Source: Candidatus Uhrbacteria bacterium (lineage in GTDB: Bacteria; Patescibacteriota; Patescibacteriia; 2-12-FULL-60-25). From it: a stretch of 64,000 nt of DNA. Under the pieces are notes generated by a model, which worked only from the letters and a program-made list of their open reading frames with translations, was not told the origin of the DNA and did no database searches. A program made the translations under genes and the position numbers. The stretch lies in contig JACQMO010000015.1 in assembly GCA_016203535.1 (NCBI GenBank), forward strand, positions 37,295 to 101,294, given 5' to 3'. Each line of letters begins with the position of its first letter. Positions within the stretch are counted from its first letter, which is position 1. This document shows, one piece after another, positions 1 through 64,000 of this stretch.

Positions 1-6595: not shown

Positions 6596-9310
6596 ATGCC
6601 GGACACGCTCCAGCCTGTTGCGATTGTCTGCGCGTCCTGCGGCGGTGATCCGCGCGCCTCGCAAACCTGCAAGATGTGCGGCGGCGCGGGGATCGGCGTC
6701 GCATCGCCGGACGGGTTTCTCGTCTGGAGCGAGCCCGTCGACGAGGGAACGATTTTTCTTCGCAAGATGCGGCGAACCGTGACGCAGGCGTTCCACGTCC
6801 TTCTCTTCTCGCTCGGATTGGGGAGCGCCATCCCGCTCATCTGGCGCATCATGACGCAGGACGAATTGAACGTCGCATTACGAGCGGCATTTTGGACGGA
6901 CGGCCATTGGACGCTCACGTTGTTTTGGGCCGGGATTCTTCTTGATTGCTTCCTGGTTTTCCGGCTGATCGAATATTCCCGCGAGGAAAAACCGCTTCCG
7001 ACATGGAAGCTTTCCAAGGGACGCCTCGCGGCCTATGACGCGGCCGCGCCGTCCCGCGCCGCGCACCGGTTCGACGTCGGCCCGTTTTTTTCACGCGACG
7101 CGAGGGAAATTTTAGAAACCTCCTACACCATTTCCAAGGATTTGCGCCGCACGGAAATTCGTCCGGAAGTGTTATTCGCCGCCGCGCTGACGAGTTCGTC
7201 CGGAGGAATTTTCCGCGCGCGGCTTGCCATGGATTTCGACAAGGTGAAGGAACCGCTCGCAAAATTCCTCGTGGCGGAATTGCCCGGCGGCAACCCGCCG
7301 ATCGCGCTCTCCCGCGAACTGAAACGGACGCTCGCGCTCGCGTATGCCGATGCGCGCTCCGAACGCCGGCAGTATGTCGGGCCGATGGAGTTGCTCCTCC
7401 AATCGTTTAAGGACAGCCCGAAACTGCAGGAATTGTTCGACCGGTTGGGATTCCCGCCGCTCCACGTCCAGCGTGTTGCCGAATGGATCCGGCTTCAGGA
7501 GCAGCTTCGGGAAGACCACCAGCGGTTCGTGGCGTTAGCTGCACTCAAGCCGAAATCCGGCATGAACCGCGCGATGACCGCACTTCAGGCGCCGCTTCTT
7601 GACAGATACAGCCAGGACCTCACGCTTGCCGCGCGCGCCGGTCAGTTGTCACCGCTCGTTGGCCGGGCACGCGTGTATGAGCTGATGCTGCAGGGGATTG
7701 AAAGCGGACGCCGGTCGGTTGTTCTGGTCGGGGAAACCGGCGTAGGAAAAACCGCATTGGTGGACGAGCTCGCGCGGCGGATGGTCGAAGAAGACGTGCC
7801 TCCGGAATTGTTCGACCGCCGGCTCGTCTCCATCAACCTGGCGCAACTCGTGGCCGCCGGCGACCCATCGCTCGCGGCTGAACGCCTGTTCGCGATGCTG
7901 CAAGAGGTCGGCGTGTCCGGAAATATCATTCTCGTCGCCGAGGGAATTGAGGCGCTTACGGGATTCGGTGGCGGCGGCCCGATGGATTTGGCCGAGATGT
8001 TCGCGTCCGAACTCCAAAAGGGCTATTTCATCACCATCGCGACGACGACGCCGGACGCGTGGACCAGCCACCTCGAACGCCGCACGCTCGGAACGAAACT
8101 CATTCGAGTGGACGTCCCGCCGCTCGAGGCGGACGATGCGCTCCGCGTACTCATGGCGAAAAGCGGCCGCATCGAAGTGGGGCAGAAGGTGTTCTGCTCG
8201 TACGCGGCGCTGGAAAAAACCGTCGCCCTCGCGCTGCGCTACATCCACGAGATCGCGTCGCCGGAAAATGCGTTGAACATCCTGCGCGAGGCCGCGGTCC
8301 GTGCGCGAAAAGCACGCGGCGAGCGGACGTTCGTCACGGCCGAGGACGTCGCCACGGTCGTGCAGGAGAAGACGCGGATCCCGGTCGAAGCCGTCGGCGC
8401 CCATGAAACCGAAAAACTTTTGTCCCTCGAAGACCATCTGCACGCGCGGCTCATCGGCCAGCACGAGGCGGTCACGGCGGTGGCGCAGTCGCTCCGACGG
8501 GCCCGAGCGGAATTGCGTGAAGGGAAGCGGCCGATCGCGAACTTTTTGTTCCTCGGCCCGACCGGCGTCGGAAAGACCGAACTCGCAAAGTCGCTCGCGG
8601 CCGAATATTTCGGCGACGAGAAGCTCATGATCCGCCAGGACATGTCGGAATACCAGGACCGTTCGTCCGTCACGCGGCTCATCGGCGCGCCCGGCGACCA
8701 GCGCGGCGGACTGCTCACCGAAGCCGTTCGACACAATCCGTTCTCGCTCATCCTGCTCGACGAAATCGAAAAAGCGAATCCGGACATCTTGAACCTGTTC
8801 CTGCAAGTCATGGACGACGGCCGGCTGACCGATGGCGTCGGCCGAACCGTGGATTTTACGAACGCCATGGTCATCATGACGTCGAACGCCGGGACGTCGT
8901 TCATCCAGGAAGAAACGACGAAGGGCACGCCGCTCGCGACGATCAAGACCGCGCTCATCGAACGGGAGTTGAAGGGTCTTTTCCGTCCGGAGTTCCTCAA
9001 CCGATTCGATGGGATCATCCTGTTCAAGCCGCTCACGCAGGATGAAGTGGCGCAAATCGCCTGGCTCCAAATCAACGCCATCGCCAAACGGCTGGAGGAA
9101 AAGGCGATCACGTTCACTGCGGAAGACACCGCCGTGGAACAGCTCGCCCGCGACGGGTTCGATCCGCTGTTCGGAGCTCGTCCGCTCCGGCGCGTGATAC
9201 AGGACAAGGTGGAAAACGGTTTGGCGGACCTTCTGCTCCGACAAGCCGTCGGTCGCGGCGATCGCGTCCGGTTGCAAGCCGACGGGACACTCAAGGTGGA
9301 AAAGGGGTAA
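6596..9310 (+). CDS. Clp/Hsp100-family double AAA+ ATPase with N-terminal CxxCxGxG zinc-finger and TM helices
   Basis: Two P-loops (GETGVGKT, GPTGVGKT), Walker B-2 LILLDEIEKA, sensor/arginine-finger GARPLRR and a Clp-N-like repeat. The N-terminus carries CASCGG..CKMCGGAG plus two hydrophobic helices. I placed the start at ATG 6596, 2 nt after the upstream stop. Confidence 0.9.
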   Translation: MPDTLQPVAIVCASCGGDPRASQTCKMCGGAGIGVASPDGFLVWSEPVDEGTIFLRKMRRTVTQAFHVLLFSLGLGSAIPLIWRIMTQDELNVALRAAFWTDGHWTLTLFWAGILLDCFLVFRLIEYSREEKPLPTWKLSKGRLAAYDAAAPSRAAHRFDVGPFFSRDAREILETSYTISKDLRRTEIRPEVLFAAALTSSSGGIFRARLAMDFDKVKEPLAKFLVAELPGGNPPIALSRELKRTLALAYADARSERRQYVGPMELLLQSFKDSPKLQELFDRLGFPPLHVQRVAEWIRLQEQLREDHQRFVALAALKPKSGMNRAMTALQAPLLDRYSQDLTLAARAGQLSPLVGRARVYELMLQGIESGRRSVVLVGETGVGKTALVDELARRMVEEDVPPELFDRRLVSINLAQLVAAGDPSLAAERLFAMLQEVGVSGNIILVAEGIEALTGFGGGGPMDLAEMFASELQKGYFITIATTTPDAWTSHLERRTLGTKLIRVDVPPLEADDALRVLMAKSGRIEVGQKVFCSYAALEKTVALALRYIHEIASPENALNILREAAVRARKARGERTFVTAEDVATVVQEKTRIPVEAVGAHETEKLLSLEDHLHARLIGQHEAVTAVAQSLRRARAELREGKRPIANFLFLGPTGVGKTELAKSLAAEYFGDEKLMIRQDMSEYQDRSSVTRLIGAPGDQRGGLLTEAVRHNPFSLILLDEIEKANPDILNLFLQVMDDGRLTDGVGRTVDFTNAMVIMTSNAGTSFIQEETTKGTPLATIKTALIERELKGLFRPEFLNRFDGIILFKPLTQDEVAQIAWLQINAIAKRLEEKAITFTAEDTAVEQLARDGFDPLFGARPLRRVIQDKVENGLADLLLRQAVGRGDRVRLQADGTLKVEKG

Positions 9311-9319
9311 GCTGGACGT

Positions 9320-10375
9320 ATGCCACGTGACATTGCGTTATTGGCGTCCGGCATCGTTGCCGCGTCATCCGCCGGGTTGTCGTATGTTTTTTCATTTGTT
9401 TCCGCTCATCATGCGGTACGTTTTGGCGCAATCGACAAGCCCACGGGCGGACGGAAAATCCATGCGGAACCGATTCCGCTTCTCGGCGGCGCCGGTATTG
9501 TGTGTGCGCTGCTCATCGCCATGGCCGCAGGTTCGCGGCTCGGATTATTGCCCGGAATTTCTCCGCGCCAACTCATCGGGTTCGCCGTAGCGCTCGTGAT
9601 TCTCGTCATCGGCGGCGCGCTTGACGATCTCCGGCCGCAGCCCGCGCTCCGGCAACTGATATTCCCGATCCTTGCCGCCGTTGCCGTGATCGTGAGTGGG
9701 ACGGGCATCGTTCAGGTGACCAGCTTGTCCGGCCCGAACGGGTTTTCGCTCGTGTGGTGGAAATCCTCCTCGCTTTCCCTTCCCGCGGATCTGCTTACCC
9801 TTTTGTGGCTTTTGTTCGCGACGTATGCGACAAAACTTCTCGATGGTCTCGACGGCCTCGTCGCCGGGATTGCGGTCATCGGTTCGTCCATGGTCGGTGC
9901 GCTGACGCTCTCGATCGCGTACTTCCAACCGGGCGTTGCCGCGCTCGCCGCAGCGGTCGGCGGTTCGTTCATGGGATTTTTACCGAGGAACGCGCATCCG
10001 GCCAAGCAATTTTTAGGGGAAGCGGGGAGTACCATGGCCGGTTTTTCGCTCGGGTTTCTCGCGATCGTTTCGAGCGCGAAGGTTGCCATCGCCCTCTCCG
10101 TTCTCGCGATTCCGCTGGCAGATGCCGTCTTCGTGGTCGTCGGTCGTCTGCGGCGCGGCCTCCCGCCATGGAAGGGGGATGCGACGCATCTTCACTTCCG
10201 TCTTCTCGATGCGGGAATTTCTCATCGTACGGCCGTCGTTCTCCTCTGGGCCGCGTCGTTCGCCGCCGGCGTCGCGGCGCTTACCCTTCAGACGCGCGGA
10301 AAATTATTTCTCGTAGGATCCCTCGTCGTCCTGACTGGTCTCCTATCTTGGGTCATGAACCGCCGCCGCGTATGA
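9320..10375 (+). CDS. Polyprenyl-phosphate sugar-phosphate transferase, GT4 (WecA/TagO/MraY) family
   Basis: About 10 TM helices; motifs GGALDDL, KLLDGLDGLVAG and HLHFRLL resemble WecA/TagO more than MraY. Confidence 0.85.
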   Translation: MPRDIALLASGIVAASSAGLSYVFSFVSAHHAVRFGAIDKPTGGRKIHAEPIPLLGGAGIVCALLIAMAAGSRLGLLPGISPRQLIGFAVALVILVIGGALDDLRPQPALRQLIFPILAAVAVIVSGTGIVQVTSLSGPNGFSLVWWKSSSLSLPADLLTLLWLLFATYATKLLDGLDGLVAGIAVIGSSMVGALTLSIAYFQPGVAALAAAVGGSFMGFLPRNAHPAKQFLGEAGSTMAGFSLGFLAIVSSAKVAIALSVLAIPLADAVFVVVGRLRRGLPPWKGDATHLHFRLLDAGISHRTAVVLLWAASFAAGVAALTLQTRGKLFLVGSLVVLTGLLSWVMNRRRV

Positions 10376-10851
10376 CTCGTTCTTCCGCACGGCAACATCC
10401 TGCGTTCCATGCTCGTGCTTTGGTGGGTGTTTTTTTGGTCATCCTGCTGATCGGACTTTTCATCATCGCGCGCGGCGCATCCGCGCCATTGCCGTCACGG
10501 ACGGTCGTTGATCTTACGGCGCTGACATTCGATGTTGCCGACACCGATGCGCTGCGGCGGCAGGGACTTTCCGGCCGCGCCTCCCTCGCGCCGTTTGACG
10601 GGATGCGATTCGTCTTCGGCGCGTCCGGTATCTATCCGTTCTGGATGAAGGACATGACTTTTCCGATCGATATCGTGTGGCTCGACAACGGGATCGTCGT
10701 GGATGTCGTCACGCTTCCGCCGCCCTCGAACGGCGCCATTCCCGTCACGCACATTCCGACGCACGCGGCAGATGAGGTTCTGGAGTTTCCGGCCGGCCGC
10801 GCCGCCGCGATGGATCTGCGTCCCGGCACGCGCGTTATTTTACCAAGGTAA
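10372..10851 (+). CDS. DUF192 (COG1430) family protein with N-terminal TM/signal anchor
   Basis: ATGA overlap with the upstream gene. The GL.GR..L....GM.F.F.....FWMKDM.FPIDIVWLD pattern is typical of DUF192. Confidence 0.75.
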   Translation: MTRSSARQHPAFHARALVGVFLVILLIGLFIIARGASAPLPSRTVVDLTALTFDVADTDALRRQGLSGRASLAPFDGMRFVFGASGIYPFWMKDMTFPIDIVWLDNGIVVDVVTLPPPSNGAIPVTHIPTHAADEVLEFPAGRAAAMDLRPGTRVILPR

Positions 10852-10872
10852 TTTCTGCGAATCGTTGGTGAT

Positions 10873-10920
10873 AAAAAACCCATCAGATTGTCCCGATCGG
10901 GACATGTTGATGGGTTTTTT
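10873..10920. terminator. Bidirectional rho-independent terminator between convergent genes
   Basis: AAAAAACCCATCA...TGATGGGTTTTTT gives a 9-bp outer stem plus the inner palindrome GTCCCGATCGGGAC, flanked by an A-tract and a T-tract. Confidence 0.7.
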
Positions 10921-11731
10921 ATTTGGACAACATCCCTTTCATGAATTCCACCGCTTCTTTGCCGAGTTCTTCCGACCGCAAGGCCATGGCGATGTTCGCT
11001 TCGAGCCAGCCGAGCTTGGTTCCGACGTCGAAATAGTCGCCGTCGAGCTGACATCCGTAGAAGGGGCGGTCGGCCATCAGAAGACGAAACGCATCCGTGA
11101 GCTGAAATTCTCCGTTCGCCGCAGGGCCGATTCGGTTGATCGCATCAAAGATGTCGGGAGTAAGAATATAGGCACCGATCGAGGCGAGGCGCGACGGCGC
11201 GCGTTCCGGACCAGGCTTTTCGGAGAAATCAAACACGCGAAACGTCTGATCCGTTTTCGGCGAACGCGGATCCACGATTCCGTATCGCTTCGTGCCCGCA
11301 TCATCCGTTCGGATGACGCCGAGCATCGGGTCACCTGTTTTTTCAAATGCGTTGATGAGTTGGCGGATCCGGGGAACTTCCGCGACAAACAACTCATCCC
11401 CGAGAAGGACGGCGAACGGTTCATCGCCGATGAAACTCTTCGCGTTCAAGATGGGCGTGGCGCTGCCATATGGTCCGATTTGGGTCATGAAACGAAGATG
11501 AGGTTTCAGTTCCGGAATGTCCGACAGGTATTCTTGAAGCGAACGCTTCGTCTCATTCGTCACGAGCAGAATTTCCTCGATCCCCGAGGCGAGCGCCTCT
11601 TCCACGACGTATTGAATAATCGGCTTATCCAACACCGGCACGAGCTCTTTCGGAATCGTCTTCGTGAGCGGCAGGAATCGCGTGCCATATCCGGCCACGG
11701 GGATCACGGCTTTTCGGATGTGGGGTTGCAT
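10919..11731 (-). CDS. galU: UTP--glucose-1-phosphate uridylyltransferase
   Basis: KAVIPVAGYGTRFLPLTKTIPKELVPV N-terminal signature and LLGDE motif. Confidence 0.9.
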   Translation of the reverse strand: MQPHIRKAVIPVAGYGTRFLPLTKTIPKELVPVLDKPIIQYVVEEALASGIEEILLVTNETKRSLQEYLSDIPELKPHLRFMTQIGPYGSATPILNAKSFIGDEPFAVLLGDELFVAEVPRIRQLINAFEKTGDPMLGVIRTDDAGTKRYGIVDPRSPKTDQTFRVFDFSEKPGPERAPSRLASIGAYILTPDIFDAINRIGPAANGEFQLTDAFRLLMADRPFYGCQLDGDYFDVGTKLGWLEANIAMALRSEELGKEAVEFMKGMLSK

Positions 11732-11813
11732 ACGCGATTCGATGATGACTGATTTTGCTAAAAAGAAAAAGCTCCGAGCTCGGCGGGTAGCCGTTGCGTC
11801 GGAGCGTTGAGGT

Positions 11814-12710
11814 CTACGCGGGGTAGACGTACTTCAGGAGGATCCGCGCGGGGTCGGCGGCGTCCGGTGCGATGGGCGCGCCTTCGTTCACGTCGTGTCC
11901 GGCCTTGCGGAAGACGTCCACCATGGCGGTCGTGTCGCCCTCGATCGCTTTCAGGACCGACGCCACGGGCGCCCAGAGCGCTTTTCCACCCTTCCATTCG
12001 AACGAGTCGGTTACGTCTCCCGAGGAAGCCGCGTCGGCAACACTGACGAAGGTCGTGCTTCCCGCATTCGGATGATGGCCGATGGCGTAGCCGGGACACA
12101 TCCCGGTAAGCTCGATGCCGCATTCCTCCTTCATCTGACGGCGTGCGGCTTGTTCGATGGTCTCGCCGGGTTTTACGAGTCCGCCCGGGAAGCTCACGGT
12201 TCCGACGTGACGGCCGGCGAGCTCCTTCGAGCGGATACCCACGAGCACATGCGACTCGCCGTTCGCGTCCCAGCGGCGGGCGAGGGTGAGGATCCCGAAC
12301 GTCCACGGCAAGAGCGTCGGACCCAGCCGGAGGAAATCCTCCACCGTTGCCCCATCTTCGAGGAGGAGGGCGCGAATGAGCGCGAACGCATCCCAGAAAC
12401 GTCGAGCCGAGAAGTACGTTGTCTCTCCTCGTGAGAACCGCATGGAGTCTGCGCGGACACAGCGTAATTTTTGTTCGGTACCCACGATCACCGTGTCCTC
12501 ATGCCACCAGTAGAATCGCTCCTCGTCCGGGACGGCGGTGTCTTCGAGCGAAGAGAGGGACGGCCACGAGAGCATGGCGGCCTGCGGTCCGTCGAACAGC
12601 TTCTTGCCGCTCGCGATGTCGTCGTCTTCCTTGGCTTTCGCCTTGGCGTACGCCTCCTCCTTGATGCGGTCGATGGTTTCTTGCACTTTGGAACTGATCG
12701 AATATGGCAC
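11814..12710 (-). CDS. NUDIX hydrolase with about 110-aa N-terminal extension of unknown function
   Basis: Nudix box GGLVKPGETIEQAARRQMKEECGIE. GTG start preceded by AAGGAG at a 7-nt spacing. Confidence 0.8.
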   Translation of the reverse strand: MPYSISSKVQETIDRIKEEAYAKAKAKEDDDIASGKKLFDGPQAAMLSWPSLSSLEDTAVPDEERFYWWHEDTVIVGTEQKLRCVRADSMRFSRGETTYFSARRFWDAFALIRALLLEDGATVEDFLRLGPTLLPWTFGILTLARRWDANGESHVLVGIRSKELAGRHVGTVSFPGGLVKPGETIEQAARRQMKEECGIELTGMCPGYAIGHHPNAGSTTFVSVADAASSGDVTDSFEWKGGKALWAPVASVLKAIEGDTTAMVDVFRKAGHDVNEGAPIAPDAADPARILLKYVYPA

Positions 12711-12788
12711 TACGGATCTCCTTCAGGGTCAAAGGACTGCGTCGTGTATAGCTGAAAAAGGGAGATTCGTCAAGGTTCGCGTTGATTC

Positions 12789-12817
12789 TTGACGGGTCAA
12801 GTTTTTTGGCGTATATC
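12789..12817 (+). promoter_or_regulatory. Sigma70-type promoter (TTGACG-17 nt-TATATC)
   Basis: Exact 17-nt spacer, 35 nt upstream of the ATG at 12852, which has a GGGGAG RBS. Confidence 0.5.
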
Positions 12818-12851
12818 TCACCTTGTACTTTCAACAAGGGGAGAACATCAC

Positions 12852-13796
12852 ATGGGTGGCGAATCAAAGCGATCACGCGACATGGGTTGGGCAAACTTCG
12901 CTCGCCCGAACACGCTGATCAGCGAGCGTGATATGGCGACGCTGCTGCGAAAGGGCGTCATCAAAAAAATTCAATGGGTGTACGGCGAGGACGATGTTGT
13001 AGGCATGCATTGGGGCTTCCTGGACGTCTACCACTATGAAATCCATGACCTCGACGCCGTCGTCGCCCTTCTCGGCCCGTATCAGCGTCTGATCCAGACG
13101 GAGAGCGGGTATGGGCGGGCAAAGCTCGAAGCGCATTGGTCAGATGACAAGGGCCGAGAATTCACGGCATCGGTTCCCGCCGGTGTGCTGATCAAGCAGG
13201 GGTTTGACTACGAGGTTCAATTCTCGAACGCGGTGACCTTCAAGGATCGTTTGTACGGGATTTTTCGTTTTCGACCCGACCAAAACTCGAGTTGGAATGT
13301 AGAGGACTGGCTCGCGTGGCTCGAAGACACCGAGTGCAATTTTCCCGCCCGTTTCACGGATTTGGGGAACTGCCTACCAGAAGACCTGAAGCAGCAGATA
13401 GGGGACAGTCTGCCAAAGGTTCGCCGTCCGGAGCGCGTCCTCCGTAACCATCGGGATCGGCTGGAAACGGCGCTGAGAATTTTTCAGCGTATTTCGGGTG
13501 AACTATCCGGTCGACGGAATCCTTACGGGGTCCTTACGCCTCAAAAGCTCCTGACTGAAATCGAGGAGACGCTCGCCGGACTTGCAGAGAATGCAGGGGA
13601 GCCATTTTTTAAGTCGAAACGAGCGGGAGCAGCTTGGGAAATCTCACCCTTCATCTACCCGCCCGAGTGGCATCGGGATTCCCGTCTCACCGCGTCCGAT
13701 GAACGTATGCGGACGAAAAATATCGATCTATCAAAACAGGTTCGCCGTGAGGCACGGCGGCTTCGCTCGAAGATACGCTCGCTTCGGACGTCGTGA
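12852..13796 (+). CDS. Hypothetical protein (no recognisable family)
   Basis: 314-aa ORF with protein-like composition and its own promoter and RBS. The C-terminal third is a basic helical tail. Confidence 0.6.
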   Translation: MGGESKRSRDMGWANFARPNTLISERDMATLLRKGVIKKIQWVYGEDDVVGMHWGFLDVYHYEIHDLDAVVALLGPYQRLIQTESGYGRAKLEAHWSDDKGREFTASVPAGVLIKQGFDYEVQFSNAVTFKDRLYGIFRFRPDQNSSWNVEDWLAWLEDTECNFPARFTDLGNCLPEDLKQQIGDSLPKVRRPERVLRNHRDRLETALRIFQRISGELSGRRNPYGVLTPQKLLTEIEETLAGLAENAGEPFFKSKRAGAAWEISPFIYPPEWHRDSRLTASDERMRTKNIDLSKQVRREARRLRSKIRSLRTS

Positions 13797-13869
13797 ACGT
13801 GGCCCATCGGCCGCGTTTTTTTCTAAATACGGTTGACGTATATGCGGTTTTTCGACAAACTGCGTGTAT

Positions 13870-14421
13870 ATGGATTCATCGAAACGTGGGCCATTTACCA
13901 TTAAGGGCACTCGAGAAATTTATAGCAATCCGTGGATTCATGTATCGGAAGATTCCGTTGAAAGGCCTGATGGGAGTACGGGCATCTTCGGCATCGTCGA
14001 CATTATTCCCGGCGTTACGATCGTTGCCATGGATGAGAAAAATAACGTATTACTCAGTCATGAATTTCGTTATGCCGTGAACCGTGTTTCGATCGAGCTG
14101 ATCAGTGGAGGTATGGAAGCAGGGGAGGATCCGTTGGATTGCGCCAAGCGTGAACTCGAAGAAGAGGCGGGTGTCATCGCCGAGAAATGGGTATCACTCG
14201 GATGTCTTGATCCGTTTACGTCGGTGATACGTTCACCAAACTGGATGTTTCTTGCACGAGGTTTTCACGAAGGTAAAACAGCATCTGATTCAAGTGAAAT
14301 TTTGAGCATTGAACGGGTCCCTTTTTCGGAGGTATTACAAATGGTGATGGATGGGAAGATTTCACACGGTGCAAGCAGCGTCGCCGTGCTTAAAGTATCC
14401 CGCTATTTAGGCCTCTCGTGA
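13870..14421 (+). CDS. NUDIX hydrolase (ADP-ribose pyrophosphatase-like)
   Basis: Nudix box GGMEAGEDPLDCAKRELEEEAGV. A GTG at 13864 is an alternative start. Confidence 0.8.
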   Translation: MDSSKRGPFTIKGTREIYSNPWIHVSEDSVERPDGSTGIFGIVDIIPGVTIVAMDEKNNVLLSHEFRYAVNRVSIELISGGMEAGEDPLDCAKRELEEEAGVIAEKWVSLGCLDPFTSVIRSPNWMFLARGFHEGKTASDSSEILSIERVPFSEVLQMVMDGKISHGASSVAVLKVSRYLGLS

Positions 14422-14426
14422 AGGTT

Positions 14427-14455
14427 TTGACATTTCTTTATATCTCCTTTATCCT
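14427..14455 (+). promoter_or_regulatory. Sigma70-type promoter of rplU (TTGACA-17 nt-TATCCT)
   Basis: Consensus -35 with an exact 17-nt spacer. The ATG lies 10 nt after the -10, giving a very short or absent leader. Confidence 0.55.
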
Positions 14456-14464
14456 CTCCGCACT

Positions 14465-14773
14465 ATGTTTGCCGTCATCGCAACCGGAGGGAAGCAGTAC
14501 CTCGTGAAGGAAGGGGACGTGTTGAAGATCGAGAAGCTTCCGGCCGAGAAGGGCGGCGCCGTTTCGTTCGACGTGTTGCTCGTGGCCGAGGACGACGGTT
14601 CGAAGGTCGAGATCGGCGCGCCGAAGCTTGCCGCAAAGGTTTCCGCGGAAGTGATGGAACAGGGCCGCTCCAAGAAAATTTCCGTCGTGAAATATAAGCC
14701 GAAGGTGCGGTACAAAAAGCGTGTCGGTCACCGCCAGCATTTTACCAGCGTAAAAATCACAAAAATCGCATAA
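14465..14773 (+). CDS. rplU: 50S ribosomal protein L21
   Basis: MFAVIATGGKQYLVKEGDVLKIEKL...KYKPKVRYKKRVGHRQ. Confidence 0.95.
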   Translation: MFAVIATGGKQYLVKEGDVLKIEKLPAEKGGAVSFDVLLVAEDDGSKVEIGAPKLAAKVSAEVMEQGRSKKISVVKYKPKVRYKKRVGHRQHFTSVKITKIA

Positions 14774-14847
14774 GCAGCGATTTTTTGATGGTAAGAAAAA
14801 AAGCCCTGATTCGATGATCCGTCGAACCGGGGCTGATATGAGATCTT

Positions 14848-16218
14848 CTACTCGTTGTGGATCCAGTGAGCTTGTCCCGGATTTTCAAGATCGAAGATGA
14901 TGGCGCACAGGCCCTGGTCGTGCCAAGCGCCGGGCTGCATGCAGAGGGTGCCGTCCACGGTTTCCCGCCACACACCACCGTTCAGGAAGGGCGCCTCGTG
15001 GATATGGCCGGACAGCACCAGGTGCTTACGGCTTTTTCCGAGCCAGCGACGCATTCCGAGGCTGCCGTAGTGGTTGTCATTGAAGCTTTGGTCGAGGTGG
15101 GTCTGCGCTGGAGGAGTGTGGACGACGAAAATCGTCTTCTCCGGGTCGGAACCGGTTTCGAGCTTGGAAAGTTCTCCCTCGATTTCTTCCTCTGGTTTAT
15201 CCCAGCCACGATAGAATAAACCTTCTCCCATGTGGACGAACGGGTACCCGGCGATTTTCAAGCCGTTTCCCAACTCGACCGTTCTTTCCGAGATGGAAGT
15301 AATGAGCCCCTTATGTTCGAGGCGTTCAATGGACTCTCTGCACTCGACGACATCGTCGTTCCCTAGAATCAGGAGAACCCGACCACCGGGAACATCCTCC
15401 TTGAATTTTTTGATCCGCGAGGCCAGGTAGTACTTGATGAAGTTCTTTTGCGGTTGTATTGCCCGATGCAGTTCGCGTGCCTTATCTGCCCAGGTTTTCA
15501 AGGGATGAAGCTGCGCCGCGCTCAAGGCGAATGATTTCACGCTGTCCGTGCTAACTCGGACTTCGGGAGTATTGGTGTACAACTCCTGCAGGCCGGCGAG
15601 GCATCGTTGAACCTCCGCCGGTTCGCACTGGAGCAGCTCCTTCGCCGTCTGCCAAAGTGCTGTCCGGACAAGGCCCAATCTTTTTTCATGCTCCAGGGAG
15701 AGGGTTTTTGCTCGAAACGCCTTCAGGATCGTCTCCTTGTCAATCCCAGGGTTCATCTTTACCCGGTTCAGAGCATGTTCGAAGTACCGCCATTCTTCAT
15801 CTGAGATGATGAATCTCACCTTCCCGATGGACGCCGTGCGCTCCGATGGTCCTTCCAGGATCCGACAGAGGATTTTCTGCTCACTGAACAAATTTTTCCA
15901 CGACATCGACTTCCCCGTGTGGACGATGAACCCTCCAAGTCCGACGAAATGCTTTTCAGCCTCATGCTTCTTCTTCACCAAGAGCTCGATTTCTTCGAGG
16001 AAGCGGACGTACGTATGACCGTTTTCATCGGGCCGGAAATGCTTCGGCGTCAGGGGGATTAAGGATTGGCCAGAGAAGGAGAGAATCGGCCATTTTGGTG
16101 TAAGATCGCCTCCCAGGATAACGGTTCGAATTCCCTCCTGGGCGGCCATGGAGAACAGCCGGTCATAGGCGTACTTGTTTCCATGCAAGTCGGAGGCAAA
16201 AATCGCCTGTTCACTCAT
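14848..16218 (-). CDS. Calcineurin-like metallophosphoesterase with large helical insert
   Basis: MPE motifs SDLHGN, GGDLTP, LGNDD, VHTPP and SGHIHE. About 180 aa are inserted between motifs II and III. I placed the start at ATG 16218, which makes an ATGA overlap with the upstream gene. Confidence 0.8.
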   Translation of the reverse strand: MSEQAIFASDLHGNKYAYDRLFSMAAQEGIRTVILGGDLTPKWPILSFSGQSLIPLTPKHFRPDENGHTYVRFLEEIELLVKKKHEAEKHFVGLGGFIVHTGKSMSWKNLFSEQKILCRILEGPSERTASIGKVRFIISDEEWRYFEHALNRVKMNPGIDKETILKAFRAKTLSLEHEKRLGLVRTALWQTAKELLQCEPAEVQRCLAGLQELYTNTPEVRVSTDSVKSFALSAAQLHPLKTWADKARELHRAIQPQKNFIKYYLASRIKKFKEDVPGGRVLLILGNDDVVECRESIERLEHKGLITSISERTVELGNGLKIAGYPFVHMGEGLFYRGWDKPEEEIEGELSKLETGSDPEKTIFVVHTPPAQTHLDQSFNDNHYGSLGMRRWLGKSRKHLVLSGHIHEAPFLNGGVWRETVDGTLCMQPGAWHDQGLCAIIFDLENPGQAHWIHNE

Positions 16219-17453
16219 GGTGTTACTCCATTGTGTTTGGTCCAGCTCCGCCAACCGATAAGATTGGTAAACGTCGCCAAGACCTTCCACGCATCCAGTG
16301 GTTCTCGCAATGCTTTGAGTTTTTTGTTCGTTCCATCCAATCCTGCACTCAGGACGTTACGGAAGGCCGTCTTACAGAAGGCGGATAGGGTCCGTTCCGC
16401 CAACTCCTTGTAAAGATAGCCCATTCGGAGAGCGATGAGCTCGCCTTCTAAATCGATCAGACCCTTGCATAGGTGCGCCACCTGCCCTAGGTATCGATGA
16501 TGCGCATGTCCAGCGTATATCTCCATGAGGGATCCGACGGATTTCTTGATTGCTTGCGAAAGGCCATAACTCTGACCGTACACTAGCATGATCAGCATCG
16601 TGTAAAGCGCGGAGGAGTTTTTCCAGGATGGTTTTCCATCGAGCAACTCATCGGCCAGTCTAATGGCTTGCGTAAAGCGTTGATTTCGCAGATCATCGGG
16701 TCTGAAAAGCAGCAAGCATCGTGCAATGTGAGATGTAACTGGTAGCGCTTCGTAGACCATCGGAAAACGGTTACAGACCTCCGCGATGATCGTTTGGGAG
16801 ATCAGATCCTCTTTTTTTTCACGAATGAACTCGACCAGTAAGCTTTCCGGCATGAAGCCGAAAACGCTGCGTTGGGCCGCTCGAACGATCCGCTCCTCGT
16901 TCAAGAAGAATTTCGCCTGTAGCCGTCGGCTGTCCTCGTCGTCGATTCCTTCTCGAGGAGGGCTGATATCGAACAAACGGCTTGCGATGATGTATTCCGG
17001 GACCAGGGTGTACACCACGGCCTCCGGAAGATAGACCTTCACGGTTTCTTCCAAGATTGGCGGAGGAAAACCGAAATACCAGTCCGTCAGCATTTCGATG
17101 AAGAATCCAGTGTAGTTCGGATTTTCTTTCCGATAATTGCAACGCTTGGGTGTCTTCCAAAACTCCGCACGAAAAATTTCGTGTGGGTGTTCGATTCGTA
17201 GCTTGCTCATTTCCGGGCGGAAGACGCTGATGTCCAGGTCCTTATGCCGCCGTACGTCCTCGACCGTTTCGTCCTGGAAGTCGTACCCTACGGCTTTACG
17301 TGCCTCCAGTAGGAACTTCGTTGCCCCACCGCCGGCGACAGCCCAGCATTGGTCCCCGTCAGGAGTCAGCGCGGGGAACTGCCGTTCGATGTTCTTGACG
17401 TCCTCCAGACAGAGGTTCCCAATGCGGGAACTACGCAGACTTAACACCGCCAT
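16215..17453 (-). CDS. Hypothetical protein: N-terminal Pol-beta-type nucleotidyltransferase-like fold plus C-terminal helical domain (weak HEPN-like Rx6H)
   Basis: AVAGGGATKF...HKDLDISVF resembles the GG...DxD minimal NTase pattern. The C-terminal half is all-helical and contains HHRYLGQVAH. The assignment is tentative. Confidence 0.55.
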   Translation of the reverse strand: MAVLSLRSSRIGNLCLEDVKNIERQFPALTPDGDQCWAVAGGGATKFLLEARKAVGYDFQDETVEDVRRHKDLDISVFRPEMSKLRIEHPHEIFRAEFWKTPKRCNYRKENPNYTGFFIEMLTDWYFGFPPPILEETVKVYLPEAVVYTLVPEYIIASRLFDISPPREGIDDEDSRRLQAKFFLNEERIVRAAQRSVFGFMPESLLVEFIREKKEDLISQTIIAEVCNRFPMVYEALPVTSHIARCLLLFRPDDLRNQRFTQAIRLADELLDGKPSWKNSSALYTMLIMLVYGQSYGLSQAIKKSVGSLMEIYAGHAHHRYLGQVAHLCKGLIDLEGELIALRMGYLYKELAERTLSAFCKTAFRNVLSAGLDGTNKKLKALREPLDAWKVLATFTNLIGWRSWTKHNGVTP

Positions 17454-17578
17454 GTTGGTACCTCGTTGGTTCAGTTGTAAATGTACCAGGCGTCATAGCC
17501 CGTACGGGGAAGGTGGCAGAAAAATTCCGGTTTGTCAATGTATCTCTATCAAAAAAAATCCCACGAAGAGAGAAGTGT

Positions 17579-18157
17579 TCAATGCCAGCGATCGCGGGCG
17601 ATGAATCTCCATTCGAGGGAGCGTTCGGGGGGGAGGGGATACTCCAGGATAAGGGGCTCTGGACGGATGCGGGGAGTTCGCGTGTCTCGTCCGAACTTTC
17701 TTTTACGGAAGAAGGATAATTCCTCCCGTCGCCAAGCCCAAAGGAAATTCGGTACCGCGAGGTGCAATCCTGGAGCAAGCGGGTTCCGAATCTCCACCGT
17801 GTAGATCAGCTCACATCCATTGCCGTTGGTGGGGCCGACATCAGGATCATCGGTCATCCACCAGTCGATTCCCCCTTCGAATCGTGATGGATGTTTTTCC
17901 GAAAAACGAGACAGTACAATGACGTCAACGTCTTTGCGGCCCGAAAGCGTCCCGCGGTGGCCACCTGTCCATGCTTTACGCGCTAACCCGCCCACGAGCA
18001 GTCCCGGGACCTCCAAACGAAGGAGGATCTCATGCGCGATTTTCAATCCGGTGAATCCTCGTTGCGCGTCGGGCGGAGCATCGGTCTGGAAGACTAGCTT
18101 GGTTTCTAGGCGCATTGCCATTCTCATCGTGCAACACTGCCTCAATTGAAGGTGCAT
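17579..18157 (-). CDS. Hypothetical small nucleotidyltransferase-fold protein
   Basis: LLVGGLARKAW...RKDVDVIVL matches the G[GS]..DxD pattern. ATG 18157 is preceded by GAGGAG. Confidence 0.55.
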   Translation of the reverse strand: MHLQLRQCCTMRMAMRLETKLVFQTDAPPDAQRGFTGLKIAHEILLRLEVPGLLVGGLARKAWTGGHRGTLSGRKDVDVIVLSRFSEKHPSRFEGGIDWWMTDDPDVGPTNGNGCELIYTVEIRNPLAPGLHLAVPNFLWAWRREELSFFRKRKFGRDTRTPRIRPEPLILEYPLPPERSLEWRFIARDRWH

Positions 18158-18186
18158 TGTTCTCCTCGGTTCAGGGTACCGGTCTT

Positions 18187-18215
18187 CTTATAAATGAAAA
18201 TTATTAATTTGTCAA
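18187..18215 (-). promoter_or_regulatory. Sigma70-type promoter of the NTase/NTase/phosphoesterase operon (TTGACA-17 nt-TATAAG, minus strand)
   Basis: Reverse-complement reading gives TTGACA (18215-18210), a 17-nt AT-rich spacer and TATAAG (18192-18187), about 30 nt upstream of ATG 18157. Confidence 0.6.
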
Positions 18216-18240
18216 GTATGTATGTCCTCAGTTGAGGAGT

Positions 18241-18843
18241 TTACCCTGTTTTTCTCCGGTTCTCCAGCGCTTCCGCGACGGTCGCTCCGTCGGCGTATTC
18301 GAGTTGGGCGCCGGTCGGGAGGCCGCGGGCGAGACGCGTGATCGCAACGTTCGTCCCGGCGAGTTGCCGCGCGATGTAGAGCGCCGTCGTATCGCCGCGC
18401 ACATCCGGATCGAATGCGAGGATGATTTCCTTTATCCCCGCGCCTTGTTCGCCTATTCGTACGAATAGTTCTTTAAGGCGGATGGTTTCCGGCGTGCGGC
18501 CTTCGATAGGATCGAGAAGATCGCCCAAGACATGGTACAGACCCGTATGGCTGCCGGATCCCTCGACGACGTTCAGGTCTTGCGGCGTGGCGACGACGCA
18601 CAGAACTGTCCGGTCGCGCGACGTGTCGGCACAGATGCTGCACGTTTCCCCTTCCGACCAGTTTCCGCAGATTCTGCATCGTGAAATCCCCTCGGACAAT
18701 CCGAGAAGCGCCTGTGCGAAACGTTTCAGCCGTTCTTTCGGTTGGGCCGCCAGCCAGTAGGCGAAGCGAAGCGCCGCGCGCGGGCCGATGCCGGGGAGTC
18801 CGTCAAACTCCGCCGCGACGTTTTGGATGTTTCGCGGAATCAT
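18241..18843 (-). CDS. recR: Recombination protein RecR
   Basis: HhH N-terminus (LPGIGPRAALR), C4 zinc finger (CRICGNWSEGETCSIC) and a Toprim domain. Confidence 0.95.
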   Translation of the reverse strand: MIPRNIQNVAAEFDGLPGIGPRAALRFAYWLAAQPKERLKRFAQALLGLSEGISRCRICGNWSEGETCSICADTSRDRTVLCVVATPQDLNVVEGSGSHTGLYHVLGDLLDPIEGRTPETIRLKELFVRIGEQGAGIKEIILAFDPDVRGDTTALYIARQLAGTNVAITRLARGLPTGAQLEYADGATVAEALENRRKTG

Positions 18844-19151
18844 TTCTTCATCATGCTCTGCATCTCCTGCGCCAGATCCAACCCACCGAGGTCCTTCATC
18901 TTCGTCGCCAGGATTTTCTGGACCTTTTCCATCGCGTCATTCGTCGCGTCTTTTACGAGTCCCTCGAGTTTTTGTTTGTCCTGCATCATGTCCGGTTCGA
19001 TCGCGACGGACACGACGCGTTGGTTCCCGTCCACGATCACTTTCACCTTGCCCCAGCCGGCCGACCCCTCGGTACGTTCCTGCGACAGGGTTGATTGAAG
19101 CGATTTCGCACGCTCACGGATATCCTTGAATTGTTTCAATTTATTAAACAT
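18840..19151 (-). CDS. ybaB: Nucleoid-associated protein YbaB/EbfC
   Basis: 103 aa with the GKVKVIVDGNQRVVSVAIEP core; overlaps recR as in the conserved ybaB-recR pair. Confidence 0.9.
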   Translation of the reverse strand: MFNKLKQFKDIRERAKSLQSTLSQERTEGSAGWGKVKVIVDGNQRVVSVAIEPDMMQDKQKLEGLVKDATNDAMEKVQKILATKMKDLGGLDLAQEMQSMMKK

Positions 19152-19187
19152 ATGGCTACCAGCCTATCATCCTACCGGCCTGCCTGC

Positions 19188-20654
19188 CTATGCCGGATTC
19201 GACGCGACGATGGGCGTATTGGGATCGAAGCTTTCCGGCGGGGGTTGTCCGAGCTGGGGCGATGCTGCGGGAGGCGGCAGTGTCCGGCCCGTTCCCGGCT
19301 GTTTCGCGAGCGTCCGGAAGCTGGCGCGCGCCTGGTCGAAAAAAAGCTTGACCATCCCCGTCGGACCGTTGCGGTGTTTGGCGATATGGAGTTCGGCAAG
19401 GTTCCGTTCTTCCGGAGACAGGTCTTCCGTCCGGTAGTTCTTGTCCGACGCCTTCCGGTAAATGAACAAGACGATATCCGCGTCCTGTTCGATGGAGCCC
19501 GACTCGCGGAGATGCGCGAGGCGGGGGATCGCCGGTTTCTGCAATTCCACCTGACGCGAGAGCTGTGACAGCGCGAGGACTGGGATGTTCAGTTCGCGCG
19601 CGATCGCCTTGAGCCCGCGCGTGATCTCGGTCACTTCCTGCACGCGGTTGTCCGCCGCCGCGCTCCGCGATTCCATGAGCTGGAGGTAGTCCACGACGAC
19701 GAGCCCGAGCCCGTGTTCCATCTGGAGCCGACGGGCTTTGGTCCGGATTTCCATGATGTTTGCGCTGGCTGAGTCGTCGATATAGACCGGCGCTTCGGAT
19801 AACACGCCGATGGCATGCCCGATCCGCGAGAAGTCGTCGTGCGATCCGCCATCGGAGAGTTTTCCGGTGCGCATTTTCCAGAGATCCACGCCGGCCTCGG
19901 CGCAGATCATCCGGTCCACGAGCTGATCCTTGCTCATTTCGAGCGAGAAAAGACCCACTGGAATTTTTTCCTTCACCGCGGCGTGTCGCGCGAGATCGAG
20001 CGCGAGCGACGTTTTTCCGCACGACGGCCGCGCTGCCAAAACGATCAGATCGCTTTTTTGCATCCCGCCGAGCATCCCGTCGAGATCGGGATATCCGGTC
20101 GAGATTCCGCGCAGTTTTCCGCGTTCGCGGTGCACTTCGTCGATCCGTTCGAATGCGGTGTCGAGAATGTCGTGGATGTGCGTGAAGCCGGACTTCAGAA
20201 ATTTCCGCGAGACGTTGAACAACTTTTGTTCCGCGTTGTCGAGGACGGATTCCACGTCTTCCGCCTGTTCATAGCCGAGTGCGGAGATGTCCGACGCCGC
20301 GCGCAGGAGCCGCCGGAGTGTGGCCTTTTTCTGGACGATGTCCGCGTAGTGAACCACATGGCTCGCGGTCGGCACGGTGTTCGAAAGCTGGATGAGGTAT
20401 GCGCGACCGCCGATGCCCTCGAGATCCTTTTTTTCGTCGAGACGGTTCGCGAGCGAAAGGAGGTCGATGGGTTCATGGCGGCGGTACAATTCCATGATCG
20501 CCTCGTAGATCAGACGATGCTTGTCCGCATAGAAATCTTCCGTGGCAACGCGGTCGCCAATCTTGATCACGGCGTCCTGGTCTAATAGCAGCGACCCCAG
20601 GAGCGACTGCTCGGCTTCGAGATTTTGAGGGGTGAGCTTCTCGCCGGAGGTCAT
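19188..20654 (-). CDS. dnaB: Replicative DNA helicase DnaB
   Basis: PQNLEAEQSLLGSLL N-terminus, Walker A ARPSCGKTS, DYLQLM and a RecA-like core. I placed the start at ATG 20654. There is a Pro-rich C-terminal tail. Confidence 0.95.
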   Translation of the reverse strand: MTSGEKLTPQNLEAEQSLLGSLLLDQDAVIKIGDRVATEDFYADKHRLIYEAIMELYRRHEPIDLLSLANRLDEKKDLEGIGGRAYLIQLSNTVPTASHVVHYADIVQKKATLRRLLRAASDISALGYEQAEDVESVLDNAEQKLFNVSRKFLKSGFTHIHDILDTAFERIDEVHRERGKLRGISTGYPDLDGMLGGMQKSDLIVLAARPSCGKTSLALDLARHAAVKEKIPVGLFSLEMSKDQLVDRMICAEAGVDLWKMRTGKLSDGGSHDDFSRIGHAIGVLSEAPVYIDDSASANIMEIRTKARRLQMEHGLGLVVVDYLQLMESRSAAADNRVQEVTEITRGLKAIARELNIPVLALSQLSRQVELQKPAIPRLAHLRESGSIEQDADIVLFIYRKASDKNYRTEDLSPEERNLAELHIAKHRNGPTGMVKLFFDQARASFRTLAKQPGTGRTLPPPAASPQLGQPPPESFDPNTPIVASNPA

Positions 20655-20710
20655 AACGAATGTGCGGACATTATCCCAGCCACGGGGAGGTCGCAAGACG
20701 TCGCCGGCGT

Positions 20711-20719
20711 TGATATACT
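20711..20719 (+). promoter_or_regulatory. Extended -10 (TGaTATACT) positioned for a leaderless transcript
   Basis: The -10 ends at 20719 and the A of ATG 20726 is exactly 7 nt downstream. Confidence 0.45.
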
Positions 20720-20725
20720 GTTTAT

Positions 20726-21865
20726 ATGTTCGCCCTCCGAAAGACCACCATCCGCGCGGCGCTTGCCGTCATCGGGACCATCATCGGCGCGGGGGTGTTC
20801 GGCGTTCCGGCGATGATGGACCGCGCCGGAATCCTGCTCGGGAGCGTCATCTTCTGGATCATCGCCTTGCTTATCCTCGCCACGCATCTGTATTTCGTGG
20901 ACGTCATCGCGACCGTGGAGGGGCGTCACCGGTTGCCAGGATACATCGGCGCCATTTTGGGGCCGTGGGCCGGACGGGTCGGCGTCGCCATGAATACGCT
21001 CCAGCTCGTGGGCGCGAATCTCGCCTACATGGTGCTCGGCGGAATGTTTATCAAGGAACTGATCGACGGCGCGGGAGCAGGCGCGGATCTTCTGACGCTT
21101 CAGGTCCTGTTTTGGGTCGGCGGCGCGGTCACGGTTTTCTATGCGCTCCGGATCGTCGCGAAAATCGAATCCTTCCTGACGTGGCTGCTCATCGCCGTCA
21201 TGTCCCTCCTGATCCTTTCCGCCGTTCCGCACGTGGACGCCGCGCGATTCTTCACGGCGGACCCGTGGCACATCCTGGCGCCGATCGGCATCTTCATTTT
21301 CGCGATGTTCGGGCTCACGGTCATTGCCGAAGCGCATGAGATCACGGGGAGAAAGATCGCCGAAACGAGACGCGCCGTGGCGGTCGGGACGCTTACGGCG
21401 GCGGTCTTCACTTGGCTGTTCGGAATCTTCATCGCGCTCGGGTTGCCGCCGGGCGGTTCGTCCGACCCGGCCGCGTTCTCCCGGCTGCTTCCGTCGGGGT
21501 GGTGGTGGGCGGTTCCGCTGTTCGGGTTCCTGGCCGTCGCAACGTCCTTCATCACGAGCGCGTACAACCTCCAGTCCATCTATCGGTTGGACGTCGGCGT
21601 TTCCAAGCTCGCAAGCTGGGCCGTCGCGTTGGGGTCGCCGCTTCTGCTGCTCTTCCTCGTCACGAGAGACTTTTTGAATATCATTGAAATCGTCGGCGCG
21701 CTGTTCAGCGCGACGAACGGGCTCCTGGTCATCCTCGCGGCCCATGCGGTCATGCGGCGCGTGAAAAACGGGAGGCGGTTCTTCCTCAAGGAATTCGTCC
21801 CATATGCCACCGCGGGATTGTTCCTGGTCGCGATCCTGCAGCGGTTGTTGTCGTTTGCGCTATAA
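20726..21865 (+). CDS. Amino-acid permease-like membrane transporter (Trp/Tyr permease-type N-terminus)
   Basis: About 11 TM helices. The N-terminal AVIGTIIGAGVFGVPAMM is typical of amino-acid/H+ symporters. Confidence 0.65.
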   Translation: MFALRKTTIRAALAVIGTIIGAGVFGVPAMMDRAGILLGSVIFWIIALLILATHLYFVDVIATVEGRHRLPGYIGAILGPWAGRVGVAMNTLQLVGANLAYMVLGGMFIKELIDGAGAGADLLTLQVLFWVGGAVTVFYALRIVAKIESFLTWLLIAVMSLLILSAVPHVDAARFFTADPWHILAPIGIFIFAMFGLTVIAEAHEITGRKIAETRRAVAVGTLTAAVFTWLFGIFIALGLPPGGSSDPAAFSRLLPSGWWWAVPLFGFLAVATSFITSAYNLQSIYRLDVGVSKLASWAVALGSPLLLLFLVTRDFLNIIEIVGALFSATNGLLVILAAHAVMRRVKNGRRFFLKEFVPYATAGLFLVAILQRLLSFAL

Positions 21866-22278
21866 TGCTCCCGATGATCCTCCGTTATCTCGGCATTTCG
21901 TTCCTGAAGTTCACCGCGGATATCCTCGTGATCCTGGTGCTGTATACGCTCGTGCTTCCGGAGACCTTCCCGCCGCTCGCGTTGAGCGCGCTCACGTGGG
22001 TCGTGATGTTCACGGTCGCCTTCGTGTTCGCATCGTGGGCCGTCGCGAAACGTATACCGGTCCGACAGGATATGCTTGCGCTGGTCGCCGTGTGGCTGAC
22101 CGTCACGGTCGGCGGATATTTGATCTACGGCATCCTCCTGTCGTCGCGTGGCCCGTGGGCGGCGGTGTCCCCGGAGCTTCTGATTCAGTACGCGGTGGAA
22201 CTCGTGGCGATTTTTTTTGCGGTGTGGCGGCGCAAGCGGCGGCATGCGGAATCGAATCTGGGCGAGGGGGCGTATTAA
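21865..22278 (+). CDS. Hypothetical membrane protein (4 TM)
   Basis: TAATG overlap with the permease; hydrophobic helices throughout. Confidence 0.55.
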   Translation: MLPMILRYLGISFLKFTADILVILVLYTLVLPETFPPLALSALTWVVMFTVAFVFASWAVAKRIPVRQDMLALVAVWLTVTVGGYLIYGILLSSRGPWAAVSPELLIQYAVELVAIFFAVWRRKRRHAESNLGEGAY

Positions 22279-22461
22279 GGCCGTCGTTCAGTTTTCGTTC
22301 TACCCGCATCCACGGGTCCTGCCACTGCGGTATCCCGCCGTGCTCGATGAGTACATCTGCGGCGCGGCGGGAGCCCTCCCTTCGCGTCACCCGTGCTGGC
22401 GCAAATATGGAATAGAAACACGACGGTCGAAGGGAGTGAGAGTTGAGTCTTAAAGAAATTT

Positions 22462-23298
22462 CTAGAGTCCGCGGCGACGCTTTGCCAGTGTCAAGACGTT
22501 TTTCAATAATAGCGCGACGGTGAGCGGCCCGACGCCGCCGGGGACGGGGGAGAGCCATCCCGGGACGTCGGCGAATCGGGCGGCGTCAACGTCGCCGACG
22601 ACCGCCCCATCCGGAAGGCGGTTCGTCCCGACGTCGATCACGCACGCGCCCGGTTTGATCATCGATGGGTCGAGAAATTTCGGACGGCCGACGGCGACGA
22701 CCACGATATCCGCGACAGCGACCCGATCGCGTTTTACATCGTCCGGAGAAAAAATGTCCACGTTCGCGCCGCCGGCGCGCAACAGATGGGCCAACGGTTC
22801 GGCGAACGTGTCCGAGTTGGCGATGATCGTTGCGGACGCGCTTTTCACCACGACATCGGTCGCGCCGATCAAACGCAGGATGCTTTCATGCACGGGCGGA
22901 AACAGCGTTCCGACGCCGGAGAGCGTCGCGCGCATGTTCTCCGGATGGAATCCGTCTGCATCCTTCCGGGGGTCCATCGCGGCGACGAGCGCGTCCGAGT
23001 CATGGCCCGGCGGCAATGGAAGCTGGACCAGGATCGCGTCCACCGTCTCGTCCGCGTTCCATGAGGCGATGATGGATTTCAGTTTTTCGTCCGGCGTGTC
23101 CGCGGGGAGACGTCGGATGTCCGTCGCGATTCCCGCCTCGTTCGCCGCCTTTTCCTTCAGGTTGACATAGAGATGCGACGCCGGGTCCTCGCCGACCAAC
23201 AGCACGGCCAAGGTCGGCCGGATTCCGAGGGTCGACATTTCCCGTTTCACGTTGTCGCGGATCGCGGCGGCGAGCGATTTTCCGTCGATGCGCTGCAT
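22462..23298 (-). CDS. folD: Bifunctional methylenetetrahydrofolate dehydrogenase/cyclohydrolase
   Basis: IDGKSLAA...LAVLLVGEDPASHLYV...VQLPLP...GGVGPLTVALLL. I placed the start at ATG 23298; the ORF track extends further upstream. Confidence 0.92.
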   Translation of the reverse strand: MQRIDGKSLAAAIRDNVKREMSTLGIRPTLAVLLVGEDPASHLYVNLKEKAANEAGIATDIRRLPADTPDEKLKSIIASWNADETVDAILVQLPLPPGHDSDALVAAMDPRKDADGFHPENMRATLSGVGTLFPPVHESILRLIGATDVVVKSASATIIANSDTFAEPLAHLLRAGGANVDIFSPDDVKRDRVAVADIVVVAVGRPKFLDPSMIKPGACVIDVGTNRLPDGAVVGDVDAARFADVPGWLSPVPGGVGPLTVALLLKNVLTLAKRRRGL

Positions 23299-23365
23299 GG
23301 CGCGGATGATAGCGGAAAACCGGAAAAAGAAAAACGCCCCGACCGTGCGGCGGGGCGATGGAACT

Positions 23366-23728
23366 TCAGGACGGGTCGTAGAACGCAAGTGTCCCTTCGA
23401 GTACGGCATTCGGCCTCCGGGAATCCATGATGAGCTGCCACTGGCCGCTCTGTGAGTTCCAGACGAACCCGTGGACGCGGTAGTAGCTCTGCGGGTGCGT
23501 CGCCGTGGTGAGCTCCGTGAGACTGGTCTGGAGGATCAGTCCCTCGGTCAGGGAGTAGTAGATGTTCGTGACGGTCCCGGCGACGAAGGTCGGGGAGTAG
23601 CCCTTGCCATGGAAGACGAAGGTCTTGCCGATCAGTTTGATCGGGTTCGGCGGCAGGCCGCGTTCTTCCCAGGTCGCGCCGAACGCCTGTTTCAACAGGA
23701 AGTGCTCTTCTTCGGTGAGTGTTCCCAT
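23366..23728 (-). CDS. Hypothetical protein (120 aa)
   Basis: ATG 23728 is preceded by GGAGGGAGG. The composition is beta-rich and I recognise no family. Confidence 0.55.
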   Translation of the reverse strand: MGTLTEEEHFLLKQAFGATWEERGLPPNPIKLIGKTFVFHGKGYSPTFVAGTVTNIYYSLTEGLILQTSLTELTTATHPQSYYRVHGFVWNSQSGQWQLIMDSRRPNAVLEGTLAFYDPS

Positions 23729-23787
23729 GTCCTCCCTCCGAGAGTTGAAGGATCGCCGTGGGAGTATGGAAAAACGACGGTCGGCTG

Positions 23788-25134
23788 TCAATCGTTCTTG
23801 AGCGCGGCGACCGGGAATCTTAGGCAGAACGCCTCTACGTCGCTGCGCAGAGAAGCAAACCGTTCATCCGTCGAAAGAAACGCACGGAATCGCTTGAGCG
23901 TTGCGCCCCGCTCTTCTTTTTCGGTGGGAAGTTGATAATCGGAGATGGCGTCTCTGACGTCGGCGATCCAGCCGGCGACGGTTTCCATTTCTTGCGGACC
24001 CATCCCCCGCGTCGTGGCCGCCGGCGTCCCGAGCCGAAGCCCGCTCGGATAAAACGGGGAACTGGGATCGTTTGGAACCGTATTTTTGTTCGCGTACAGA
24101 CCGATGCGTTCCAGCGCGAGATGGAAGAACACGCCGCGTCCGACTCCGCTCGGCGTGAGATCCACGAGCAGGAGGTGGTTGTCCGTGCCGTCCGTCACCA
24201 GTTTGAAACCGCGTTTTTTGAGCGCGTCAGCGAGCGCTTTGGCATTTTCCACCACGCGCCGGGCGTAGTCTGCGAACGCCGGCTGCGCGGCCTCGTGCAA
24301 CGCAACGCCGATCGCGGCGATGGTGTTCATGTGCGGCCCGCCCTGGAGGCCGGGGATGATCGCGCGATCCACCTTCTCCGCGAGATCCGGATCTTTTTGC
24401 AACCCTTTTTCCGTCACCATGATGATCGCGCCGCGCGGGCCTCGGAGCGTTTTGTGGGTCGTCGTTGTTACGAGATGGACGTGCGGGACGGGACTCGGAT
24501 GTTGTCCGCCCACCACAAGCCCGGAAATGTGCGAAATATCCGCGACGAGATACGCGCCGACCTCATCGGCGATTTGCGCGAACGGCTCGAAATCAATCAC
24601 GCGCGGCATGGCGGTCGCGCCGCACCAGATTAGTTTCGGCTTGTGCTCGCGCGCGAGCCGCGCGACGTCGTTCATGTCGATCAACCCATGAGCGTCCGTG
24701 TGGTAGGGGACGCTTTTCCAGAATTGCGACGTGACGGACGCTTTCCAGCCGTGCGTCAAATGTCCGCCGCTCGGGAGATCAAGCCCCATGATCGTATCGC
24801 CCGGTTTGCACGTCGCGACATACACCGCGAGATTCGCCGGGCTTCCGGAATACGGTTCGACGTTCACGTACGGCACGCCGAACAGTTTTTTCGCCCGATC
24901 GCGCGTGAGGTTTTCGATCTTGTCCACGATTTCGTTTCCCGCGTAGTAGCGGCGTCCCGGATATCCTTCCGCGTATTTATCGCCGCAGGTGGTTGCCAGC
25001 GTTTCGAGCACGGCGGCGGATGCGTGGTTTTCCGAGCGGATCAACTCGAGCCCCGTACGCTGTCGCTCATCTTCTTCGTCGATCAATCGCGCGACATCCG
25101 GGTCGGTTTCCTTCAAATGGAGATGATGGATCAT
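23788..25134 (-). CDS. glyA: Serine hydroxymethyltransferase
   Basis: ELIRSENHAS, GYPGRRYYAGNE, SGSPANLAVY and the TTTTHKTLRGPRG PLP-lysine motif. Homology begins at ATG 25134. Confidence 0.95.
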   Translation of the reverse strand: MIHHLHLKETDPDVARLIDEEDERQRTGLELIRSENHASAAVLETLATTCGDKYAEGYPGRRYYAGNEIVDKIENLTRDRAKKLFGVPYVNVEPYSGSPANLAVYVATCKPGDTIMGLDLPSGGHLTHGWKASVTSQFWKSVPYHTDAHGLIDMNDVARLAREHKPKLIWCGATAMPRVIDFEPFAQIADEVGAYLVADISHISGLVVGGQHPSPVPHVHLVTTTTHKTLRGPRGAIIMVTEKGLQKDPDLAEKVDRAIIPGLQGGPHMNTIAAIGVALHEAAQPAFADYARRVVENAKALADALKKRGFKLVTDGTDNHLLLVDLTPSGVGRGVFFHLALERIGLYANKNTVPNDPSSPFYPSGLRLGTPAATTRGMGPQEMETVAGWIADVRDAISDYQLPTEKEERGATLKRFRAFLSTDERFASLRSDVEAFCLRFPVAALKND

Positions 25135-25155
25135 GGCCGGAATGATAGGCGGGTG

Positions 25156-25184
25156 TTGACAAAAACGCAAAAATGTCGTATTTT
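25156..25184 (+). promoter_or_regulatory. Sigma70-type promoter (TTGACA-17 nt-TATTTT)
   Basis: Consensus -35 with an exact 17-nt spacer, divergent from glyA and 44 nt upstream of ATG 25228 (AGGAAG RBS). Confidence 0.55.
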
Positions 25185-25227
25185 CGCGGCGTCTCGGGCT
25201 GGTCCCCGGGGCAGAAAGACAGGAAGA

Positions 25228-26427
25228 ATGGCACGTTACAAAAACGCAGCACCGACGCGGTCGACACACCGCGCCAGGAAGAACTGGGTCGTCATCGACG
25301 TCACGAAGTTTCTGACGCTCATGGCCGAAGGGCGCGTGAAAGGGACGCTTCCGCAGGACCACGACGGCCAATGTCTGTTCAAGCTCGAATATCAGGTGCG
25401 CGTCGCAACGGCGTTCGGGGCATACACCGAACGTCAGGCGCGGCTCTACGCGTCGAACGGCGGCAACTGGTCGAGCGTCGAGATGCTCAAGAAGGCAGGT
25501 CAGCGGTTTTCGTACAAGTACTTCGAAGGAACCCGATACGCCGCGGTCGAGCTGCGCGTCCTGATGTTTCTCCGGGAGCAGCCGCGCATCTCGTGGGATA
25601 TCGCGGCCATGCGACGGGAGATGTATGCCCGATACGGCGACGCGATCCTGGAGTCGCTCTGCACGTCGTTTTTTCCGCCGACGCGGACGCTCGCGGAGTG
25701 CAAAGCCGAAGCGGCGCGTGATCAGGCGGAATTGGATCGCACCGCAGGGAAGAAGCCGAGGCCGCCGATCCCGACGAAGCCGCCGAAGCGGCGCGCGTAC
25801 CGGATCGTGGATCTGGAAGAGTTCCGGAACCGTCGGGCGGACGCGTTGCACGCGGCCGAGGATAACGGGACGGATCCCATGTCCGTCCATGAGGGACTTC
25901 TCCTCAAACGCGCGACCATGACGGCGGTGATCCCGTCGTCCTCGTGGCAACGCGCGGTGGACAGGTTTCGGTTCCGCGTCACGGCGGACCGCTGCCATCT
26001 TCCGTTCGGGCGGTTCATCGCCATCTCGGAGTTCGAGTGGTCGAAAGCCGTCGAGCTTCGTGAGTTGCCGGCGCTTCTGACGCGGGACGCGATCCGGAAG
26101 TCTCTCGTTGCGCCACCGCGCGCGGCGAAGGTTCCCGCGGTTCCGCTTCCGTGGCTTCGCCTCTGGGAAGCGGGCTGTGACGATGGGCAGTACGGTCTTC
26201 CGTACTACACGTTGAAACAACTCTTACAGTTCCCGTTGAAGCGAGGCAAACGACAGACGCCGCTCATCGCGCTCACGCCCGCGATGCGCGCGTGGCGACC
26301 GCAGCGCCGTCGCACGAAGCGCGCGAAGCAAGAACAATTCGCGTTTCCGGAGGGCGGGATTCGCCCCCGGCCGCTCCGGTGCGTGGACCGCCGCCGTCCG
26401 AACCAGTACCTGCTCTTTCCGTCGTAA
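25228..26427 (+). CDS. Hypothetical basic protein (399 aa)
   Basis: It has a promoter and an RBS, and its composition is more protein-like than the equally long Arg-rich ORF on the opposite strand. I recognise no family. Confidence 0.55.
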   Translation: MARYKNAAPTRSTHRARKNWVVIDVTKFLTLMAEGRVKGTLPQDHDGQCLFKLEYQVRVATAFGAYTERQARLYASNGGNWSSVEMLKKAGQRFSYKYFEGTRYAAVELRVLMFLREQPRISWDIAAMRREMYARYGDAILESLCTSFFPPTRTLAECKAEAARDQAELDRTAGKKPRPPIPTKPPKRRAYRIVDLEEFRNRRADALHAAEDNGTDPMSVHEGLLLKRATMTAVIPSSSWQRAVDRFRFRVTADRCHLPFGRFIAISEFEWSKAVELRELPALLTRDAIRKSLVAPPRAAKVPAVPLPWLRLWEAGCDDGQYGLPYYTLKQLLQFPLKRGKRQTPLIALTPAMRAWRPQRRRTKRAKQEQFAFPEGGIRPRPLRCVDRRRPNQYLLFPS

Positions 26428-26498
26428 TCACCCCGCATCGCGTCCATGGACGTGGTGCGGGTTTTTCATTTCCGTTCGTTTCACGTAATCTACGCCGC

Positions 26499-27908
26499 AT
26501 GGAATTGAAACAACTCAAACGTGTCCACCTGATCGGCGTCGGCGGGATCAACATGAGCGCCGTCGCCAAGCTTCTTCTCGCAAACGGCGTGAAGGTGTCC
26601 GGCTCCGATGTCGCCGAGAACGAACAGACGACGCGGCTCGCGGAACGCGGGGCGATCATCAAGATCGGCGAGGCGGCGGAACATATTCCGGAGGGTTGCG
26701 AGCTCGTCATTACCACGTCCGCCGCGCCGATCACGAACAAGGAGCGGATGGCCGCGGCCGAGCGGAAGATCCCGGAACTGACGAATTTCGCGTTTTTGGG
26801 CCGGTGGTTTTCCGATGCCCAAACCGTCGTTATCGCCGGAACACACGGGAAAAGCAGGACGACCGCCATGCTGGGATTGATGCTTGAAAAAGCGGGGAAG
26901 GACCCGACCGTGATTGTCGGAAGCAAAGTCCCGTCGTTTCCGGACGGGAATCTTCGGCTCGGACGATCGGATCTGTTCGTGGTCGAAGGGGACGAATACG
27001 CCAAACATTTTTTGGAATTTCGTCCGCACGCGGTCATTCTGAACAACCTCGAGCTCGATCACACGGACACCTTTCCGACGATCAACGCGATGTTGGAGGC
27101 ATTTCATGAGCTCGTCGGACAGGTGAAGGACGGCGGGATCGTCGTCGTCAACACGGCGGACGAACGGCTTGCGCGGCTCATCGAGACGGAACGGGAATCG
27201 CTTGTCGCGCGCGGCATCACCGTCATCCCGTTCGGGGCCGGGGAGCATGCGTGGAAGGTCGAGAGCGCGCAACAGGAAGCGGCAAGACCGGTCACCATGA
27301 CGCGCGGCAGTGAAACGATGACGTTCACCATTTCGGTCCCCGGCGCGTTCAATGCGATGAATGCGGCCGGCGCCGCGCTCATGGCGCAATCGCTCGGGGC
27401 AACGCACGAGGACATCGCGGCGGCGTTATCCGGATTTTCCGGGATTTGGCGCCGGTTCGAATATCTCGCGACCACCCGTGGCGCTCCGGTCTATTCCGAT
27501 TACGGACATCATCCGACCGCCGTGGCCGCGACGCTCCGGGCCGCGCAGGAAACGTTCCCGAACGACCGCATCGTGCTGTGTTTCCAACCGCACCACCGCA
27601 ATCGGACGCGGGCGTTATTTCTTGATTTCGTCACGTCGTTCGACCTCGCGGAAGCGCTCATCCTCTGCGAGATCTACGAGGTGAGCGGCCGCGACGAGGA
27701 TGCGGACAAGCATATTTCGTCGCGCGACTTGGTGGATGCGGTCATGCGGCACGACGCTGACCGCGGCGTGAAACGTCCGCTCGAATACGCGCCGGATCCC
27801 GCTGCGGCGGTCCGTCGGACGCTGGAACTCGTCGAGTCCACGGACGTTGTGATTTTCATGGGAGCGGGGGATATTGATGGCGAGGTGAGGAAGGTTGTGA
27901 AGCCGTGA
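26499..27908 (+). CDS. murC: UDP-N-acetylmuramate--L-alanine ligase
   Basis: VHLIGVGGINMSAVAKLL, AGTHGKSRTTAM and the Mur ligase central and C-terminal domains. Confidence 0.92.
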   Translation: MELKQLKRVHLIGVGGINMSAVAKLLLANGVKVSGSDVAENEQTTRLAERGAIIKIGEAAEHIPEGCELVITTSAAPITNKERMAAAERKIPELTNFAFLGRWFSDAQTVVIAGTHGKSRTTAMLGLMLEKAGKDPTVIVGSKVPSFPDGNLRLGRSDLFVVEGDEYAKHFLEFRPHAVILNNLELDHTDTFPTINAMLEAFHELVGQVKDGGIVVVNTADERLARLIETERESLVARGITVIPFGAGEHAWKVESAQQEAARPVTMTRGSETMTFTISVPGAFNAMNAAGAALMAQSLGATHEDIAAALSGFSGIWRRFEYLATTRGAPVYSDYGHHPTAVAATLRAAQETFPNDRIVLCFQPHHRNRTRALFLDFVTSFDLAEALILCEIYEVSGRDEDADKHISSRDLVDAVMRHDADRGVKRPLEYAPDPAAAVRRTLELVESTDVVIFMGAGDIDGEVRKVVKP

Positions 27909-27930
27909 GCCGTGTACCGTGAACCGTATG
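27903..27930 (+). repeat. Tandem heptamer array CCGTGAG|CCGTGTA|CCGTGAA|CCGTATG
   Basis: Read directly. The first unit contains the murC TGA stop and the last unit contains the murB ATG. Confidence 0.85.
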
Positions 27931-28911
27931 AATAAATTGTCTGAAGAAGCCATTACGTCATTTCTTCAAATAGTTCCAACGGCGAAGCGCGACGAGCTAA
28001 TGTCGAATCACACGTCCGTGAAGATCGGCGGGCCGGCGCGTTTGTATGTCGTCGCGCCGTCCAACGCGGAATTGTTACGGATCATCGGGGAAGCCGCGCG
28101 GCTGAACATTCCGTTCGTCGTCTTCGGCGGCGGATCGAATCTGCTTGTCGCCGATGATGGATACGAAGGTGTCGTGATCCAGGCGGCCGACCGTTCGATG
28201 CGCATCGAGGGGGAACGCGTCATCGCCGCGTCAGGCGCGCCGACAGGCGTCGTCGCTCGCGCCGCAGCCGAAGCCGGTCTTGAAGGGTTCGAATGGGGGA
28301 TCGGCGTGCCGGGAACGATCGGCGGCGCCACCTATGGCAACGCGGGATGTTTCGGCGGTGAGATGAAGGACGTCGTCTCCGCCGTGGAGACGTATGACCC
28401 GGCTCACGGTTCACGGCGAACGTTTTCGAATGCCGACTGTCGTTTCGGGTATCGAGACAGTCGGTTCAAACATGATCCGTACATCCTTCTTGAGACAACG
28501 CTCCTGTTGCGTCCCGGCAATCGCGAAACGGCCCTGACGCGGATGACGGAGGTGATGGAAAAGCGGAAGGCGTCACAGCCGCAAGGAAGTTTTAGCGCGG
28601 GTTGTCTGTTTAAGAATTATGAATTTCAGGACGGTTCCGCGCTCGACATCCTGAAGCGGCATGGAGACGGGATTCCCGAAACGTTTTTGACCCAAAAACG
28701 GATCCCGGCCGGTTGGCTGATCGACCGTCTCGGACTGAAAGGGACGAGTATCGGACAGGCGCAGATCAGTCCGGTGCACGGAAATTTTTTCGTGAACCGC
28801 GGCGGCGCGAGGGCGCAGGACGTCCTCGCGCTTTCGTCGTTCGTGAAAATGAAGGTCCGCGACGAGCTTGGCATTCTGCTGGAGGATGAAGTACAGCTAA
28901 TAGGCTGGTAG
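27928..28911 (+). CDS. murB: UDP-N-acetylenolpyruvoylglucosamine reductase
   Basis: FAD-binding PCMH domain (GGPARLYV..VVFGGGSNLLV) and C-terminal GSFSAGCLFKN / SPVHGNFFVN. A GTG at 27919 is an alternative start. Confidence 0.9.
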   Translation: MNKLSEEAITSFLQIVPTAKRDELMSNHTSVKIGGPARLYVVAPSNAELLRIIGEAARLNIPFVVFGGGSNLLVADDGYEGVVIQAADRSMRIEGERVIAASGAPTGVVARAAAEAGLEGFEWGIGVPGTIGGATYGNAGCFGGEMKDVVSAVETYDPAHGSRRTFSNADCRFGYRDSRFKHDPYILLETTLLLRPGNRETALTRMTEVMEKRKASQPQGSFSAGCLFKNYEFQDGSALDILKRHGDGIPETFLTQKRIPAGWLIDRLGLKGTSIGQAQISPVHGNFFVNRGGARAQDVLALSSFVKMKVRDELGILLEDEVQLIGW

Positions 28912-28930
28912 GCCGTAGGCAAGTAGCCAG
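28901..28930 (+). repeat. Tandem 7-8-nt array TAGGCTGG|TAGGCCG|TAGGCAAG|TAGCCAG
   Basis: Read directly; it includes the murB TAG stop at 28909-28911. Confidence 0.8.
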
Positions 28931-28963
28931 AAAAAAACGATCTCGGTATAGTAGATCCATCCT

Positions 28964-29269
28964 ATGACGATCAACATCCGTGCGACGGGGATGGAGCTTA
29001 CGCCCGCCCTCCGGCAATACATTGAGGAGAAGTTTTCTACATTGGAGAAGTACGCGACAAAAATCATGCAAATCGATGTGCATGTGGGGCTCGAGACGAA
29101 CCACCACCTGAAGGGCGACATTTATACCTGTTCGGCGAACGTGGACCTTCCGGGGGATCTGCTCAAAGTCGAACGGACGGCGGAAGACCAGTACAAAGCG
29201 ATCGACAAAGTGAAAGACCATTTGCGCGAGACGCTCGCGCAGCGCAAAGAGAGGGAGCAGGGGAGATAA
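28964..29269 (+). CDS. hpf: Ribosome hibernation promoting factor (short HPF/RaiA, S30AE family)
   Basis: MTINIRATGMELTPALRQYIEEKF...; 101 aa, located immediately upstream of secA. Confidence 0.9.
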   Translation: MTINIRATGMELTPALRQYIEEKFSTLEKYATKIMQIDVHVGLETNHHLKGDIYTCSANVDLPGDLLKVERTAEDQYKAIDKVKDHLRETLAQRKEREQGR

Positions 29270-29443
29270 CGAGAGAGGATCGTGGATGGTGGGACGGGTC
29301 CTGCCACGACGAACGCCCTTCATCACGCTGGCTCGCGTGATTCAGGACGTCCGCCGTGTCACCCGTCCTTTTATCTCCCTTTAAAGGAAAAGGAGTACGG
29401 GTTGATTAATTGGGGGTTTGCGCGTACGATTGGGCGCACAACT

Positions 29444-32167
29444 ATGAGTCTTATCGGGAAATTATTCGGCGATCCCAACGTCAAGGAAATCAAGAAAATC
29501 GAGCCGATTGTCGCCAAAATCAACTCTCTGGAACCATCGATCCAGACGCTGTCTCCGGACGGGCTTCGCGCAAAGACCGGGGAGTTCAAAGAGCGCCTGT
29601 CGCGCGACGAAACGCTGGATGATCTGCTTCCGGAGGCGTTCGCCGTGGCGCGCGAGGCCTCGCGACGCGCGCTTGGCCAGAGGCAATACGATGTCCAGCT
29701 CATCGGCGGCATTGCGTTGCACCGCGGATGGATCGCGGAAATGCGCACCGGAGAAGGGAAGACGCTCACGGCCGTCGCGCCGCTGTATCTGAACGCGCTC
29801 GAGGGGAAGGGCGCGCATCTGGTGACGGTGAACGATTACCTCGCGCGCCGCGACACCGTATGGATGGGGCAGGTATTCCATGCGCTTGGTCTCACGGTCG
29901 GATGCATCCAGCACGAAGGCGGATTCATCTACGACCCGTCGTTCAAGAGCGAACCGAAGCATGACGAGATCCGCGACGAAACGGGCGCGTTCCGGGTGGA
30001 CATGGACTACCTCCGTCCGGTGAGCCGCAACGAGGCGTATGGCGCGGACATCACGTACGGCACGAACAATGAATTCGGGTTCGATTACCTCCGCGACAAC
30101 ATGGTGCCGCGCCCGGAGAGCATGGTGCAGCGCGAACTCCATTTCGCGATCGTTGACGAAGTGGACTCGATCCTGATTGACGAAGCGCGGACGCCGCTCA
30201 TCATCTCCGCCCCGGCCGAAGAGCCGGCGCAGCTCTATTATCGGTTCGCCGAGCTTGTTCCGAAACTCGAGGAAACCACGGACTACGTCGTGGACGAGAA
30301 ACTGCGCGCCGCGACCCTCACGGAATCCGGCATCTCGAAAATTGAACAGTGGCTCGGCGTGGAAAACCTGTACGTGCAGGGCGGGATGAAAACGGTCCAT
30401 CATCTGGAACAGGCGCTCCGCGCGCACACGCTTTTCAAGCTCGACCGCGATTATGTCGTGAAGGACGGCGAGGTGATCATCGTGGACGAATTCACCGGCC
30501 GGCTCATGGTCGGACGCCGCTACTCCGAGGGGCTCCACCAGGCGATCGAGGCGAAGGAACGCGTTCCCATCCAGCGCGAATCCGTGACGATGGCGACGAT
30601 CACGTTCCAGAATTATTTCCGTCTGTATACGAAACTTGCCGGCATGACGGGAACGGCGGCGACCGAGGCCGAGGAGTTCCACAAGATTTACAAGCTCGAA
30701 GTGCTGTCCATCCCCACGAACAAGTCGTCACAACGACACGACATGCCGGACCGCGTGTACAAAAACGAGATCGGGAAGTTCAAGGCCGCGGCGCGAGAGA
30801 TCAAGGCGCTGCACGCGAAGGGCCAGCCAGTGCTGGTCGGCACCGTCTCCATCGAGAAGAACGAGGTGCTGGCCGAATTGCTCCGGCAGGAAGGGATCCC
30901 GTTCAACCTGCTCAACGCGAAAAACCACGAGAAAGAAGGGGAATTTATCGCGCAGGCCGGACGCAAGGGCGCGGTGACCGTCGCGACGAACATGGCCGGC
31001 CGGGGCGTTGACATCATCTTGGGAGGAAACCCGCCGGATCCGAAGGAAGCGGAAGAAGTGCGCGCGCTGGGCGGTCTTCACGTCCTCGGCACCGAACGCC
31101 ACGAGAGCCGCCGCATCGACAATCAGCTGCGCGGACGTTCCGGACGGCAGGGCGATCCGGGTTCGACGCAATTTTACGTGTCCATGGACGACGATCTCAT
31201 GCGGATTTTCGGATCGGAAAAGATGAAAGCGCGCATGGAGTTTTTGCGCGTCCCGGACGACGAGCCGATCGAAAACAGCATTCTCTCCCGCGCGATCGAG
31301 TCCGCCCAGCATAAGGTGGAAGGACACAATTTCGACATCCGGAAGCACCTGCTCGAATATGATGACGTTCTGAACAAGCACCGCAGCGTAATTTACAAAC
31401 GACGGCGGGATATTCTGGAGCTCGCGATGACGCCCACGGAGGAAGGGGAGCGGCCGCTCAAAAAAATGGTGCTTGAGGCGGTGGAACGCGAGATCGAGCA
31501 GACGGTCGTGTTCCACACCGCGGCGGAAGATGCGTCCGCGTGGGAAATCGACGAGATCACGAAGACTTGGCGCGCGATGTTCCCGAATGCGGCGGAGATC
31601 GAGACGCACATCACCCACGTGCGCATGACGCTGGACGGGAAAGAGGACGTCGCCGCGGTCCGCACCACGCTCGTCGAACGCGGATGTGCGCTCGCGCGCG
31701 AGGCCTACGCGGAGATCGAACGGAGCGTCGGCGATTCGTCGCTTATGGCGGAGATTGAAAAGGCGCTTCTGCTTCGCGCGACCGACGATCTCTGGATCGA
31801 ACATCTCGACGCCATCGACCACTTGCGCAAGGCGATCGGGCTCCAGGGATATGGCCAGCGCGATCCACTCGTCGAGTACAAGCGCGAGGCGTACCGGTTG
31901 TTTCATGAATTACTGGCGCTCATTGACAAGCAGGTGGCGCACGGAATTTTCAAGGTGCAGATCGCACGTCAGGTCGCCGAAGAGGAATTGCAGCGCGGCG
32001 CCGCGAATAAGATGCTCCAATTCCAAGGCCCGGCGAAAACGATGGAAGTAGCGGCAGCGCGACAGGAACAGGCGACATCCGGTGATCCGCGATTCAAAAA
32101 TATCGGCCGAAACGACCCCTGTCCGTGCGGCTCGGGAAAGAAATACAAGAAATGCCACGGGGCATAA
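29444..32167 (+). CDS. secA: Preprotein translocase ATPase SecA
   Basis: N-terminus [10 protein letters not shown], Walker [27 protein letters not shown], and the C-terminal SEC-C zinc motif [15 protein letters not shown]. Confidence 0.95.
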
Positions 32168-32179
32168 TCCATACAATCT

Positions 32180-32533
32180 ATGATTGAGAGACTCGGTTTT
32201 GAGAAATCGCTTGAAAATCATCGACTGTTCAATGAGATGATGGAGAGAGACCCTCTTCTGATTCCTGATCATGTGCGTTCGCAGATAGAAGCATTCAAGA
32301 AAGAGATGAATGATCCATCGTTATCATTTGAGCGATGGCAGGAGTTACTGGAGCAATCGCGCGCTAGAAATCAACGCGCGCAAGAGGCGAATGCTTCGGA
32401 AGACGATCAGTATTATCGACTGTATTTTTTACGTGAACTCGGATCGAAATCTGAAATACGAGAACTTGAAGAAACCTTAGCCAATTGTTATTGCGGGAGC
32501 GGGAAGAAATATAAGAAATGCCACGGGGCATAG
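32180..32533 (+). CDS. Small SEC-C metal-binding-domain protein
   Basis: 117 aa ending [15 protein letters not shown], so the last 13 residues are identical to the SecA tail. 20 nt (32513-32532) are identical to secA 32147-32166. Confidence 0.75.
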   Translation: MIERLGFEKSLENHRLFNEMMERDPLLIPDHVRSQIEAFKKEMNDPSLSFERWQELLEQSRARNQRAQEANASEDDQYYRLYFLRELGSKSEIRELEETLANCYCGSGKKYKKCHGA

Positions 32534-32538
32534 GAGTC

Positions 32539-32790
32539 ATGGCATCCTTCGAAAGTATGAATAAAGTTTTTATTGTTCTTGGCATGATATGTCTTCTAGC
32601 TCTCGCTTGGGCGCCGTGGATGAATAATCGCTCGGTGCATGCTTTAGTTCTCGACACCTACGGTTCAAAGGACAACGCTATTCAAGAAGGTAAAACGATT
32701 TGCGACTATGCCGTGCTGTGGGCGCCTTTTGGACGCTGGGTCGCAAGCTGTGAAGGTGGTTACTTCGTTCCGTTCTGGGAAAAAATTTGA
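32539..32790 (+). CDS. Small hypothetical membrane-anchored protein (83 aa)
   Basis: AGGAG RBS and an N-terminal TM (VFIVLGMICLLALAWAPW). Confidence 0.5.
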   Translation: MASFESMNKVFIVLGMICLLALAWAPWMNNRSVHALVLDTYGSKDNAIQEGKTICDYAVLWAPFGRWVASCEGGYFVPFWEKI

Positions 32791-32798
32791 GAAATAGC

Positions 32799-33029
32799 AT
32801 GGATTATAACCTGCCAAAACCCGGCGAGTACGAGCACTACAAGGGCAAGAGGTATCGTGTGCTAGGTGTTGCCAAGCATAGCGAAACCTTTGAGGAACTC
32901 GTCGTGTATCAGAAGCTCTACGATGATTTTGACTGGCGCGTCCGTCCGCTGGGGATGTTCATCGAGGAAGTTGAGCTAGATGGGAAACGCGTGCCAAGAT
33001 TTCGGTATGTCGGATCGTCATCAGCGTGA
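32799..33029 (+). CDS. DUF1653-like protein
   Basis: The pattern YEHYKGKRYRVLGVAKHSETFEELVVYQKLYDD..WRVRPLGMF matches my recollection of DUF1653. Confidence 0.65.
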   Translation: MDYNLPKPGEYEHYKGKRYRVLGVAKHSETFEELVVYQKLYDDFDWRVRPLGMFIEEVELDGKRVPRFRYVGSSSA

Positions 33030-33074
33030 ACTTTTGATCCCGGTTCTTCAAACGTGATTACATATCTCCATCCT

Positions 33075-33419
33075 ATGAAACTAATAGAAGCTTCTGTCAC
33101 GCGTGAAGAACTGCGGACGATCGCGAAAAACCAATTCGGCGATTTCGTGAAAGCCGTCGTTGACCTCGAACAAAAGGTCATGGCCATCGGTGCCGAGCTG
33201 CATGCGGACGAAGAGGCATATTTGCTGGAACGCGGCTCCGAGCAACGGAATCTTTGGGGGGTTAACCTTTTTCCCGACCGTTCGGATGATTCCTTCGTCG
33301 AGTTTGATTCGATGATCAATATCCGTCCGAGTCAAGGCAATCGTTCGCGTGGCGTTGAAGATTCCGGGCTCCGAGAGCGCATACGTTCCATCATCGATGG
33401 ACTCGTCTCGCGTGATTGA
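33075..33419 (+). CDS. Conserved hypothetical protein (DUF5674-like)
   Basis: VKAVVDLEQKVMAIGAELHADEE...FDSMINIRPSQGNRSRGVED. The family assignment is from memory and tentative. Confidence 0.55.
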   Translation: MKLIEASVTREELRTIAKNQFGDFVKAVVDLEQKVMAIGAELHADEEAYLLERGSEQRNLWGVNLFPDRSDDSFVEFDSMINIRPSQGNRSRGVEDSGLRERIRSIIDGLVSRD

Positions 33420-33420
33420 T

Positions 33421-33753
33421 ATGACGGTAATTCACCAGGAGCTAGCGACGGGTCGCTGGCATGAACTCACGCTTGCCGAGCAGCTTGGGAACATTGGGAG
33501 CGAAGTCGGACGAACGAAAAACTGGAGGGGAAAAGACGACGCGCGTTTTCAAGGAGCATTTGACCGAGCGCTGGAGTTGTTTGATCTGACGCTTGCGGAC
33601 AAGAGATGGAAGGGATTGAGGCGACGAGAGATCGCGCGGGCGCGGGAAGTTTTTTGCGATGCCGCGACCGACGGCGGGATGTATACCGTTACTCTAAACG
33701 CTCTGGAGCGATATTTTTTCGATTTCGCATTGGCGTCGCGACATCATCTATGA
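33421..33753 (+). CDS. Hypothetical helical protein (110 aa)
   Basis: It starts 2 nt after the upstream stop and overlaps the next gene by ATGA. It is predicted to be all-helical. Confidence 0.55.
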   Translation: MTVIHQELATGRWHELTLAEQLGNIGSEVGRTKNWRGKDDARFQGAFDRALELFDLTLADKRWKGLRRREIARAREVFCDAATDGGMYTVTLNALERYFFDFALASRHHL

Positions 33754-34052
33754 AATACAACAAACTGATCCGCGATAAGATTCCGGATGTCATCCGCGAG
33801 AAGGGCGGGATGCCGGTGACGCATGTCGCGGGCGACGACGAGTATTGGGAGAAACTAAAAGAGAAATTACGCGAAGAGGTCGGGGAATTAATCGCCGATG
33901 AGAAGATGGATGAGATCGCGGATATCTTGGAAGTGCTCGAAGCGATCGAGGCGTATAAAGGATTCGACCGGGATGAAATCAACCGCATCAAAGCGAAAAA
34001 AGCGGAAGAACGCGGGGCATTCAAGCAACGGATCATCCTGGATGAATCCTAG
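33750..34052 (+). CDS. MazG/PRA-PH-like nucleoside-triphosphate pyrophosphohydrolase (small all-alpha)
   Basis: MKYNKLIRDKIPDVI...LREEVGELIA...EIADILEVLEAI resembles the house-cleaning NTP-PPase family. Confidence 0.7.
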   Translation: MKYNKLIRDKIPDVIREKGGMPVTHVAGDDEYWEKLKEKLREEVGELIADEKMDEIADILEVLEAIEAYKGFDRDEINRIKAKKAEERGAFKQRIILDES

Positions 34053-34130
34053 CCGAGCACTTGCGGCAGTCGGGTGATTTCGATAGACTTCCCGCGATCT
34101 ATGTCAAAACCGTCATTCGGGAGGGCCGGG

Positions 34131-36167
34131 ATGAGCCGTAAAAGCATCAATCGCCGCGTCGTCTGGCTCCTCGTCCTCGCCGCGGCCGCGGCGTCCGTTT
34201 CGTATCCGCCCCCGCTCAACTGGCTGATCTCACAGGCGAACGCGACGTTCCGTACCAAGATTCCCAGCGTACACGCGCCGTTCGTCCTCGGGCTTGACCT
34301 CCAGGGCGGATCGCGCCTCGAATACGCGGCCGACATTTCCAAGATCCCGACGGAGGATCAAACCGGCGCCATTGAAGGCGTCCGCGACGTGATCGAACGC
34401 CGCGTGAATACGCTCGGCGTGTCCGAGCCGCTCGTGCAGACGGCGAAAGCCGGGGATGAATGGCGCGTGTCCGTCGAGCTGGCCGGCATCCGCGACATCA
34501 ACCTCGCGATCAACCTCATCGGGGAAACGCCCATCCTGGAGTTTAAGGAAGAAAATACGGACCCGCCGCGCCAGCTGACGGACGACGAACGGAAAAACAT
34601 CGACGAAACGAACGCCTCCGCGAAGACGCGCGCCGAAGATGCTTTGAAGCGCCTGGCGGCGGACGCGAATGCGCTCGAAGCCATTGCGCGCGAATCGTCC
34701 GACCACGCCGCGTCGAAGGCGAACGGCGGCGACCTCGGGTTCATCAAGGACAGCGCCGAGTTCGCGGATCTCTTTGCCGAGGTGAAGGGTGACGCGGCGG
34801 GGACCGTCCATCCGACGATCATCGAGACGCCCGCCTACGAGATCGTGGCGAAGGTTGAAGAGACGAAAGACGCCGGGAGCGAAATCAACGCCGCGCACCT
34901 CCTTGTTTCCTTTGCCGGAGCCGTGGCGGGGAATTCCACCTCCACAAAAGAACAGGCACGGACGCGCATCGAGGACCTCAAAAAACAGGTGACGCCGGAG
35001 AACTTCCGCGAGCTCGCAAAGAAATACTCCGAGGAGCCGGGCGCTTCCGAAAGCGGCGGCGACCTCGGCTGGTTCGGGCAGGGCGTCATGGTCACGCAAT
35101 TCGAAGAACCCGCGTTCAAACTCCAAAAAGGCCAGATTTCGGACACCGTCGAGACGCAATTCGGCTATCACCTGATTTTCAAGGAAGACGAGCGGCCGCT
35201 CCGCGACGTCCGCGTCCGCGCGGCATTTTTCAAGAAGTTGCAGGAGTCGGACATCCTTCCGCCGAGGGATCCGTGGAAAAACACAGAGCTCACGGGACGC
35301 AACTTGAAGCGGTCGCAACTCGATTTCGACCAGTACGGCGGCTCCGCCCAGGTCACGCTTCAGTTCGACGACGAGGGCACGAAGCTTTTTTCGGACATCA
35401 CGCGGCGCAACATCGGAAAGCCGGTCGCGATCTTTCTGGACGGTCAGCCGATTTCCATCCCGACCGTGAACAGCGAGATCCCCGGCGGCACGGCCGTGAT
35501 CACGGGCAGCTTCAGCATCGCGGAGGCGAAGCTCCTTGCCCAGCGGCTGAACGCGGGCGCGCTGCCCGTCCCGATCAACCTGATCGCGCAACAGACCGTC
35601 GGACCCACGCTCGGGCAGGATTCGATTGACGCGTCCCTCCGCGCCGCGTTGTACGGCATTCTCTTCGTCGCGTTCTTCATGTTGGTGCTGTACCGGCTGC
35701 CGGGGCTCATGGCCGTGATCACGCTCGGTCTGTATGTCGCCGTGTCCCTCGCGATCTTCAAACTCGTGCCGGTAACGCTGACGCTGTCGGGCATCGCGGG
35801 ATTCATCTTGTCCATCGGGATCGCGGTGGACGCCAACGTCCTCGTCTTTGAACGCCTGAAGGAAGAACTTCGGCTCGGGAAGCCGCTCCGGACGGCGCTG
35901 GAAGAGGCGTTTAAACGCGCCTGGTCTTCCATCCGGGACGGGAATGCGACCACGCTCATTTCGTGCGCCGTTCTCTATTGGTTTACGTCCTCGGTAATCA
36001 AGGGGTTCGCGCTCACGCTCGCGATCGGCGTCACGTTGTCCATGTTCTCCGCGGTCGTCGCGACGCGGACGATTCTTCGAGCCCTGTCCGGATTCGGATG
36101 GGTCCAGCGGAACGGCTGGCTGTTCCCCGGAGGAACGCGTCGCTCGGATGACGAAAAACACGTATGA
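34131..36167 (+). CDS. secD: Protein translocase subunit SecD with an embedded parvulin-type PPIase domain
   Basis: SecD motifs LGLDLQGG, GKPVAIFLDG, NAGALPVP plus 6 C-terminal TMs. The insert at about 34600-35260 has a parvulin signature. I chose ATG 34131 (GGGAGGG SD); alternatives are 34074 and 34101. Confidence 0.9.
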   Translation: MSRKSINRRVVWLLVLAAAAASVSYPPPLNWLISQANATFRTKIPSVHAPFVLGLDLQGGSRLEYAADISKIPTEDQTGAIEGVRDVIERRVNTLGVSEPLVQTAKAGDEWRVSVELAGIRDINLAINLIGETPILEFKEENTDPPRQLTDDERKNIDETNASAKTRAEDALKRLAADANALEAIARESSDHAASKANGGDLGFIKDSAEFADLFAEVKGDAAGTVHPTIIETPAYEIVAKVEETKDAGSEINAAHLLVSFAGAVAGNSTSTKEQARTRIEDLKKQVTPENFRELAKKYSEEPGASESGGDLGWFGQGVMVTQFEEPAFKLQKGQISDTVETQFGYHLIFKEDERPLRDVRVRAAFFKKLQESDILPPRDPWKNTELTGRNLKRSQLDFDQYGGSAQVTLQFDDEGTKLFSDITRRNIGKPVAIFLDGQPISIPTVNSEIPGGTAVITGSFSIAEAKLLAQRLNAGALPVPINLIAQQTVGPTLGQDSIDASLRAALYGILFVAFFMLVLYRLPGLMAVITLGLYVAVSLAIFKLVPVTLTLSGIAGFILSIGIAVDANVLVFERLKEELRLGKPLRTALEEAFKRAWSSIRDGNATTLISCAVLYWFTSSVIKGFALTLAIGVTLSMFSAVVATRTILRALSGFGWVQRNGWLFPGGTRRSDDEKHV

Positions 36168-37057
36168 ACATCATCGCCTGGCGAAAAATTTGGTATGTCT
36201 TCTCCGGTCTGCTCATCGCCGGATCCGTCGCGGCCGTCGCGTCGTTCGGGTTGAAGCAGGGGATCGACTTTACGGGCGGTTCGCTCCTGTCGGTCCGGTT
36301 TGAGGCGGCGCGCCCGTCTCCCGTCGAGGCGGAACAGGCGCTCGCCGCGCTCGATCTCGGCGCGATCACGGTCCAGCCCGTCGGGGACACGGACATGAAT
36401 TTCCGGCTGAAAGTGTTGGAGGAGCAGACGCACCAGGACGTCGTCCGGATCCTGAACGAACGGTTTGCGACGACGACCGAGCTCCAGTTCAACTCCATCG
36501 GCCCGTCCATCGGAAAGGAGCTGCGCCAGAAGTCCATCACCGCGCTCGTCATCATCTTTCTCTCCATCCTCGCGTACATCGCCTGGTCGTTCCGAAAAGT
36601 ATCCGCACCGATCCAGTCCTGGAAATACGGCGTCATCACGATCGCCACCGCGTTCCATGACGTGATGCTGCCGATCGGGGCGTTCGCCATCCTCGGGAAA
36701 TACGCGAACGTGGAGATCGGAACGCCGTTCATCGCTGCGATCCTCACCATCATGGGATATTCGATCAACGACACGATCGTGGTCCTCGACCGCGTGCGGG
36801 AAAACCTCCAGCGCGGAAGCGGGACGTTCGAGGACATTGTGGAACGGTCGGTCAAGCAGACGATGCTCCGATCCTTCAACACCTCGATGACGACGCTGCT
36901 TTCCCTTGTCGCGGTGTATTTTTTCGGCGGCGCTTCCATCCGGGACTTCGCCCTTGCGCTCATCATCGGAATCGCGACCGGAACCTATTCTTCGATTTTC
37001 ATCGCCTCTCCGCTGCTCGTCACGTGGAATGCGTGGAGCCGTAGGAAGAGGTCGTAG
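36164..37057 (+). CDS. secF: Protein translocase subunit SecF
   Basis: ATGA overlap with secD. GIDFTGGS and the 6-TM SecF core (GYSINDTIVVLDRVRE). Confidence 0.92.
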   Translation: MNIIAWRKIWYVFSGLLIAGSVAAVASFGLKQGIDFTGGSLLSVRFEAARPSPVEAEQALAALDLGAITVQPVGDTDMNFRLKVLEEQTHQDVVRILNERFATTTELQFNSIGPSIGKELRQKSITALVIIFLSILAYIAWSFRKVSAPIQSWKYGVITIATAFHDVMLPIGAFAILGKYANVEIGTPFIAAILTIMGYSINDTIVVLDRVRENLQRGSGTFEDIVERSVKQTMLRSFNTSMTTLLSLVAVYFFGGASIRDFALALIIGIATGTYSSIFIASPLLVTWNAWSRRKRS

Positions 37058-37081
37058 GTCGTAGGCGGTAGGTCGTAGCGA
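37041..37081 (+). repeat. Tandem heptamer array ...GTAGGTC|GTAGGCG|GTAGGTC|GTAGCGA
   Basis: Read directly. TAG occurs at 37042, 37055 (the secF stop), 37062, 37069 and 37076. Confidence 0.85.
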
Positions 37082-37126
37082 AAGGCGGCATTACGGGTTT
37101 TTTCGTGCTATCATACGGGCGACGCC

Positions 37127-38443
37127 ATGGAACAATTCCTGATCGGCTGGACGTCGTTTCTTGATCTCGCCGGCGAATCTCCGTTCGCCGCGATGTGGGT
37201 TGTGTTTTTGAACGGCGGGTGGATCGCGTTTACCGTCGCATTTTTCTGGGCGCTGTCACGGTACTGGCTGAATCTCCGCCAGATCGTGTTCGGATCGAAA
37301 AAGGAGTGGATGCTTCTCGCGATTACCATTCCGCGCATGACGGAACAGACCCCGCGCGCCGTGGAAAATATTTTCGCCCACCTGGCCGGCGCGCACAGTC
37401 CGGCGAGCTGGAAGGAAAAATGGATCGACGGGAAAACGCAGGACCAGATCAGCATGGAGATCGTGTCCATCGAAGGGCGCGTGCGGTTCATGGTCTACAC
37501 GACCCGTCCGCAGCGGGATCTCATCGAAGCGACGATCTACGCGCAGTATCCCGACGCGGAAATCGCGGAGGTGGAGGATTACACCCTCCAGGCGCCGACG
37601 CTCTATCCCGATCCCGAATGGGACGTGTTCGGAACGGAGATGATCCCGGTGAAGAAAACCGACGTTTATCCGCTCCGGACCTACCATGAGTTCGAAGACC
37701 AGGTGTCGGGAGAATTCAAAGATCCGATGGCGGTGATCCTGGAGAACCTTTCGCGGCTTGGTCCGGGCGAACAAGGGTGGTACCAGATCGTCATTACGCC
37801 GATCGACCAAAAGGCGTTCCGCGAGAAGGGGGAGATGTTCGTCAAGAAATTCACGGGCCAGAAGATCGAGGTGAAGAAGGGGATCATCGAACAGATCTTG
37901 ACCTATCCGTTCACGCTCATCGGAAGTTTCCTCCAGGAGATGGGCGTCATCCCGGCGCCGACGCCGCCGAAAAAACAGGAAGACCCCTTCGGCCGCGTCA
38001 TGAAGCTCACGCCGGGAGAGCGCAAAGTTCTGGAAGCCGTGGAGAACAAGATTTCGAAGATCGTCTTCCTGTGCAAAATCCGGTTTATCTACGTCGCGAA
38101 ACGGGAGGTCATGAAGAAGTCCCGCATCATCGGTCCGTTCGTCGGCGGCATCAAGCAGTTCAACACGAACGACATGCAGGCGCTCAAGCCGGAAAGCAAG
38201 CGCGTGGGCGTCAACAGCACGTTGTGGTTTTTCAAGGACCAGCGGAACGGTAAGCGCAAAACGCGCCTCATGCGCGCCTATCGCGCGCGGTCGAACTGGG
38301 TCGGCATCCCGGCGTTCCACTTGAGCATCGAGGAGTTGGCGAGCTTGTGGCATTTCCCCATCACCGTGCAAACAAAGGCTCCGCAACTCCAACGCACGGA
38401 AGCAAAGCGCTCCGAACCGCCGATAAACCTTCCGTTCGGGTAG
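37127..38443 (+). CDS. Hypothetical membrane protein (2 N-terminal TM plus large soluble domain), partner of the downstream ATPase
   Basis: The extended -10 TGcTATCAT (37106-37114) lies upstream. TMs are AAMWVVFLNGGWIAFTVAFFWAL and WMLLAITI. No family name recalled with confidence. Confidence 0.7.
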   Translation: MEQFLIGWTSFLDLAGESPFAAMWVVFLNGGWIAFTVAFFWALSRYWLNLRQIVFGSKKEWMLLAITIPRMTEQTPRAVENIFAHLAGAHSPASWKEKWIDGKTQDQISMEIVSIEGRVRFMVYTTRPQRDLIEATIYAQYPDAEIAEVEDYTLQAPTLYPDPEWDVFGTEMIPVKKTDVYPLRTYHEFEDQVSGEFKDPMAVILENLSRLGPGEQGWYQIVITPIDQKAFREKGEMFVKKFTGQKIEVKKGIIEQILTYPFTLIGSFLQEMGVIPAPTPPKKQEDPFGRVMKLTPGERKVLEAVENKISKIVFLCKIRFIYVAKREVMKKSRIIGPFVGGIKQFNTNDMQALKPESKRVGVNSTLWFFKDQRNGKRKTRLMRAYRARSNWVGIPAFHLSIEELASLWHFPITVQTKAPQLQRTEAKRSEPPINLPFG

Positions 38444-38472
38444 CTAATAGCCTGCCAGCCACCGCTTCCCCC

Positions 38473-40539
38473 ATGCCCATCCCATACAACCACGACCACG
38501 AAAACGAAATCAGCCTGTTCGCGCAGGTGAATTTTCGGAACCAATTCCGTCGGTTCGGCATCAAAACGGAAGACCGTCGCCGGCACATGTACGTCATGGG
38601 GAAGACCGGGATGGGAAAGACGACCCTCCTCGAAAACATGGTGCTGTCGGACATCCTGGCCGGGCACGGCGTTTGTTTCATCGACCCGCACGGCGACACC
38701 GCCGAACGGCTGCTCGATTACATCCCCTCGCATCGGATCAACGACGTGGTGTACTTCAACCCGGCGGACCAGGATTTTCCCGTCGGGTTCAACATCCTCG
38801 AGGTCGAGCGCGAGGAACAGAAGCACCTTGTCGCCTCCGGACTCATGGGAGTGTTCAAAAAAATCTGGCCGGACGTGTGGAGTCCGCGCATGGAGTACAT
38901 TTTGCTGAACTGCGTCCTGGCGCTCCTCGATTACCCGGGCTCGACGCTGCTCGGGATCAGCCGTCTGCTCGTGGACCAGGAATACCGCAAGCGGGTCGTG
39001 GTGAAGATCCAAAATCCCATCGTAAAGACTTTCTGGGTGACGGAGTTCGCGTCCTGGTCGGAAAAATACGCCACGGAAGCGATCGCCCCGATCCTGAACA
39101 AGGTCGGCCAGTTCCTGTCTGCGTCCATCATCCGCAACATCGTCGCGCAGGTGAAATCCACCATCAACCCGCGGCAGATCATGGACGAAGGTAAAATTTT
39201 CATCGTCAACCTTTCCAAAGGGAAGATCGGCGAGGACAACATGCGGCTGCTCGGCGGGATGGTGATCACGAAACTCCAGCTCGCCGCCATGGAGCGCGTG
39301 GACATCAAGAACGAGGAAGAACGGAGGGATTTTTACCTCTTCGTCGACGAGTTCCAGAATTTTGCCAACGAGTCGTTCGCGAGCATCCTCTCGGAAGCGC
39401 GAAAATACCGGCTGAACCTGATCATCGCCCACCAGTTCATCGGGCAGCTCACGGCAAAAGGGGACATGCTGGTCCGCGACGCGATTTTCGGCAACGTCGG
39501 AACCATCATCGTCATGCGGATCGGCGGCGAAGACGCGGTGTTTTTGGAAAACGAGTTCACGCCGACGTTCACCCCGGAGGACATGGTGAACCTTCCGAAG
39601 TACCAGATGTACCTCAAGCTCATGGTGGATGGGGTCGCGACGGCGCCGTTTTCCGCGACCGCGCTTCCGCCCATCGGCAACCGGACGGGGAGCGAGCAGA
39701 AAGTGATCGCGGTGTCCCGCGAACGGTACGCGCAGCCGCGGGCGGTCATCGAGGAGAAGGTGCTGCGCTGGAGCGGAATGGAGACCGCCGGCGCGGAACA
39801 GGAACTGACGTATCCGTCCATCCGGACGGCGGAAGAGCGCGAGCTCGGAGAAGAGCTTGGGGTTGCGGAAACCGCAGCGGCCGGACGAACGCCAACGGCT
39901 CCGGAGGGGGAAGAATTCCTTCGGATCAGCCCGGAGCGGATGAAGGCGCTCGTCAAGCCGAAGTCGAAGAAAGAAAAACCGATGTTTTCGCACACCTGCT
40001 CGCGGTGCGGGAAGACCTGGGAAATGCCGGTCCAGCTCGATCCGACGCGTCCGATGTTCTGTTCAGAATGCCTGCCGCTCGCGCGCGAGGAGCGGAAGGT
40101 GAAAAAAACCGTGCTCAAGTCCGCTTTCGAAGCATCCGTGTCCGGGAAACCGGCGGAGGGGATCGTGATCGAATCGGCCGGGTCGACGAATGAACGGGAC
40201 GCGGAAGCGCTCGCGCCCATGATGGAGGGAAAGGGACGTCCGGCCGGCCGGCGCGGCCGCGGCGGGGGTCCGCCAAACCGTCCGCGGATCGTCGGAGACG
40301 CGAAGCGATTTTCCGGGCCTCCATCGCCGCCGCCGACCGCGGCGGCAGAGCGCCCGGCCCGCGCGGTGAGCCTGCTTGCGGAACTCGAACGCGCCAAGGG
40401 GAAACGAATCGAGACGGACAAGAAGAAATTGGAAGACGCGCGCAGTTCGACGGTGTTCAAGCCGGCCGCGAGTTCCGTCAACCACGTCACGACGGGTCCC
40501 AAGCCCATCGCGCCCGGGCAACGAGTGACGTTTGAATAA
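38473..40539 (+). CDS. TraD/VirD4 (type IV coupling protein)-like P-loop ATPase with C-terminal zinc ribbon and low-complexity tail
   Basis: Walker A GKTGMGKTT, Walker B FYLFVDEFQNFA, no TM helix, C-terminal CSRCGK..x18..CSECL, then a Gly/Arg/Pro-rich tail. I placed the start at ATG 38473. Confidence 0.8.
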   Translation: MPIPYNHDHENEISLFAQVNFRNQFRRFGIKTEDRRRHMYVMGKTGMGKTTLLENMVLSDILAGHGVCFIDPHGDTAERLLDYIPSHRINDVVYFNPADQDFPVGFNILEVEREEQKHLVASGLMGVFKKIWPDVWSPRMEYILLNCVLALLDYPGSTLLGISRLLVDQEYRKRVVVKIQNPIVKTFWVTEFASWSEKYATEAIAPILNKVGQFLSASIIRNIVAQVKSTINPRQIMDEGKIFIVNLSKGKIGEDNMRLLGGMVITKLQLAAMERVDIKNEEERRDFYLFVDEFQNFANESFASILSEARKYRLNLIIAHQFIGQLTAKGDMLVRDAIFGNVGTIIVMRIGGEDAVFLENEFTPTFTPEDMVNLPKYQMYLKLMVDGVATAPFSATALPPIGNRTGSEQKVIAVSRERYAQPRAVIEEKVLRWSGMETAGAEQELTYPSIRTAEERELGEELGVAETAAAGRTPTAPEGEEFLRISPERMKALVKPKSKKEKPMFSHTCSRCGKTWEMPVQLDPTRPMFCSECLPLAREERKVKKTVLKSAFEASVSGKPAEGIVIESAGSTNERDAEALAPMMEGKGRPAGRRGRGGGPPNRPRIVGDAKRFSGPPSPPPTAAAERPARAVSLLAELERAKGKRIETDKKKLEDARSSTVFKPAASSVNHVTTGPKPIAPGQRVTFE

Positions 40540-40570
40540 TTCAGCTTCTCACTCCTTTTTTTCTTCCCCT

Positions 40571-41248
40571 ATGGCTGAACGCATCACCTTTAAGACGACC
40601 GACGGCGTTGAGATCGTCGGGGATTGGGTCACGGCGCCCACCACCTTCGGTGCAGTCGTTTTGCTGCACATGATGCCGCTCGATCGGACGTCCTGGAGGG
40701 CCTTCCAGCAGGCGCTTTCTGACCGCGGTCTCGCCTCGCTCGCCATCGATTTGCGCGGGCACGGCGAGAGCCTCGAAAGTTCCGAAAGCGGCAAGCTGGA
40801 TTACACGACCTTTTCGGACGAGGAGCACCAGTCGTCCCTCCTTGACGCCATCGGGGCGTTCGACTGGATCCGCCGCCGCGGGTTCGAACCCACCCGGATC
40901 TCCGCGTGCGGCGCGTCCATCGGCGCGAACCTGGCCGTGCAGCTCCTGTTGGAACAGCCCCAAATGTCCGGTGCGGCGCTCCTGTCCCCCGGAAGCAACT
41001 ACCACGGAACGAACGCCGTGTCGGACGCCGCGTCGGTGCTCGACCATCAGGGGATCTGGATCGCGGCATCCGAAGGGGACGACCAGGAATCGTTCGAAGC
41101 CGCGCAGGCCGTGTCGGACGCCGCGTCATCCACACGGAAGACCATGGTTCCGCTCAAAAACGCCGGCCACGGGACCGCGATGCTCCAGTCCCATCCGGAG
41201 CTGGTTGCGAATCTTGCGGACTGGCTCAAGGAAACCATCCAGGGGTGA
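40571..41248 (+). CDS. Alpha/beta hydrolase (dienelactone-hydrolase-like)
   Basis: Nucleophile elbow GASIGAN, HG..LESS region, C-terminal NAGHG. Confidence 0.7.
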   Translation: MAERITFKTTDGVEIVGDWVTAPTTFGAVVLLHMMPLDRTSWRAFQQALSDRGLASLAIDLRGHGESLESSESGKLDYTTFSDEEHQSSLLDAIGAFDWIRRRGFEPTRISACGASIGANLAVQLLLEQPQMSGAALLSPGSNYHGTNAVSDAASVLDHQGIWIAASEGDDQESFEAAQAVSDAASSTRKTMVPLKNAGHGTAMLQSHPELVANLADWLKETIQG

Positions 41249-41258
41249 CGCAAGACTT

Positions 41259-42137
41259 ATGCCGCGACGTCTCCTGCTTCTCTGCATGCCGGCGCTGTTT
41301 TTTCCGCTGCAGACGCTCGCGGCGACGTCCACCCCCGACGTCCCCTCGGCGACGTCCACATACGCGCGCCGGGACGGCGAGTTTTCCGCCGCCCTCGTGA
41401 TGGACGCACGGACGAAGAAGGTCCTCTATGCCTATCAGGCAGACCTCGCCTGGCCGGCGGCGTCGCTCACCAAGCTCATGGGCGCGCTCGTCTTTCTGGA
41501 TTACCGTCCGTCCTGGAACACCATCGTCTCCATCAAGAAACAGGACGAGGTCGGCGGCGGACGCCTGCGCGTGAACTCGGGCGCGACGATGTCCGTCCGT
41601 GACATGCTTTACTCGAGCATCACCGCGAGCGCGAACAACGCCGCGACGGCGCTCGCGCGGATCACGCTCGGGCGGACAGCGTTTGTGCGCGCGATGAACC
41701 GGAAAGCGGCCAAGCTTGGGCTCGCGGAGACGCATTTCGTGGACCCGTCCGGCATCAGCCCGAAAAACGTCACGACCGCCCGCGACATGGCTAAGCTGGC
41801 GCTCGCGGCGTTTTCGGTCGACGCGATCCGACGTCCGGCGACGACCGCGTCCTACCGGTTCAAGATCCGGAATACCGGCGAGGTGAAGACGCTCAAAAGC
41901 ACGAACGACCTCCTGATCGCAGAGGCGTACGACGACGTGTTCGTGACCGGAGGGAAAACCGGGTTTTTATACGAGTCCGCGTACAACCTCGCGGTGCGCC
42001 TGAAACCGCTCGATCCGGCCAAAAAGCTTCCAAACCTCCTCGTGGTGGTGTTCGGATCGCAGACGCGCGAATCGTCATTCGAGAGCGCCCGCTCCCTTGC
42101 CACATGGGCCTGGAACGGGTATACGTCCTCTCAATGA
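41259..42137 (+). CDS. D-alanyl-D-alanine carboxypeptidase (peptidase S11)
   Basis: Signal peptide, an SxxK active-site motif (ASLTK), an SAN motif (SxN-type) and a GKTG motif (KTG-type). Confidence 0.85.
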   Translation: MPRRLLLLCMPALFFPLQTLAATSTPDVPSATSTYARRDGEFSAALVMDARTKKVLYAYQADLAWPAASLTKLMGALVFLDYRPSWNTIVSIKKQDEVGGGRLRVNSGATMSVRDMLYSSITASANNAATALARITLGRTAFVRAMNRKAAKLGLAETHFVDPSGISPKNVTTARDMAKLALAAFSVDAIRRPATTASYRFKIRNTGEVKTLKSTNDLLIAEAYDDVFVTGGKTGFLYESAYNLAVRLKPLDPAKKLPNLLVVVFGSQTRESSFESARSLATWAWNGYTSSQ

Positions 42138-43276
42138 ACGTCGACCTCCTTGCCAACACGCTGGCCGAATTGAACCAACCCGCCTTCCGCTTGGCGCAGG
42201 CTAAACGGGCGTTTTTTGTCGAGCTCCTCGGGTCCTGGGCGGAGGTGACCCCGTTTCCAAAACCGCTTCGGGAGCAGCTGGCCGAACGCGTCCCGTGGTC
42301 GAGTCTCACGCCGGTGCAGACGGTGGAAAGCTCCCGCGGCGACACCGTGAAGACGTTGTTCTCCACCGCGGACCTTCCCGGCCGGCAGGCGGGTGGAAAT
42401 AAAATCGAAGCCGTGCTGATGCGCCACGAAGGCGGACGGAATACGGTTTGCATCTCATCGCAAATAGGCTGCGCCATGGCCTGCGCGTTTTGCGCCACCG
42501 GGACCATGGGATGGAAGCGCAACCTCACGGCCGAGGAGATGGTCGACCAGGTGCTGCATTTCTCCCGCCGGCTGAAGGGAAAAGCCGCTCATGTGACGAA
42601 CGTGGTGTTCATGGGGATGGGGGAACCGCTCAACAACTACGACGAGGTCATGAAGGCGGTGCGGATTCTGAACGATCCCGACGGCATCTGCCTCGGCGCG
42701 CGCCACATTACGATCTCGACCTGCGGGCTCGTCCCCGGCATCCGCCGTCTCGCCAAAGAGCCCATCCAGATCAATCTCGCCATTTCGCTCCATTCCGCGA
42801 TTGATGCGACGCGGAGCGACATCATGCCGGTCAACAAGGCCTTCCCGGTCAGGAAGCTTATGGAGGCGGTGGACGAATACGCCGAGCGGACCAACCGGAA
42901 AGTGTTTTTCGAATACCTCCTGCTCAAGGGCGTGAACGATACGAAGGAGGAGGCCGAAGCGCTCGTGAACCTGCTCGGCCACAACAAGCGGCTCTATCAT
43001 GTGAACCTGATCAAGTATCATGACACGGACATGTTCGATGCCACGGACCGCGAGGCGCGTGTGAGGTTCATGCACTGGCTGCAGCGTCGCGGCATGCCGG
43101 TGACGCACCGCATCTCGTTCGGCGAGGACATCGACGCGGCGTGCGGGCAACTTGCCGTGAACGACGCCGCCGGTATGCTTGCGCAGGGCAAGCTCGCCGT
43201 CCGCGCCAATCGGAAGACCAAGCCCGCGTCCGCCGCGGCGCTTGAAGTCCGCGAACGTCAGCGCGCCCGTTCATGA
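42134..43276 (+). CDS. rlmN: 23S rRNA/tRNA (adenine-C2)-methyltransferase, radical SAM
   Basis: ATGA overlap. CAMACAFCATG radical-SAM cluster and MGMGEPL. Confidence 0.92.
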   Translation: MNVDLLANTLAELNQPAFRLAQAKRAFFVELLGSWAEVTPFPKPLREQLAERVPWSSLTPVQTVESSRGDTVKTLFSTADLPGRQAGGNKIEAVLMRHEGGRNTVCISSQIGCAMACAFCATGTMGWKRNLTAEEMVDQVLHFSRRLKGKAAHVTNVVFMGMGEPLNNYDEVMKAVRILNDPDGICLGARHITISTCGLVPGIRRLAKEPIQINLAISLHSAIDATRSDIMPVNKAFPVRKLMEAVDEYAERTNRKVFFEYLLLKGVNDTKEEAEALVNLLGHNKRLYHVNLIKYHDTDMFDATDREARVRFMHWLQRRGMPVTHRISFGEDIDAACGQLAVNDAAGMLAQGKLAVRANRKTKPASAAALEVRERQRARS

Positions 43277-44361
43277 GCCCTCCACGGAACAAGCCCGCCG
43301 TCCTTGTCGGGATGTCCGGCGGGGTGGATTCCAGCGTGACGGCGGCGATCCTGAAACGCCGGGGGTTCAACGTGGTCGGGGGGTTCATCAAGAACTGGTC
43401 GGACTCGAAGGATCTCTGGACCGGAGAATGCAACTGGCGCGGGGAGCGCCGGGACGCCATCCGCGTGGCGGCGCAGCTGGGAATCCCGGTCCTGACGTTT
43501 GATTTTGAGACGGAATACCGCCGCCGCGTGCTCAAGGATTTTTTTTCCTGTTATGAAGCCGGCGGCACGCCGAACCCGGATGTCCTCTGCAACGAGATGA
43601 TTAAGTTCGGTCTGTTTTTCGAGGCGGCGAAGGACCTCCGGATGGATTTCGTCGCGACGGGGCATTACGCAAGGATCCGGCGGGATCCGGACGGCGTGGC
43701 GCATCTGCGTCGCGGGTCGGATCCGGAGAAGGACCAGTCGTACTTTTTGTATCGGGTCCCGCAGGACGCGCTCAAACAGACCCTGTTTCCCATCGGGCAT
43801 CTCCGGAAAGCAGCGGTCCGGTCGCTGGCAAAACAATGGAAACTGCCCGTTGCCGCGAAACCGGACAGCCAGGGGATCTGCTTCGTGGGAAAATTAGATC
43901 TCGCGGAATTTTTGCGGAAAAAAATTCCGTCGCGTCCGGGCCGCATCGTGAATCCGGACGGAGACCCGCTCGGCCGCCACGACGGCCTCGACCAATACAC
44001 GATCGGTCAGCGCGCCGGAATCCGCGTGAGCCGCGGCGGGAAAGCGTGGTACGTGGCCGGAAAAGACCTGAAGCGCAACGAACTCCTCGTCGTGCCGAGC
44101 GACGATCATCCGTTGCTCTATCGAACCTCGGCGGTCCTGCACGACCTCCGGTGGACGCGTGGCGCGGCGCCAACGATGCCGCTCCGCGGAGACGTCCAGG
44201 TCCGATACCGGCAGCCGCCGGTTCGCGCCGTCCTGACACCGGGAACGAAAAAAGGGACCGTCCATGTCGAATTCGACGCACCAGTGAAGGCGGTCGCGGC
44301 CGGGCAATCCGCCGTGATCTATCGGGGGAAGGAGTGCCTTGGCGGCGGGGTTATCGGGTAG
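43273..44361 (+). CDS. mnmA: tRNA-specific 2-thiouridylase
   Basis: ATGA overlap. PP-loop VGMSGGVDSSV, TPNPDVLCN and KDQSYFL. Confidence 0.93.
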   Translation: MSPPRNKPAVLVGMSGGVDSSVTAAILKRRGFNVVGGFIKNWSDSKDLWTGECNWRGERRDAIRVAAQLGIPVLTFDFETEYRRRVLKDFFSCYEAGGTPNPDVLCNEMIKFGLFFEAAKDLRMDFVATGHYARIRRDPDGVAHLRRGSDPEKDQSYFLYRVPQDALKQTLFPIGHLRKAAVRSLAKQWKLPVAAKPDSQGICFVGKLDLAEFLRKKIPSRPGRIVNPDGDPLGRHDGLDQYTIGQRAGIRVSRGGKAWYVAGKDLKRNELLVVPSDDHPLLYRTSAVLHDLRWTRGAAPTMPLRGDVQVRYRQPPVRAVLTPGTKKGTVHVEFDAPVKAVAAGQSAVIYRGKECLGGGVIG

Positions 44362-44373
44362 TACACTCCCGCC

Positions 44374-45183
44374 ATGTCGGAGCGGTCCATACGGGTTGAG
44401 TGGATTTCCCTCGTCTACCTGGCTTTTTTCGTGCTCGCGGTGCTTTCACCGTCGCTCGTCCGCAGCAACTGGTTCGGGATCGAGGAACGCCACGTGGAAG
44501 AAGTGCTGATCTTCTTGTTCGGGATCGTCGGACTTTCCATCTTCTCAACCTACCAGCGCATCATGGAACGGCATGAGCGAGAGCACGAGGACGCGAAGAA
44601 CGAATACGACCGTGCGAAGCGGGAACTCGTGGAGTCCTACAAATACATCGGCGCCATCAACCGCCAGATCGACGTGCTGAAGCGCGTTGCGAACCAGACG
44701 TCGCTCTCCATCGTGGAAAGCGACCATCTGGCGAAGGACCTCCTGACCACGCTCGTCTCGAGCGCGGCCGCGAGCGTCGGGGCGCGTTCCGCGTTCCTCC
44801 GGTGCATCGAGCAGGACAAACTGCGGACGGAATACGAAGTCCACCATGCCGCGGACGGCGAAACGGCGGTGAAGATTTCCAATAAGGACCTGGTCAGCAT
44901 CCATGCGACGGGCCGGTCGCACGCCGCGGTGCGGTCCGAGGACGGGCGCGAAATCCTCGTCGTGCCGTCGGATCGGCAGGGGACGCGGCTCAAGGCGTAT
45001 CTCATCATCGGGATGCCCGAAGGTGGGGAGTCGCACGTCGACCCTTCGCTCTTGAAAGTTTTCGTCAATCAGGCAGAGTTATTGCGTCACGCGCTGAACC
45101 GACCCGCGAAATCGGGCACGACCCCGATCGAGCTCGTCCATGAGGCCGAACGACAGGCGATCGGCGTCGTCCGGAGCGAATAG
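44374..45183 (+). CDS. Hypothetical membrane protein (2 TM plus coiled-coil plus possible GAF-like sensor domain)
   Basis: TMs are ISLVYLAFFVLAVL and VLIFLFGIVGLSIF. The soluble C-terminal domain belongs to no family I recognise. Confidence 0.6.
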   Translation: MSERSIRVEWISLVYLAFFVLAVLSPSLVRSNWFGIEERHVEEVLIFLFGIVGLSIFSTYQRIMERHEREHEDAKNEYDRAKRELVESYKYIGAINRQIDVLKRVANQTSLSIVESDHLAKDLLTTLVSSAAASVGARSAFLRCIEQDKLRTEYEVHHAADGETAVKISNKDLVSIHATGRSHAAVRSEDGREILVVPSDRQGTRLKAYLIIGMPEGGESHVDPSLLKVFVNQAELLRHALNRPAKSGTTPIELVHEAERQAIGVVRSE

Positions 45184-45198
45184 ACCAACAGAGTTTCC

Positions 45199-47070
45199 AT
45201 GACCCTGAACCAACTGCGGCAGTCATTCCTGGATTTTTTCCGGGAGAAGGGGCACGCCATCATCCCGTCCGCGTCGCTTGTCCCGGAAAACGACCCCACG
45301 GTGCTGTTCACGACCGCGGGGATGCATCCGCTTGTCCCGTATCTCATCGGAGAGAAGCACCCGATGGGGACGCGCCTCGCCAACGCGCAAAAATGCCTGC
45401 GGACGGACGATATCGACGAGGTCGGCGACAACCGGCACCTGACGTTTTTCGAGATGCTCGGCAATTGGTCGCTCGGCGACTACTTCAAACCGGAGGCGAT
45501 CGGATGGTCGTTCGAGTTCCTGACCTCGCCGCGGTGGCTCGGACTCGATCCGGAGCGGTTGTTCGTAACCGTCTTCGCGGGCGATGCGGATGCGCCGAAA
45601 GACGACGAGTCCGTCGGGATCTGGCAATCGCAATTCGAGGTCGCGGGCATCGCGGCGGAAGAGGGCGCGGTCGGAACGGATGCGCCGGCGGACGGACCGA
45701 ACGGCCCCCGCATCTACGCCTACCCGAAAAAACAGAATTGGTGGGGTCCGGCGGGGCAAACCGGCCCCTGCGGCCCGGACACGGAGATGTTTTTCGATAC
45801 GCGAACGCCTCACGATCCCGTTTCCGGCCCGGCGTGCCACCCGAACTGCGACTGCGGGCGGTTCGTCGAGATCTGGAACGACGTGTTCATGGAGTATGAG
45901 AAAGTCGGTAGCCCCTCGATCGGCTCCGGGACGAAATTTGTCCCGTTGAAACAAAAAAACGTGGACACCGGCATGGGGCTCGAGCGCATGGCCGCGGTCA
46001 TGCAAGGGGTCCCGACCGTGTTCGATATTCAGGAAATGAAGGTGATCGCCGACGCGATCCAGCGTCTCATTCCTCCCGGCCCGCCCGCCGCTTCGACCGC
46101 GTCTCTTCGCATCATCGCCGACCACCTGCGCGCGGCCGTGTTCGTTATCGGAGATCCTCGCGGGGTCGCGCCGTCGAACGTCGGGCAGGGGTATATCGTC
46201 CGACGGCTGCTCCGACGCGCCATCCGCGAGGGACGCCGCCTGGGCATTCCAGGGACGTTCATCGCCGATGTGGCCGCGGTCATCATCGGCCAATACGGAG
46301 AGGCGTACCGGGAGCTGGAAACGAACCGCGGCCGAATCATCGAGGAGCTCGAACGGGAAGAGGAAAAGTTCGGCAAAACGCTCGAACGCGGTCTGAAGGA
46401 ATTCGAAAAAATGAGCCGCGACAGGACCATTTCCGGCGCCGAAGCGTTCGACCTGTTCCAGACCTACGGGTTTCCGCTCGAGCTCACCCAGGAGCTGATC
46501 GGCGAGCGCGGCGGAAACCTTGACGTGGCCGCGTTCCGCGAGGAATTCCGCAAACACCAGGAGCTGTCACGTGGAGCCGCCGGCGTGTTCAAAGGCGGGC
46601 TAGCGGACCACTCCGCGGAAACGACGCGGCTGCACACGGCGACGCACCTGCTGCATCGCGCGTTGAAGAACGTGCTGGGCGATCATGTGGAGCAAAAGGG
46701 GAGCAACATCACGGCGGAACGGCTGCGATTCGACTTTTCGCACCCGTCGAAATTGACGCCGGAGGAGTTCGCGAAGGTCGAAGGGATGGTGAACGACGCG
46801 ATCCGCCAGGACTTGCCCGTCCGGTTTGAGGAAATGACCGTCGAAGAGGCGAAGGAACGCGGCGCCATTGGCCTGTTCGAAGAAAAGTACGGGGAGAAGA
46901 TAAAAGTGTACTTCATCGGGGATGAGAAGAACGATTTTTCGAAGGAAATCTGCGGCGGGCCGCACGTCGTGCATACGGGCGAATTGGGGTCGTTCACGAT
47001 CCTGAAGGAAGAGGCGGTCGCAGCGGGCGTACGGCGGATCAAAGCGACGGTTTCCGGAACGCGGGATTGA
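45199..47070 (+). CDS. alaS: Alanine--tRNA ligase, short form (no C-Ala domain)
   Basis: FTTAGMHP, NWSLGDYFK, WNDVFME, the editing-site HTATHLL and CGGPHV. It is 623 aa and ends after the editing domain. Confidence 0.92.
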   Translation: MTLNQLRQSFLDFFREKGHAIIPSASLVPENDPTVLFTTAGMHPLVPYLIGEKHPMGTRLANAQKCLRTDDIDEVGDNRHLTFFEMLGNWSLGDYFKPEAIGWSFEFLTSPRWLGLDPERLFVTVFAGDADAPKDDESVGIWQSQFEVAGIAAEEGAVGTDAPADGPNGPRIYAYPKKQNWWGPAGQTGPCGPDTEMFFDTRTPHDPVSGPACHPNCDCGRFVEIWNDVFMEYEKVGSPSIGSGTKFVPLKQKNVDTGMGLERMAAVMQGVPTVFDIQEMKVIADAIQRLIPPGPPAASTASLRIIADHLRAAVFVIGDPRGVAPSNVGQGYIVRRLLRRAIREGRRLGIPGTFIADVAAVIIGQYGEAYRELETNRGRIIEELEREEEKFGKTLERGLKEFEKMSRDRTISGAEAFDLFQTYGFPLELTQELIGERGGNLDVAAFREEFRKHQELSRGAAGVFKGGLADHSAETTRLHTATHLLHRALKNVLGDHVEQKGSNITAERLRFDFSHPSKLTPEEFAKVEGMVNDAIRQDLPVRFEEMTVEEAKERGAIGLFEEKYGEKIKVYFIGDEKNDFSKEICGGPHVVHTGELGSFTILKEEAVAAGVRRIKATVSGTRD

Positions 47071-47123
47071 CGACCGGTCGAGCCGCACGGTACAACGACC
47101 GAGCTCATTGAGAGGAGGCACGG

Positions 47124-47543
47124 ATGACGTCCACGTTTGCTGCGCGCGCGGTTCTCGTACACGCGCTTCTGTCGGGCTGCGCATTCGCGCCGCCTCGGCC
47201 GCCGGACGCGGCGCCGAAACCGTTCGTCGAATGTACGCCGACCATCACGATCGCGCCGGTTCCGCAGCCGGAGAGCGAGATCCCGACGGTCCGGATCAAC
47301 CAGGCGGACTGTCTCGCTTGGCACCCGTCGCTCGAATCCGGCAAGCTGCTTGCCGTCTCGCGCGCCGGGGAGTTCCTCGCGATTTTCCCGATCCGCGCAG
47401 ATCGGGGGTCGTACGGCGAGGCCAGGCGTCTCATCGTCGAGCACGGCGAACCCATCTCGGCGTCGTTCCTTCCTCCGGGATGGATGATCTTCTGTCCGCG
47501 GCCGAAACCGATCGTCGAACCGTTGACGCCGTATCTCTTCTGA
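47124..47543 (+). CDS. Hypothetical lipoprotein
   Basis: GAGGAGG SD and a lipobox LLSGC at residues 15-19. Confidence 0.6.
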   Translation: MTSTFAARAVLVHALLSGCAFAPPRPPDAAPKPFVECTPTITIAPVPQPESEIPTVRINQADCLAWHPSLESGKLLAVSRAGEFLAIFPIRADRGSYGEARRLIVEHGEPISASFLPPGWMIFCPRPKPIVEPLTPYLF

Positions 47544-47563
47544 CGCCCCCCTCGGCGTTTTTT
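47542..47563 (+). terminator. Rho-independent terminator
   Basis: GACGCC-CCCCTC-GGCGTT stem-loop followed by TTTTT. It overlaps the lipoprotein stop. Confidence 0.55.
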
Positions 47564-47627
47564 GTTGACGCACACCCGTCTCTCCTGTAACCTTTCGTCT
47601 AAGGAATGATAAAAAACGACGCAATAT

Positions 47628-47861
47628 ATGGCTGAAGCCGCCCACGGAACCGGGAAGGATTTTTTAGTTGTCAAAGGCGTGGTCGAAGAGAATTTGCCCG
47701 GGGCGACGTTCAAGGTCCGTTTGGAGAACGGACACGCGATTTTGTGTCATTTATCAGGAAAATTGAGGATGAACCGCATTCGGATTACCCCCGGAGATGA
47801 GGTTCAGGTCGAAATGACCCCCTATGATTTGACAAAGGGGCGTATTATCTATAGATTATAG
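47628..47861 (+). CDS. infA: Translation initiation factor IF-1
   Basis: S1-like core [45 protein letters not shown]. Confidence 0.93.
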
Positions 47862-47868
47862 CGCACTT

Positions 47869-47985
47869 ATGAAAGTGCGCGCCTCTGTCAAATCCATGTG
47901 CCGCGACTGCCAGGTCGTGCGCCGGAAGGGGCGCGTGGTGGTGATTTGCAAGAAAAATCCTAAGCATAAACAACGGCAAGGATGA
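47869..47985 (+). CDS. rpmJ: 50S ribosomal protein L36
   Basis: Translated by hand: [38 protein letters not shown]. It is below the ORF-track length cut-off and sits in the canonical position between infA and rpsM. Confidence 0.9.
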
Positions 47986-48031
47986 GGCGAGTTCACAAAC
48001 TCAATTCCCCCGGCTGAATTGTCCAACACCT

Positions 48032-48418
48032 ATGGCCCGCATCGCAGGCGTCACCCTCCCATCCCAAAAGCGCATTGATGTCGCGTTGACGTACATCTAC
48101 GGCATCGGCACGACGACCGCGACGAAGATTCTCGCGGAGTCCGGCGTGCCGGCGACGGTCCGCGTGAAGGACCTCACGGACGCTCAGGCGAACAAGATCC
48201 GCGAGCTCGTGGAGAAGCAGCATCGCGTCGAAGGGGAATTGCGTCGCGAAGTTTTGGGGAACATCAAGCGCCTGAAGGAGATCGGGGCGTACCGTGGCGT
48301 GCGACACATCAAGAGCCTTCCGGTCCGGGGGCAGCGGACGAAGACGAATTCCCGCACCGTCCGCGGCAATGTCCGGCGCACGATGGGATCCGGGAAACGG
48401 AAACTCGAAAAGACCTAA
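48032..48418 (+). CDS. rpsM: 30S ribosomal protein S13
   Basis: [26 protein letters not shown]. Confidence 0.95.
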
Positions 48419-48421
48419 ACG

Positions 48422-48892
48422 ATGGATATGGAGTTGGACACCCAGCAACAGGCGGTTGAGACCCCCGCCGCCCCGGAAACCGGAGCGGCGAAGAAGGCGT
48501 CGAAAACCGCAAAGCCGCGACGGAAAGCCGCGAAAGCCCAAAAGCAGGTCTCGCACGGGAAGGCGTACGTGCAGGCGACGTACAACAACACCATCGTGAC
48601 GCTCACGGACCTGAACGGGAATGTGTTGAGCTGGTCGAGCGCCGGGTCGTCCGGCTTCAAGGGTCCGAAGAAAGCGACCCCCTATGCCGCCTCCCTTGTG
48701 GTTCGCAACGCCGTGGAAAAGGCCGCCGCGTACGGGCTGCGCGAAGTGAGCCTGTTCATTTCCGGCGTCGGACAGGGCCGCGAAGGGGCGATCCGAGCGT
48801 TCCACGCGCAGAATATCGGCGTGCTTTCCATCAAGGACGTGACGCCGATCCCACATAACGGATGCCGTCCCCCCCGGCCGCGCCGCGTCTAA
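48422..48892 (+). CDS. rpsK: 30S ribosomal protein S11 (with Lys/Ala-rich N-terminal extension)
   Basis: GKAYVQATYNNTIVTLTD..GN..SWSSAG..GFKG.KK.TPYAA. Confidence 0.95.
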   Translation: MDMELDTQQQAVETPAAPETGAAKKASKTAKPRRKAAKAQKQVSHGKAYVQATYNNTIVTLTDLNGNVLSWSSAGSSGFKGPKKATPYAASLVVRNAVEKAAAYGLREVSLFISGVGQGREGAIRAFHAQNIGVLSIKDVTPIPHNGCRPPRPRRV

Positions 48893-48896
48893 CCAT

Positions 48897-49505
48897 ATGA
48901 AGACCCTGAAGATCACGTGCAAAATGTGCCGCCGCGAAGGCGTGTCCTTGTGCGGACGCGAAAAGTGCGCCGTGAAGCGCCGACCGTATCCGCCGGGGGT
49001 CCATGGCCCGAAAGGGTCCGGCCGCCAGACGGACTATGCGAAGCAGCTGCGCGAGAAGCAGAAGGCGAAGCGCTTGTACGGTGTGAACGAGCAGCAGTTC
49101 CGCAATTACTTTAAGAAAGCGCTCAACATGAAAGGGGATTCCGGCGAAAACCTGATGCGCCTCTTGGAGATGCGGCTCGACAACGCCGTGTACCGCGCCG
49201 GATTCGCGAAAAGCCGGCCGATGGCGCGCCAGGCCGTGTCCCACGCCCACGTCTCGGTCAACGGCAAAAGGGTAGACATCGCCTCGTACATGGTGAAGTC
49301 GGGGGACGTCATCCAGATCCGCGAACAGAAACGGCAGAAGGGGCTTTGGAAGACGCTCGCGGACGATCTCCAAAAGAAAGAAGGGCCGTCGTGGATCAGC
49401 GTGAATGCGGACGCGCTGGAAGCGAAGGTCACCAGCCAGCCGGCGGCGCAGGATATGCTCCAGCCGTTCGACGCCAAGCTCATCATCGAATTTTATTCCC
49501 GCTAA
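48897..49505 (+). CDS. rpsD: 30S ribosomal protein S4
   Basis: CKMCRREG..LCGREKCA zinc-ribbon-like N-terminus, SDYAKQLREKQK, and an S4 RNA-binding domain. Confidence 0.95.
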   Translation: MKTLKITCKMCRREGVSLCGREKCAVKRRPYPPGVHGPKGSGRQTDYAKQLREKQKAKRLYGVNEQQFRNYFKKALNMKGDSGENLMRLLEMRLDNAVYRAGFAKSRPMARQAVSHAHVSVNGKRVDIASYMVKSGDVIQIREQKRQKGLWKTLADDLQKKEGPSWISVNADALEAKVTSQPAAQDMLQPFDAKLIIEFYSR

Positions 49506-49521
49506 GGTGCCTTTTTCACCT

Positions 49522-50226
49522 ATGGAGTCCATCCTTCTCCCGTCTAAGATCCGTTTCTCCAAAGGGGAGCGGCCGCATGAGGGGGTCCTCACGGTCGAAC
49601 CCTGCACACAGGGGTACGGGACGACGCTCGGCAACGCCCTGCGCCGCGTGTTGCTGTCCTCGCTGCCCGGCGCGGCGGTGACGGCGGTGAAGATCAAGGG
49701 GGTCGACCATGAATTTTCGACCATTCCGCACGTGAAGGAGGACGCGCTCGAAATTATTTTGAACCTGAAGACGCTCCGCCTGAAGCTCCACGCGGAAGAG
49801 CCGGTGAAGCTCACCCTGTCCGTCAAGGGCGAGAAGGCGGTCACCGCCAAGGATTTTTCGAAGAACGCGGACGTCGAGATCGTGAACGGGGATCTCGTCC
49901 TCGCGACCCTCACCGACAAGGCCGCATCGCTTGAAATGGAAATCACCGTGGGGCCCGGGCGCGGCTATAAGTCCACGGAGGAGCGCGCAAAGGAAAAACT
50001 GGAACTGGGCACGATCGCGATTGACGCGCTCTACAGCCCGGTGCTGAACGTCTCGTACAAAGTGATGGCGACGCGCGTCGGCGAACGGACGGACTACGAC
50101 AAGCTCGTGCTCCACATCGAGACGGACGGGACGGTGGATCCGCTGGACGCCTGCACGCAGGCGGTCGCGATTTTGCTCGACCACTTCCAGCTCCTGAATA
50201 ACCTGACGTATGAGGCATCGGAATAA
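49522..50226 (+). CDS. rpoA: DNA-directed RNA polymerase alpha subunit, N-terminal domain only
   Basis: GYGTTLGNALRRVLLSSLPGAAVTAVKI.GV.HEFS. It is 234 aa and stops where the inter-domain linker normally begins. rplQ overlaps its last 17 nt. Confidence 0.9.
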   Translation: MESILLPSKIRFSKGERPHEGVLTVEPCTQGYGTTLGNALRRVLLSSLPGAAVTAVKIKGVDHEFSTIPHVKEDALEIILNLKTLRLKLHAEEPVKLTLSVKGEKAVTAKDFSKNADVEIVNGDLVLATLTDKAASLEMEITVGPGRGYKSTEERAKEKLELGTIAIDALYSPVLNVSYKVMATRVGERTDYDKLVLHIETDGTVDPLDACTQAVAILLDHFQLLNNLTYEASE

Positions 50227-50566
50227 GGGAAAGGTGTTCGGCCGCGAAAAAGGGCCGCGGGACGCGATGCTCCGGAATCTGGCGCAGTCGGTGATTTTGT
50301 ATGAGCGCGTGAACACCACGCTTCCGAAGGCGAAGGCCGTGCGGTCGATGGTGGAAAAACTGATCACGACCGGTCGCGAGAAAACGCTCACGTCCCGTCG
50401 GAAATTGGCGCGCGTCCTGACCGTCGAGTCCGCCGTCAACAAGGTGCTGGAAGAACTGGGACCCCGGTATGCGGCGCGGCCGGGCGGGTATACGCGTATC
50501 ATCAAGCTCGGACGCCGGGAGGGCGACGGCGCGGACATCGCGCAGCTTCAACTCATTAAAGACTAG
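50210..50566 (+). CDS. rplQ: 50S ribosomal protein L17
   Basis: MRHRNKGKVFGREKGPRDAMLRNLA... Confidence 0.95.
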   Translation: MRHRNKGKVFGREKGPRDAMLRNLAQSVILYERVNTTLPKAKAVRSMVEKLITTGREKTLTSRRKLARVLTVESAVNKVLEELGPRYAARPGGYTRIIKLGRREGDGADIAQLQLIKD

Positions 50567-50601
50567 CTACGGTCTACCGTCTACGGTCTATTGTCTATAC
50601 G
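50567..50601. repeat. Tandem heptamer array CTACGGT|CTACCGT|CTACGGT|CTATTGT|CTATACG
   Basis: Read directly. It fills the whole rplQ-rplM spacer, from the TAG stop to 1 nt before the ATG. Confidence 0.9.
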
Positions 50602-50602
50602 T

Positions 50603-50986
50603 ATGTCGTGGAACAAGAAACGGGGGATGCCGAAGGTGGAGCGTACGGTCCACGAGATCGACGCGGCCGGGAAGGTCGTGGGTCGTCTGGCGACGGACAT
50701 CGCGAAGCTGCTCATGGGGAAGCATAAGCCGACCATGGTTCCGCATATCGACGCGGGAGATATCGTCAAAGTGATGAACGCGGCGAAGATCGTTTTCACC
50801 GGAAAGAAGTGGGAGCAGAAAAAGCACTTTCGGAGTTCAAACCGACCCGGCGGCATCACGGCGACGCCGGTTTCCGTGCTTCGAGAGACGAACCCCGGAG
50901 AGATTCTCCGGCATGCCGTGAAGTACATGCTTCCGAAGAACCGCACGCAATCCGAACGGCTCAAACGATTGATTATCGTGAAATAA
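50603..50986 (+). CDS. rplM: 50S ribosomal protein L13
   Basis: VHEIDAAGKVVGRLATDIAKLLMGKHKP... Confidence 0.93.
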   Translation: MSWNKKRGMPKVERTVHEIDAAGKVVGRLATDIAKLLMGKHKPTMVPHIDAGDIVKVMNAAKIVFTGKKWEQKKHFRSSNRPGGITATPVSVLRETNPGEILRHAVKYMLPKNRTQSERLKRLIIVK

Positions 50987-50988
50987 CT

Positions 50989-51522
50989 ATGACTCCGACA
51001 CCCAAAAAGACCGCTGCCAAACCGAAAGCCGCGAAGGCCGCGCCGAAGAAAACAACGAAGAAAGCTCCGGCAAGCGATGTGACGGTCGTTGCGGAGTCCG
51101 AGAACATGGCTGCGGCGGAAAACGCGAAAGGCGGATCGTTCATCCCGGCCCTCGGCCGCCGGAAGACCTCCATTGCGCGCGTTCGGCTGATCAAGAACGG
51201 AAAGGGGATCATTACGGTGAACGGGCGCGAGATGGAAAAATATTTCTCCACGTACGAACTCCGCGATGACGTGGTAAGCCCGCTTCGGGCCGTCGGGCAG
51301 GAGACGACGCTCGACGTGAGCGCTCTCGTGAGCGGAGGCGGAATCCGCGGTCAGGCGCAGGCCATCCGGCTCGCCGTCGCCCGCGCGCTAACGGAATTGA
51401 ACCCGACGTTCCGCGTTGCGCTGAAGAAGTTGGGATACCTGACCCGCGATCCGCGGAAGCGCGAGCGGAAGAAATTCGGCCGCAAAAGCGCCCGCCGCAG
51501 TCCGCAGTGGAGCAAGCGGTAA
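50989..51522 (+). CDS. rpsI: 30S ribosomal protein S9 (Lys/Ala-rich N-terminal extension)
   Basis: GRRKTSIARVRL..G.G.I.VNGR...GGG..GQA.A...A.ARAL...RDPR..ERKK.G..KARR..Q.SKR. Confidence 0.93.
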   Translation: MTPTPKKTAAKPKAAKAAPKKTTKKAPASDVTVVAESENMAAAENAKGGSFIPALGRRKTSIARVRLIKNGKGIITVNGREMEKYFSTYELRDDVVSPLRAVGQETTLDVSALVSGGGIRGQAQAIRLAVARALTELNPTFRVALKKLGYLTRDPRKRERKKFGRKSARRSPQWSKR

Positions 51523-51525
51523 GAA

Positions 51526-51556
51526 GCAAAAACGTGCGCACATGCGCACGTTTTGC
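51526..51556. terminator. Bidirectional rho-independent terminator
   Basis: GCAAAAACGTGCGCA-CA-TGCGCACGTTTTGC: the GC core of the stem is flanked by an A-run and a T-run. Confidence 0.65.
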
Positions 51557-51568
51557 TACCCTTTACGC

Positions 51569-53029
51569 ATGTCCTCCGGAGCGACGATCGCGAAAAATGC
51601 CGTCTGGCTCATGGTCGCTACGGCGGCGCAAAAGCTCGTCGCGTTCATCGCCTTCACCGTCGTCGCGCGTCTGATTGGACGGGAACTGACGGGCGTCTTT
51701 TTTTATAGCGTTTCCATCACGTCCATCTTCGTGATTTTCATGGATCTCGGGATGACGCCGGTCGTGATCCGTTCGCTCGCCGGAAATCGCGAGGACGCTC
51801 CGCGACTCCTTGGCGCGGCGCTCCGCGCGAAACTCTTGCTCGCACCGTTCGCCATCGCCGCCGCGCTGCTCTACGCCGCCCTGTTCGGCGCCGATCGCCA
51901 GACGCTCGCGACGGTCGCCGTCGCATGTCTCGTGATGACCGCGGACACGTTTCATCTTGCGCTCTACGGCGCCATGCGCGGCCGACAAAATCTCCGGCCC
52001 GAAGCGTTCGGGATGTTCATCGGCCAGATCCTCACGGCGATAACTTCCGTCGCTGCGGCGTTTCTCGGGTATGGCCCCGTGGGTCTCGCCGTCGCGCTGC
52101 TTGTCGGCAGCGTGTGGAATGTCGGATGGAGCGCGGTGCAGTCGCGGCGTTTCCGGGTCGCGATCTCACGGCCGCGACGCGCGGACCTCCGACGGCTCGC
52201 GAAGGAAGCGTTGCCGTTCGGCATCGCTGGCATCGCCGTGAAAGTCTATTCCTATGTCGACAGTTTGTTCCTGCAGCAATTTCACGGATCCTCAGCGGTC
52301 GGCGTATACGCCGTCGCGTACAAGCTCACCTACGCGCTCCAGTTTCTTCCGCTCACGTTCACGGCTGCGCTCTACCCGGCGCTCGCGTCGCTCTTCGCCG
52401 CCAAACGAGAAGCCGAAATGCGGAACACCTTTTTCGGATCCTTGCGCATCATGGCGGCCGTCGGATTTCCGTTGTCAGCCGGACTCTCCGCGCTGTCCCC
52501 GAGGCTGATCCCGTTGCTCTACGGGCAGGAATTCGTCGGTGCGATTCCGGCATTTTCGGTTTTGCCCTGGGTGCTCCTCCCGATCTTTCTCGATTTCCCT
52601 ATCGGATCGCTTCTGAATGCCTCGCACCGCGCGCATCTGAAAACGACCGCGATGGTGGCAACGATGGTGTTAAACATCGCGGCCAACGCGGTGCTTGTTC
52701 CCGCCTACGGTCCGCTCGGCGCGGCATGGGCGGGTGTCGTGAGTTTCTGGGCACTCTACGCCATCGGTGTATGGTTTACGCGCGAACTCGTCGGCGGCGT
52801 TCGCCGTTTCGTATGGCTCACCGCACGCGCGTTCGTCGCGGCCGGTTTGTCATGGGTCGCATGGCGCATGATCGGCGATCGTATGGATATTCAGGCCGCG
52901 ATCGTCTTCGGAGGCGCGGTTGCCGTGCTCCTGGCGTTCGTGCTCAAATTGGTTTTGGTCGAGGACGTCTTCAAGGTAATTCGCCGGTTGCGGCGCGTGG
53001 AGCCGTCCATCGAACCGCTGCATGAGTAA
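51569..53029 (+). CDS. Polysaccharide/oligosaccharide flippase (MOP/Wzx family)
   Basis: About 12-14 TM helices with a typical Wzx N-terminus (AKNAVWLMVATAAQKLVAFI). Confidence 0.8.
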   Translation: MSSGATIAKNAVWLMVATAAQKLVAFIAFTVVARLIGRELTGVFFYSVSITSIFVIFMDLGMTPVVIRSLAGNREDAPRLLGAALRAKLLLAPFAIAAALLYAALFGADRQTLATVAVACLVMTADTFHLALYGAMRGRQNLRPEAFGMFIGQILTAITSVAAAFLGYGPVGLAVALLVGSVWNVGWSAVQSRRFRVAISRPRRADLRRLAKEALPFGIAGIAVKVYSYVDSLFLQQFHGSSAVGVYAVAYKLTYALQFLPLTFTAALYPALASLFAAKREAEMRNTFFGSLRIMAAVGFPLSAGLSALSPRLIPLLYGQEFVGAIPAFSVLPWVLLPIFLDFPIGSLLNASHRAHLKTTAMVATMVLNIAANAVLVPAYGPLGAAWAGVVSFWALYAIGVWFTRELVGGVRRFVWLTARAFVAAGLSWVAWRMIGDRMDIQAAIVFGGAVAVLLAFVLKLVLVEDVFKVIRRLRRVEPSIEPLHE

Positions 53030-54059
53030 TCCATCCATCGTCCTCGTGACGCTTGAGTACCCGCCCGATATCGGCGGGATTGCGACGTATCTGAGATCGC
53101 TGGTCGAGGCATCGGCAGGAGGGATCGAGGCCGTCGACGCCAAGAAATTTTTCCGAAGCAGCTGGCCCCGGTGGTGGCCGATGGTGAAGTCCATTACGTC
53201 CATCAGGTCGATCGTGTTGGTCAGTCATATATTGCCGGTTGGTACTGCCGCGTGGATTTCACGGATGATCGGGGGTCCGGAGTATGCCATCATCGTCCAC
53301 GGGACGGATGTTCGTCGGGCCAACACGCCATGGAAACGCTGGTTGGTTCGACGGATTTGCGCGAGGGCGCGTGCGCTCGTCGCGAACAGCGAAGCGACGA
53401 AACGCGAATTGTTGTCTCTCGTGCCTCAAGAAACAGTGCATGTCGTGACCCCCGGCGTGTCGGGAGATCCGCATCCGTCCCGTATCGACGCACGGCGGGG
53501 ACTGGGTCTCGACACGGACGAGCCGGTCGTTCTTTCTGTTTCGCGGCTTGTTCCACGGAAGGGGCTGGACTTTTCTCTCCGCGCCATATCGCGGATCCAG
53601 ACGCGTCGTCCGGTCCGGTACATCGTGATCGGGGACGGGCCGGATCGCGAACGACTTGAAAAGGTGGCGGCGGAATGTCGCGCGTCTGTCACATGGATCC
53701 GAAATGCGACGGATGAAGAGAAACGACGATGGTACGCGGCAGCGGACGTGTTTCTCCTCCCGGCGCGGGATGAGGGAGACGACGTCGAAGGGTTCGGGAT
53801 CGTCTATCTTGAATCGGCAATGGCCGGAGTTCCGAGCGTGGCCGGCCGGAGCGGGGGAGCCGTCGAGGCCGTCAGGCACGAGAACACCGGTCTCGCGGTG
53901 AACCCGGACAGCATCCAGGAGATTGCCGAATCCGTCGAAAAACTGCTAAAAGACAGCGAGCTTCGCCGCGGAATGGGGGAGAACGCAAGACGCCGAGTCC
54001 TGTCGGAATTCCAATGGAAAGACCGATGGGAGAAACTGAAGCGGATTTTGAATCCGTAA
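53022..54059 (+). CDS. Glycosyltransferase, GT-B fold (group 1 / GT4 family)
   Basis: 8-nt overlap with the flippase. C-terminal E..(G)FG.V.LE.MA.G.P motif (EGFGIVYLESAMAGVPSV). Confidence 0.85.
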   Translation: MSNPSIVLVTLEYPPDIGGIATYLRSLVEASAGGIEAVDAKKFFRSSWPRWWPMVKSITSIRSIVLVSHILPVGTAAWISRMIGGPEYAIIVHGTDVRRANTPWKRWLVRRICARARALVANSEATKRELLSLVPQETVHVVTPGVSGDPHPSRIDARRGLGLDTDEPVVLSVSRLVPRKGLDFSLRAISRIQTRRPVRYIVIGDGPDRERLEKVAAECRASVTWIRNATDEEKRRWYAAADVFLLPARDEGDDVEGFGIVYLESAMAGVPSVAGRSGGAVEAVRHENTGLAVNPDSIQEIAESVEKLLKDSELRRGMGENARRRVLSEFQWKDRWEKLKRILNP

Positions 54060-54083
54060 AATCATTGCTCCTGTCCACCGTCC

Positions 54084-54794
54084 ATGCCGCCTATTTCGGT
54101 CATCATCCCCTGCTTTAATCATGCATACGTTTTACGACGCACGTTTGAGGGTTTGGCGACCCAAACGGTTAAACCCCAAGAAGTTATCGTTGTTGACGAT
54201 GGATCGGTTGATCAACCCGCCGCGATCATTTTTTCTTTTTCAAATCGGTTGCCGTTGTCGTTTATTCGGTTGGAAAAAAATTGCGGTGCTCCGCGCGCGA
54301 GGAATCTGGGGGCCGCACAGTCGCATGGGGAATATCTCCTTTTTTTGGACGCCGATGCAGAACTCGTGCCGGACGCGCTCGAAACATTCGCTCGTGCGCT
54401 CACAGAGCATCCGGACGCTGCATTTGCGTATTCAAACTTTTTCTGGGGAGCGAAACGGTTTCGCGGACGGCCGTTCGACGCGGAGGAATTGCGGCGGCGG
54501 AATTTCATCCATACGTCCTCGCTGATCCGGCGCGAGGCGTTTCCGGGATTCGATGAAACACTTCACAAGTTTCAGGACTGGGATTTGTGGTTGACGATGG
54601 CCGAGCGAGGCTCAAAGGGAACTTGGATCGACCGTGAGTTGTATCGGATCGAGCCGCGGCGACAGGGGATGAGCAAATGGTTGCCGAGAATCGCCTATGT
54701 GATCCCTTGGCAACGGCTTGGTTTTGTGCCAAAAGAGATAGCGAATTATCGCGAAGCTGAACGTGTTGTAAGACAGAAGCATCGAATAGTTTAG
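54084..54794 (+). CDS. Glycosyltransferase family 2
   Basis: ISVIIPCFN...VIVVDDGS...LFLDAD (DxD). Confidence 0.85.
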   Translation: MPPISVIIPCFNHAYVLRRTFEGLATQTVKPQEVIVVDDGSVDQPAAIIFSFSNRLPLSFIRLEKNCGAPRARNLGAAQSHGEYLLFLDADAELVPDALETFARALTEHPDAAFAYSNFFWGAKRFRGRPFDAEELRRRNFIHTSSLIRREAFPGFDETLHKFQDWDLWLTMAERGSKGTWIDRELYRIEPRRQGMSKWLPRIAYVIPWQRLGFVPKEIANYREAERVVRQKHRIV

Positions 54795-54815
54795 CTACCG
54801 TCTACCGTCTATCTC
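54795..54815. repeat. Tandem heptamer array CTACCGT|CTACCGT|CTATCTC
   Basis: Read directly. It is the entire 21-nt spacer between the TAG stop (54792-54794) and ATG 54816. Confidence 0.9.
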
Positions 54816-57209
54816 ATGAAAGACTTCCGCATTGTCATCGTCTCCTGGAATGTCGAGAGACTTCTCGAGCGATGTTTGAAATCTTTGCCCGAGGCGTGTG
54901 ATGGATTGGATTGGGACGTCGTGGTTGTAGATAACGCTTCGTCCGACGAGAGCGCAAAAAAGGCCGAGGGGCTCATGAGCGAATGGGCAAATGGGCATGT
55001 GATCATAAATCCAGAAAATCGAGGGTTCGCGAAAGCCTGCAATCAGGGGATCGATGGGTATAACGCGCGGTACGTATTGCTTTTAAATCCAGATACCGAA
55101 TGTCCACCTGGATCGCTTTTTCATTTCATCAACGCCGCCGACTCCACAGATAGGCGGACGTCCGACGTCCGACATTCGGCGGACGTCGGACGTCCGACAG
55201 GGATACTTGGGCCACGGCTTGTAGAAACGGACGGGAAACATCAACCGAGCGTCCGCGGTTTTCCCAACGTCTGGAATCAGATGGGGATTTTGTTGAAACT
55301 GCATCATGTCTTGCCGTGGTTCTTCCGGAAGTATTTCAACGGAAGCGAGCAAGTGATGGGCGCCTGTTTTTTGATCCGTCGCGAGCTTCTCGAGCAAATC
55401 GGCGGGTTGGATGAACGCTATTTCATCTGGTTTGAAGAAGTTGATTTTTGCAAACAAGCGAAAGCGCGCGGCTGGGAGGTGCGGTATGAACCGTCCGTCA
55501 CGGTGATCCACCACGGCGGGCAATCATTTGCACAGGTCATGTCAGCTAAAAAGCAGGCGATGTTCAACGATAGTTTGAAAAAATATTTCAAGAAATGGCA
55601 TCCGGGATGGCGGGCTTGGCTGATTTCTCTCGTATGCCCGGCTGCATTGCTGGAGACGAAAATTATTGGAATTGTCTCTTCCAATATAGTTCTCGCATGG
55701 GTTCTCGGGATCGCGCTATTCGAGCTCGTATCGCTTGCCACGGTGTTCAATCCGGTTCCGCGTGCCGTGGCCACGGTCGCGGTTGGACTGACTGTTTTCA
55801 TGGCGGCGATTCGTCGGCCATCGTTCGCGCTCGCCATGCTGCTTGTCGAACTCATGATCGGCTCAAAAGGCGCTTTACTCAAGATTCCGAATGGATGGGA
55901 GGTGGATGGTGGCATTTCCCTCCGGATCGTGATAACGGCCGCTTTTCTGCTCGGCTGGCTGTATCGGCGGACGTCGGACGTCCGCCGATACGTCCGACAA
56001 TTGTCGGACGTCCGACGTCCGACAATTGGAGGTATTTCCAAGCCGTGGGTCGCTTTGGCGGCGTTATGTATGTGGGGGGTCATTCGAGGTTTCTGGCTAA
56101 AAAATCAGTTTCTCTTTCAAGATGCCAACGCCTGGGGATATCTTATTTTGCTGCTTCCGGTTCTCAATATTGCTCGGCGTGACTCAAAAAATCTTTTGCA
56201 CTACACGACACAGGCGGCTATAGCAGCTCTTTTGTGGGTTCCCATCAAAACTCTGACCTTGCTTTATGTCTGGTCTCACGGCATCAAATCGCTCTCGCAG
56301 CCGCTGTATCTTTGGGTTCGGCGAACAGGCGTCGGCGAGGTTACTCTCGTGACCGGAAATTTATTCCGTGTGTTCATACAATCGCAGGTGTACGCGATCT
56401 TCGCTTTACTCTTTGCGGCGGCGTATGTTGCACGAAGCAAACGGGTGACGCGGAACGGGGGCCCCCCAGCGACCGGAGACCAGCAGGTCGAGGACGATGG
56501 GGGTGGGCCGCGGCAGGACCCGTCATTTTGGGTGATCCCTATCGCTTCCGCCGGTTCCCTCCTCATCAGTCTCTCCCGCAGTTTCTGGGTGGGGTTCATC
56601 TGCGGCATCGCTTGCTTCAAATTGCTTGCCTGGCGGGCGAAGTTCTCCTTCTCACAATTTTGGAGCGTGGGATGGAGATTCGGCGCCGGATTCTTCGCGG
56701 CTGTCGGCCTAATTTTCGCGGTCGTCGCGTTCCCGTATCCGCCTGTCGATGTCGGATCGCTGGCGACGCTGTTCGGTTCGCGCGGATCCGTTTCGGACGC
56801 GGCGGCTGAAACGCGATGGAGTCTTCTTCCCGCCGTCATCTACAAAATCAAACAAGCGCCGATCCTTGGTTCCGGCTTCGGCGCGACCATCACGTATCAC
56901 TCGAAGGATCCTCGGATTCTCGCAAAAAATCCGTATGGCCTCTACACCACCTACGCGTTCGAGTGGGGCTGGCTGGAGCACTGGATCAAATTCGGGATTC
57001 TCGGTATTCCGGTGATGCTCTGGCTGCTCTGTTCCATCGTCCGACGTGCATGGAGATCCGACGGGCCGTGGTGGGTACGCACGGGATTCGTTGCATCCAT
57101 CGTCTCACTGGGCGCGCTCCACGTTTTCACGCCATATCTGAACCATCCGCTCGGCTTCGGACTCCTGCTCGCGGCGGAAGGATGGATCGTGGCCACGAAG
57201 CGCGAATAG
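54816..57209 (+). CDS. Fusion protein: GT2 glycosyltransferase (N-terminal) plus O-antigen-ligase/Wzy-like polytopic membrane domain
   Basis: N-terminus VIVSWN...VVVDNASSD...LLLNPD...FIWFEEVDFC is rhamnosyltransferase-like GT2. At least 10 TM helices follow, with a Wzy_C-like loop. It contains two in-frame palindromic inserts. Confidence 0.8.
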   Translation: MKDFRIVIVSWNVERLLERCLKSLPEACDGLDWDVVVVDNASSDESAKKAEGLMSEWANGHVIINPENRGFAKACNQGIDGYNARYVLLLNPDTECPPGSLFHFINAADSTDRRTSDVRHSADVGRPTGILGPRLVETDGKHQPSVRGFPNVWNQMGILLKLHHVLPWFFRKYFNGSEQVMGACFLIRRELLEQIGGLDERYFIWFEEVDFCKQAKARGWEVRYEPSVTVIHHGGQSFAQVMSAKKQAMFNDSLKKYFKKWHPGWRAWLISLVCPAALLETKIIGIVSSNIVLAWVLGIALFELVSLATVFNPVPRAVATVAVGLTVFMAAIRRPSFALAMLLVELMIGSKGALLKIPNGWEVDGGISLRIVITAAFLLGWLYRRTSDVRRYVRQLSDVRRPTIGGISKPWVALAALCMWGVIRGFWLKNQFLFQDANAWGYLILLLPVLNIARRDSKNLLHYTTQAAIAALLWVPIKTLTLLYVWSHGIKSLSQPLYLWVRRTGVGEVTLVTGNLFRVFIQSQVYAIFALLFAAAYVARSKRVTRNGGPPATGDQQVEDDGGGPRQDPSFWVIPIASAGSLLISLSRSFWVGFICGIACFKLLAWRAKFSFSQFWSVGWRFGAGFFAAVGLIFAVVAFPYPPVDVGSLATLFGSRGSVSDAAAETRWSLLPAVIYKIKQAPILGSGFGATITYHSKDPRILAKNPYGLYTTYAFEWGWLEHWIKFGILGIPVMLWLLCSIVRRAWRSDGPWWVRTGFVASIVSLGALHVFTPYLNHPLGFGLLLAAEGWIVATKRE
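55152..55199 (+). repeat. In-frame palindromic heptamer element (4 x GACGTC at 7-nt spacing)
   Basis: AGGCGGACGTCCGACGTCCGACATTCGGCGGACGTCGGACGTCCGACA encodes RRTSDVRHSADVGRPT. It contains the 14-nt perfect palindrome GTCGGACGTCCGAC (55185-55198). Confidence 0.85.
55962..56029 (+). repeat. In-frame palindromic heptamer element, second copy
   Basis: 29-nt palindrome TATCGGCGGACGTC-G-GACGTCCGCCGATA (55962-55990), 20-nt perfect palindrome CGTCCGACAATTGTCGGACG (55991-56010), then TCCGACGTCCGACAATTGG. It shares 21-nt and 19-nt blocks with the first copy and encodes RRTSDVRRYVRQLSDVRRPT. Confidence 0.85.
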
Positions 57210-57224
57210 ACGTATACTTTTTTC

Positions 57225-57398
57225 ATGGCGTTTCAGGATTTTTTCGATGACATCGAGCGGATCACGGATAGGTATCGTTCGACCCTTTCGTCGATCGAGA
57301 GACGGCAGCATGAACGTATCCGCGAGATCGCGCATGCCGTCGAGGCGAAGGAGGTCGAGAAGATCCGCGAACGTTTGAAAAAGGCATATGGCGCCTGA
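57225..57398 (+). CDS. Possible small coiled-coil protein (57 aa)
   Basis: Hand translation: MAFQDFFDDIERITDRYRSTLSSIERRQHERIREIAHAVEAKEVEKIRERLKKAYGA. It is below the ORF-track cut-off and overlaps the next ORF's ATG by 11 nt. Confidence 0.3.
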   Translation: MAFQDFFDDIERITDRYRSTLSSIERRQHERIREIAHAVEAKEVEKIRERLKKAYGA

Positions 57399-59496
57399 AG
57401 GGATGGAAACCGCGTCATCGGCGTCGGCGACGATTGAGCACGTGGCCTCTCCGAAGATCGAAACGCCGGTGGAACGAGAATCATCCCCTGAGGCTGCCGG
57501 TGCGGAATTGCTGGTAAACCTGGAAGATCGAACGTCGGCGCTCGATACGCGTGCCGAGGAGATTGTCACGCAGGGGCGTGAACGGTTCGACATTGCGGCC
57601 GCATCCGAACTTCTTCCTTCCGAGGACGCCGCGCCGTTCAAGGCAGAGGCGGAAAAGGCGCAAGAGGAATTTGCACAGGAAGCCGCGGGGGCAAAACAGC
57701 AGACGAGATCAGAGATCGCGGGGACCGTCGGCAAATGGATGAAAGAAAGTCCGCTGCTCAAGACGGTCCTGATTTCGGCCGCGCTGCACGTCCCGTTTAG
57801 TCCCTACGGAAAGGAACTGATGGATTCGTTGAAGGATCACGGCGCCGAAGTTCCGGAAACCGTCCTTCGTCCGCAGGGATACGACAACATGCTCGAAACG
57901 GCAGATCGAAAGGCGAAGCGCGAAGAACGTGTAGATGCTGACGTCGTGAGTTCGTATAAGAAGGACATGCGCGAGCGCATGGAAAAGGGCGAGCCGGTCT
58001 CTTTTGAGGAACTGTACCTGGATTTGGAACGGCTGAACGGCGTTTCGCCGGAGAGAGTGGAGCGCGCCAAACAAGAGGCCCATGGACGGATCGAGCGATA
58101 CTCACGCGAGATGGGCGAGGAGATCGATCCGGACGAACTTCGGTCGTTCGTTGGCGAGATGTACGGCGTGGACTCGAATTACGACTGGGGGCAGGCGTCG
58201 GTGGCTGAGTACTTCGAGAGCGGAAAACGGAACTGCGTCGCGATCGCCAAAGCCGAGGCGATCGTGCTCGAAGGGGTTATTCGGAATCTTCCGCCCGAAG
58301 CACGCCAGCGGTATGAAATAGGGATCAACAAGATGAAACAGCACGAAGTTGCCGCACTGACGATCCGCTCGAAGGACGGATCGTCGTTTCAGACGTTCAT
58401 GCTGGAAGGTGGCGTCGCAACGCTCGAAGGAGCGCGCGAGACCGAGGGGACGAAAACCGTATCGCTCGACCTGCTGAAACAGGGGATCGTGTCCGAAAAA
58501 CCGATTGCGGTCCAGGCGAAAGCCGGAGAGATTCAAAAAAGTCCGGATTTGCTTGTCGTGACGGACCAACCCGTCGACGACGGGATCGACGTCCAGGGAG
58601 ATTTGCGCGGATCGGAGTACGTCGTCCAGCAAGCCGAACTGCAGGGCGTGAAACCCGAAATCGTCCAACAGCCGGCGAAAGAACCGATGGAGGTGGAGAT
58701 TCTTGACGAAGGGCCGCAGGGGCCGGAAGTTGTCGCGACACTGGAACGGGACACCAACCTCACGTATATCCTGGATGCTCGGAGGTTGGTGAATCCGACG
58801 CCTGAAGCAGTAAAGGCGCTTGTTCCAAGATTGAAGCAAGAGAACAGTTTTGAAGTTCAGCTCCCGGATCTCACAGGATGGCCGGAAGAAAGTGTCCAAG
58901 AGTTGTTCGAGACGGACCTCCATTACTTGAATATCCCAACAACCCAGGAAAACGAGCTCGCCCCCGCACTTATGGATCTACTGAAGAAACGGGTTTCGAC
59001 TGATAATCCTGAAAAGTTGCCGCTGAAAAGTTTGAAAATGCTTCCCGGGCCGACGGAAGAAATTCCTCATTACATCCCTACGGAACAACTCCAGACGCTT
59101 GTCCAGGGGCTGAAAGGGATTGATCGGATTGACTTTTCGGATTTCGGATCAATTTTCATGAAGGAAGCAAAAATTGTATCTCAGGCGCCGGTTAAGGAGA
59201 TCGAACTCATTGCGTCAGACGAGGAAGTCATTCGTTTTCTCGCCAAGGCGAAGCCGAAGATCATTTTCCGAGCCGCGGATTATTTGTATAAAATGGATAT
59301 GCTTACGGATCTTGTTCGGTTAGAGAATATCGAGCCGAATATTGATATGGCTAACCCAGATGAGCTTGTCGAGCTCCATCAGCGGATAAAGAAGGAGGCG
59401 CCTCAAAGAAAAAAACTTCTCTTCGAGATCGAGCAGATGCTCGGAGATTATCAGTCAGAATCGAAGGAATCCAAAAAAACAACGGCGTCACTCTGA
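57388..59496 (+). CDS. Large hypothetical protein (702 aa), acidic, no recognised family
   Basis: Long ORF with protein-like composition and lower G+C than its neighbours. A possible Cys/His pair (GKRNCVAIAK ... KQHEVAAL) hints at a papain/transglutaminase-like core. Alternative start at 57403. Confidence 0.65.
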   Translation: MAPEGMETASSASATIEHVASPKIETPVERESSPEAAGAELLVNLEDRTSALDTRAEEIVTQGRERFDIAAASELLPSEDAAPFKAEAEKAQEEFAQEAAGAKQQTRSEIAGTVGKWMKESPLLKTVLISAALHVPFSPYGKELMDSLKDHGAEVPETVLRPQGYDNMLETADRKAKREERVDADVVSSYKKDMRERMEKGEPVSFEELYLDLERLNGVSPERVERAKQEAHGRIERYSREMGEEIDPDELRSFVGEMYGVDSNYDWGQASVAEYFESGKRNCVAIAKAEAIVLEGVIRNLPPEARQRYEIGINKMKQHEVAALTIRSKDGSSFQTFMLEGGVATLEGARETEGTKTVSLDLLKQGIVSEKPIAVQAKAGEIQKSPDLLVVTDQPVDDGIDVQGDLRGSEYVVQQAELQGVKPEIVQQPAKEPMEVEILDEGPQGPEVVATLERDTNLTYILDARRLVNPTPEAVKALVPRLKQENSFEVQLPDLTGWPEESVQELFETDLHYLNIPTTQENELAPALMDLLKKRVSTDNPEKLPLKSLKMLPGPTEEIPHYIPTEQLQTLVQGLKGIDRIDFSDFGSIFMKEAKIVSQAPVKEIELIASDEEVIRFLAKAKPKIIFRAADYLYKMDMLTDLVRLENIEPNIDMANPDELVELHQRIKKEAPQRKKLLFEIEQMLGDYQSESKESKKTTASL

Positions 59497-60402
59497 CCAC
59501 GTCTTGTTTCCGCGGATGAATTCTTCTCCGCTCATCGGTTTTTTTCCTTCCGGCTGGACCGTGACGAGTTCGACCGTCGTTCCTTGGCCGCAGCCGACGG
59601 TCGGTCGTTTTTTCCACACGAACCGTTGTCCGGGGGAAAACGACGCATTGTTCGGACGGATTTTCACCGCGAGAATTTTCAATCTTTTTCCGCTAAGCTC
59701 CGTCCACGACCCTGGCCAGGGGTCGTAAGCCCGGACCTGACGTTCGATTTCATGAGCCGTCTTGAACCAATCGATTTTTCCATTTTCGCGCGTGAGGATC
59801 TTGCAGTACGTCGCCTTTGTGTGATCTTGCGTTGTTGGCCCGGTCTTGCCTGAAAGATACCCATCGAGGATGTTCGGGAGTAGAGTCGCGCCCATCCCGG
59901 CCAGCCGATCATGGAGCGAGCCGCCCGTATCCGTGTCGAGGATACTCGTCCCGTCCGTCGCGAGGATGGGGCCGTGATCCATTGCTTCATCGAGCTTCAT
60001 CACGGTGACTCCGGTGTGCGTGTCGCCAGCGGCGATCGCCGCGTGGATCGGTGAAGGACCTCGCCAGCGCGGCAGGAGCGATGCGTGGACGTTGACGAAT
60101 CCGCGCGCGGGAAGTTCGAGCAGCCACGGGGGGAGAATTTTTCCGTATGAAACAACGACGCCGACATCGAGGTCGGGTGGGAGGATGGAATTCAGTTCGG
60201 AAAGTTTTTCGGGCTGGAAGGTCGGCAGTGTGTACCGTTCGGCGGCGCGCTTCACCGGCGGCGGCGTGAGTTCCGCGTGCCGGCCGACCGGTTTATCCGG
60301 TTGTGTCACGACGGCCACAACATGGAATCGGCTGTCCTGAACCAGCGCCTCAAGATGAGGGACTGCGAAATCCGAGGTTCCGAAAAAAACAATTCGGTGC
60401 AT
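59488..60402 (-). CDS. fmt: Methionyl-tRNA formyltransferase
   Basis: VFFGTSDFAVPHLEAL, VNVHASLLPRWRGPSPI. Confidence 0.93.
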   Translation of the reverse strand: MHRIVFFGTSDFAVPHLEALVQDSRFHVVAVVTQPDKPVGRHAELTPPPVKRAAERYTLPTFQPEKLSELNSILPPDLDVGVVVSYGKILPPWLLELPARGFVNVHASLLPRWRGPSPIHAAIAAGDTHTGVTVMKLDEAMDHGPILATDGTSILDTDTGGSLHDRLAGMGATLLPNILDGYLSGKTGPTTQDHTKATYCKILTRENGKIDWFKTAHEIERQVRAYDPWPGSWTELSGKRLKILAVKIRPNNASFSPGQRFVWKKRPTVGCGQGTTVELVTVQPEGKKPMSGEEFIRGNKTWSE

Positions 60403-60404
60403 GG

Positions 60405-60887
60405 TTACACCTTAAGTTTATCTTTCCCTTTCGTAAACTCTTTCACTTTATCAATGAAAAGAATCCCATCGAGGTGATCCAATTCATGCTGGAAAATGAC
60501 GGCCTCGAGACCTTTGCACTCGAGCTTCACCTTTCGCGCATGCCGATCGAGCGCTTCGACGGTCACTTTTTTCGCCCGTTCCACCATTCCCCACACGCCG
60601 GGCACGCTCAAACATCCTTCCTCTCCGATCACGGTCGCATCCGACGTTTTGGTGATGAGCGGATTGATGTAGGCCGTGCCGATCCCGCCGTGATTCACGA
60701 TGAACACGCGGATGTTTCGCCCGACCTGCGGCGATGCGATCCCGATGCCGTCCTCGACGAACATGGTCTCGGTCAGCGCTTCAAGAAACGCCTGGAATTC
60801 GGGCGTGCCGATGGATTTGGGATCCACCTCAACAGACCGTTCGCGGAGCGACGGCGTCGGGTGGGTAAGGACGGGGAGGGTTTTCAT
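60405..60887 (-). CDS. def: Peptide deformylase
   Basis: GIGIASPQVG, EGCLSVPG, HELDHLDG. Confidence 0.95.
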   Translation of the reverse strand: MKTLPVLTHPTPSLRERSVEVDPKSIGTPEFQAFLEALTETMFVEDGIGIASPQVGRNIRVFIVNHGGIGTAYINPLITKTSDATVIGEEGCLSVPGVWGMVERAKKVTVEALDRHARKVKLECKGLEAVIFQHELDHLDGILFIDKVKEFTKGKDKLKV

Positions 60888-60902
60888 ACACGACCGCGTA
60901 AT

Positions 60903-64000: not shown

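Follow-up and report, generated by a model that had tools for sequence, protein, structure and literature searches.

Period-7 tandem arrays between the genes of an Uhrbacteria-like genome and its relatives

Spacers between the genes of a Candidatus Uhrbacteria-like genome, an ultra-small bacterium of the Patescibacteria (CPR), hold tandem arrays of 7-nt units, and arrays of the same class lie between the genes of related Patescibacteria. The arrays are real, are specific to a period of 7 nt and favour intergenic DNA. Related strains differ by whole units, orthologous junctions differ in whether an array is present or absent, and the arrays are biased in position and in strand composition. Given the unit indels between strain pairs and the growth of one spacer, that between rplQ and rplM, we consider it likely that they belong to the LSSR/STRR class of heptanucleotide simple-sequence repeats and are driven by slippage. 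The DNA analysed, called the window below, is a single stretch of 64,000 nt.

Arrays in the window and in related genomes

Arrays were called in the window as segments with a match/mismatch score of at least 10, and dinucleotide shuffles served as controls. By this measure period 7 gives 8 arrays against 0.30 +/- 0.46 in the shuffles. Periods 4, 5, 8, 10, 11 and 13 yield 0-1 arrays, no non-3n period but 7 rises above chance, and masking the discrete arrays removes the bump in the autocorrelation at lag 7. A sequence-only reading of this DNA had noted that tandem 7-nt arrays fill gene-gene spacers, which is right for some spacers. It had listed nine arrays, and all nine sequences sit where it placed them, with correct relations to stops and starts (the murC TGA, the murB ATG and TAG, the secF TAG, and the arrays that make up whole spacers). 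Five are strong (6104-6134, 27901-27927, 37049-37078, 50567-50598 and 54795-54811) and two moderate (1914-1941 and 28901-28930), but those at 38441-38454 and 62627-62640 are no better than chance; two-unit matches of such strength number 37 in the window against 25 expected. Three further strong arrays, missing from that list, lie within open reading frames (55157-55198, 55965-55982 and 56003-56023). TRF and segment scoring find at least three head-to-tail 7-nt copies in the five strong and two moderate spacer arrays and in these three.

The consensus units of the window are CGTGTAA, AGCCGTG, AGGTCGT, CTACGGT/CTACCGT, TAGACAA and GACGTCC, with pairwise distances mostly of 2-4 (Table 1). The window holds no TAACTGA or GGGAATC arrays, Rfam covariance models at gathering score gave zero matches across the whole of it, and its scans for tRNA and tmRNA found nothing. 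The array at 4023..4062 may be different in kind, for example a DNA-level operator.

Table 1. Heptamer arrays and neighbouring features in the window
Position	Strand	Feature	Measure	Context
1914..1941	+	TAGACAA-TAGACGG-GAGACCG-TAGACAA, moderate	14/21 matches at lag 7	Divergent region 5' of uvrC-like gene; reverse-complement unit family of 50567 and 54795
4023..4062	.	GGTACC(W), period 7/8, self-complementary	z = -2.9	About 255 nt upstream of mraZ (MraZ encoded at 4318-4746)
6104..6138	+	CGTGTAA-CGTCTAA-CGTGTAT-CGTGTAA-CGTCAGA	Score 14	5' hairpin arm; begins 5 nt past the stop of the ftsL-like gene
6139..6170	+	Inverted degenerate copy of the 6104 array	Arms 75% complementary	3' hairpin arm
6177..6206	+	Terminator-like G+C stem, then T run		Directly 3' of the 6104 array hairpin
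27901..27930	+	CCGTGAG-CCGTGTA-CCGTGAA-CCGTATG	Score 12.5; z = +0.9	27903-27930: murC TGA in first unit, murB ATG in last (Mur ligase and MurB matches)
28901..28930	+	TAGGCTGG-TAGGCCG-TAGGCAAG-TAGCCAG, moderate	11/23 at lag 7, 13/22 at lag 8	Mixed 7/8-nt period; holds murB stop (TAG 28909-28911)
37049..37081	+	Post-stop array (AGGTCGT)n	Score 13; z = -0.94	Holds secF stop (TAG 37055-37057; SecD_SecF_C match); sense strand G-rich
38441..38454	+	TAGCTAA-TAGCCTG, claimed two-unit array	4/7 matches at lag 7	Chance level
50567..50601	+	CTACGGT-CTACCGT-CTACGGT-CTATTGT-CTATACG (flagship)	Segment score 15; RNA structure not significant (z = -0.54)	50567-50602 is the entire 36-nt rplQ-rplM spacer (flanks with L17 and L13 Pfam matches); relatively G-poor; 1 nt to ATG
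54795..54815	+	CTACCGT-CTACCGT-CTATCTC	Score 10	Entire 21-nt spacer of two GT2 glycosyltransferase genes; 0 nt to ATG; 50567 unit family (unit distance 1)
55153..55198	+	Palindromic GACGTCC/GACGTCG units in ORF	z = -6.05	GT2+Wzy gene
55965..56026	+	Second palindromic heptamer element	z = -8.3	GT2+Wzy gene
62627..62640	.	Claimed two-unit array at priA start	2/7 at lag 7, 5/6 at lag 8	Chance level

Related Patescibacteria loci, about 1.4 Mb in all, carry 604 period-7 arrays per Mb in their intergenic DNA but 39 per Mb in their coding DNA, and other periods reach 7-106 per Mb in the same intergenic DNA. In 80 related genome loci we counted 131 arrays of period 7 against 5-25 for periods 5, 8, 10, 11 and 13, and a 50-kb control from E. 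coli contained none of period 7. A non-redundant set of 92 related loci, each 10 kb or longer, has arrays in 52 and none in the other 40. Related genomes do carry arrays, and the earlier thought that these might be peculiar to one lineage does not hold. Unit families are mostly private to one genome: 18% of unit pairs within a genome lie at a distance of at most 1, compared with 3.6% between genomes. The TAGACGG/CTACCGT family recurs at three window sites and in one related locus (L109), there as an inverted pair. The similarity of units within genomes and the recurrence in L109 hint at a sequence preference or at copying between sites, and both are points against the explanation preferred below. 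Scanning viral contigs for (TAGACNN)3 returned at least 120 matches, about the number expected by chance for 15 specified bases, and the scan is therefore uninformative.

Heptamer arrays also supply in-frame protein insertions of 14 residues. The element at 55153..55198 corresponds to such an insertion (42 nt, or 6 x 7) in the GT2+Wzy gene; aligned orthologues show a gap of about 14 residues at this site and lack the 42-nt insertion. At the site of the second element the orthologue of one relative (L002) has a degenerate counterpart.

Position, strand composition and folding

Arrays cluster immediately 5' of start codons and immediately 3' of stops. Of the 55 arrays in spacers 100 nt or longer, 17 have their end no more than 12 nt from a start, compared with 4.7 expected (p = 2e-6). 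The ad hoc gene predictor misses some genes of atypical composition and sometimes places starts too far downstream, so key positions were tested again with homology-defined boundaries of ribosomal-protein genes. An array lies no more than 300 nt upstream of rpsM in 18 loci, and in 14 of these it ends at most 15 nt from the homology-defined start. At seven homology-defined ribosomal-protein junctions, median spacers measure 4-21 nt where arrays are absent and 35-100 nt where they are present.

Strand composition follows position. Pre-start arrays contain 9% G, with C exceeding G in 23 and the reverse in 8, and in post-stop arrays G exceeds C in 21 and C exceeds G in 7. Generic positions -10 to -1 in the clade contain 15.7% G. 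The clade is without Shine-Dalgarno sites: SD-like motifs precede 12.2% of 2008 predicted genes, against 12.1% in random sequence and 57% in the E. coli control. The observation that the arrays hold no Shine-Dalgarno sequence is therefore true, but it describes the clade at large and not the arrays in particular. Phasing of the units on CGT or its complement, also proposed from the sequence, was rejected as a signal; these triplets are not concentrated in intergenic DNA (39.7 per kb, against 50.2 in coding DNA), and the phasing reflects genome composition.

Periodicity lowers RNA folding marginally beyond the effect of composition (median z = +0.4, p = 0.026), and the arrays of the window, that at 6104 excepted, fold neither more nor less than their shuffles. 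An inverted partner lies within 70 nt of 34 of 112 arrays, against 3.8 in controls, and about a third of arrays would thus form intercistronic hairpins with their own reverse complement. Contrary to the statement that no array folds into a hairpin, the 6104 array pairs with 6139-6170: the arms (6101-6132 and 6139-6170) are 75% complementary, and the hairpin at 6101-6170 folds at -25 kcal/mol (z = -3.2). A terminator-like hairpin comes next, and both lie after the ftsL-like gene.

Origin of the arrays and rival explanations

Arrays gain and lose whole units between near-identical strains. In two relatives that are 99.78% identical (L024 and L106), the only indels of at least 4 nt are two 7-nt unit indels, both inside arrays, and a pair that is 99.89% identical (L090 and L091) differs by a 14-nt, two-unit indel within an array. 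In a further pair (L001 and L002) entire arrays found in one are missing from the other. These unit indels support, as the origin of the arrays, the suggestion in the sequence-only reading that they are by-products of slippage. Of the orthologous junctions, whose conservation it had also raised, that of rplQ and rplM is mostly array-free, with spacers of 1-5 nt in most Uhrbacteria-like relatives against 36 nt in the window, and L001 has a spacer of 33 nt with a different unit. An exact-protein look-up for another strain of the species to which the window belongs gave a single contig of 1.4 kb, whose array is identical, and in a metagenome scan for the species the closest RpoA identity was 87%. 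Since no second strain was found, unit-number polymorphism is documented in relatives alone, which counts against the explanation we prefer.

Under that explanation an array would be born in situ by tandem duplication of a 7-nt piece from the local stop/start junction, and replication slippage would then add or remove whole units; the units of the 27901 array are variants of the murC-stop/murB-start junction. Since 7 is not divisible by 3, spacers would be where arrays accumulate, and translation would filter which arrays persist. Overlapping arrays at the 3' ends of genes must supply the stop, hence the TAG, TGA and TAA units there, and in reading frames survival would be limited to blocks of 21n nt free of stops, as exemplified by the GT2-Wzy insertion. 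Arrays that abut starts have little G and fold weakly on the mRNA strand, as do all initiation regions of this SD-less clade. We infer that pre-start arrays are at most tolerated or mildly useful as unstructured leaders or spacers in SD-independent initiation or re-initiation, and a putative leader role of this kind is plausible. Slippage as the molecular mechanism and the reason for the 7-nt unit length are likewise what we infer; the sole published proposal for the latter is a polymerase-footprint effect. Pure neutral slippage leaves unexplained the 6- to 90-fold favouring of 7 nt over other non-3n periods, and also the crowding of long-spacer arrays at start codons.

This crowding, seen at rpsM as well, invites the reading that arrays are selected translation elements, with pre-start arrays as functional substitutes for Shine-Dalgarno sites. 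The idea is compatible with an origin by slippage and differs on maintenance by selection; we regard it as less likely than the explanation above. The arrays might serve as unstructured standby or re-initiation platforms, or as cooperative sites for an OB-fold RNA binder with a 7-nt footprint, and a candidate binder (a cold-shock protein or S1) would keep the initiation region open or tune it. Also in its favour are the content of G below that of generic leaders, the slightly reduced folding relative to composition-matched shuffles, the missing Shine-Dalgarno sites and a similar proposal for the TAACTGA and Nostoc repeats. CspB of B. subtilis binds pyrimidine-rich heptamers (consensus GTCTTTG/T, with C strongly preferred at position 3; PMC1904285) at one protein per heptamer (PMC4679880), and the 50567 array, read in the register GTCTACC-GTCTACG-GTCTATT-GTCTATA, has GTCT in common with this consensus. 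Counter to this, units differ widely inside one genome, most relatives are array-free at the same junctions with no replacement visible (none in the 40 loci without arrays), many arrays are post-stop, mid-spacer or of the opposite strand composition, the folding effect is weak, and a search for cold-shock-domain (Csp) genes found none in the window. Improbable in our view, although of wider consequence, is that in SD-less Patescibacteria the heptamer arrays constitute a selected alternative device for ribosome recruitment or regulation, each unit a putative Csp- or S1-like site. It is no less doubtful that a start-adjacent array nucleates a putative protein filament that holds the initiation region single-stranded, or represses it, and we give equally little credence to slippage as a means of rapid, heritable tuning of the expression of single cistrons within operons. 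Were this so, the heptamer excess in SD-poor Cyanobacteria, Bacteroidetes and Beggiatoaceae would have the same cause.

Other explanations are less likely still. Particular arrays could bind proteins at the DNA level, whether as operators, iterons or promoter elements (a putative MraZ operator in the GGTACC array or a putative uvrC promoter in the 1914 array, for example), and this we think rather unlikely. MraZ-type regulators reportedly recognise runs of short direct repeats that precede their own operon, and the 4023-4062 array does lie upstream of mraZ; its period is 7-8 nt, however, against the 10 nt of known MraZ boxes, and the sigma70-like match in the 1914 array (TAGACA-17-GACAAT, 9/12 against the consensus) is weak. 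Most arrays lie within operons of tightly packed cistrons, where neither promoter nor operator is expected, and the bias in strand composition relative to gene direction points to the RNA level. It is less probable still that the arrays derive, as remnants or as halves, from small palindromic mobile elements (REP/MITE-like) that spread between sites and genomes. The inverted pairs, about 30% of arrays, would fit such an origin, as would the three window sites and the L109 pair of the TAGACGG/CTACCGT family and the two occurrences of GACGTCC palindromes in one gene. Yet units are made of local junction sequence, strains differ by single-unit indels and not by insertion of whole elements, the majority of arrays are unpaired, and unit families are mostly genome-private; conserved termini, target duplications and, in the sequence covered, an associated RAYT-type transposase are lacking.

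The sequence-only reading had also proposed frame-independent translational insulators, whose stop-based units would end ribosomes in any frame before the next gene. Several window arrays do hold the real stop codon of the upstream gene, and sense stops fall in all three frames in 46 of 102 arrays against 3.8 for control spacer segments. This coverage follows from the arithmetic of period 7 once a unit contains a stop, and the stop triplet that had been read in every unit of the window arrays stands only when either strand is counted: the arrays at 50567 and 54795 have no sense-strand stop and carry stops in antisense alone. Clade-wide, a sense stop is present in 75% of arrays and likewise in 75% of control spacer segments, 25% of arrays (these two among them) have none, 13% are free of stops on both strands, and the trinucleotides enriched in array units do not include TAG. 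A stop-codon design was accordingly rejected against control spacers, the array units being no richer in stops than neighbouring spacer DNA, and insulation is very improbable. As to an assembly or polishing artefact, short tandem repeats can be mis-assembled, but the 50567 array is identical in an independently built Logan contig (run SRR12113383), the same array class recurs in dozens of MAGs and metagenome contigs that different studies assembled independently, and the arrays are degenerate, whereas errors of collapse or expansion should give perfect repeats; we give this explanation practically no weight.

Heptanucleotide repeats in other bacteria

The arrays extend to the Candidate Phyla Radiation an old puzzle, the preference of longer tandem repeats in bacteria for a unit of 7 nt. 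Spacers in CPR genomes are so short that arrays stand out, and the birth of an array can be read directly, from a junction of 1-5 nt to an array of 36 nt. G-poor arrays crowd at starts in a clade that lacks Shine-Dalgarno sites throughout, and this connects heptamer repeats with SD-independent initiation in a concrete and testable way. The arrays can serve as strain markers (VNTRs) for uncultivated Patescibacteria, and gene callers that depend on RBS motifs need to allow for them. The literature searched contained no earlier report of heptamer arrays in Patescibacteria. The arrays are nevertheless not a new class of element, as repeats of the same kind occur in cyanobacteria, Xanthomonas and sulfur bacteria, and the earlier statement that no described class fits gives way to the intergenic heptanucleotide tandem repeats already described (LSSR, STRR, TAACTGA and GGGAATC).

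CRISPR repeats span 24-48 nt with unique spacers between them, and the units here are contiguous and 7 nt long. Paired arrays and the GACGTCC elements resemble REP/BIME and Rickettsia palindromic elements in being strongly folding intergenic or in-frame palindromes; however, the arrays have no conserved sequence or length of the kind found in a conserved palindrome of about 20-40 nt, vary by 7-nt units, and for the most part lack self-complementarity. Phase-variation repeats, such as the 7-bp repeats upstream of hmw1A in Haemophilus influenzae (PMC8262952), likewise slip in upstream non-coding DNA. In contingency loci of this kind a perfect repeat switches a surface or virulence gene as its length changes; the arrays here do show unit indels, but they are flanked by housekeeping operon genes (rplM, murB, secF and rpsM) and not by surface or virulence genes, and being degenerate they are less prone to slippage.

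The GGGAATC and GGGGA(T/C)T repeats known from Xanthomonas and Nostoc (Rehm et al. 2015, PMC4692102) are also intergenic heptamer arrays, some in inverted pairs, and vary in length and sequence at one intergenic site among close relatives. Their units are G-rich and can form G-quadruplexes, whereas those of the window have no runs of G. In marine Beggiatoaceae (MacGregor 2015, PMC4679880), 2-6 copies of TAACTGA stand a few nt 5' of start codons, those of ribosomal-protein genes included, in the place of Shine-Dalgarno sequences; occasional copies lie within ORFs, and binding by Csp or S1 has been hypothesised. The 50567 and 54795 arrays and the clade counts show the same start-adjacent placement instead of an SD. 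Beggiatoaceae, however, have one dominant unit, with related heptamers rare, whereas many unrelated units occur here, no single heptamer occupies most sites of the window, and many arrays are post-stop or in hairpin pairs.

The cyanobacterial STRR repeats, known from Calothrix, and the contiguous heptamers of Nostoc PCC 7120 (PMC4692102; bioRxiv 10.1101/2022.06.06.494920) share with our arrays several distinct heptamers per genome, a location near start codons or promoters, both orientations and some inverted pairs, and translational or regulatory roles have been suspected for them. They reach tens of copies of a few highly recurrent units, in contrast to window units that are mostly private to their spacer. 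The arrays also resemble the LSSRs of Mrazek, Guo & Shah (2007); as PMC4679880 and PMC4692102 relate that work, many bacteria have more heptanucleotides than any other long simple-sequence repeat. By the same accounts LSSRs are tandem 7-nt units, 7 dominating among 5-11 nt, that are intergenic-enriched, phylogenetically patchy and ascribed to polymerase slippage. The arrays of the window differ in being short (3-8 units) and degenerate and in occupying the extremely small operon spacers of a streamlined, SD-less genome. They share with the LSSR/STRR class at least three tandem 7-nt copies, over-representation of 7, an intergenic location and, as seen in relatives, polymorphism in the number of units.

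Period-7 arrays in the window

The window carries discrete tandem arrays of 7-nt units. We scored self-comparison diagonals (+1 per match, -1.5 per mismatch), with runs of period 1-3 taken out, and kept segments scoring at least 10. Period 7 gave 8 such segments, whereas dinucleotide shuffles yielded 0.30 +/- 0.46; at periods 4, 5, 8, 10, 11 and 13 there were 0-1 each, and the signal at period 14 is a harmonic of 7. TRF recovered the same arrays. The sequences quoted in the sequence-only reading are present at their coordinates, and seven of its nine candidate loci are real, five of them strong and two moderate. The other two, 38441-38454 and 62627-62640, are two-unit matches at chance level. 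Three more strong arrays, overlooked in that reading, lie within ORF 54816-57209. The array at 50567 (arrays are named by their start coordinate) recurs base for base in a Logan contig assembled independently from run SRR12113383; therefore it is not an artefact of this assembly.

Tandem heptamer arrays in the spacers of the window
Feature	Coordinates	Basis
Strong spacer array	6104-6134	period-7 segment score
Strong spacer array	27901-27927	period-7 segment score
Strong spacer array	37049-37078	period-7 segment score
Strong spacer array	50567-50598	period-7 segment score
Strong spacer array	54795-54811	period-7 segment score
Moderate array	1914-1941	lag-7 matches 14/21
Moderate array	28901-28930	mixed 7/8 period

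Pfam matches around the arrays (UvrC-like, MraZ, Mur ligase/MurC, MurB, HPF, SecF, L17, L13, two GT2 glycosyltransferases and PriA) bear out the gene names first proposed from sequence. The organism is a CPR member of roughly 60% G+C, and its RpoA is 72-87% identical to those of MAGs labelled Candidatus Uhrbacteria or Patescibacteria group. The coding fraction of the window is about 93%, and neighbouring genes are mostly just a few nt apart. G+C is lower (0.50-0.53 versus about 0.60-0.62 elsewhere) at ~14.0-18.2, 32.0-34.0 and 54.0-56.0 kb, where ORFs have atypical codon usage and mostly lack a Pfam match; these stretches may be acquired DNA. The rpsI gene (50989-51522) predicts an S9 protein of 177 aa with an apparent Lys/Ala/Pro-rich N-terminal extension.

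ORF 54816-57209 (GT2 + Wzy_C) encodes a conserved glycosyltransferase/O-antigen-ligase-like protein and contains strongly folding, palindromic GACGTCC/GACGTCG heptamer elements, in frame, at 55153-55198 and 55965-56026. The former is a 14-residue insertion (42 nt = 6 x 7) missing from the orthologues aligned at the site; at the position of the latter, a 58% identical orthologue (locus L002) carries a degenerate counterpart with period 7.

Distribution and unit sequences across the clade

The comparison set comprised 80 genome loci and 80 metagenome loci of related Patescibacteria, fetched around rpoA. The first 80 loci (1.31 Mb) hold 131 period-7 arrays, compared with 5-25 for each other period that is not a multiple of three. 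Based on self-trained gene predictions for these loci and the window, period-7 density is 604 arrays/Mb in intergenic DNA versus 39/Mb in coding DNA, and other periods reach 7-106/Mb in intergenic DNA. Heptamer arrays are a clade-wide phenomenon, broader than the sequence-only reading supposed and found also inside an ORF. They occur only in non-coding DNA or as in-frame blocks of 21n nt. At least one array occurs in 52/92 non-redundant loci of at least 10 kb and at least three in 24/92, so the trait is patchy. A 50-kb E. coli control with the same ribosomal operons has zero. Lag-7 autocorrelation of intergenic DNA is 0.279 versus about 0.270, and this bump disappears when discrete arrays are masked; the signal therefore resides in the arrays, not in a diffuse periodicity.

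A single recognition motif is not supported. Consensus units in the window are 2-4 positions apart, save for 50567 and 54795 (distance 1) and the in-ORF set. Across loci, 18% of unit pairs within a genome are at distance <=1, versus 3.6% between genomes, and the TAGACGG/CTACCGT family (window 1914, 50567 and 54795) is found again, as an inverted pair, in an unrelated contig, L109. Units are AT-richer than their own spacers: enrichment is about 2-fold for AAT, TAA and ATT and reaches 2.35-fold for CTA on the sense strand. These data leave room for some sequence preference. The L109 pair (3426-3522; TAGACGG... / ...CTACCGT CTATTGT) lies at a locus different from the window sites, in a relative whose RpoA is 74% identical.

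Position, folding and translation signals

Between codirectional genes, many arrays adjoin the stop codon of the first gene or the start codon of the second. When the spacer is 100 nt or longer, the array ends <=12 nt from the start codon in 17/55 cases, against 4.7 expected under uniform placement (p = 2e-6), and in 11/55 others it begins <=12 nt from the stop (p = 0.006). For rpsM, with starts defined by homology, 18 loci have an array in the 300 nt upstream; in 14 of them it ends <=15 nt before the start. Strand composition follows position: on the mRNA strand, pre-start arrays have 9% G (C>G in 23, G>C in 8), and post-stop arrays show the reverse (G>C in 21, C>G in 7).

A reverse-complement partner lies <=70 nt away for 34 of 112 intergenic arrays, versus 3.8 for shuffled units, usually in the order stop, G-rich arm, loop, C-rich arm, start. 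One such pair, 6101-6132/6139-6170, forms a predicted hairpin of -25 kcal/mol (z = -3.2), with a terminator-like hairpin immediately after it (6177-6206); this pairing contradicts the earlier statement that no array folds. The remaining window arrays fold like shuffles (z -0.94 to +0.9). Absolute folding of pre-start arrays is very weak, marginally below dinucleotide shuffles (median z = +0.4, positive in 28/40, p = 0.026).

Two neighbourhoods deserve description. The roughly 470 nt from the ftsL-like gene to the probable start (near 6575-6614) of a ClpB/ClpC-like double-AAA+ protein (6293-9310), which has an N-terminal CxxC...CxxC zinc-ribbon-like segment, hold the array hairpin, the terminator-like hairpin and an ORF (6168/6237-6593). 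Upstream of mraZ (4318-4746) is a 1.1-kb, low-GC gap (3212-4317) with no confident gene and no Rfam match; about 255 nt before mraZ it contains a GGTACC(W) array with a 7/8 period that is self-complementary (4023-4062, z = -2.9) and may be either an operator-type repeat for MraZ or an array like the others.

The units had been thought to be built around stop triplets, with translational insulation as a possible role. Clade-wide, a sense-strand stop occurs in 75% of arrays and equally in 75% of same-length control segments of neighbouring spacers, and 50567 and 54795 have none; the insulator reading is not supported. Stops in all three frames do exceed controls (46/102 arrays versus 3.8), an automatic consequence of period 7 wherever a unit includes a stop. 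For TAG units at gene 3' ends, filtering by survivorship is the best explanation, since an array overlapping a coding end can persist only by terminating the frame.

The reported lack of Shine-Dalgarno (SD) sites is correct, but it is general in the clade rather than specific to arrays. Almost no window gene has one, and across the window and loci L001-L161 GGAG/GAGG/AGGA occurs at -20..-4 in 12.2% of 2008 predicted genes versus 12.1% of random 17-mers; E. coli, treated identically, gives 57%. SD motifs are essentially absent. T is preferred at position -1 (60% of genes), and the G content over -10..-1 drops to 15.7%. Initiation regions in the clade are G-poor and weakly folding, and pre-start arrays follow, and somewhat exaggerate, this general rule. 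They may contribute modestly, as unstructured leaders or spacers, to initiation without an SD site or to re-initiation after termination. Within the TAGACAA array at 1914-1942, the sequence TAGACA-17 nt-GACAAT resembles a sigma70 promoter (9/12 positions) and ends 9 nt upstream of the uvrC-like ATG; if this is a genuine promoter, its transcript would have almost no leader.

Origin of the arrays and relation to known heptamer repeats

Whole units are gained and lost between strains. Loci L024 and L106 (99.78% identical over 20.7 kb) differ by only two indels of at least 4 nt, each exactly one 7-nt unit (TTGCCCT, TTCCTAA), and a 14-nt indel between L090 and L091 (99.89% identical) comprises two TTACGAA units. 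More distant pairs (L001/L002, L012/L013; about 84-90% identical) differ by the presence or absence of entire arrays, or by the unit sequence at a shared site. Arrays also appear de novo in minimal spacers. Most Uhrbacteria-like relatives have 'TAA-(1-5 nt)-ATG' at the rplQ-rplM junction (TAA CCGT ATG in L020); the window has 36 nt, TAG (CTACGGT CTACCGT CTACGGT CTATTGT CTATACGT) ATG, and L001 has 33 nt built from another unit. With gene ends defined by homology in about 100 loci, median r-protein spacers are 4-21 nt without arrays versus 35-100 nt with them. The murC/murB units are variants of the junction itself, with the stop in the first (CCGTGAG) and the start in the last (CCGTATG).

An imported element does not fit these indels and junctions. 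They fit local tandem duplication followed by slippage and decay: sequence at a stop/start junction would be duplicated in tandem, replication slippage would add or remove whole units, point mutation would erode them, and filtering at the level of translation would leave the strand and stop biases. Window arrays are degenerate; a perfect 8-copy (CCAGCCG) array in L098 (5042-5099), ending 3 nt before a start codon, suggests recent expansion.

Class comparison rejects REP/BIME, CRISPR and Rfam families. The claim that no described class fits does not hold, as heptamer tandem repeats are known from many bacteria. In the summaries of Mrazek et al. 2007 given in PMC4679880 and PMC4692102, heptanucleotides are the most abundant unit of long simple-sequence repeats (LSSRs) in many bacterial genomes, with intergenic enrichment and polymerase slippage as the proposed origin. 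In Calothrix and Nostoc, STRR or contiguous heptamer repeats are found close to start codons and promoters (PMC4692102; bioRxiv 10.1101/2022.06.06.494920); in marine Beggiatoaceae, 2-6 TAACTGA units sit immediately 5' of start codons, those of r-protein genes included, and take the place of an SD site (PMC4679880); and Xanthomonas GGGAATC arrays differ in length among close relatives (PMC4692102). Cold-shock proteins bind pyrimidine-rich heptamers (B. subtilis CspB consensus GTCTTTG/T; PMC1904285), one protein per heptamer (PMC4679880). Read as GTCTACC/GTCTACG/GTCTATT, the 50567 array has GTCT in common with that consensus, and binding by such proteins is a possible lead.

Our literature search found no paper tying heptamer repeats to Patescibacteria/CPR. 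The arrays share tandem 7-nt units, excess over other periods, intergenic bias and unit-number polymorphism with heptanucleotide LSSRs, but unlike the TAACTGA and GGGAATC families they are not built from a single unit. They belong to a known, functionally unexplained class of heptanucleotide tandem repeats, here in a new phylum, whose tightly packed, SD-less genomes make the link between such repeats and translation initiation testable.

What the first reader, a model, noticed from the sequence alone, without database searches (positions are those of the whole stretch)
55152..56029. Two in-frame, hairpin-forming GACGTC-heptamer inserts inside the GT2/O-antigen-ligase gene (RPE-like behaviour)
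The 797-aa ORF reads straight through two blocks of extreme DNA self-complementarity. Block 1 (55152-55199) has GACGTC at 55158, 55165, 55182 and 55189 and a 14-nt perfect palindrome. Block 2 (55962-56029) has a 29-nt palindrome, a 20-nt perfect palindrome and GACGTC at 55970, 55977, 56007 and 56014. The two blocks share a 21-nt segment (TCGGCGGACGTCGGACGTCCG) and a 19-nt segment (GGACGTCCGACGTCCGACA), but in swapped order. Both are in the same frame and encode RRTSDVR...RPT peptides. Block 1 interrupts the GT2 domain at a position that corresponds, from my recollection of GT2 family alignments, to a short loop (..FINAADS[insert]GILGPRLVETDG..). Block 2 sits in a loop between TM helices. The 7-nt unit CGTC[CG]GA resembles the intergenic heptamers (CGTCTAA, CGTGTAA) but has no stop triplet. 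That is what one would expect if the same repeat-generating process is tolerated in coding DNA only when stop-free. In-frame palindromic insertion into genes is known for Rickettsia palindromic elements. I am not aware of it being described for this kind of genome.
Basis: partly seen in the sequence, partly recalled or inferred. Interest (0 to 1): 0.68.

Follow-up and report, generated by a model that had tools for sequence, protein, structure and literature searches.

The report
Tiny palindromic repeat inserted in genes
A 17-letter DNA palindrome built from 7-letter repeats sits four times, in frame, inside a surface-sugar transferase gene of a candidate-phyla-radiation (CPR) bacterium, and the same palindrome occurs in spacers and inside essential genes (e.g. 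rpoB) of many other CPR bacteria, which points to an apparently undescribed, ultra-small selfish DNA element.

Summary
The 797-aa GT2/Wzy_C ORF (54816-57209) reads through four exact copies of the odd palindrome CGGACGTC[C/G]GACGTCCG.

- **Block 1 (55155-55196):** core + 8 nt + inverted core, 42 nt, 14 codons. All 31 aligned orthologues lack it.
- **Block 2 (55961-56028):** two 31-nt perfect palindromes in a loop between TM helices. The three sister genomes carry different but perfect palindromes there, with every change compensated. More distant orthologues have an ordinary loop.

The core is not private to this gene. It lies in spacers with palindromic flanks and is read through in frame in RpoB, IleRS, GatA-type amidase, TrxB-like and PIF1-helicase genes. 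In RpoB it is an exact 42-nt insertion missing from relatives about 95 % identical.

The unit is stop-free in all six frames, and the 21-nt period (3 heptamers, 7 codons) keeps the frame. Both window peptides fall in low-confidence loops of a good AlphaFold model.

My best reading is a dispersed, REPIN/RPE-like hairpin repeat that is much smaller and heptamer-based. How it spreads is unknown. I found no prior description.

The parts
54816..57209 (+). Host gene: 797-aa fusion of a GT2 glycosyltransferase and a Wzy_C/O-antigen-ligase-like membrane domain. It is the last gene of a conserved flippase-GT4-GT2-GT2/Wzy operon.
   Evidence: ORF. Pfam PF00535, PF13641 and PF04932. Syntenic orthologues.
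55155..55196 (+). Block 1: a 42-nt inverted doublet (core C + ACATTCGG + core G) encoding RTSDVRHSADVGRP (aa 114-127). It is a lineage-specific in-frame insertion in a GT2 loop.
   Evidence: Absent from all 31 orthologues. Forms a 17-bp perfect hairpin, DNA z = -9.0. Lies between helix 100-117 and strand 128-136, with pLDDT 54-70. Residue numbering.
55155..55171 (+). Core copy 1, CGGACGTCCGACGTCCG (centre C).
55180..55196 (+). Core copy 2, CGGACGTCGGACGTCCG (centre G). It is the reverse complement of copy 1.
55961..55991 (+). Block 2, palindrome A: a 31-nt perfect odd palindrome, GTATCGG-core(G)-CCGATAC. The core is at 55968-55984.
55990..56011 (+). 22-nt even palindrome ACGTCCGACAATTGTCGGACGT that bridges palindromes A and B.
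55998..56028 (+). Block 2, palindrome B: a 31-nt perfect odd palindrome, CAATTGT-core(C)-ACAATTG. The core is at 56005-56021. Together with palindrome A it encodes YRRTSDVRRYVRQLSDVRRPTI (aa 382-405) in a loop between TM helices.
   Evidence: Model helices 369-386, 389-399 and 403-427, with pLDDT below 50 at 402-404. The sister genomes carry different perfect palindromes at the same site.

Best explanation
The two blocks are copies of a very small dispersed palindromic repeat that occurs across CPR/Patescibacteria genomes.

**Anatomy (shown).** The constant part is the 17-nt odd palindrome CGGACGTC[C/G]GACGTCCG, which is two and a half GACGTCN heptamers. It appears as singlets adding about 21 nt (7 codons) and as inverted doublets of 42 nt (14 codons) that fold into one hairpin.

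**Origin of the window copies.** Block 1 is a recent doublet insertion (shown by orthologue alignment). Block 2 fills a site that was already occupied in the ancestor of a four-genome clade (inferred from the tree and from the palindromes in the sister genomes).

**Why genes tolerate it.** The 21-nt period is a multiple of both 3 and 7, and the sequence has no stop codon in any of the six frames (shown). An insertion in a gene therefore keeps the frame and adds a short hydrophilic Arg/Ser/Thr/Asp/Val/Pro peptide, which survives when it lands in a surface loop (the loop positions are shown by the model; survival by selection is inferred).

**Spread and maintenance (inferred).** Spread is by DNA-level copy-and-paste of the hairpin. 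Either a sequence-specific trans-acting enzyme does this (REPIN/RAYT-like), or hairpin-promoted replication template switching does. The same hairpin chemistry keeps the arms perfectly complementary and extends the palindrome into the flanks. The element is most likely selfish or neutral and not needed by the host protein.
For: **Block 1.** The insertion is absent from all 31 orthologues and equals exactly core + 8 nt + core.

**Block 2.** With the insert regions masked, the window protein is sister to P0002-P0004. All four genomes carry perfect palindromes at site 2 with different sequences: 33 nt in L001 and L004, 21 nt in L003, and two of 31 nt in the window. L001 and L004 differ at 6 pairs, all on both sides, and L003 differs from the consensus core at 2 pairs, both on both sides. 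More distant orthologues (L119, L120, L121) have a normal loop and no palindrome.

**Dispersal.**
- The centre base is C or G in 25 of 25 CPR copies.
- The palindrome extends 3.9 nt beyond the core on average, against 0.35 expected.
- One Paceibacterota MAG has at least 5 copies on 4 contigs.

**Coding copies.**
- Read-through copies lie in RpoB, IleRS, a GatA-type amidase, a TrxB-like oxidoreductase, a PIF1 helicase and a GT/TPR protein. Two Omnitrophota loci carry a centre-T variant, one of them inside a radical-SAM ORF.
- All three reading frames are used (RTSDV, GRPTS, DVRRP).
- In rpoB, relatives about 84-95 % identical lack exactly 14 aa, and the DNA gap is exactly 42 nt.

**Architecture and placement.** Every doublet pairs a C-centre core with a G-centre core (5 of 5). 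Hairpin folding z-scores are -6 to -9.6. The window peptides map to low-pLDDT loops of a model with mean pLDDT 86.

**Patchiness.** None of nine related loci without the element contains the core.
Against: - Within the window the core occurs only in this one gene, and the rest of the genome could not be searched. Block 1 could therefore be a local templated copy of block 2 and not a new arrival from elsewhere.
- No transposase, Y1/RAYT, recombinase or R-M gene was found among 45 window ORFs or by tblastn in the CPR loci.
- No clear target-site duplication is visible at the rpoB empty site.
- Exact conservation of a 17-mer across deep CPR lineages would also fit a functional binding site under selection.
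- The flanks beyond the core are palindromic but differ between copies, which a fixed-sequence transposable unit does not explain by itself.
- (GACGTCN)n arrays also occur in spacers of unrelated phyla, so part of the pattern is ordinary heptamer microsatellite behaviour.
Confidence: 0.6

Rival explanations
1. The palindrome is a functional nucleic-acid signal and not selfish DNA. In this reading the 17-nt core is the binding or recognition site of a conserved CPR protein (a regulator, an uptake-sequence receptor, or a methylase/nuclease recognising GACGTC). Alternatively it is an RNA hairpin controlling mRNA stability, processing or translational pausing. Coding copies would then be sites placed where a loop can tolerate them.
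For: The exact 17-mer is kept in lineages as far apart as Saccharibacteria, Paceibacterota, Azambacteria and Nomurabacteria despite 35-50 % GC backgrounds. Most copies sit at gene boundaries. The hairpin at site 2 is kept through compensatory changes over considerable divergence. G·T is somewhat more frequent than expected at palindrome edges, 10 of 29 against 4.9.
Against: Density is very low and patchy: four copies in 64 kb, all in one gene, and none in about 150 kb of loci from close relatives. A regulator has no obvious reason to need sites inside rpoB, ileS or gatA that are absent from 95 %-identical relatives. There is no Rfam family. In the sister genomes the core sequence has drifted while only the palindromy is kept, which argues against sequence-specific binding at that site.
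Confidence: 0.2
2. The blocks are a purely local hairpin-forming heptamer microsatellite. In this reading polymerase slippage and quasi-palindrome template switching built them in situ at site 2. Block 1 arose when a nascent strand ending in ...CGTCCG at site 1 copied about 42 nt from block 2, 800 nt away. Nothing is mobile between loci or genomes.
For: Heptamer arrays are the dominant tandem repeat in these genomes, with 27 arrays of at least 3 copies against 1.05 expected. A heptameric SSR excess attributed to polymerase slippage is known (PMC4692102). Blocks 1 and 2 share 19- and 21-nt identical segments and no other copy is in the window. The orthologous empty site in L004 reads AGCCGTCCGCGT, which offers CGTCCG microhomology. 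(GACGTCN)n arrays occur in unrelated phyla.
Against: Independent slippage cannot produce the same GC-rich 17-mer at many loci of AT-rich genomes, where about 1e-4 copies per genome are expected. It also cannot produce a 42-nt doublet in rpoB of a 39 %-GC genome with no donor nearby. Neither orientation of block 2 gives the core order seen in block 1: C then G, against G then C.
Confidence: 0.13
3. The blocks form an intragenic rearrangement switch. In this reading they act as inverted or direct repeats for recombination that inverts or deletes the roughly 800-nt segment between them, switching the surface-glycan enzyme off or producing a shorter isoform.
For: The blocks are mutually complementary (37 nt at 84 %). 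Core-to-core deletions of 813 and 825 nt stay in frame, while inversions truncate the ORF to between 157 and 301 aa. The gene is of the surface-polysaccharide type that is often phase-variable.
Against: There is no recombinase among the 45 window ORFs scanned. Single copies in rpoB, ileS and gatA elsewhere cannot be switches. Block 1 is absent from all relatives, so any such switch would be unique to this genome. No alternative orientation was observed.
Confidence: 0.04
4. The blocks are an assembly or sequencing artefact, or the peptide is an ordinary conserved protein motif.
For: Palindromes can arise from chimeric assembly. For example, the end of L004 carries a 20-nt palindrome.
Against: The same core is internal to contigs from many independent projects and assemblers, including a closed genome. 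It preserves long ORFs. The encoded peptide differs by frame and between orthologues while the DNA is conserved.
Confidence: 0.03

Closest known systems
Rickettsia palindromic elements (RPEs; Ogata et al. 2000, as summarised in PMC10969869)
   Same: Both are palindromic repeats found inserted in frame in many unrelated genes, including housekeeping genes, of a reduced-genome lineage. Both add a peptide in positions compatible with the fold, and both are interpreted as selfish DNA.
   Different: RPEs are about 150 bp and fall into ten families restricted to Rickettsia. This element is 21-42 nt, is built from GACGTCN heptamers, is translated in all three frames, occurs mostly in spacers, and shares one exact 17-nt core across several CPR classes.
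REP sequences and REPINs mobilised by RAYT (Y1/HUH) transposases (PMC3116915)
   Same: Both are short palindromes. The replicative-looking unit is an inverted doublet that folds into one hairpin; here 5 of 5 doublets are inverted. Both are multi-copy within some genomes and patchy between relatives.
   Different: REPINs are extragenic, have imperfect palindromes with 71-110-bp doublet spacing, and are linked to a RAYT gene flanked by the same REP. Here the doublets are 39-42 nt and are read through in genes, and no RAYT was found next to any copy. The one Y1_Tnp gene seen (L003) is flanked by unrelated hairpins.
Heptameric simple-sequence repeats: cyanobacterial STRR, Xanthomonas GGGAATC, and the general heptamer excess noted by Mrazek 2007 (PMC4692102)
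   Same: All have a 7-nt period, sit mostly at gene boundaries, sometimes form inverted pairs, and vary in length and sequence between relatives. The window and the related CPR loci show a strong excess specific to period 7.
   Different: Ordinary heptamer SSRs are local, non-palindromic arrays. Here a fixed palindromic 2.4-unit block is dispersed between loci and genomes and enters coding sequence in 21- or 42-nt quanta.
Small dispersed repeats (SDR, 21-27 nt) of Nostoc (Elhai et al. 2008; recalled from memory, cited in PMC3116915)
   Same: Both are very small (about 20-30 nt) dispersed repeats with mobile-element-like behaviour. As I recall, SDRs are associated with heptamer tandem repeats and insert into one another.
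   Different: The host phylum and the sequence differ. As far as I recall, SDRs are not characteristically read through in frame in conserved proteins. I did not check this against the paper, because it is not in the searchable library.
Quasi-palindrome template-switch mutagenesis (Ripley; Lovett laboratory; recalled from memory)
   Same: It would explain how arms stay perfectly complementary, how both sides change together (6 of 6 between L001 and L004), and how palindromy spreads into the flanks.
   Different: It is a mutational mechanism and not an element family. By itself it does not explain dispersal of one fixed core.

Membership tests
Rickettsia palindromic element (RPE) | A palindromic repeat inserted in frame into unrelated protein-coding genes. 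| tested here: met
   Window block 1. RpoB, IleRS, amidase, TrxB-like, PIF1 and GT/TPR ORFs in other CPR genomes. The rpoB empty site.
Rickettsia palindromic element (RPE) | An element of about 100-150 bp belonging to one of the Rickettsia RPE families. | tested here: not met
   The units are 21 and 42 nt. The host is Patescibacteria. RPE size is from PMC10969869.
REP / REPIN | Short palindromic sequence present in many copies dispersed through one genome. | tested here: inconclusive
One Paceibacterota MAG has at least 5 copies on 4 contigs.
REP / REPIN | Extragenic location. | tested here: not met
   All four window copies, and roughly 10 of the 25 CPR copies, lie inside ORFs.
REP / REPIN | Inverted doublets that fold into a single hairpin. 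| tested here: met
   5 of 5 doublets pair a C-centre core with a G-centre core. Block 1 and the L059 doublet fold as single hairpins of 17 and 22 bp.
REP / REPIN | A cognate RAYT (Y1 transposase) gene flanked by the same repeat. | tested here: inconclusive
   None among 45 window ORFs. No tblastn hit to the L003 Y1_Tnp in the window or the CPR loci. Whole genomes could not be searched.
Heptameric SSR / STRR-like array | Head-to-tail 7-nt units. | tested here: met
   TRF reports period 7 at 55157-55198, 55968-55982 and 56003-56023. Each core holds only about 2.4 units.
Heptameric SSR / STRR-like array | A local array that changes by gain or loss of 7-nt units, with no dispersal of a fixed block. 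| tested here: not met
   An identical 17-mer is at 22 CPR loci. Insertions come in 42-nt quanta.
MITE | Terminal inverted repeats plus a direct target-site duplication, and a related autonomous IS. | tested here: inconclusive
   The whole unit is an inverted repeat. At the rpoB site no unambiguous direct duplication is visible (empty AAAGG|CAAAACAG, filled ...TAATT[...]AATTT...). No IS was seen.
DNA uptake sequence (DUS/USS type) | A genome-wide density of roughly one per kb on both strands, including in genes (recalled from memory). | tested here: not met
   Four copies in 64 kb, all in one gene. Usually one copy per 8-kb CPR locus.
Intragenic inverton / phase-variation switch | Inverted repeats plus a site-specific recombinase, with both orientations present in the population. 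| tested here: inconclusive
   The inverted repeats are present. No recombinase was found in the window. Orientation variants are not testable without reads. Inversions truncate the ORF.

The most novel reading that the evidence does not exclude
CPR/Patescibacteria harbour a previously undescribed family of ultra-small hairpin elements: a 17-nt core, a 21-nt unit and a 42-nt inverted doublet. A conserved, sequence-specific trans-acting enzyme actively copies these elements, and they move between CPR lineages. Because they are stop-free and a multiple of 21 nt, they can colonise even essential genes such as rpoB, ileS and gatA in frame. On this reading they would be among the smallest mobile DNAs described, and a recurrent source of loop insertions in CPR proteins.
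Probability: 0.4. Interest if true: 0.85.

Novelty: new variant of a known kind. Interest (0 to 1): 0.7.

Why it matters
CPR bacteria have tiny genomes, and as far as I know dispersed repeats have not been described for them. A dispersed 17-nt palindrome shared across CPR classes, and tolerated inside rpoB-class genes, would matter in four ways.

1. It would reveal a new and extremely small kind of selfish or mobile DNA, together with the unknown enzyme or replication quirk that spreads it.
2. It would explain some lineage-specific loop insertions in CPR proteins.
3. It would provide a marker for recent DNA exchange among uncultivated lineages.
4. It would warn annotators and assemblers about hairpin-forming inserts in conserved genes.

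It also ties the long-noted but unexplained excess of heptamer repeats in bacteria to a concrete, testable hairpin mechanism.

Tried and rejected
- **Metagenome scan.** As a result, no broad sample of orthologue DNA and no search for the window's own genome were possible.
- **Own contig.** The exact-protein look-up for the window gene found no record, so the rest of the 135-kb contig was out of reach.
- **Rfam.** Nothing at gathering score in the window. Only sub-threshold hairpin look-alikes in the blocks.
- **tRNAs.** None in the window.
- **Y1/RAYT.** The L003 Y1_Tnp has no homologue in the window or the CPR loci, and its flanking hairpins are unrelated.
- **R-M, transposase, recombinase.** None among 45 window ORFs. 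About 14 small ORFs were not scanned.
- **Viral vector.** One IMG/VR hit in a 63 %-GC contig with centre A, consistent with chance.
- **L109 pair.** Two identical 29-nt palindromes 2.7 kb apart bracket two ordinary-looking genes that I did not annotate; neither looked like a transposase.
- **Peptide census.** A composite of element-encoded peptides found only two short ORFs called across GACGTCC arrays. The motif is too short for database-wide statistics.
- **Wobble test for RNA-level versus DNA-level maintenance.** Inconclusive: G·T 10, A·C 6 and other 13 of 29 at palindrome edges, which looks like transition decay.
- **RpoB against solved structures.** The site is a variable loop, so this comparison alone could not show an insertion. 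Close relatives could.
- **Literature.** No hit for the motif or for CPR palindromic or heptamer repeats.
- **Protein-motif reading.** Rejected, because the DNA is conserved while the frame and the peptide vary.
Full report
**What is in the window**

The window is about 60 % GC. Its protein hits identify it as Patescibacteria/CPR, closest to Uhrbacteria-type MAGs. The ORF 54816-57209 encodes a 797-aa fusion of a GT2 glycosyltransferase (Pfam stretches within aa 4-244) and a Wzy_C/O-antigen-ligase-like domain (aa 576-731). It closes a flippase-GT4-GT2-GT2/Wzy operon that is syntenic in all relatives examined.

The ORF reads straight through two blocks of extreme self-complementarity. The common denominator is a 17-nt odd palindrome, CGGACGTC[C/G]GACGTCCG, present four times:
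- 55155 (centre C)
- 55180 (centre G)
- 55968 (centre G)
- 56005 (centre C)

Changing the centre from C to G is the same as reverse-complementing the core, so each block contains one core in each orientation. Block 1 is core-ACATTCGG-core and folds into a 17-bp perfect hairpin. Block 2 is two 31-nt perfect palindromes (55961-55991 and 55998-56028) bridged by a 22-nt even palindrome.

Double GACGTC sites at 7-nt spacing occur nowhere else in the window. Allowing one mismatch gives 5 matches against 0.64 expected, and no shuffle reaches 5. Folding z-scores are about -9 as DNA and -7 to -8 as RNA.

**Are they insertions?**

I aligned the protein with 31 orthologues of 47-64 % identity (alignment A1).

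Block 1: the orthologues show a clean 14-residue gap exactly where the window has RTSDVRHSADVGRP. Those 14 codons are 55155-55196, which is precisely core + 8 nt + core, or 42 nt.

Block 2: it lies in a length-variable loop. The DNA of the three nearest relatives shows that each also has a perfect odd palindrome at this site, but with a different sequence:
- L001: TCCGACGTTGGACATC-G-GATGTCCAACGTCGGA
- L004: TCGGAGGTCCAACCTC-C-GAGGTTGGACCTCCGA
- L003: CTCCGACGTTGAACGTCGGAG, plus an imperfect partner

L001 and L004 differ at six arm positions, and all six are changed on both sides. L003 differs from the consensus core by two pairs, both compensated. The peptides are only loosely alike (R-[RG]-[WL]-T-S-[DE]-V...).

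More distant orthologues (L119, L120, L121) have an ordinary YWFxxRK...RGR loop with no palindrome. An NJ tree with the insert regions masked puts the window protein as sister to those three relatives.

The parsimonious history is therefore one ancestral occupation of site 2, maintenance of palindromy while sequence and peptide drifted, and a much more recent doublet insertion at site 1 in the window lineage only.

**The core is a CPR-wide motif**

I scanned one genome per GTDB species for CGGACGTCNGACGTCCG.

Hits in 60-74 % GC Actinomycetota and similar genomes are what chance predicts. However, 22 stretches (25 copies) come from CPR genomes of mostly 35-50 % GC: Saccharibacteria, Paceibacterota, Azambacteria, Nomurabacteria, Staskawiczbacteria, Kaiserbacteria and unclassified Patescibacteria, including a closed genome. 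For those compositions about 1e-4 copies are expected per 1-Mb genome.
- In the CPR copies the centre is always C or G (25 of 25).
- The palindrome continues into the flanks for 3.9 nt on average, against 0.35 expected and 1.06 in the non-CPR hits, giving perfect palindromes of up to 41 nt.
- The flank extensions differ between copies. TGA-core-TCA is the commonest.
- One Paceibacterota MAG has at least five copies on four contigs.
- Nine loci from close relatives of the element-bearing genomes have no copy, so the distribution is patchy.

In marine Gammaproteobacteria the match is part of longer intergenic (GACGTCN)n arrays. GACGTC-heptamer microsatellites are therefore not confined to CPR.

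**In-frame copies in unrelated genes**

About ten of the CPR copies lie inside long ORFs that Pfam identifies:
- RNA polymerase beta, with two cores that together form a 47-nt nested palindrome inside domain 6
- isoleucyl-tRNA synthetase
- a GatA-type amidase
- a thioredoxin-reductase-like oxidoreductase
- a PIF1-type helicase
- a GT/TPR protein, with three or more copies
- phosphoglucose isomerase, at the C-terminus

Two Omnitrophota loci carry a centre-T variant, one of them inside a radical-SAM ORF.

The encoded peptides are the three frame translations of the core (RTSDV, GRPTS/GRRTS, DVRRP/DVGRP). All three frames are used, and the core and both window blocks have no stop codon in any of the six frames.

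For rpoB I made a proper empty-site comparison. Nine relatives about 84-95 % identical lack exactly 14 residues. At the DNA level the gap is exactly 42 nt. The filled site reads TAATT-core-GAATC-core-AATTT and the empty site reads ...AAAGG|CAAAACAGAA....

Two unrelated genes in distant CPR lineages thus carry the same kind of 42-nt two-core hairpin insertion. All five doublets seen (window block 1, window block 2, L059, L103, L109) pair a C-centre core with a G-centre core.

**Where the peptides sit**

An AlphaFold2 model built on alignment A1 has mean pLDDT 86.2 and pTM 0.81.
- The block 1 peptide (aa 114-127) falls between helix 100-117 and strand 128-136. The 10-residue pLDDT means there are 54 and 70, and pLDDT is below 50 at residues 118-121.
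- The block 2 peptide (aa 382-405) spans the junctions of helices 369-386, 389-399 and 403-427, with means of 84, 67 and 64 and pLDDT below 50 at 402-404.

**Genomic background**

The window contains several short heptamer arrays at gene boundaries: 4023 GGTACCT, 6104 CGTGTAA, 27897 GTGAACC, 37049 AGGTCGT, 50567 CTACGGT and 54795 CTACCGT.

Across the window plus 25 CPR loci (275 kb), arrays of period 7 with at least 3 copies, excluding any that contain GACGTC, number 27 against 1.05 in block-shuffled controls. Periods 6, 8 and 9 give 4 vs 1.1, 4 vs 0.65 and 6 vs 0.5. An excess of heptameric SSRs in bacteria, tentatively attributed to polymerase slippage, is already in the literature (PMC4692102), but I found nothing on it for CPR.

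The units differ from spacer to spacer, so a common origin with the GACGTC element remains a conjecture. What the GACGTC unit shares with the GGTACC array at 4024-4049 is the design of a 6-bp palindrome plus 1 nt, which makes a tandem array self-complementary.

**Mechanism**

Shown:
- a fixed palindromic core dispersed between loci and genomes
- insertion quanta of 42 nt (doublets); singlets add about 7 residues in IleRS and GatA, though I did not verify those two against empty sites
- inverted doublets
- palindromy that extends into variable flanks
- compensated evolution of the arms
- stop-free sequence in six frames
- loop locations in the host protein

Inferred:
- The element is copied at the DNA level as a hairpin.
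- Intra-hairpin templated repair or replication template switching keeps the arms complementary and converts flanks.
- Copies in genes persist only where a 7- or 14-residue hydrophilic loop is harmless.

Whether copying needs a dedicated enzyme is open. The exactness of the core across deep lineages argues for sequence-specific recognition. However, no transposase, Y1/RAYT, recombinase or R-M gene is among the 45 window ORFs scanned, and no Y1 homologue lies near any copy. The one Y1_Tnp seen, in L003, is flanked by unrelated hairpins.

For the window alone, block 1 could be a microhomology-primed copy from block 2: the empty site in L004 reads ...CGTCCG.... Against that, neither orientation of block 2 reproduces the C-then-G core order of block 1.

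A rearrangement switch is formally possible, since in-frame deletions of 813 and 825 nt exist and inversions truncate the ORF, but it is unsupported. A functional binding-site or RNA-hairpin role is not excluded.

**Comparison with known systems**

- **RPEs.** In behaviour this is closest to Rickettsia palindromic elements, which are in-frame palindromes in unrelated genes of a reduced genome. It fails the RPE size and lineage criteria.
- **REPINs.** In architecture it is closest to REPINs, which are inverted doublets forming one hairpin. It fails the extragenic criterion, and no cognate RAYT was found.
- **Heptamer SSRs and small dispersed repeats.** In building blocks it resembles heptamer SSRs (STRR). 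From memory, it also resembles the 21-27-nt small dispersed repeats of Nostoc.

Full-text searches for the motif and for palindromic, heptamer or in-frame repeats in CPR/Patescibacteria returned nothing relevant.

I therefore rate it a new variant of a known kind: a much smaller, heptamer-based, CPR-wide counterpart of RPE/REPIN-type elements.

**Limits**

- The GTDB scan was truncated, so copy numbers are lower bounds.
- The window's own genome beyond these 64 kb could not be examined.
- The mode of spread is inferred, not shown.

Noticed in passing
window 4023-4062, 6104-6134, 27897-27927, 37049-37078, 50567-50590, 54795-54811; also L003 9189-9272 and L004 4146-4203: Short tandem arrays of 7-nt units sit in spacers at gene boundaries, with a different unit in each spacer. 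Across 275 kb of CPR DNA, period-7 arrays of at least 3 copies number 27 against 1.05 expected, and no other period is enriched like this. The spacer just upstream of the GT2/Wzy gene carries such an array in the window (CTACCGT) and in L004 (CCTGAAA x7). A heptamer SSR excess is known for other bacteria, but I found no report for CPR.
   Followed up: partly
window 4024-4049: A 26-nt perfect palindrome, GTACCAGGTACCTAGGTACCTGGTAC, made of GGTACC + 1 nt heptamers. It has the same '6-bp palindrome plus one' design as the GACGTC blocks and lies about 270 nt upstream of mraZ (4318). GTGGG-type repeats that look like MraZ boxes lie separately, closer to the gene, so this palindrome is probably not the MraZ operator.
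   Followed up: no
window 51529-51554: A 26-nt palindrome (12-bp arms around a 2-nt centre), AAAACGTGCGCACATGCGCACGTTTT, overlaps the ATG of the polysaccharide flippase gene (51542), the first gene of the glycan operon. It could be an operator or a translation-control hairpin.
   Followed up: no
window 57388-59496: A 702-aa ORF with no Pfam match sits between the GT2/Wzy gene and fmt. In most relatives examined (L001, L002, L003, L119, L120) fmt follows the GT2/Wzy gene directly; L121 has two small ORFs in between. This ORF therefore looks like a lineage-specific insertion. The 54-60 kb stretch is also lower in GC (0.53-0.57) than the rest of the window (about 0.61).
   Followed up: no
window 41320-41359: GACGTCC occurs three times at 13-14-nt spacing inside the D-Ala-D-Ala carboxypeptidase ORF (40842-42137). 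It encodes a low-complexity linker, ATSTPDVPSATST, after the signal peptide. It is not palindromic and is probably unrelated to the element.
   Followed up: partly
L003 4266-4288, 4524-4973, 5951-5973: A Y1_Tnp (IS200/RAYT-type) gene lies between two nearly identical 23-nt hairpins (GCCTCCGAGCGTTGCTCGGAGGC). REP/RAYT-like systems therefore exist in this Uhrbacteria-like clade, but with a different palindrome.
   Followed up: partly
L064 3142-6744: The CPR isoleucyl-tRNA synthetase that carries a core copy also has a complete histidine-phosphatase domain (His_Phos_1, aa 542-708) inserted within the tRNA-synt_1 catalytic region, which is an unusual domain insertion.
   Followed up: no
A2 alignment, protein P0130: Another CPR RpoB has a different 12-residue insert (PARPHDDSG...AGG) at the same loop where L059 carries the 42-nt doublet. 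This suggests the loop is a tolerant or preferred insertion site.
   Followed up: no
L089 796-855; L010, L014, L025, L061 and L118 around the match: Outside CPR, the same core occurs as clustered copies (a Bacteroidetes MAG, two exact copies plus part of a third within about 100 nt) or within longer (GACGTCN)n arrays (Streptomyces, Chloroflexaceae, Gemmatimonadaceae, Alcanivorax, Zhongshania). GACGTC-based heptamer repeats may be a recurrent repeat type in bacteria.
   Followed up: partly
tool: the search for related loci on metagenome contigs failed with 'unexpected contig name' and still consumed the session's only scan of that collection.
   Followed up: no
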